From Myxococcota bacterium (GTDB taxonomy: Bacteria > Myxococcota > Myxococcia > Myxococcales > Myxococcaceae), in NCBI GenBank assembly GCA_049322255.1, contig JBMORE010000162.1, forward strand, positions 44,561-64,560: a stretch of DNA of 20,000 nt, read 5' to 3'. Under the pieces are notes generated by a model, which saw only the letters and a list, made by a program, of their open reading frames with translations, made no database searches and was not told the origin of the DNA. Position 1 is the stretch's first letter. Every line of letters starts with the position of its first letter. A program made the translations under genes and the position numbers. This document shows positions 1 through 20,000 of this stretch, piece by piece.

Positions 1-126
1 CGGCCACGGAATCGCCCATGCCGCCTTCCCTTCTGCGAGCTCACGCAACCGCTGCGCTGCTCTCTGGTGAAAGGGTGACTCCGCCCGATGCGCGTACACC
101 AGCAGATTGGTGTCGACAGCCACCAT
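1..126 (-). CDS. vapC: PIN-domain VapC toxin, 5' part only (runs off the window edge)
   Basis: Not in the ORF track. Manual translation from ATG at 126 gives MVAVDTNLLVYAHRAESPFHQRAAQRLRELAEGKAAWAIPWP, the typical 'xAVDTNxLVYAH' VapC N-terminus. It starts 3 nt after the antitoxin stop codon. Confidence 0.9.
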   Translation of the reverse strand, partial: MVAVDTNLLVYAHRAESPFHQRAAQRLRELAEGKAAWAIPWP

Positions 127-129
127 CGC

Positions 130-372
130 TCACCCGTCGGACGGCAAGTCGTAGGCGATGTCTCGAGGCAAGTCCCAGCCCACCCCGGGCCGCAGCCCCT
201 TGCCGCGGACGGTGACGAGCTTGAGCTTGAAGGACTTGGTCTGGCGCTTTCTCTCGTCGAGCGCGCGGCGCAAGCCTTCCTCCACGAGCGAGCGAACAGT
301 CGTGTGCTCGCGAGCGGCGACCTTCTTCGCCTCGCCCAGGAGCGCGTCAGCAATCTCGATGGTGGTCTTCAT
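130..372 (-). CDS. vapB: VapB-type ribbon-helix-helix antitoxin
   Basis: MKTTIEIADALLGEAKKVAAREHTTVRSLVEEGLRRAL is an RHH antitoxin N-terminus. It lies directly upstream of the PIN gene. ATG at 372 is preferred over the ORF-track start at 438; an alternative ATG is at 384. Confidence 0.85.
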   Translation of the reverse strand: MKTTIEIADALLGEAKKVAAREHTTVRSLVEEGLRRALDERKRQTKSFKLKLVTVRGKGLRPGVGWDLPRDIAYDLPSDG

Positions 373-409
373 ATGGGTCACCATATCCACCAGGCTGGGT
401 GAACGCCAA
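371..409 (-). promoter_or_regulatory. Putative vapBC promoter with palindromic autoregulatory operator
   Basis: A perfect inverted repeat ATATGG-N4-CCATAT at 371-386 overlaps the start codon. The minus strand reads TTGGCG-N18-TATGGT-N7-ATG with no Shine-Dalgarno. Confidence 0.55.
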
Positions 410-669
410 ATCGGACTGGCACGGACTCGTCGGCTCACGATCCGCGTTCGATGGCGCCCCGTGAGCCATCATCGATCGCGTGTATCGACCTTTCCTTGGA
501 TCGACAGTCCTCGCGCTGCTCTTGACGATGCTTGCCGGCTGTACGGCCTCGGGAAAGGCACCCTCTGAGCTCGCTTATCAAGTCCGGGTCGGGCGCCGGC
601 TTCTTCGGCTCGTCCGCCACGGCGAACACGCTCCAGAGCATTCCGACGGCGGCGAAGCGCCTCCTCGCG

Positions 670-1512
670 CTATCCCCTCACTCGCTCGGAACCTGAGCTG
701 CGCGTGGCTTCGGCTGCGATGGGAGCGATCGGCTCCAGCTGGACCCGCGAGATGATCGCTTCGCTCTCTTTCGCCGAGGCCTGAATGGCTTCTACGCCCG
801 TCAGGAGGTCGTCGAGCTGGTCTCCGAGCTGGTCGGGGCTGGCCATGGTCAACACCTGGTCACGCAACAGCCGCACCGAGTTCTCGATGAGGTTCATCTG
901 CCCCCGGGCGCGCGCGAGGAAGTTCTGTATCTCTCCGATGGTGTCCATCCGCCGCTGTAAGACCTGGGCATTCTTGCGCGCGATCTCCGCCACCGCGGCG
1001 TCCTTCATCGACTTCTCCATCTTCTGCTGGACCTCGAGCTGCTCTCCCAGCTCGCGAAAATTGGTGGCCGACAGGTAGGTCTCGGCGCGCGCGCACGCCG
1101 CGGCCAGGGTGACGAAGCTCTGGTGCAGCTGGGAAAGCTTGTCGAGCTCGGTCTGGAGGAGAATCGCCTTGAACGAGGGGTTCACCTGCATGTCGCGCTC
1201 AATCTCCCGGCGTAGCTCGTCGAGCGCGTGGGCCCGCGCCCAGTCGCGCTCCGGGAGTGACTCCATCAGCTTGGCCACCCGGGCGCGGTCGGCTTTCTCG
1301 CGCTCCTCTCGGTGCGCGGCATCGACGTAGCGCTTGAAGGGTCGCAGGTCGGGGCCGAACAAGAGCCACAAAGCCTCGAGCCCCAACGCCACCGCGCCGA
1401 GCACGTACTCGCCGGTGAGCGCGCTGGCGGTGAGCGCTCCGCCCAAAAGAGAGAGGTTGTAGACGTTGGCGAACGCCGCCTTGAGGTAGCTGGGGGCTGA
1501 CTCGGTGGACAA
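670..1512 (-). CDS. Hypothetical membrane-anchored coiled-coil protein (N-terminal hydrophobic hairpin + long helical domain), last gene of the ABC/OmpA operon
   Basis: 280 aa. TTG start with a GAGGGG RBS overlapping the ATPase stop. Hydrophobic segments around residues 12-53 are followed by an E/Q/L/R-rich heptad region. Codon usage is GC3-rich. Confidence 0.85.
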   Translation of the reverse strand: MSTESAPSYLKAAFANVYNLSLLGGALTASALTGEYVLGAVALGLEALWLLFGPDLRPFKRYVDAAHREEREKADRARVAKLMESLPERDWARAHALDELRREIERDMQVNPSFKAILLQTELDKLSQLHQSFVTLAAACARAETYLSATNFRELGEQLEVQQKMEKSMKDAAVAEIARKNAQVLQRRMDTIGEIQNFLARARGQMNLIENSVRLLRDQVLTMASPDQLGDQLDDLLTGVEAIQASAKESEAIISRVQLEPIAPIAAEATRSSGSERVRG

Positions 1513-1519
1513 AGGCCCC

Positions 1520-2377
1520 TCAAAGTCCCATGCGCAGGTTGCCGTGCACGTCGAGCGAGTGGAGCAGGTCGAGCAGGTGGTTCTCTACCCGTTTGAACTC
1601 GGCGGACTGCTTGAGCGCGGGGCTGCGGTCTTCGAAGGTGGGCACCTCGATGCGGTGGAGCACTTTCGCCGGCCGCGAAGAGAGCACGAACACCACGTCG
1701 GCGAGGAACACCGCCTCGCTGATGTCGTGGGTGACGAAGAGCACCGTGTTGTCCTCTTTGTGAAGCACGTCGAGGATGAGCCCCTGCATTCCCCAGCGCG
1801 TCTGCGGGTCGAGCGCGCCAAAAGGCTCGTCCATCAGCACCAGCTTGGGCTTGTTGACGATGGTGCGGGCGATCGCCACCCGCTGCTTCATGCCGCCCGA
1901 GAGCTGTTTGGGCAGCGCGTCGGCAAAGTCTTTGAGCCCCACCTGGGCGATGATCTCCATCGCCTGCTTCTTGCGCTGGGCGGGAGGAATGCCGTGCAGC
2001 TCCAGGCCGTACTCCACGTTCTTGCGCACCGTGCGCCAAGCGAAGGAGGTGTAGCTCTGAAAGACCATGCCCCGGTCACGCCCGGTGCCGGTCACCACCT
2101 GTCCGTCGATGAGCACTTGGCCAGCGTCGGGCTGAAGGAGCCCCGCCACGGCTTTCAAGATCGTGCTCTTGCCGCAGCCCGAAGGCCCCAAGAAAACCGC
2201 CAGCTCGCCTTTGCCTGGCTTGTTGGAGACGGAAAGGTCGGCGCCCTGCACCGCCTGCACCGTGTTGCCCCTGCGGTCGGTGTAGCTGATGTAGAGGTCC
2301 CTGATTTCCAGCTTGGGCACCGAGCCGGTCATCGCCGGCGCGGAAGCTTCAGCCGCCGCGGAGGTCGGCTCAGGCAT
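1520..2377 (-). CDS. ABC transporter ATP-binding protein, NitT/TauT (SsuB/TauB-like) family
   Basis: Walker A GPSGCGKST, Q-loop VFQ, signature LSGGMKQR, Walker B LVLMDEP, D-loop GALD and H-loop VTHD are all intact. The start overlaps the permease stop (ATGCCTGA). Confidence 0.95.
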   Translation of the reverse strand: MPEPTSAAAEASAPAMTGSVPKLEIRDLYISYTDRRGNTVQAVQGADLSVSNKPGKGELAVFLGPSGCGKSTILKAVAGLLQPDAGQVLIDGQVVTGTGRDRGMVFQSYTSFAWRTVRKNVEYGLELHGIPPAQRKKQAMEIIAQVGLKDFADALPKQLSGGMKQRVAIARTIVNKPKLVLMDEPFGALDPQTRWGMQGLILDVLHKEDNTVLFVTHDISEAVFLADVVFVLSSRPAKVLHRIEVPTFEDRSPALKQSAEFKRVENHLLDLLHSLDVHGNLRMGL

Positions 2378-3275
2378 CGGCTTCCCTCCAGGAGAAGAGC
2401 AGCCGGTTCACCCCGCGAATCAACAGGTCGGTGAGAATGCCGATCACCCCCACCACCAGAATGCCGGCGAACGACCAGGCCGGCTTGGTGTGCTGCTCAG
2501 CCAGCCGCAAGATGTAGCCGATGCCACTTTGCGGGTTCACGATCTCCGCGAGGATGATGTAGGTCCACGCGATCGCGTTCATCACCCGAAAAGAGTCGAA
2601 GATCTGCGGCAACGCGGCGGGGATGAGCACCGTGCGAATCACCTGCGCGCGGCTGGCTCCCAAGGTGAAGGCGGTGTGCACCAGCTCCTCCGGCACCACC
2701 CGAATGGCGTCGACCACCACCGGCAAGAGAAACACCACCGTGCCCAGGAAGAGAAAGGCGATCTTCTGCGACTCCTCGATGCCGAACCACAAGATGAGCA
2801 GCGGAATGAACGCGGTGATCGGCAAGTACCGCATCGGAGCGAGGATGGGATCGAAGAACTTGTTCACCGACTCGAACGAGCCCATCAAGATTCCCAAGGG
2901 CAGCGCCACCGCCACCGAGAGCCCGAAGGCCTTCAAGATGCGCACCGAGCTCACCAGCACCGAGGGGAGCAGGTCTTTTTCGAAGACGAGGTAGAGCAGG
3001 CTGCGCACCACCTCGTCGGGCGGCGGCAAGAAGAAGTGCGAGACCAGCGGCTCTGAGCCCTTGCCCCGATCGACCCAGACGTAGCTGCACACCGCCCACG
3101 CCACCAGCAAGAGCGCCACCGAGGCCACCGACAGCAGCCGTCCGGTACCGGCGGGGACAGGCGCGCGCAGCGCCCACAGCGACGCCTCGCTCTTTCTCCG
3201 CGCCCCCTCAGTCCCCCGCACCAGGGAGACGCCTGTGGACCCACCTCCGGCGGGACGATCAGGCTCAGTTGGCAT
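2370..3275 (-). CDS. ABC transporter permease, NitT/TauT (SsuC/TauC-like) family
   Basis: Multiple TM helices, the FLPPPxEV motif, PLLILWFGI, the EAA-like loop ELVHTAFTLGAS and WTYIILAE. Overlaps the upstream gene by 11 nt. Confidence 0.93.
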   Translation of the reverse strand: MPTEPDRPAGGGSTGVSLVRGTEGARRKSEASLWALRAPVPAGTGRLLSVASVALLLVAWAVCSYVWVDRGKGSEPLVSHFFLPPPDEVVRSLLYLVFEKDLLPSVLVSSVRILKAFGLSVAVALPLGILMGSFESVNKFFDPILAPMRYLPITAFIPLLILWFGIEESQKIAFLFLGTVVFLLPVVVDAIRVVPEELVHTAFTLGASRAQVIRTVLIPAALPQIFDSFRVMNAIAWTYIILAEIVNPQSGIGYILRLAEQHTKPAWSFAGILVVGVIGILTDLLIRGVNRLLFSWREADA

Positions 3276-4893
3276 TCAAGATGACCTTGATATCGGTGCG
3301 CCGGTTGAGCGCCCGCCCGTCCTCGGTCGTGTTGGTCGCCACCGGGTTGGCCGAACCGTGGCCGACGGCGACGAAGCGCTCGCCGGGAAGAGCGAAATTC
3401 TTCACCAGGTAGGCCTTCACCGCCTCGGCGCGCTTCTGGGAGAGCGTCTTGTTCACCGCCGCCGATCCGCGCGAGTCGGTGTTCCCCTCCACCTGCAGGT
3501 AGGTGTTGCCGAAGGCGAGCATCGTCTCCCCCAGCGCATCGAGGGTGAAGTAGCTGCCGGGCATGATCTCATCCGAGCCGGTGGTGAAGTGAATCGACAA
3601 GCTCTTGTTGACGATGGCGCGGTCGGACACCTTGGGCTTGTCCTTGAAGGCGAAGGACTCTTCCACCTTCTGGCCCCGGTAGCGGTCGGCGAGCGCGGCG
3701 ACGAAGCGCCCGTCCATCCAATCTTTGGCGTCGACCATCTTGGTCACCACGCCCTTCTTGCGCCAGATGACGAAGGCGCCGTTGAAGAGCGCGTGGAAGT
3801 ACGGCTTGGGCCCGGACAGCCCGTAGAAGACCGCGTTGTCCGCCCACGGGGTGAGCTTGAGGCCCGAGAGCATGCCCGAAACATCGTCGGGGGTGAGCTT
3901 GAGCGCGCTGGCGACGATCTGGTGGGAACCTTGCGGGTCCTCCTGCATCACGCTGATGCCGTCGAACCAGCCGCCCACGAAGTCCTGCACCGTCTGCGGC
4001 GCTTCGTCGATGAGCGCTTGGCGGGCCACCAGGGTGTCGGCGATGACGTTGGTGGCGGCGAGGGTGGAGACGAGGATGTGCGCCTCGTTCTCCCGCGCGG
4101 CCACCGCGCTGGAGAGGTCGGGCTCCCAGGTGACGGCGGCGTCGACCTTGCCGGCCTTGAAGGTGGCGGCGGCCTGCGGAGCCTCGTTCACGTAGACCAA
4201 GCTCTTCTCCACTTGGCCGCGCTCCTCTGGGGTGAGGCCCGACTGCGAGAGCAGATAGAGCAAAAGCCAATGCGAGGGCGTGAACTTGGTGGTGGCGATG
4301 CGCTTGCCCTTCAGGTCCTCCACCGACTTGATGGTCTTGAGCGAGACGATGCCGTCTCCGCCGCGGCTCCAATCCTGCTGGATGATCGACTTGGCGGCGA
4401 TGTTCTGCTCGGCCAGACGCGACGCCTCGTTGGCGTAGGAGTCGACCGTGTCCCACATGATGTCGATGTCGCCCTTGATGAAGGCGTTGAGCTTCACCAC
4501 CGGGTCCTCGAGCAACACGAACTGCACGTCGAGCCCGTACTTCTTCTTGTAGATCGACGCCGGGCTTCCCACCTCGAGCCCGCCGTTGGCGACGATGCCC
4601 GGGGCGTGGCCCGCCCAGGTGTTGATACCCACCTTGAGCGTGCGCGAAAGCTTGCCCGACCCCAGGTGTGCAGCCAGGGCGGAGTTGAGCATCACCTCGG
4701 CGTTGCGCTTGGGCTCGACGAGGTCCTTGCCGATGCTGGCGAAGTCGTCTTGGGTGACCTCGCCGCCCACCTTGGCCTCACCGGCGCCGGCCCAGCCTCT
4801 GATCTGGTCGCCGTACTTCTTGAAGACCACGAACCCCACGACGCCCAACACCACCAGCGTCAAGAACAACTTTCCGAACGGGGTCAGCTTCAT
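3265..4893 (-). CDS. Membrane-anchored ABC substrate-binding protein (SsuA/THI5/NMT1-like PBP2) fused to a C-terminal OmpA/MotB-type peptidoglycan-binding domain
   Basis: N-terminal TM helix LFLTLVVLGVVGFVVF. PBP2 motifs WAGHAP, DWSRGGDGIV, IKSVEDLKGKRIA and DAAVTWEP. OmpA-C motifs IHFTTGS, VEGNTD, NKTLSQKRAEAV, GHGSANP and NRRTDI. A GGAGAG RBS precedes the start. Confidence 0.92.
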   Translation of the reverse strand: MKLTPFGKLFLTLVVLGVVGFVVFKKYGDQIRGWAGAGEAKVGGEVTQDDFASIGKDLVEPKRNAEVMLNSALAAHLGSGKLSRTLKVGINTWAGHAPGIVANGGLEVGSPASIYKKKYGLDVQFVLLEDPVVKLNAFIKGDIDIMWDTVDSYANEASRLAEQNIAAKSIIQQDWSRGGDGIVSLKTIKSVEDLKGKRIATTKFTPSHWLLLYLLSQSGLTPEERGQVEKSLVYVNEAPQAAATFKAGKVDAAVTWEPDLSSAVAARENEAHILVSTLAATNVIADTLVARQALIDEAPQTVQDFVGGWFDGISVMQEDPQGSHQIVASALKLTPDDVSGMLSGLKLTPWADNAVFYGLSGPKPYFHALFNGAFVIWRKKGVVTKMVDAKDWMDGRFVAALADRYRGQKVEESFAFKDKPKVSDRAIVNKSLSIHFTTGSDEIMPGSYFTLDALGETMLAFGNTYLQVEGNTDSRGSAAVNKTLSQKRAEAVKAYLVKNFALPGERFVAVGHGSANPVATNTTEDGRALNRRTDIKVILNAN

Positions 4894-4915
4894 TTTGGCT
4901 TTCTCTCCTTGAGGG

Positions 4916-5536
4916 CTAGGTGACCGGCGGCTCGGCCGGAGCCTGGAAGAAGTCCACGACTTTCTGCACTTCTGTCTTGCGCGCGCTCGCGGCGTTGGCC
5001 AACGCGGTCAGCGAGGCGGTGCGCTTGGCGATGTCCGCCTTGAGCGCGGAAATCTTCTCATCGAGGGTGCGAATCTGCATCTCCGCGTCCTGATTCGCCT
5101 TGGCGGTGGAGCTCTCGTTCACCTTCACGTAGGCGTCGAGCGCCCGCTTTTGGTTCTGGGCGGCGGCGATGATCTTCTCGGTCTCGAAGCCGAACGCTTT
5201 GAGCGCAGCCTCGACGATCTGCTTCTTCACCGGTTGAGGCGTCGCCTCGGGCAGGTTCTTGAGCAGCTCCTCGGCCTTCTTCACCCGGTCGAGCTCGCCG
5301 CCGTCCATGCCCGCGTCGCGGAAGATGGCGTCGAAGTCTTTGGGAGCGCTGGCCGTGGGCCCCAAGACTTTGTCCAGGCGCAACGGGGGCAGCTCGGGCG
5401 CCTCCGGCTTGGCCGTTTGAGCGAGCTTGGCCACCACTTCGGCGGGCGACTCCTCGGTCGCGTCGCGATCACGATTGCCATCGGTCTCGACGAAGATGCC
5501 CAGGAGCTTCGAGCCCAGGCCTTTTTCCTCGGACAT
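4916..5536 (-). CDS. Hypothetical protein: amphipathic N-terminus, Pro-rich linker, helical/coiled-coil C-terminal domain; first gene of the operon
   Basis: 206 aa with a strong GGGGAGAGG RBS. N-terminus KGLGSKLLGIFVE; C-terminal heptads IRTLDEKISALKADIAKRTASL. Confidence 0.85.
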   Translation of the reverse strand: MSEEKGLGSKLLGIFVETDGNRDRDATEESPAEVVAKLAQTAKPEAPELPPLRLDKVLGPTASAPKDFDAIFRDAGMDGGELDRVKKAEELLKNLPEATPQPVKKQIVEAALKAFGFETEKIIAAAQNQKRALDAYVKVNESSTAKANQDAEMQIRTLDEKISALKADIAKRTASLTALANAASARKTEVQKVVDFFQAPAEPPVT

Positions 5537-5618
5537 TTAAGCCTCTCCCCAAAGTAGGCGGCGATCCTTATCAGACCCGGCAGTTTTCCAGGCAGGAGAA
5601 ATCTGCTAGCGAACGCCT

Positions 5619-6701
5619 ATGCCCAAGTTCGAGGTGCACATTCCCGCGGCCGAGGTCAGCGAGTTCAACGTCACCCTCAAAGTCGACGCCGACAACTGGA
5701 TGGCGGCGCTCAAGACCGGCATGCACAAGCTCGGGGAGCAGGGGGCCTCGGTGCAGAACGTGCTGGTCGACATTCAGGAGGACAACTCCATCCACGTCAC
5801 CGAGTCGAGCTCAGGGCGGGTGTTTCGCATTCGCGAGCTCTCCGACGCTGAAGCCGCCGCCGCTTCGGTGAAGAAGCCGCCCGTGCTCTCGGCGCCGCCA
5901 CCTTCCGCCCGCACCTTCCCTTGGGGCAGCTCGGCCACCCAGCCCGCCCGTCCTCGCTCGGTGCACGAGGCGGTCACCGAGCCGAACCACAAAGTGATCG
6001 CCGAGCCCGACACGCTCCCGCCGTCGCCGGCCGCGACGCTGCCCGGAGTCCACCCTGAGCTGCTGAAGCCGACCCCCACCCGCATCATCGAGCGCGCCCG
6101 CCGCCACGAGCCAGACGAGGTGGTCGAGCTGGAAAAGCCCACCCAGCCGGTGCTGGGCTCCATCGGGCGCCCCAAGCCAACCAAGAAGGGTGCCCAGGAG
6201 GACATCGAAGACGTCCTCGCCGAGGTCTTCGACCAAGTGCAGAACGTCTACGGCAAGAAGACCGAGGAGGAGGCGCTCTACTTCCTGCTCGACTTGGCGC
6301 TGCAGAAGATTCCTGCCGAATCAGGGACGGTCTATCGCGCCGACGCGACTACCGGCGACTTGAGCTTCGCCGCCGTCCGAGGTCCCAAGGCCAAGGAGCT
6401 GCTCGCCGCCAGGGTGATCGTCCCCTCGGGCACCGGCATCGCCGGTTTCGCCGCCAACGAGGGCGTGTCGGTGGCCGTCTCCGACGTGGAGAAAGACTCG
6501 CGCTTCTACGCCGCCATCTCGGAGAAGCTGAAGTACGAGGTGAAGTCGATCTTGTGCTCGCCGATGATGACCCACGGGCGCACCTTCGGCTGCCTGCAGT
6601 TGCTCAACAAGAGCGGCTCGGCGGTGTTCAGCGCGCACGAAGTGGGCCTGCTCTCCTATGTGGCCCACCAGGCGGCGCTGTTCCTCAACTCGCGGCTCTG
6701 A
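5619..6701 (+). CDS. GAF domain-containing protein (small N-terminal alpha/beta domain, Pro-rich linker, C-terminal GAF, no output domain)
   Basis: C-terminal GAF motifs GTGIAGFAANEG, DVEKDSRFY, SILCSPM, GCLQLLNK and FSAHEVGLL. Confidence 0.88.
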   Translation: MPKFEVHIPAAEVSEFNVTLKVDADNWMAALKTGMHKLGEQGASVQNVLVDIQEDNSIHVTESSSGRVFRIRELSDAEAAAASVKKPPVLSAPPPSARTFPWGSSATQPARPRSVHEAVTEPNHKVIAEPDTLPPSPAATLPGVHPELLKPTPTRIIERARRHEPDEVVELEKPTQPVLGSIGRPKPTKKGAQEDIEDVLAEVFDQVQNVYGKKTEEEALYFLLDLALQKIPAESGTVYRADATTGDLSFAAVRGPKAKELLAARVIVPSGTGIAGFAANEGVSVAVSDVEKDSRFYAAISEKLKYEVKSILCSPMMTHGRTFGCLQLLNKSGSAVFSAHEVGLLSYVAHQAALFLNSRL

Positions 6702-6711
6702 GGCGCACAGC

Positions 6712-7371
6712 ATGCCCCCCCGGACTACTTGTCTTTGTCTTCTCTTGGCCGGTTCAGCTGCGCACGCTCAGATGCCTGCGGCGACGTCGAACGAAGCGCC
6801 CAGCCCGTCGGCCGTGGTTTGGGCCTACCCCTTGTCCACGCCATTTTTCGGCGCGATTGCTCTCAGCCGCCTGGTAGGGCCCGTGTGGCAAATCCCTATC
6901 GGAGCAAATTTCTCCGTCGGCCCCGACTGGAGCCTTGCCATCGAGGCAGCGTTCACCCGAGGCACCGTCAACGACGCCTGCTCGACCTGCCTGTTATGGG
7001 GCGTGACGGCGGCGATTGGACCTTCGTGGTCGGTATCAGGGCGCGGGCTGGAGGGGTGGTTCGTTCAACCCAAGTTCCTCATCGGGTATGCGGAGCCTCG
7101 CGGCTGGGGGATAGCCAGTCTCGCGCCCAGCGGCGAACCACTCGCGTTTTCGCCGACGCGAACGGTGGATTTTCAGCTTGGCATCGACGTCGGCTACCAC
7201 CTACGGTTCGGTCGGCTTTACATGGCTCCAGTGATGGGGGCCAGCGCTGGCTGGTGCATCGACTGCGGCGGCCCCTTCGCTTCGGGGGCGCTCGGGCCTA
7301 ACGCGCAGCAGCGACACTCTTTCGTCGCTGGGCTCAACGTCAATTTGCTTCGCCTCGGAGCGATCTTCTGA
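6712..7371 (+). CDS. Putative small outer-membrane beta-barrel protein
   Basis: ATG at 6712. Signal peptide MPPRTTCLCLLLAGSAAHA (AxA site), amphipathic beta-strands (GWFVQPKF, DFQLGIDVGYHLRFG) and a C-terminal Phe (LLRLGAIF) consistent with a BAM beta-signal. Confidence 0.65.
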   Translation: MPPRTTCLCLLLAGSAAHAQMPAATSNEAPSPSAVVWAYPLSTPFFGAIALSRLVGPVWQIPIGANFSVGPDWSLAIEAAFTRGTVNDACSTCLLWGVTAAIGPSWSVSGRGLEGWFVQPKFLIGYAEPRGWGIASLAPSGEPLAFSPTRTVDFQLGIDVGYHLRFGRLYMAPVMGASAGWCIDCGGPFASGALGPNAQQRHSFVAGLNVNLLRLGAIF

Positions 7372-7372
7372 C

Positions 7373-7393
7373 ACGGGTGGACACCCAACCCGT
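7373..7393. terminator. Hairpin between convergent genes, possible terminator
   Basis: ACGGGT-GG-ACAC-CC-A-ACCCGT stem-loop in the 37-nt gap between the barrel gene and truD. No clear U-tract. Confidence 0.3.
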
Positions 7394-7408
7394 TGGTTGC
7401 GCCATCGG

Positions 7409-8416
7409 TCACTTGCACACTTCGCGCACGACGACGGTGGCGTAGCTACCCGCTGGGAGGGTGAACGATAGGCGCAGGTCCGCTCCTTCGACCTCCAACT
7501 CGAGCTGGTCGAGCTTCACCCGGTAATGGCGCCGGGCGCCCTGGGTTTCTGTCTTGCCGCGGCGGAAGTCTTCGAAGGCGAGGCCCTCCTCTTCGAGCAG
7601 CCGCGCCTCGGCCTCGGCCACCGCGCCTTCCGCCCGCGTCATCTTCGGGCCGAACATCGGCCCCGCCGGGCTCACCTCGAAGCGATCCACCCTCCCCTGC
7701 TCCACCGCCGGCTCTTCGCAGACGAATTCTCCCCCGGTGTCGTGCTTCTTCAACACCTCGCCTGGGAGCGCGGTGGCGAAAGTGCCCGCCTCGAGGCGGC
7801 CGGCCAGCGCGCGGTTGAACAGCTCCGACTGCGCCGCCGACAGGTAAAGCCGCCGCTCGAAGCGTCCGCCGCCGGCGAGGCGCTCCCCTCGGAGCATGCG
7901 GAAACCCTTCACCGCGTTGTCTTGCTGCCGCCCGAAACGCTGCTCGCCGAAGTAATTGGGCACGCCGACGTCGGCGAGTCGTTGCACCACCGCGCGCGCG
8001 GCGTCCACGTTACGCACCTCGCGCAGCCGCAGCCGGAAGCGGTTGGCCTTCAGGTGACCGGTCTTCAGCTTGTTGCGGTGCCGGGCCGCTCGAAGCAACG
8101 TCATCTGAGGCTGCACGAAGGATGCGGCCAGCGGCTCGGCGCGCGCAGGAACGCAGAAAAACTGCCGCGTCACCGCCTGCCGGTCTTTCATCCCCGCATA
8201 GCTCACCTCCCGCTCGGAGACCCCGAAGTGCGCCGCCAACACACCCGCCGCCTCGGGAGTCGACAGCGCACGTTTTTCCACCCACAAGAAGAGGTGCTCT
8301 CCCTCGCCGCAAGGCGTGTAGGCCGGCACCTCCTCGACCTCGAAGTCTTCGGGAACGGCCTTGAAAAGCCCGCCGGCGCCGGGGAGGTGGGCGGTGAGGT
8401 ACGGCAGCGGCTTCAG
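7409..8416 (-). CDS. truD: tRNA pseudouridine(13) synthase TruD
   Basis: Motifs PEDFEVEE, GEGEH, YAGMKDRQAVTRQ (catalytic Asp), KLKTGHLKANRF, PNYFGEQRFG, SAAQSELFN and FTLPAGSYATVVVRE. The start is placed at CTG 8416; the 603-aa ORF-track extension is shadow sequence inside the upstream gene. Confidence 0.95.
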   Translation of the reverse strand: MKPLPYLTAHLPGAGGLFKAVPEDFEVEEVPAYTPCGEGEHLFLWVEKRALSTPEAAGVLAAHFGVSEREVSYAGMKDRQAVTRQFFCVPARAEPLAASFVQPQMTLLRAARHRNKLKTGHLKANRFRLRLREVRNVDAARAVVQRLADVGVPNYFGEQRFGRQQDNAVKGFRMLRGERLAGGGRFERRLYLSAAQSELFNRALAGRLEAGTFATALPGEVLKKHDTGGEFVCEEPAVEQGRVDRFEVSPAGPMFGPKMTRAEGAVAEAEARLLEEEGLAFEDFRRGKTETQGARRHYRVKLDQLELEVEGADLRLSFTLPAGSYATVVVREVCK

Positions 8417-9696
8417 CGTTGCTCCAGGGTGGCGAGCAGCTCCTTGACCCGCCGTGCCAGATCCTCGTCGGCGCGCGACTCGAGCAGCTCGCCCGCTTGG
8501 AACAGGAGGAAGAACATCACGTCGGAGAGCGCCTGCTTGAACGCGCCCAACGGCTCGCTGCCCAGCTCGGCCTTCACCTTCTCGAACTGGGCGATGAGCT
8601 CGTCCTCCGGGAGGCTGCCATCGGGCGAAAGCTCGAGCCCTTGGAGCACCGGCGAGGCCGTCAGCCCCTGGCCAGCGAGGGCGGCGTTGGCGGCGTCGAT
8701 GAGCTCGCGCTCCAAGCCCTGTTTGGCGACCTCGCTGCGAATCTCGGCGAAGACGACGTTGAACACCTGCGCGGTGGCGCGAGGCAGATCCTCGACCGGA
8801 ACGGGGGCGGGGTGCTCGGTGGGCCCTGTGGCCACTGCCCGCTCGGAGACCTGCGCGTAGCCGCCCTCGAGCAACCGGTACACCGCGCGGGTGACGTCGA
8901 ACTCCGAGAGCTTCGCCGCCTGCCCCAGCTCGAGCACCGTCTTCTGCCCGTCGCACAGGCCCAAGACCCGGTCCTCGTCCTTCTCCAGCGAGCCGTCGGA
9001 AGCGCGCTTTTTCGCCACGTACACCCGCCCGTGGGGAATGCGCTTTCGAAAGTGCGCCATCTCGTCGATCTTGCGGATGGAGTCCATCAGCAAGCTCTGC
9101 ATCGACAGGTTGAGGGTGTGCAGCGACTTCTCTTCCAGCTCCTGCTCGATGAGGAAGAAGACGCCCTCTTTGCACAAAACCATGGCGTGGAAGATTTCGC
9201 TCACCTGCTCGGTGAGGCACTTGAAGAGGTCGTGCGCCTGCAAGACCCCTTTTTCCACCAGCGCCCGCCCTACCTTCGACGGCGGGGTGCTGTCGAGCAG
9301 CGCGTCGAGCCGTTCGCGGGTGACGTAACCCAGCCGCACCATCACCTCACCGATGCGGTCTTCGGGTGAGTCGCTCGCCGCGCCGCGGACCTCTCCCTCC
9401 CGCAAGAAAATCGAGCGATCGCCGCTGGGCGACTGCACCCGCACCACCCCCGACCAACGCGACTGGCCGAGGAAGGCGATGAGGTCTGACACCGGAAAGC
9501 CACCTGCGTCGCCACAGAGCACCACCCGCGGCGCGGAGGACTTCGCCCCCGAGGGAGGCGTGCGCACGAAGCACAAGAGGTCGGGGGTGGTCGGCGCGAG
9601 CAGGAAGTTCCCCGTGCGGGTGCCGAGCAACTTTCTCGCTTCGGCGTCCGACGGGGTGACGTTGCCGTGGCCGTCGACTGTGAAGCGCGCGTCCAC
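8413..9696 (-). CDS. DUF4388 (PatA-N-like) domain protein
   Basis: GDAGGFPVSDLIAFLGQSRWSGVVRV...RSIFLREGEVRGAAS...RIGEVMVRLG...EGVFF...SLLMDSIRKIDE is the DUF4388 pattern, followed by a wHTH-like and a helical region. The GTG start abuts the upstream TAA. Confidence 0.85.
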   Translation of the reverse strand: MDARFTVDGHGNVTPSDAEARKLLGTRTGNFLLAPTTPDLLCFVRTPPSGAKSSAPRVVLCGDAGGFPVSDLIAFLGQSRWSGVVRVQSPSGDRSIFLREGEVRGAASDSPEDRIGEVMVRLGYVTRERLDALLDSTPPSKVGRALVEKGVLQAHDLFKCLTEQVSEIFHAMVLCKEGVFFLIEQELEEKSLHTLNLSMQSLLMDSIRKIDEMAHFRKRIPHGRVYVAKKRASDGSLEKDEDRVLGLCDGQKTVLELGQAAKLSEFDVTRAVYRLLEGGYAQVSERAVATGPTEHPAPVPVEDLPRATAQVFNVVFAEIRSEVAKQGLERELIDAANAALAGQGLTASPVLQGLELSPDGSLPEDELIAQFEKVKAELGSEPLGAFKQALSDVMFFLLFQAGELLESRADEDLARRVKELLATLEQR

Positions 9697-10635
9697 TTAA
9701 TCGGCCGCCCAGGCGTTGCCGTGGGTCGTCCACTCCAGCTCGTCCCCCACGGTGTGGACGAGCACCTCGGGGTTGATTCCCAAAGTGAGCTTGCGGCCGT
9801 TGACGTACACCGACGGTGTCGACTCCACCCCCGCGCCCCTGCCCTGCTCTCTGGACGCCGAAATCTCCTCGACGTACTTGCCCGAGTCGATGGCCTTCTT
9901 CAGCGCCGCCCCGTCGAGGCCGAGCTTCACTCCCAACCGCACGATGGTGGGGACATCGAGGCTCGTCTGGTTCTCGAAGAGGGCGTCGTGCATCTGCCAG
10001 AACTTGCCCTGGTCGCGGGCGAACAGCGCCGCCTGGGCCGCGGGGAGGGAATGCGGGTGTCCCGGCAGCGGGTACGGCCGATAACACACCCGGGCTCCCT
10101 TGGCCCGCTCGAGCGCCTCTTTGAGCATCGGCACCGCGGCGGCGCAGTAGGGGCACTCGAAGTCGGAGAACTCCACCAGGGTGATTTTCGCGTCCTTCTC
10201 GCCCAGGCAGAGCCGCTCGTCGAGGGTGAAGGTGTGCCGCTTTTCCCGGAAGGAGAGGTAGTAGCGGGAGAGCGCGACGATGATCTCCACCGCCGGAGCT
10301 CCAGCCGCGGCTTCTGCGCCGGCGAGCAGCGCCATCTTGCGCGCGTGCTTGCACTCGGTGTGCTGCCGCAGGCACCCCCCCAGGGTGTGGGGACAGCCGC
10401 AGTAGCAGAACTCGTCGGTGAACACGGTGGAAAGCTCGCGCTGCGCCGGGGCGGGCAGCACGGAGAAGTCGAGCCCGGGGATGCCGGCGAGCACCTGCGA
10501 CCTCTGGTCGTCCACAGGCGGCGGAGCCGGCTTGGACGCTGGGGTGGCCGGCCCCGCGTGGGCGGTGCCGTTCTTGGTGCAGGCCGCTGCGGCGAGGAGC
10601 GCCAGCGCGAGCCATCTGCGCGGGAAGGTGTCCAA
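9697..10635 (-). CDS. DsbA-family (Thioredoxin_4) lipoprotein with an extra Cys-rich N-terminal domain
   Basis: Lipoprotein signal ending LLAAAA-C, active site VEFSDFECPYC, QGKFWQMHDALF and cis-Pro loop GVESTP. TTG start. Confidence 0.9.
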   Translation of the reverse strand: MDTFPRRWLALALLAAAACTKNGTAHAGPATPASKPAPPPVDDQRSQVLAGIPGLDFSVLPAPAQRELSTVFTDEFCYCGCPHTLGGCLRQHTECKHARKMALLAGAEAAAGAPAVEIIVALSRYYLSFREKRHTFTLDERLCLGEKDAKITLVEFSDFECPYCAAAVPMLKEALERAKGARVCYRPYPLPGHPHSLPAAQAALFARDQGKFWQMHDALFENQTSLDVPTIVRLGVKLGLDGAALKKAIDSGKYVEEISASREQGRGAGVESTPSVYVNGRKLTLGINPEVLVHTVGDELEWTTHGNAWAAD

Positions 10636-10647
10636 ACCTCGGGCGTT

Positions 10648-11126
10648 CTAGCCACCGCGCTCTGGCTTGTCTAGAAGGCCCCAAGGAGAGGGGTTCTTCC
10701 GCAGCAAGGGAACCGGGTCGACCGCCCGCACGCCCGACAGCCCGAGGCGATAGACGCCGAAGTGCAGGTGCGGCGGCGTGGAGCGCGCGTTGCCGGTATT
10801 GCCCACGGTGCCCAACAGCTGACCGGGCACCACCCGATGTCCGCGGGAAAGCCCCGGCGCCCACTGGTCGAGGTGCGCGTAGTAATAAAAGGCCGGGCCT
10901 TCGCCGAGCACGGTCACCACCCTCCCGCCGAGCGAGTCGTTGCCCACCTTCCATATCGTGCCGTGCACCGCTGACCGCACCGCGGTGCCCCGGGGAGCGA
11001 AGATGTCAGCTCCCTGGTGCCGGCGGCCCCCCGAGCGTGGAGCATGCCAGGTGCTGCATAAGTCGACGCGCCGTACCCCACAGCAGGCGTGCCGTCGAGG
11101 TACTGCTTGGCAGGTGCCAACCGCAT
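10648..11126 (-). CDS. M23-family zinc metallopeptidase; 5' end frameshifted or degraded (possible pseudogene)
   Basis: HQGAD (HxxxD), YYYAHLD, VGNTGNA and HLHF (HxH). The in-frame N-terminus is implausible and has no signal peptide; adding one G at 11076-11079 would join an ATG at 11126. Confidence 0.75.
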
Positions 11127-11232
11127 CCGCAGCGACGGCGGCGCTGCCCTTTCGGCGACGCTCGGAGGCCAGGCGCTGGCCCCTCCGCGGCCCGCAACGT
11201 GACACCTCGGGCACTCGGCGCGAACGGGCTCC

Positions 11233-11268
11233 TTGCGCCAAGTGGTCACGAGTGACTATTTTGTCTCC
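11233..11268 (+). promoter_or_regulatory. Putative TA promoter with palindromic operator
   Basis: TTGCGC (11233-11238)-N18-TATTTT (11257-11262)-N6-ATG. An inverted repeat GTCAC-GA-GTGAC at 11245-11256 lies in the spacer. No SD. Confidence 0.55.
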
Positions 11269-11577
11269 ATGCGCGTGGTGAACATCAAAGAGCTCAAAGC
11301 TCGGCTCAGCGCCTATCTGCGCGAAGTCGACCGCGGCGAGGAGTTTCTGGTCACTGACCGAAGCCGCGTCGTCGCCCGGCTGGCCCCGCCCCGCTTCGAA
11401 TCGTCTGCGCAGGCAGGCAAGGTAAGCGAAGTGCTCGGTCAGCTCGCTGCTCAGGGCGCGCGGCTCCCCCTTCGAGAAAGACGGCCCACCGATTATCGAC
11501 GCAGCGGCGCCGGGCCGGGGCTGTCCACCAAGGAAATCGACGAGCTCGTCGACTGGGTTCGGCAGGAACCCAGATGA
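11269..11577 (+). CDS. Phd/YefM-family antitoxin
   Basis: MRVVNIKELKARLSAYLREVDRGEEFLVTDRSRVVARLAP is a classic Phd N-terminus. ATGA overlap with the PIN gene. Confidence 0.9.
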   Translation: MRVVNIKELKARLSAYLREVDRGEEFLVTDRSRVVARLAPPRFESSAQAGKVSEVLGQLAAQGARLPLRERRPTDYRRSGAGPGLSTKEIDELVDWVRQEPR

Positions 11578-11996
11578 ATCTCTACCTCGAGTCGAGCGCG
11601 GCCCTTCGCGATCTGCTCGAGGGGGATGAGGCCCAGGCCATCCGGGCTTTGCTTGGCAAGGCGCAGCTGGTCGCGACCTCTCGCCTGACGTTGAGCGAGG
11701 TCGGGCGAGTGCTCGCGCGGCTCAGAGTGCTCGATCCGCAGGCGGCGGCGCGGGCTTCGGTCCGTGAATCCGAGTTTGAGAGTGAGACCGAGCTGTGGGT
11801 GGTGCAGCCGGTCGACGAGCCTATCTGGGAGCGGTGCCGCCGTCCGTTCCCCGCGGAGCCGGTGCGATTGCTGGACGCGGTCCACCTGGCGACAATCGAA
11901 AAGCTCGGTGGGTTGCTCCCCGGGCTGACGATTCTTTCGACGGACGAGCGGGTGCGTCGCAACGCCTCGGCGTTGGGATTCGACGTCCGCCCCTGA
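11574..11996 (+). CDS. vapC: PIN-domain VapC toxin
   Basis: YLESSA, TSRLTLSEV, LLDAVHLAT and ILSTDER are PIN motifs. 140 aa, coupled to the antitoxin. Confidence 0.88.
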   Translation: MNLYLESSAALRDLLEGDEAQAIRALLGKAQLVATSRLTLSEVGRVLARLRVLDPQAAARASVRESEFESETELWVVQPVDEPIWERCRRPFPAEPVRLLDAVHLATIEKLGGLLPGLTILSTDERVRRNASALGFDVRP

Positions 11997-12060
11997 AAGT
12001 GGCCCAAGGAGCATCGTCCTTGCGGGATGCAATCACGCGCCTTTAAGATGCCGTCCCAGC

Positions 12061-12972
12061 ATGTCCGAGGAAAAAACGTCGGTACAAGCCATCACCGACC
12101 TGCTGGGGAAGTCGCGCCAACAGAACGCATACCTCATCACCTTGAGCGCCAAGCTGGCGGCGATGATCGGCCGCATGTTCAAGCTGGAGATCGCGGAGGT
12201 CGTTCTCGGCCGCAGCTCCGACGCCACCGTCCAGGTCGAAGACGACGGCATCTCCCGCAAGCACTGCAAGGTCATTCTCGGACCCAACGGGCATTTCCAG
12301 TTGGTGGACCTAGGCTCGACCAACGGCACCTATCTGAACGGCATTCGGGTGAGCATGGCCACCCTGCAAGACGGCGACAAGATTCAGATCGGTTCCAACA
12401 CCGTGCTGAAGTTCTCTCTCCAAGACCAGTTGGAGGAGCAGTACCAGCGCGCCGTCTACGAGTCGGCCACCCGCGACGGGCTGACCCGCATCTTCAACAA
12501 GAAGTACTTCCTCGACACCTTGCGCAAGGAGTTCGCCTACTGCCTGCGCCACCGGGTCGCGCTTTCCCTGGTGATGTTCGATGTCGATCACTTCAAGAAG
12601 ATCAACGACACCTACGGCCACCCCGCCGGCGACTACGTGCTCTCGCGAATCGCCCAGAAGGTGAGCGACATCATTCGCACCGAAGACTTGTTCGCGCGCT
12701 ACGGCGGCGAGGAGTTCGCGCTCATGCTGCGCGAGTCGGCGGAGGAGAAGGCGCTCATCTGCGCCGAACGCTGCCGCAAGGCGGTGGAGAAGGCCGACTT
12801 CAACTTCCAGGGCACGCCGATCAAAGTCACCATCAGCCTGGGGGTGGCCACGCTGCTCGACTCCGACTTCGCCCAGCCCGAAGACTTGATCGCTTCGGCG
12901 GACAAGTACCTCTACCGGGCGAAAAAGGCAGGCCGTAACCGGGTCGACGGCAAGGCGGTGAGCGGCCCTTAG
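12061..12972 (+). CDS. FHA-GGDEF diguanylate cyclase
   Basis: FHA motifs LGRS, ISRKH and STNGT. GGDEF domain with DGLT, DVDHFKKINDTYGHPAGD, I-site RTED and active site RYGGEEF (GGEEF at 12703-12717). Confidence 0.95.
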   Translation: MSEEKTSVQAITDLLGKSRQQNAYLITLSAKLAAMIGRMFKLEIAEVVLGRSSDATVQVEDDGISRKHCKVILGPNGHFQLVDLGSTNGTYLNGIRVSMATLQDGDKIQIGSNTVLKFSLQDQLEEQYQRAVYESATRDGLTRIFNKKYFLDTLRKEFAYCLRHRVALSLVMFDVDHFKKINDTYGHPAGDYVLSRIAQKVSDIIRTEDLFARYGGEEFALMLRESAEEKALICAERCRKAVEKADFNFQGTPIKVTISLGVATLLDSDFAQPEDLIASADKYLYRAKKAGRNRVDGKAVSGP

Positions 12973-12979
12973 TCGGAAT

Positions 12980-13009
12980 GCGGACAGGATCTGGCTGTTC
13001 GCTTTTTTT
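12980..13009 (+). terminator. Intrinsic terminator-like hairpin + T7 tract
   Basis: GCGGACAG-gatctgg-CTGTTCGC (8-bp stem, one G-U pair) followed by TTTTTTT, 7 nt after the cyclase stop. Confidence 0.65.
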
Positions 13010-13015
13010 AGGTCC

Positions 13016-13786
13016 ATGCCCAAGCGCCCCCTGCTGAGCTGCCACGAGGTGGTCTCACCCCGCATCGCCCGGCCGCTCGACGGTCTGCGCATCGCGCAGA
13101 TCTCCGACCTCCACGTGCGCACCGGAGTGAAGCCCAAGCGGCTGCACGCAGCGGTGGAGATGATCAACGAGGCCAAGCCGCACTTCTTGGCCCTCACTGG
13201 CGACTACGTCTGCCTCTCCCCCCGGCCCCTTCCCAACCTCACGGCCGCGCTCAAAGACCTCGCGGTGCCCGCCTACGCCACGTTGGGAAACCATGACCAC
13301 TGGAGCGGCGCGGCCAAGGTGCGCTCGGCGCTCGAGGCAGCGGGAGTCCACGTCCTCACCAACGAGCACCGGGTGCTCGACTTCGGCAACACGCCGCTGC
13401 ACCTCATCGGAGTCGACGACTCGGTGACCGGCCACCACGACCCCGAGGCCGCTTTCCGCGGAGTGCCCCAAGGCGCCACCACGGTGGTGCTCTCGCACGA
13501 CCCCCAGAGCGCCGACTGGCTGGCTCCCTTCCGGCCCGCGCTCGTTCTGTCGGGCCACACCCACGGCGGGCAGGTGTACTTCCGAAGGCTCACTCCGTTC
13601 ATCGCCGCGCGCTTGCGCATGAAATACCTCTCCGGCTTCTTCGAGGTGCAAGGCTCGGTGCTCTTCGTGAACCGCGGGCTGGGCGCGAACGTGCCCCTTC
13701 GCTTTCGTGCGCCGGTGGAGGTCGCCTGCCTCACCTTACGCAGCGGCCCGGCCACCCCGGCGGTCAACCGGGGCCACGCCGCCTAA
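13016..13786 (+). CDS. Calcineurin-like metallophosphoesterase (YkuE/YaeI-like)
   Basis: All five metal-binding blocks are present: SDLH, TGDY, GNHDH, LSH and SGHTHGGQ. No signal peptide or TM segment. The stop overlaps the convergent gene's stop. Confidence 0.92.
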   Translation: MPKRPLLSCHEVVSPRIARPLDGLRIAQISDLHVRTGVKPKRLHAAVEMINEAKPHFLALTGDYVCLSPRPLPNLTAALKDLAVPAYATLGNHDHWSGAAKVRSALEAAGVHVLTNEHRVLDFGNTPLHLIGVDDSVTGHHDPEAAFRGVPQGATTVVLSHDPQSADWLAPFRPALVLSGHTHGGQVYFRRLTPFIAARLRMKYLSGFFEVQGSVLFVNRGLGANVPLRFRAPVEVACLTLRSGPATPAVNRGHAA

Positions 13787-14655
13787 GATGGCGCCACGCG
13801 ACTTTCGGGCAAGGTGCCGTCGAAGAAGAGCACCCGGTTTCCCCCGCCTCCTTGCGCTTGCTCCAGGCTCGCCTGCGCGTTGCGAGCGAGGTCGGCGAAG
13901 GAGCTCTCCCGGCCGACCGTGGCGGCGGCGACCCCCACCGAGATGGTCGGGCGCAACACCTCTCCTTCGTGTGCCAAGGACGCCTTGCTCACCCGCTCGC
14001 AGATGCGCCGCGCGACCACCAGGGCTCCCGCCAAGTCGGTGTGCGGCATCAGCAACAAAGCCCGCCGGGCCTCGTACTGCACCGGGTAGTCGGTGTCGCG
14101 CAGCGAGCGGCGAATCGCCAGCGCCAGCCCGCCCATCAGCTTGGAGAGCAGCACGCGATCGCCGATGGGCAACGAGTCGAACGCCACCAGCGCCAGCGCC
14201 AAGGGAAAACCGTACCGCCGCGCCCGCTTCACCTCGATGAACAGCACCTCTTTGAAATGGGCGAAGGTGTAAAAGCCGGTCAACGGGTCGAGAATGCCGT
14301 CGCCTGGGCGCGCCGGGGGCGCCTGCTTGTGCGCGAAAAGCTGCACCCACTCCGACAGCCTCAGCTTCAGGTCGTTGGGGGACAGGGGCAGCGGCACGAC
14401 GGCGTCGGCGAAGCTCGCCTTGAAGCCTTTGGCCTGCGCGGCCACCACCAGAGCTTGCGGCAGCCGCGCGCGCACCGCCTTGGCGACCTTCGCCGGCTGC
14501 GCCAGCGTCGGCCCCAGCACCACCAGCTGCTCCTTGGTCAGCGCGGCGGCGTCACGTGCGGCGGAGAGTCTCAAGCCCGCCCGGCGAAGCGCCTGGGCGA
14601 GGGGGCGGTGGTGCTTCGTCGACGGCTCCAGCAACGCGGTACGGGTCACTTTCAT
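13783..14655 (-). CDS. Pseudo-receiver + degenerate GGDEF domain protein (probable c-di-GMP receptor)
   Basis: [20 protein letters not shown] and GNRV give the GGDEF scaffold. The active site is replaced by QYEARR and the DxDxFK-N motif is lost, but the I-site RDTD is retained. The N-terminal REC-like fold lacks the phospho-Asp. Confidence 0.85.
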
Positions 14656-14774
14656 CGGCTTTGGACCTTACCTTCAATCGAACGCGCCCGCCTTGCGTTT
14701 TGCCTGGCCCTGGGCCATACCCCCGCCGTTTCCAAAAACCAAATTTTTCTACTCCTCTGAAGGAAGGTGTCAGT

Positions 14775-14969
14775 TTGACGGGCATTCGGGTGAAAGACGG
14801 CGAGTCGATTGAAGGCGCGCTCAAGCGGTTCAAGAAGGCGACCGAGAAGGCGGGCATTCTCTCGGAGATTCGCAAGCGGGAGCACTACGAGAAGCCTTCG
14901 GTGAAGCGGAAGAAGAAGGCGCTCGCGGCGAAGAAGCGCGCGGTGAAGAAGCTGCGCAAGGGCTTCTGA
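14775..14969 (+). CDS. rpsU: 30S ribosomal protein bS21
   Basis: TTG start after [56 protein letters not shown]. Confidence 0.97.
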
Positions 14970-14979
14970 CGGGGGCACC

Positions 14980-15429
14980 ATGGCGCTCAAGGAGCGGATC
15001 GACGCCGATCTCAAGGACGCGATGCGCGCGAAAGCCGAGCTCGATACCTCGGTTTTGCGCATGCTCAAGAGCGCGGTGAAGTACAAAGAGGTCGAGCCGG
15101 GCGCCAAGCCGCTCGACGACGCGGGGGTGATGGCGGTCATCTCCACCCTCATCAAACAGCGACGCGACTCGGTCGAGCAGTTCAAGCAAGGTGGCCGGCC
15201 GGAGCTGGCGCAGAAAGAAGAGCAGGAGATTGCGGTGCTCCAGCGCTACCTGCCCGCTCAGCTCTCTGCCGCCGAGCTCGCCGCCGAGGTGCAAAAAGCG
15301 ATCGCCGAGGCCCAGGCGCAAGGCCCCAAGGACATGGGCGCGGTGATGAAGATTCTCTCTCCGCGGCTCAAGGGCCGCGCCGAGGGCAAGGCCATCTCCG
15401 ACGAGGTGAAGGCGCAGCTCTCGAAGTAG
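14980..15429 (+). CDS. yqeY: GatB/YqeY domain protein
   Basis: LKERIDADLKDAMRAK, KQRRDSVEQF, GRPELA, YLPAQLS and KDMGAVM. Canonical position after rpsU. Confidence 0.93.
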   Translation: MALKERIDADLKDAMRAKAELDTSVLRMLKSAVKYKEVEPGAKPLDDAGVMAVISTLIKQRRDSVEQFKQGGRPELAQKEEQEIAVLQRYLPAQLSAAELAAEVQKAIAEAQAQGPKDMGAVMKILSPRLKGRAEGKAISDEVKAQLSK

Positions 15430-15434
15430 GCGGC

Positions 15435-17228
15435 TTGCTCATCCCCGAGCACAAAATCGAAGAGCTCCGCGAGCGGGTGGACATCGTCGCCCTCATCTCG
15501 CGCCATGTGGAGCTCAAGAAGTCGGGCCGAAGCTTCAAGGGCCGCTGCCCCTTCCACCAGGAGAAGACCGCCTCCTTCCACGTCACTCCCGAGATGCGCC
15601 GCTTCAAGTGCTTCGGGTGCAACGCGGGCGGCGACGCCATCGCCTTCGTGCAGCGCTATTTGGGCAAGACCTTCGTCGACGCGGTGAAGGACCTGGCGCG
15701 CGAAGCCGGGGTGGACCTCGAGGCGGCGGCCGACCCCAGCGCCAAGGAGCGAGCGCAGCTTAGGGAAGTCACCGACTTCGCCGCCGAGCACTTCAAGTCG
15801 CGCCTGTGGGACGAGGGCCACGGCAAGAAGGCACGCGAATACCTGCACCGTCGAGGGGTCGCCGACGAGGTAGCGCGGGCCTTCGGGTTGGGCTGGGCGC
15901 CTTCGGGTTGGCAAGACCTCGCCGACCGCTTACTCGAACGTGGGCTCCTCTCCTTCGGAGAGAAAGCCGGGCTGGTGGCCCGCCGCCAGCGGGGCGAGGG
16001 CTACTACGACCTTTTCCGCGGGCGGCTGATCATCCCCATTCGTTCTCCGGAAGGGCGCACCATCGCCTTCGGCGGCCGCCTGCTCGAGGGGGACGAGGGG
16101 CCCAAGTACCTCAACTCGCGCGAGAGCAAGCTCTACAACAAGAGCGAGACGCTCTACGGCCTGGACCAGGCGCGTGACGAGATTCGCAAGAAGAAGTCGG
16201 CGGTGCTGGTCGAGGGTTACTTCGACTGCATCGGCCTGCACCAGGCGGAGGTGAAACAGGCGGTGGCCTTGTGCTCCACCGCGCTCACCCCCGGGCACCT
16301 GGGGGTGCTCTCCCGCGCCGAGGCCAAGGAGCTGGTGTTGCTCCTCGACGGCGATGACGCCGGCCGCAAGGCGGTGGAGCGGCTGGCCGGCTCGCTGCTC
16401 GCCGCGGGTGCCGCCACCAGGGTGGCCCTCTTACCCGACGGAGATGACCCCGACACCTTCGCCCGCCAGGCCGGCCCCGAAGGGGTGCAAAAGCTCTTGA
16501 CGGCGGCCAAGCCGCTCACCGCGTACTTGTTCGGCGCGCTCTTGCCCCAAGGAAAAGCAGGGAGCTTCGAGGAGAAGATGCAAGCCCTCGAGCGTCTCCG
16601 CCCCGTCACCGCCGCGCTGCCGGTGGGCCTCACCCGCTCGGCCTTTTTCGGCGCCATGAGCCAGCACTTCGGGTTGCCTGCCGCCGAGCTCGAGGCCTCC
16701 TTCAAGGCGAAGACGTCTCCTGTGCGCCCGGTGCCGAAGGCCGCTTCGCCCACGTCGGCTTCCTCAGAACGCTCCTCTGCTCGCCCTGCGACCGAGCGCC
16801 CGCCGGACACGCTCGAAGCCGTCTTCGCCGCCTTCGCCTGCCGTGATGCGCAGCTGCTCCAGAAAGACCCGTACCGCGTCGCCGACGAGCTGACCCACCC
16901 CGGCCTGCGCGCGCTGGTGGCGCACGTCTTTTCGGGCGCGTCGAGCGAAGACGTTCTCTTCGAGGCCTCCTTCCCGGTGAAGGCCGCCCTCGAAGCCGCA
17001 GCGCGTCAGCTGCCCGCCGACCCCGGGGCGCTGGAACCAGCGTTCCTGGCGGCGTGTCGCAAGCTCAAGCTTCGGCACATCGAAGAGCAGCTGTCCCACA
17101 TCGCCAAGGAAACCGCCCGCCTGGAGGGGGCGAGCGAGCTGACAGAGGAGACGCGCCGTTTACTGGCCGAGCGCAGCGAGCTTTTGGCCTTGAAAAGAAA
17201 AGTCCTCGAGCAGGGACCGGAAAGATAG
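15435..17228 (+). CDS. dnaG: DNA primase
   Basis: CHC2 zinc finger CPFH...CFGC, FGGR, PKYLNS, and TOPRIM motifs EGYFD and DGDDAG, plus DPD. Confidence 0.98.
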   Translation: MLIPEHKIEELRERVDIVALISRHVELKKSGRSFKGRCPFHQEKTASFHVTPEMRRFKCFGCNAGGDAIAFVQRYLGKTFVDAVKDLAREAGVDLEAAADPSAKERAQLREVTDFAAEHFKSRLWDEGHGKKAREYLHRRGVADEVARAFGLGWAPSGWQDLADRLLERGLLSFGEKAGLVARRQRGEGYYDLFRGRLIIPIRSPEGRTIAFGGRLLEGDEGPKYLNSRESKLYNKSETLYGLDQARDEIRKKKSAVLVEGYFDCIGLHQAEVKQAVALCSTALTPGHLGVLSRAEAKELVLLLDGDDAGRKAVERLAGSLLAAGAATRVALLPDGDDPDTFARQAGPEGVQKLLTAAKPLTAYLFGALLPQGKAGSFEEKMQALERLRPVTAALPVGLTRSAFFGAMSQHFGLPAAELEASFKAKTSPVRPVPKAASPTSASSERSSARPATERPPDTLEAVFAAFACRDAQLLQKDPYRVADELTHPGLRALVAHVFSGASSEDVLFEASFPVKAALEAAARQLPADPGALEPAFLAACRKLKLRHIEEQLSHIAKETARLEGASELTEETRRLLAERSELLALKRKVLEQGPER

Positions 17229-17280
17229 GTCTTTGAAGCCGGAACAAAGCCCCCCCTTTTCCCGGTTTGGAGATTCGCGT

Positions 17281-17310
17281 TTGTCACACCCGGCCAATCT
17301 GAGCTAGACC
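17281..17310 (+). promoter_or_regulatory. Possible internal sigma70-type promoter for rpoD
   Basis: TTGTCA-N18-TAGACC in the 120-nt dnaG-rpoD gap, upstream of an AGGAG RBS. The -10 match is weak. Confidence 0.3.
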
Positions 17311-17348
17311 GGCCCGCTCGTCTGGCCGCCCATAGGAGAAGTTTCTAC

Positions 17349-19430
<2,082 letters not shown>

Positions 19431-19787
19431 TCAGCGGGGTGGCTGTCCCAAGCCGGTGAAGAAGTCGAAGGTATGCCCGTGGCCCAGGTGGTCGCTGGTG
19501 CGACGGGTGACGATGCGCCCTTGATCGATGGCACCCAGCTCGTCCTCCGAGAGCGTGACCAGGTGGGTGTGCCCCTCGGCCTCGGAGGTCTCGCGCTGGA
19601 TGCCGCCCGCGGGCGGACTCGCCAGCGAAGTGAGCGTGAGAGTGAAGGTGTGCGTGTGAAGAAAATCGCGCGAGGAGGTGAAGGTCATCGTCTCCACTCC
19701 ACCAATGGGGTCGACGGGAGGCTGGGGCAGCTCCGCGCGTGCACCGCACCTCAGCACTGCCACCGCCGCCAGCCACGCCCACCGCAT
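19431..19787 (-). CDS. Small exported His-rich protein with three HxH beta-hairpin repeats (putative metal-binding)
   Basis: ATG at 19787 gives a hydrophobic leader MRWAWLAAVAVLRC, then repeats LHTHTFTL, GHTHLVTL and GHGHTFDF. The start is uncertain (ORF track begins at 19868). Confidence 0.65.
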   Translation of the reverse strand: MRWAWLAAVAVLRCGARAELPQPPVDPIGGVETMTFTSSRDFLHTHTFTLTLTSLASPPAGGIQRETSEAEGHTHLVTLSEDELGAIDQGRIVTRRTSDHLGHGHTFDFFTGLGQPPR

Positions 19788-19928
19788 GACCCAAACGCTA
19801 GGGCCGCTGGCCAGCAGGCGGAAGGGCATGAGGCATACGAACGCGGGCGCAACCGTCGGCTGGGACACGTCGGCGCGTTCTTGCGCTCACGCGGCGAGGT
19901 TAGTATTCGACCCTCGCTCGTCTTTGAC

Positions 19929-20000
19929 GGGCCCTTAGCTCAGCGGTAGAGCTGTCGGCTCATAACCGATTGGTCCCAGGTTCGAATCCTGGAGGGCCCA
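19929..20000 (+). tRNA. ileX: tRNA-Ile2 (CAT anticodon, lysidine type); CCA end beyond the window
   Basis: Acceptor stem GGGCCCT/AGGGCCC+A, D-arm GCTC..GAGC, anticodon arm GTCGG-CT-CAT-AA-CCGAT (CAT at 19961-19963) and T-arm CCAGG-TTCGAAT-CCTGG. G1-C72 is paired and C4/C5 are present, which argues for Ile2 rather than fMet. Its position after rpoD matches ileX. Confidence 0.92.

Follow-up and report, generated by a model that had tools for sequence, protein, structure and literature searches.

A five-gene form, without pspA and the double-AAA gene, of a catalogued PspA/PBPB-OmpA ABC operon in a Myxococcota genome

The window, the whole 20,000-nucleotide stretch of Myxococcota DNA analyzed here, contains a run of five co-directional genes:

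4916-5536, minus strand: gene A, 206 aa, unnamed family (ORF call)
3265-4893, minus strand: gene B, 542 aa, TM helix, NMT1/SsuA-like binding domain and OmpA-like domain (Pfam)
2370-3275, minus strand: gene C, 301 aa, NitT/TauT-type ABC permease, BPD_transp_1 (Pfam)
1520-2377, minus strand: gene D, 285 aa, ABC ATPase, ABC_tran, catalytic motifs intact (Pfam)
670-1512, minus strand: gene E, 280 aa, TTG start, hydrophobic hairpin and helical bundle (ORF call)

Recomputed ORFs give gaps of 22, −11, −8 and 7 nt for A-B, B-C, C-D and D-E, exactly those of a preliminary description of the locus, and, as that description also held, neither a catabolic gene nor a regulator lies within the operon. No sigma-70 promoter was found for the operon, a search of the window and of six related loci gave no Rfam riboswitch, and terminator-like sites occur at the operon at chance frequency. 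GC content at the locus is ordinary, and core genes lie nearby.

Do the outer genes belong with the transporter? Relatives were compared at 80 loci, the best 80 of 108 found. Within this set, gene A is present at 62/63 loci with 1.8 kb of upstream sequence, C, D and E at 60/60 loci with 3 kb downstream, and all five genes together at 48/48 loci with room on both sides. The trees of the five genes have correlated distance matrices (rho 0.70-0.92; 40 of 59 complete loci). The five genes form a genuine operon, conserved among relatives. Thus, the neighborhood question raised by the preliminary description, whether the flanking genes are conserved with the ABC genes, is answered with a yes, and the module stands. 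Its distribution is patchy, with gene A in at least 28 of the 201 genomes of the order. Within the clade, B is 71-80% identical.

Genes B, C and D have the makings of an importer. B begins with a hydrophobic helix (Kyte-Doolittle peak 2.4), and its NMT1 (118-321) and OmpA (436-531) domains both exceed the Pfam cut-offs. The OmpA-like domain carries D473 and R488, which we take to be the canonical peptidoglycan-binding pair. The pocket residues W93, G95, D130, S176, G178, D180, W256, P258 and D286 are conserved from the Myxococcota copies to most of those in phages, and D has Walker A, Q-loop, LSGGMKQ, Walker B and H-loop. With the binding pocket and ATPase motifs intact, the module may well import. 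A protein annotated as a “putative urea ABC transporter substrate-binding protein” has the same pocket pattern. B falls far below the family cut-offs for SsuA (89.7 vs 163.5) and TIGR03427 (79.5 vs 333.9), and the nearest solved binding proteins, SsuA and TauA, match it only at an E-value of about 1e-7.

The preliminary description took the module for an undescribed system. This is rejected: a longer operon, with the gene order X-PspA-PBPB+OmpA-permease-ABC ATPase-TM+Snf7-double AAA, is given in section 18 and Table S3 of Ravi et al. 2024 (PMC11237479). The window gene order is that of the Table S3 row OGG56892.1 minus PspA and AAA. The A-B gap of 22 bases has no pspA, no double AAA gene belongs to the operon, and the window thus holds the five-gene form of the PspA/PBPB-OmpA ABC/TM-“Snf7”/double-AAA operon, with pspA and the AAA gene jointly absent. 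Both genes are found among relatives. For example, among the best 80 of 108 loci, 50 are PspA-less, 25 have pspA between A and B, and 5 cannot be called; all four pspA genes tested from the A-B interval exceed the Pfam PspA cut-off. Where 2 kb of room follows E in the same set, the AAA gene is present at 13/15 PspA-bearing and 0/32 PspA-less loci. The link to PspA and envelope stress suggested in the preliminary description thereby gains support from gene context. The same GAF gene adjoins the operon at 42/50 of the PspA-less loci from this best 80 of 108.

The five-gene form occupies four places on the B tree, three of them forced by supported branches, and a single clade for the cellular five-gene forms is rejected (p-AU 1.8e-6); on this tree evidence the form arose at least twice. 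A comparison of distances in the PspA-less clade gave no sign that A or E decayed once PspA was gone: the ratios are 0.50 for A and 0.47 for E vs 0.57-0.68 for B, C and D, so A and E evolve no faster. In genome G197, A is followed directly by E. The five-gene form can be regarded as a natural deletion in which A, E and the ABC trio stay together without pspA and AAA, and the operon therefore divides into two sub-modules. The remainder is likely an importer tethered to the wall and joined by two helical partners at the membrane.

The genome is 99.6% complete and has a single PspA, on another contig (C127:78069-78701). There, a second locus (C127:78030-81361) has the order PspA, OmpA-less binding protein, E paralog, with the only full-length double-AAA homolog about 6 kb further on (C127:87710-89398). 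The binding protein is a B paralog (25%) that has lost the pocket residues, and the TM protein is an E paralog (24%). Unlike the window operon, this locus type has PspA and lacks the OmpA domain, an adjacent NitT/TauT permease and gene A. In 18/18 checked A-bearing genomes of the family, the only PspA is apart from A and no more than about 4 kb from an E paralog. PspA and AAA are also present elsewhere in the genome in the two other cellular five-gene genomes, G297 and G047; the PspA of G297 was missed by the PspA alignment and found by Pfam. The second locus also occurs in 8/8 genomes without gene A, so its presence is no proof of use in trans.

What are genes A and E? Neither exceeds the cut-off of any Pfam or NCBIfam family, neither has a sequence relative among solved structures, and both are all-helical in predicted models. 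The model of A has a short amphipathic N-terminal motif, a low-confidence linker, a three-helix knob (68-114) and an 80-residue helix (119-198). In a fold search with it, the matches were generic coiled coils, none with Z above 6.3. A probably belongs to the genes that Ravi et al. label “X”. It was rejected as PspA/IM30, given no PF04012/PspA profile match, an hhalign probability of 0.6 and a model with one long helix and no hairpin. E is modeled as a hydrophobic hairpin at the N terminus (17-55) plus a long bundle of antiparallel helices. It is homologous to the gene in the same position in PspA/AAA-bearing loci and in an Archangium-type locus, and by gene position and topology it corresponds to the “SIG+TM+Snf7” protein of Ravi et al. 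The Snf7 label was not reproduced in profile searches: PF03357 has no match at E-values up to 1 anywhere in the genome, and neither Snf7 nor PspA is among the matches listed for 55 members of E (25 of 41 families listed). An hhalign comparison of E with PspA gave a probability of 2.6, with shallow profiles (Neff about 3), and no ESCRT-III or PspA chain is among the listed fold matches. The best structural matches of the E model are BAR-type bundles, at Z 9-11.5 and rmsd 5-7, below the tool's helical-bundle noise level of about 13. XpaC and TelA were rejected for both A and E, with no PF10112 or PF05816 match at E-values up to 1. Hence the PspA/ESCRT-III-like or XpaC/TelA-like architecture that the preliminary description had proposed for the flanking proteins finds no profile match in either. 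By language-model features, the named cluster nearest to E is PspM (Atlas score 0.87, 181 shared features, family on 40% of the cluster); the PspM profile PF25587 does not match E, and the possible link is a lead only.

Related modules occur in large phages, where relatives were reached by profile searches only; single-sequence searches with A and E returned no phage record, and no viral contig was matched by the A profile, P0002 or the L100 protein. Phage G (gp243-gp250) and Lak phages carry homologs of B, C and D together with an A homolog. In phage G the latter is gp246, matched by profile at E 4e-13 and also the best viral fold match of A (E 5.8e-5, TM 0.57). Among 27 viral clusters, 23 have a membrane-anchored PspA, 3 have E and 1 has neither; A is present in 24, is undetectable in two clusters with E, and one cluster has the five-gene order of the window. 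E is absent in 23/23 clusters whose PspA has its own membrane helix, although these represent about two lineages rather than 23 independent cases and the profiles used for them had been iterated on these very loci, and E is present in 2/2 clusters with a soluble PspA. This is the pattern expected if E anchors PspA. In a profile comparison, PspA matches the anchored PspA of phage G (gp247, E 2.4e-17) and of Lak (E 0.004) and has no match in that of a 735-kb phage. At L185, hhalign support is modest for A (probability 78, 12 columns) and better for E (93). Two viral contigs have the five-gene form and no detected PspA, being 14% and 20% complete. New in this analysis, on the evidence of profile matches, are the association of A with the ABC trio in large phages and the mutual exclusivity of E and anchored PspA across the 27 clusters.

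How might the five-gene form work? Our best explanation, put forward tentatively and as somewhat short of probable, is a wall-tethered importer held at a membrane scaffold to which the second locus lends PspA and the AAA motor. B would be anchored in the inner membrane through its N-terminal helix and hold on to peptidoglycan with its OmpA domain; it would bind a small polar, probably nitrogen-rich solute and pass it to C and D. By analogy, E would be a membrane anchor with a role like that of mycobacterial PspM, and A may be a peripheral coiled-coil adaptor between transporter and anchor. The unit would act during envelope stress. In favor of this explanation stand the gene order, the joint absence of pspA and AAA, the presence of both elsewhere in the cellular five-gene genomes, the viral pattern of E with soluble and anchored PspA, the role of PspM in mycobacteria and the conserved pocket. 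Several points argue against borrowing in trans: the two PspA types are distant in sequence (about 16-17% identity), the two incomplete viral five-gene contigs lack a detected PspA, and the second locus has its own E paralog, so no second anchor is needed there. The five genes could instead be a complete minimal machine, with a core of A, B, C and D plus one membrane-anchored helical protein (E here, an anchored PspA in large phages), with E itself forming the membrane scaffold and with PspA and AAA optional. We consider this doubtful, and equally doubtful its fuller version: a self-sufficient envelope machine of bacteria and large phages, in which E shapes the membrane and can replace anchored PspA, and A couples ATP-driven transport to the scaffold. 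The viral exclusivity and the frequent presence of A fit a minimal machine, as do the repeated placement of the five-gene form on the B tree, the unaccelerated A and E, the A-E adjacency in G197 and the BAR-type matches. The last are weakened by their noise level, and the viral pattern by its few lineages, its iterated profiles and the E-bearing clusters in which A is undetectable. PspA is, moreover, found in every checked cellular genome with the five-gene form.

We think it improbable that the operon imports a nutrient or osmolyte with the help of two accessory proteins, its PspA link being historical and now irrelevant in this lineage. This reading accords with the intact pocket and ATPase motifs, the patchy occurrence, and the pocket pattern shared with the putative urea-binding protein; GimA, a NitT/TauT binding protein, binds guanidine (PMC12704784). 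It accords poorly with the low SsuA and TIGR03427 scores, with the finding of no linked catabolic gene or riboswitch, with related binding proteins that stay beside PspA and E in the absence of a neighboring permease (the second locus and genome G003), and with the lost pocket of the second-locus protein. The view in the preliminary description that the module serves remodeling rather than nutrient uptake holds in part: gene context supports the link to PspA and envelope stress, and the module may still import. That description had also named a defense machine as a candidate, and no evidence for defense was found. An anti-phage or phage-conflict module at the envelope is very improbable: patchiness and the related modules of large phages, which could serve superinfection exclusion or preserve the host membrane, speak for it, and the fixed chromosomal site beside the GAF gene and near core genes, ordinary GC and high conservation speak against it.

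How does the operon compare with known systems? B, C and D belong to the transporter class of the NitT/TauT importers (SsuABC, TauABC, GimABC). The window operon differs from these in the membrane anchor and OmpA domain of B, the two helical partners, the lack of catabolic genes and scores below all family cut-offs. In mycobacteria, PspM keeps PspA at the membrane (PMC13622631). E resembles PspM in plan, with two membrane helices and a helical body. The mycobacterial PspA-PspM operon (Rv2744c-Rv2743c; Table S3 of Ravi et al.) has no ABC system and no AAA gene. In huge phages, 15 of 189 pspA genes have a complete ABC transporter in their locus (Yuan and Chen 2026, bioRxiv 10.64898/2026.10.24.761521). 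These loci resemble the window operon in the ABC trio, which they carry beside a PspA-family gene. In most phage forms PspA is membrane-anchored and E is missing; neither the OmpA fusion nor gene A is mentioned in section 9 of that paper.

The closest relative is the operon of Ravi et al., described by computer analysis with a functional proposal similar to that of the preliminary description; no bench test of it was found in the literature. The window has the PBPB+OmpA protein with its N-terminal hydrophobic segment, the permease, the ATPase and the helical TM protein, four central genes in the same order, with an unnamed X upstream; pspA and the double AAA gene are absent. The full set occurs in close relatives of the window (60-65% in B). 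Gene A, the PspA-less form and the phage copies are not described in section 18 of that paper or in the searched supplement. For now, the five-gene form counts as a variation on an already catalogued gene context. Its parent, the longer operon, is a candidate bacterial ESCRT-III-plus-motor system, the swap of E for anchored PspA gives E a testable role, and phage G, which is cultured, makes genes A and B accessible at the bench.

The five minus-strand ORFs and the four gaps between them that the preliminary description had proposed were reproduced exactly from the window ORF coordinates:

4916-5536, minus strand: gene A, helical protein of no named family
3265-4893, minus strand: gene B, N-terminal hydrophobic helix, NMT1-type binding domain and OmpA domain
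2370-3275, minus strand: gene C, permease
1520-2377, minus strand: gene D, ABC ATPase with intact motifs
670-1512, minus strand: gene E, transmembrane helical protein of no named family

Close relatives of the operon are in Myxococcota assemblies. Related loci number 108; among the best 80 of them, 48 have enough flanking sequence on either side, and every one of these carries all five genes. The trees of the five genes are concordant (rho 0.70–0.92; 40 of 59 complete loci). The operon is sited among core genes: by eye, presumably a YqeY-like gene, dnaG and rpoD at 14980-19430 (plus strand). A tRNA stands at the window’s end (19929-20000, plus strand). A VapB-like antitoxin gene (130-438, minus strand) lies directly downstream of E; its partner would fall left of the window. 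Two short overlapping ORFs at 11233-11996 (plus strand) resemble, by eye, a Phd/PIN toxin–antitoxin pair.

Many relatives have a longer form, whose gene order X, PspA, PBPB+OmpA, permease, ABC ATPase, TM+Snf7, double AAA is listed by Ravi et al. 2024 (PMC11237479). Among the same best 80 of 108 loci, pspA lies between A and B in 25, is absent from 50 and is uncallable in 5; all four pspA genes scanned of those 25 pass the Pfam PspA cut-off. The PspA-bearing loci are labelled Polyangia, Myxococcales, Acidobacteriota and others. pspA and a double AAA gene are absent jointly: where 2 kb of room exists, the AAA gene lies 3′ of E in 13 of 15 PspA-bearing versus 0 of 32 PspA-less loci, and one additional PspA-bearing locus has it upstream instead. 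Next to the window’s operon lies a divergently oriented gene (5619-6701, plus strand) whose product carries a GAF domain at its C-terminal end; such a gene is found beside 42 of 50 PspA-less loci versus 0 of 25 PspA-bearing ones, probably reflecting a shared chromosomal position. At locus L086 (G003:C33), A, PspA and B are joined by a gene for a helical protein with a hydrophobic hairpin and by AAA, without an adjacent permease or ABC ATPase. Two loci are rearranged, L083 (G197:C71; A-E facing a distant B-C-D set) and L092 (G122:C122; E-B-C-D facing an A-like gene), and their parts remain together despite the change of orientation.

How did the PspA-less form arise? In a tree of B, which used about half of the PspA-less loci and omitted nine short or uncallable ones, the window belongs to a clade of 25 rows, all PspA-less, that has support 99. 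Locus L080, whose sequence ends within E, is PspA-less and represents a separate loss of pspA, because it is nested in a PspA-bearing Acidobacteriota clade and a single PspA-less group is rejected (p-AU 1.8e-6, 23 rows constrained together). Loss is likely in the window’s clade too, but pspA may instead have been gained in the sister group; the direction is unsure because locus L088 may join this clade (83/80), making the root uncertain there. No faster change of A or E was seen in the PspA-less clade. Within the order, gene A was found in at least 28 of 201 genomes, one of those counted being unpublished (G145); in the family’s two best-sampled genera it was found in 0 of 18 and 0 of 23 genomes. 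Loci L084 and L085 (genomes G052 and G056) carry gene A alone, away from ABC genes, an exception to its constant partnership.

Near-full-length B homologs were found in 19 of 50,697 phage records, including phage G and Lak phages. The viral set of 45 loci (40 viral loci, 2 of 66 near-identical loci and 3 annotated records) forms 27 clusters at 70% identity. In 23 of these, A accompanies an anchored PspA-like protein, bearing its own hydrophobic helix, without E or AAA; because these 23 form two clades, the mutual exclusion of E and anchored PspA rests on few independent events. In two clusters PspA is soluble and both E and AAA are present, with A not detected; one (L185/L196) has the order A-B-C-D-E without PspA, and one is broken. 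The viral profiles were iterated on these same loci, and a reversed-ORF control gave 0 of 957 matches. Among seven anchored PspA-like proteins scanned against PF04012, five match below the cut-off and two do not match; the PspA-like protein of L102 passes it. A vWA-like lipoprotein gene, labelled by eye, occupies A’s expected place at L181:4008-4745 and L192:4406-5113, in the two clusters whose PspA is soluble. Yuan and Chen 2026 (bioRxiv 10.64898/2026.10.24.761521) describe ABC systems adjoining 15 phage pspA genes. Two related modules, one in a phage and one on a plasmid, are:

L099:2947-10032: phage G gp243-gp250; permease, ATPase, A homolog, anchored PspA-like protein and two SBP-OmpA genes
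L239:3350-12134: cousin module on Vibrio rotiferianus plasmid pAM7; two SBP-OmpA genes, vWA, TelA and a NitT/TauT ABC system

The pocket is changed in the second SBP-OmpA gene of phage G, whose host is Gram-positive. The plasmid module is without PspA, A or E, and the TelA likeness suggested in the preliminary description fits it.

E is modeled as a hydrophobic hairpin plus an antiparallel helical bundle (pLDDT 80); the structures that match it best, BAR-type domains, score Z 9–11.5, below the noise level for helical proteins. The Snf7 label that PMC11237479 gives to the protein at this gene position was not reproduced in profile, family or alignment comparisons. Shared language-model features, but no profile match, make PspM a lead for E. 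PMC13622631 supports an anchor role for PspM. A is modeled as a small knob with an 80-residue helix (pLDDT 82), and its N-terminus is moderately amphipathic (median moment 0.41 versus 0.57 for PspA). In fold comparisons only phage G gp246 stands out as a clear match to A, and the A profile finds the same protein.

The genome’s sole PspA gene is at a second locus:

G000:C127:78030-89428 (L081 and beyond): PspA, OmpA-less binding protein with a degenerate pocket, E paralog and, further on, double AAA

PspA and AAA are therefore on hand in trans, and our preferred, tentative reading is that the operon uses them. E would anchor a helical scaffold, and A would be the adaptor between that scaffold and the transporter. 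Of the 27 other genomes with gene A, 26 were examined together with eight that lack it; all 34 have PspA and 33 have an E-family gene. Because the second locus is general to the family, it proves no partnership with the operon. That the five genes form a self-contained unit is a weaker contender.

In the preferred reading, B would reach from the inner membrane to the wall, with an OmpA-domain Asp/Arg pair that we take to bind peptidoglycan, and it keeps W93, D130, W256 and D286, all lost from the second-locus binding protein. Because its pocket pattern is common to a protein annotated as a “putative urea” binding protein, B may bind a small polar solute, which it would pass to C and D. PMC12704784 reports guanidine bound by one member of the NitT/TauT class; OmpA is not mentioned in the available portion of PMC9239133. 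Plain import by the operon is improbable, and a role in phage conflict, with relatives carried by phages themselves, is the least probable of these readings.

Searches of open papers turned up neither the five-gene form, nor the constant partnership of gene A, nor the phage pattern. The parent system is already catalogued (PMC11237479), and the second locus corresponds to the Archangium row type in Table S3 of that study.
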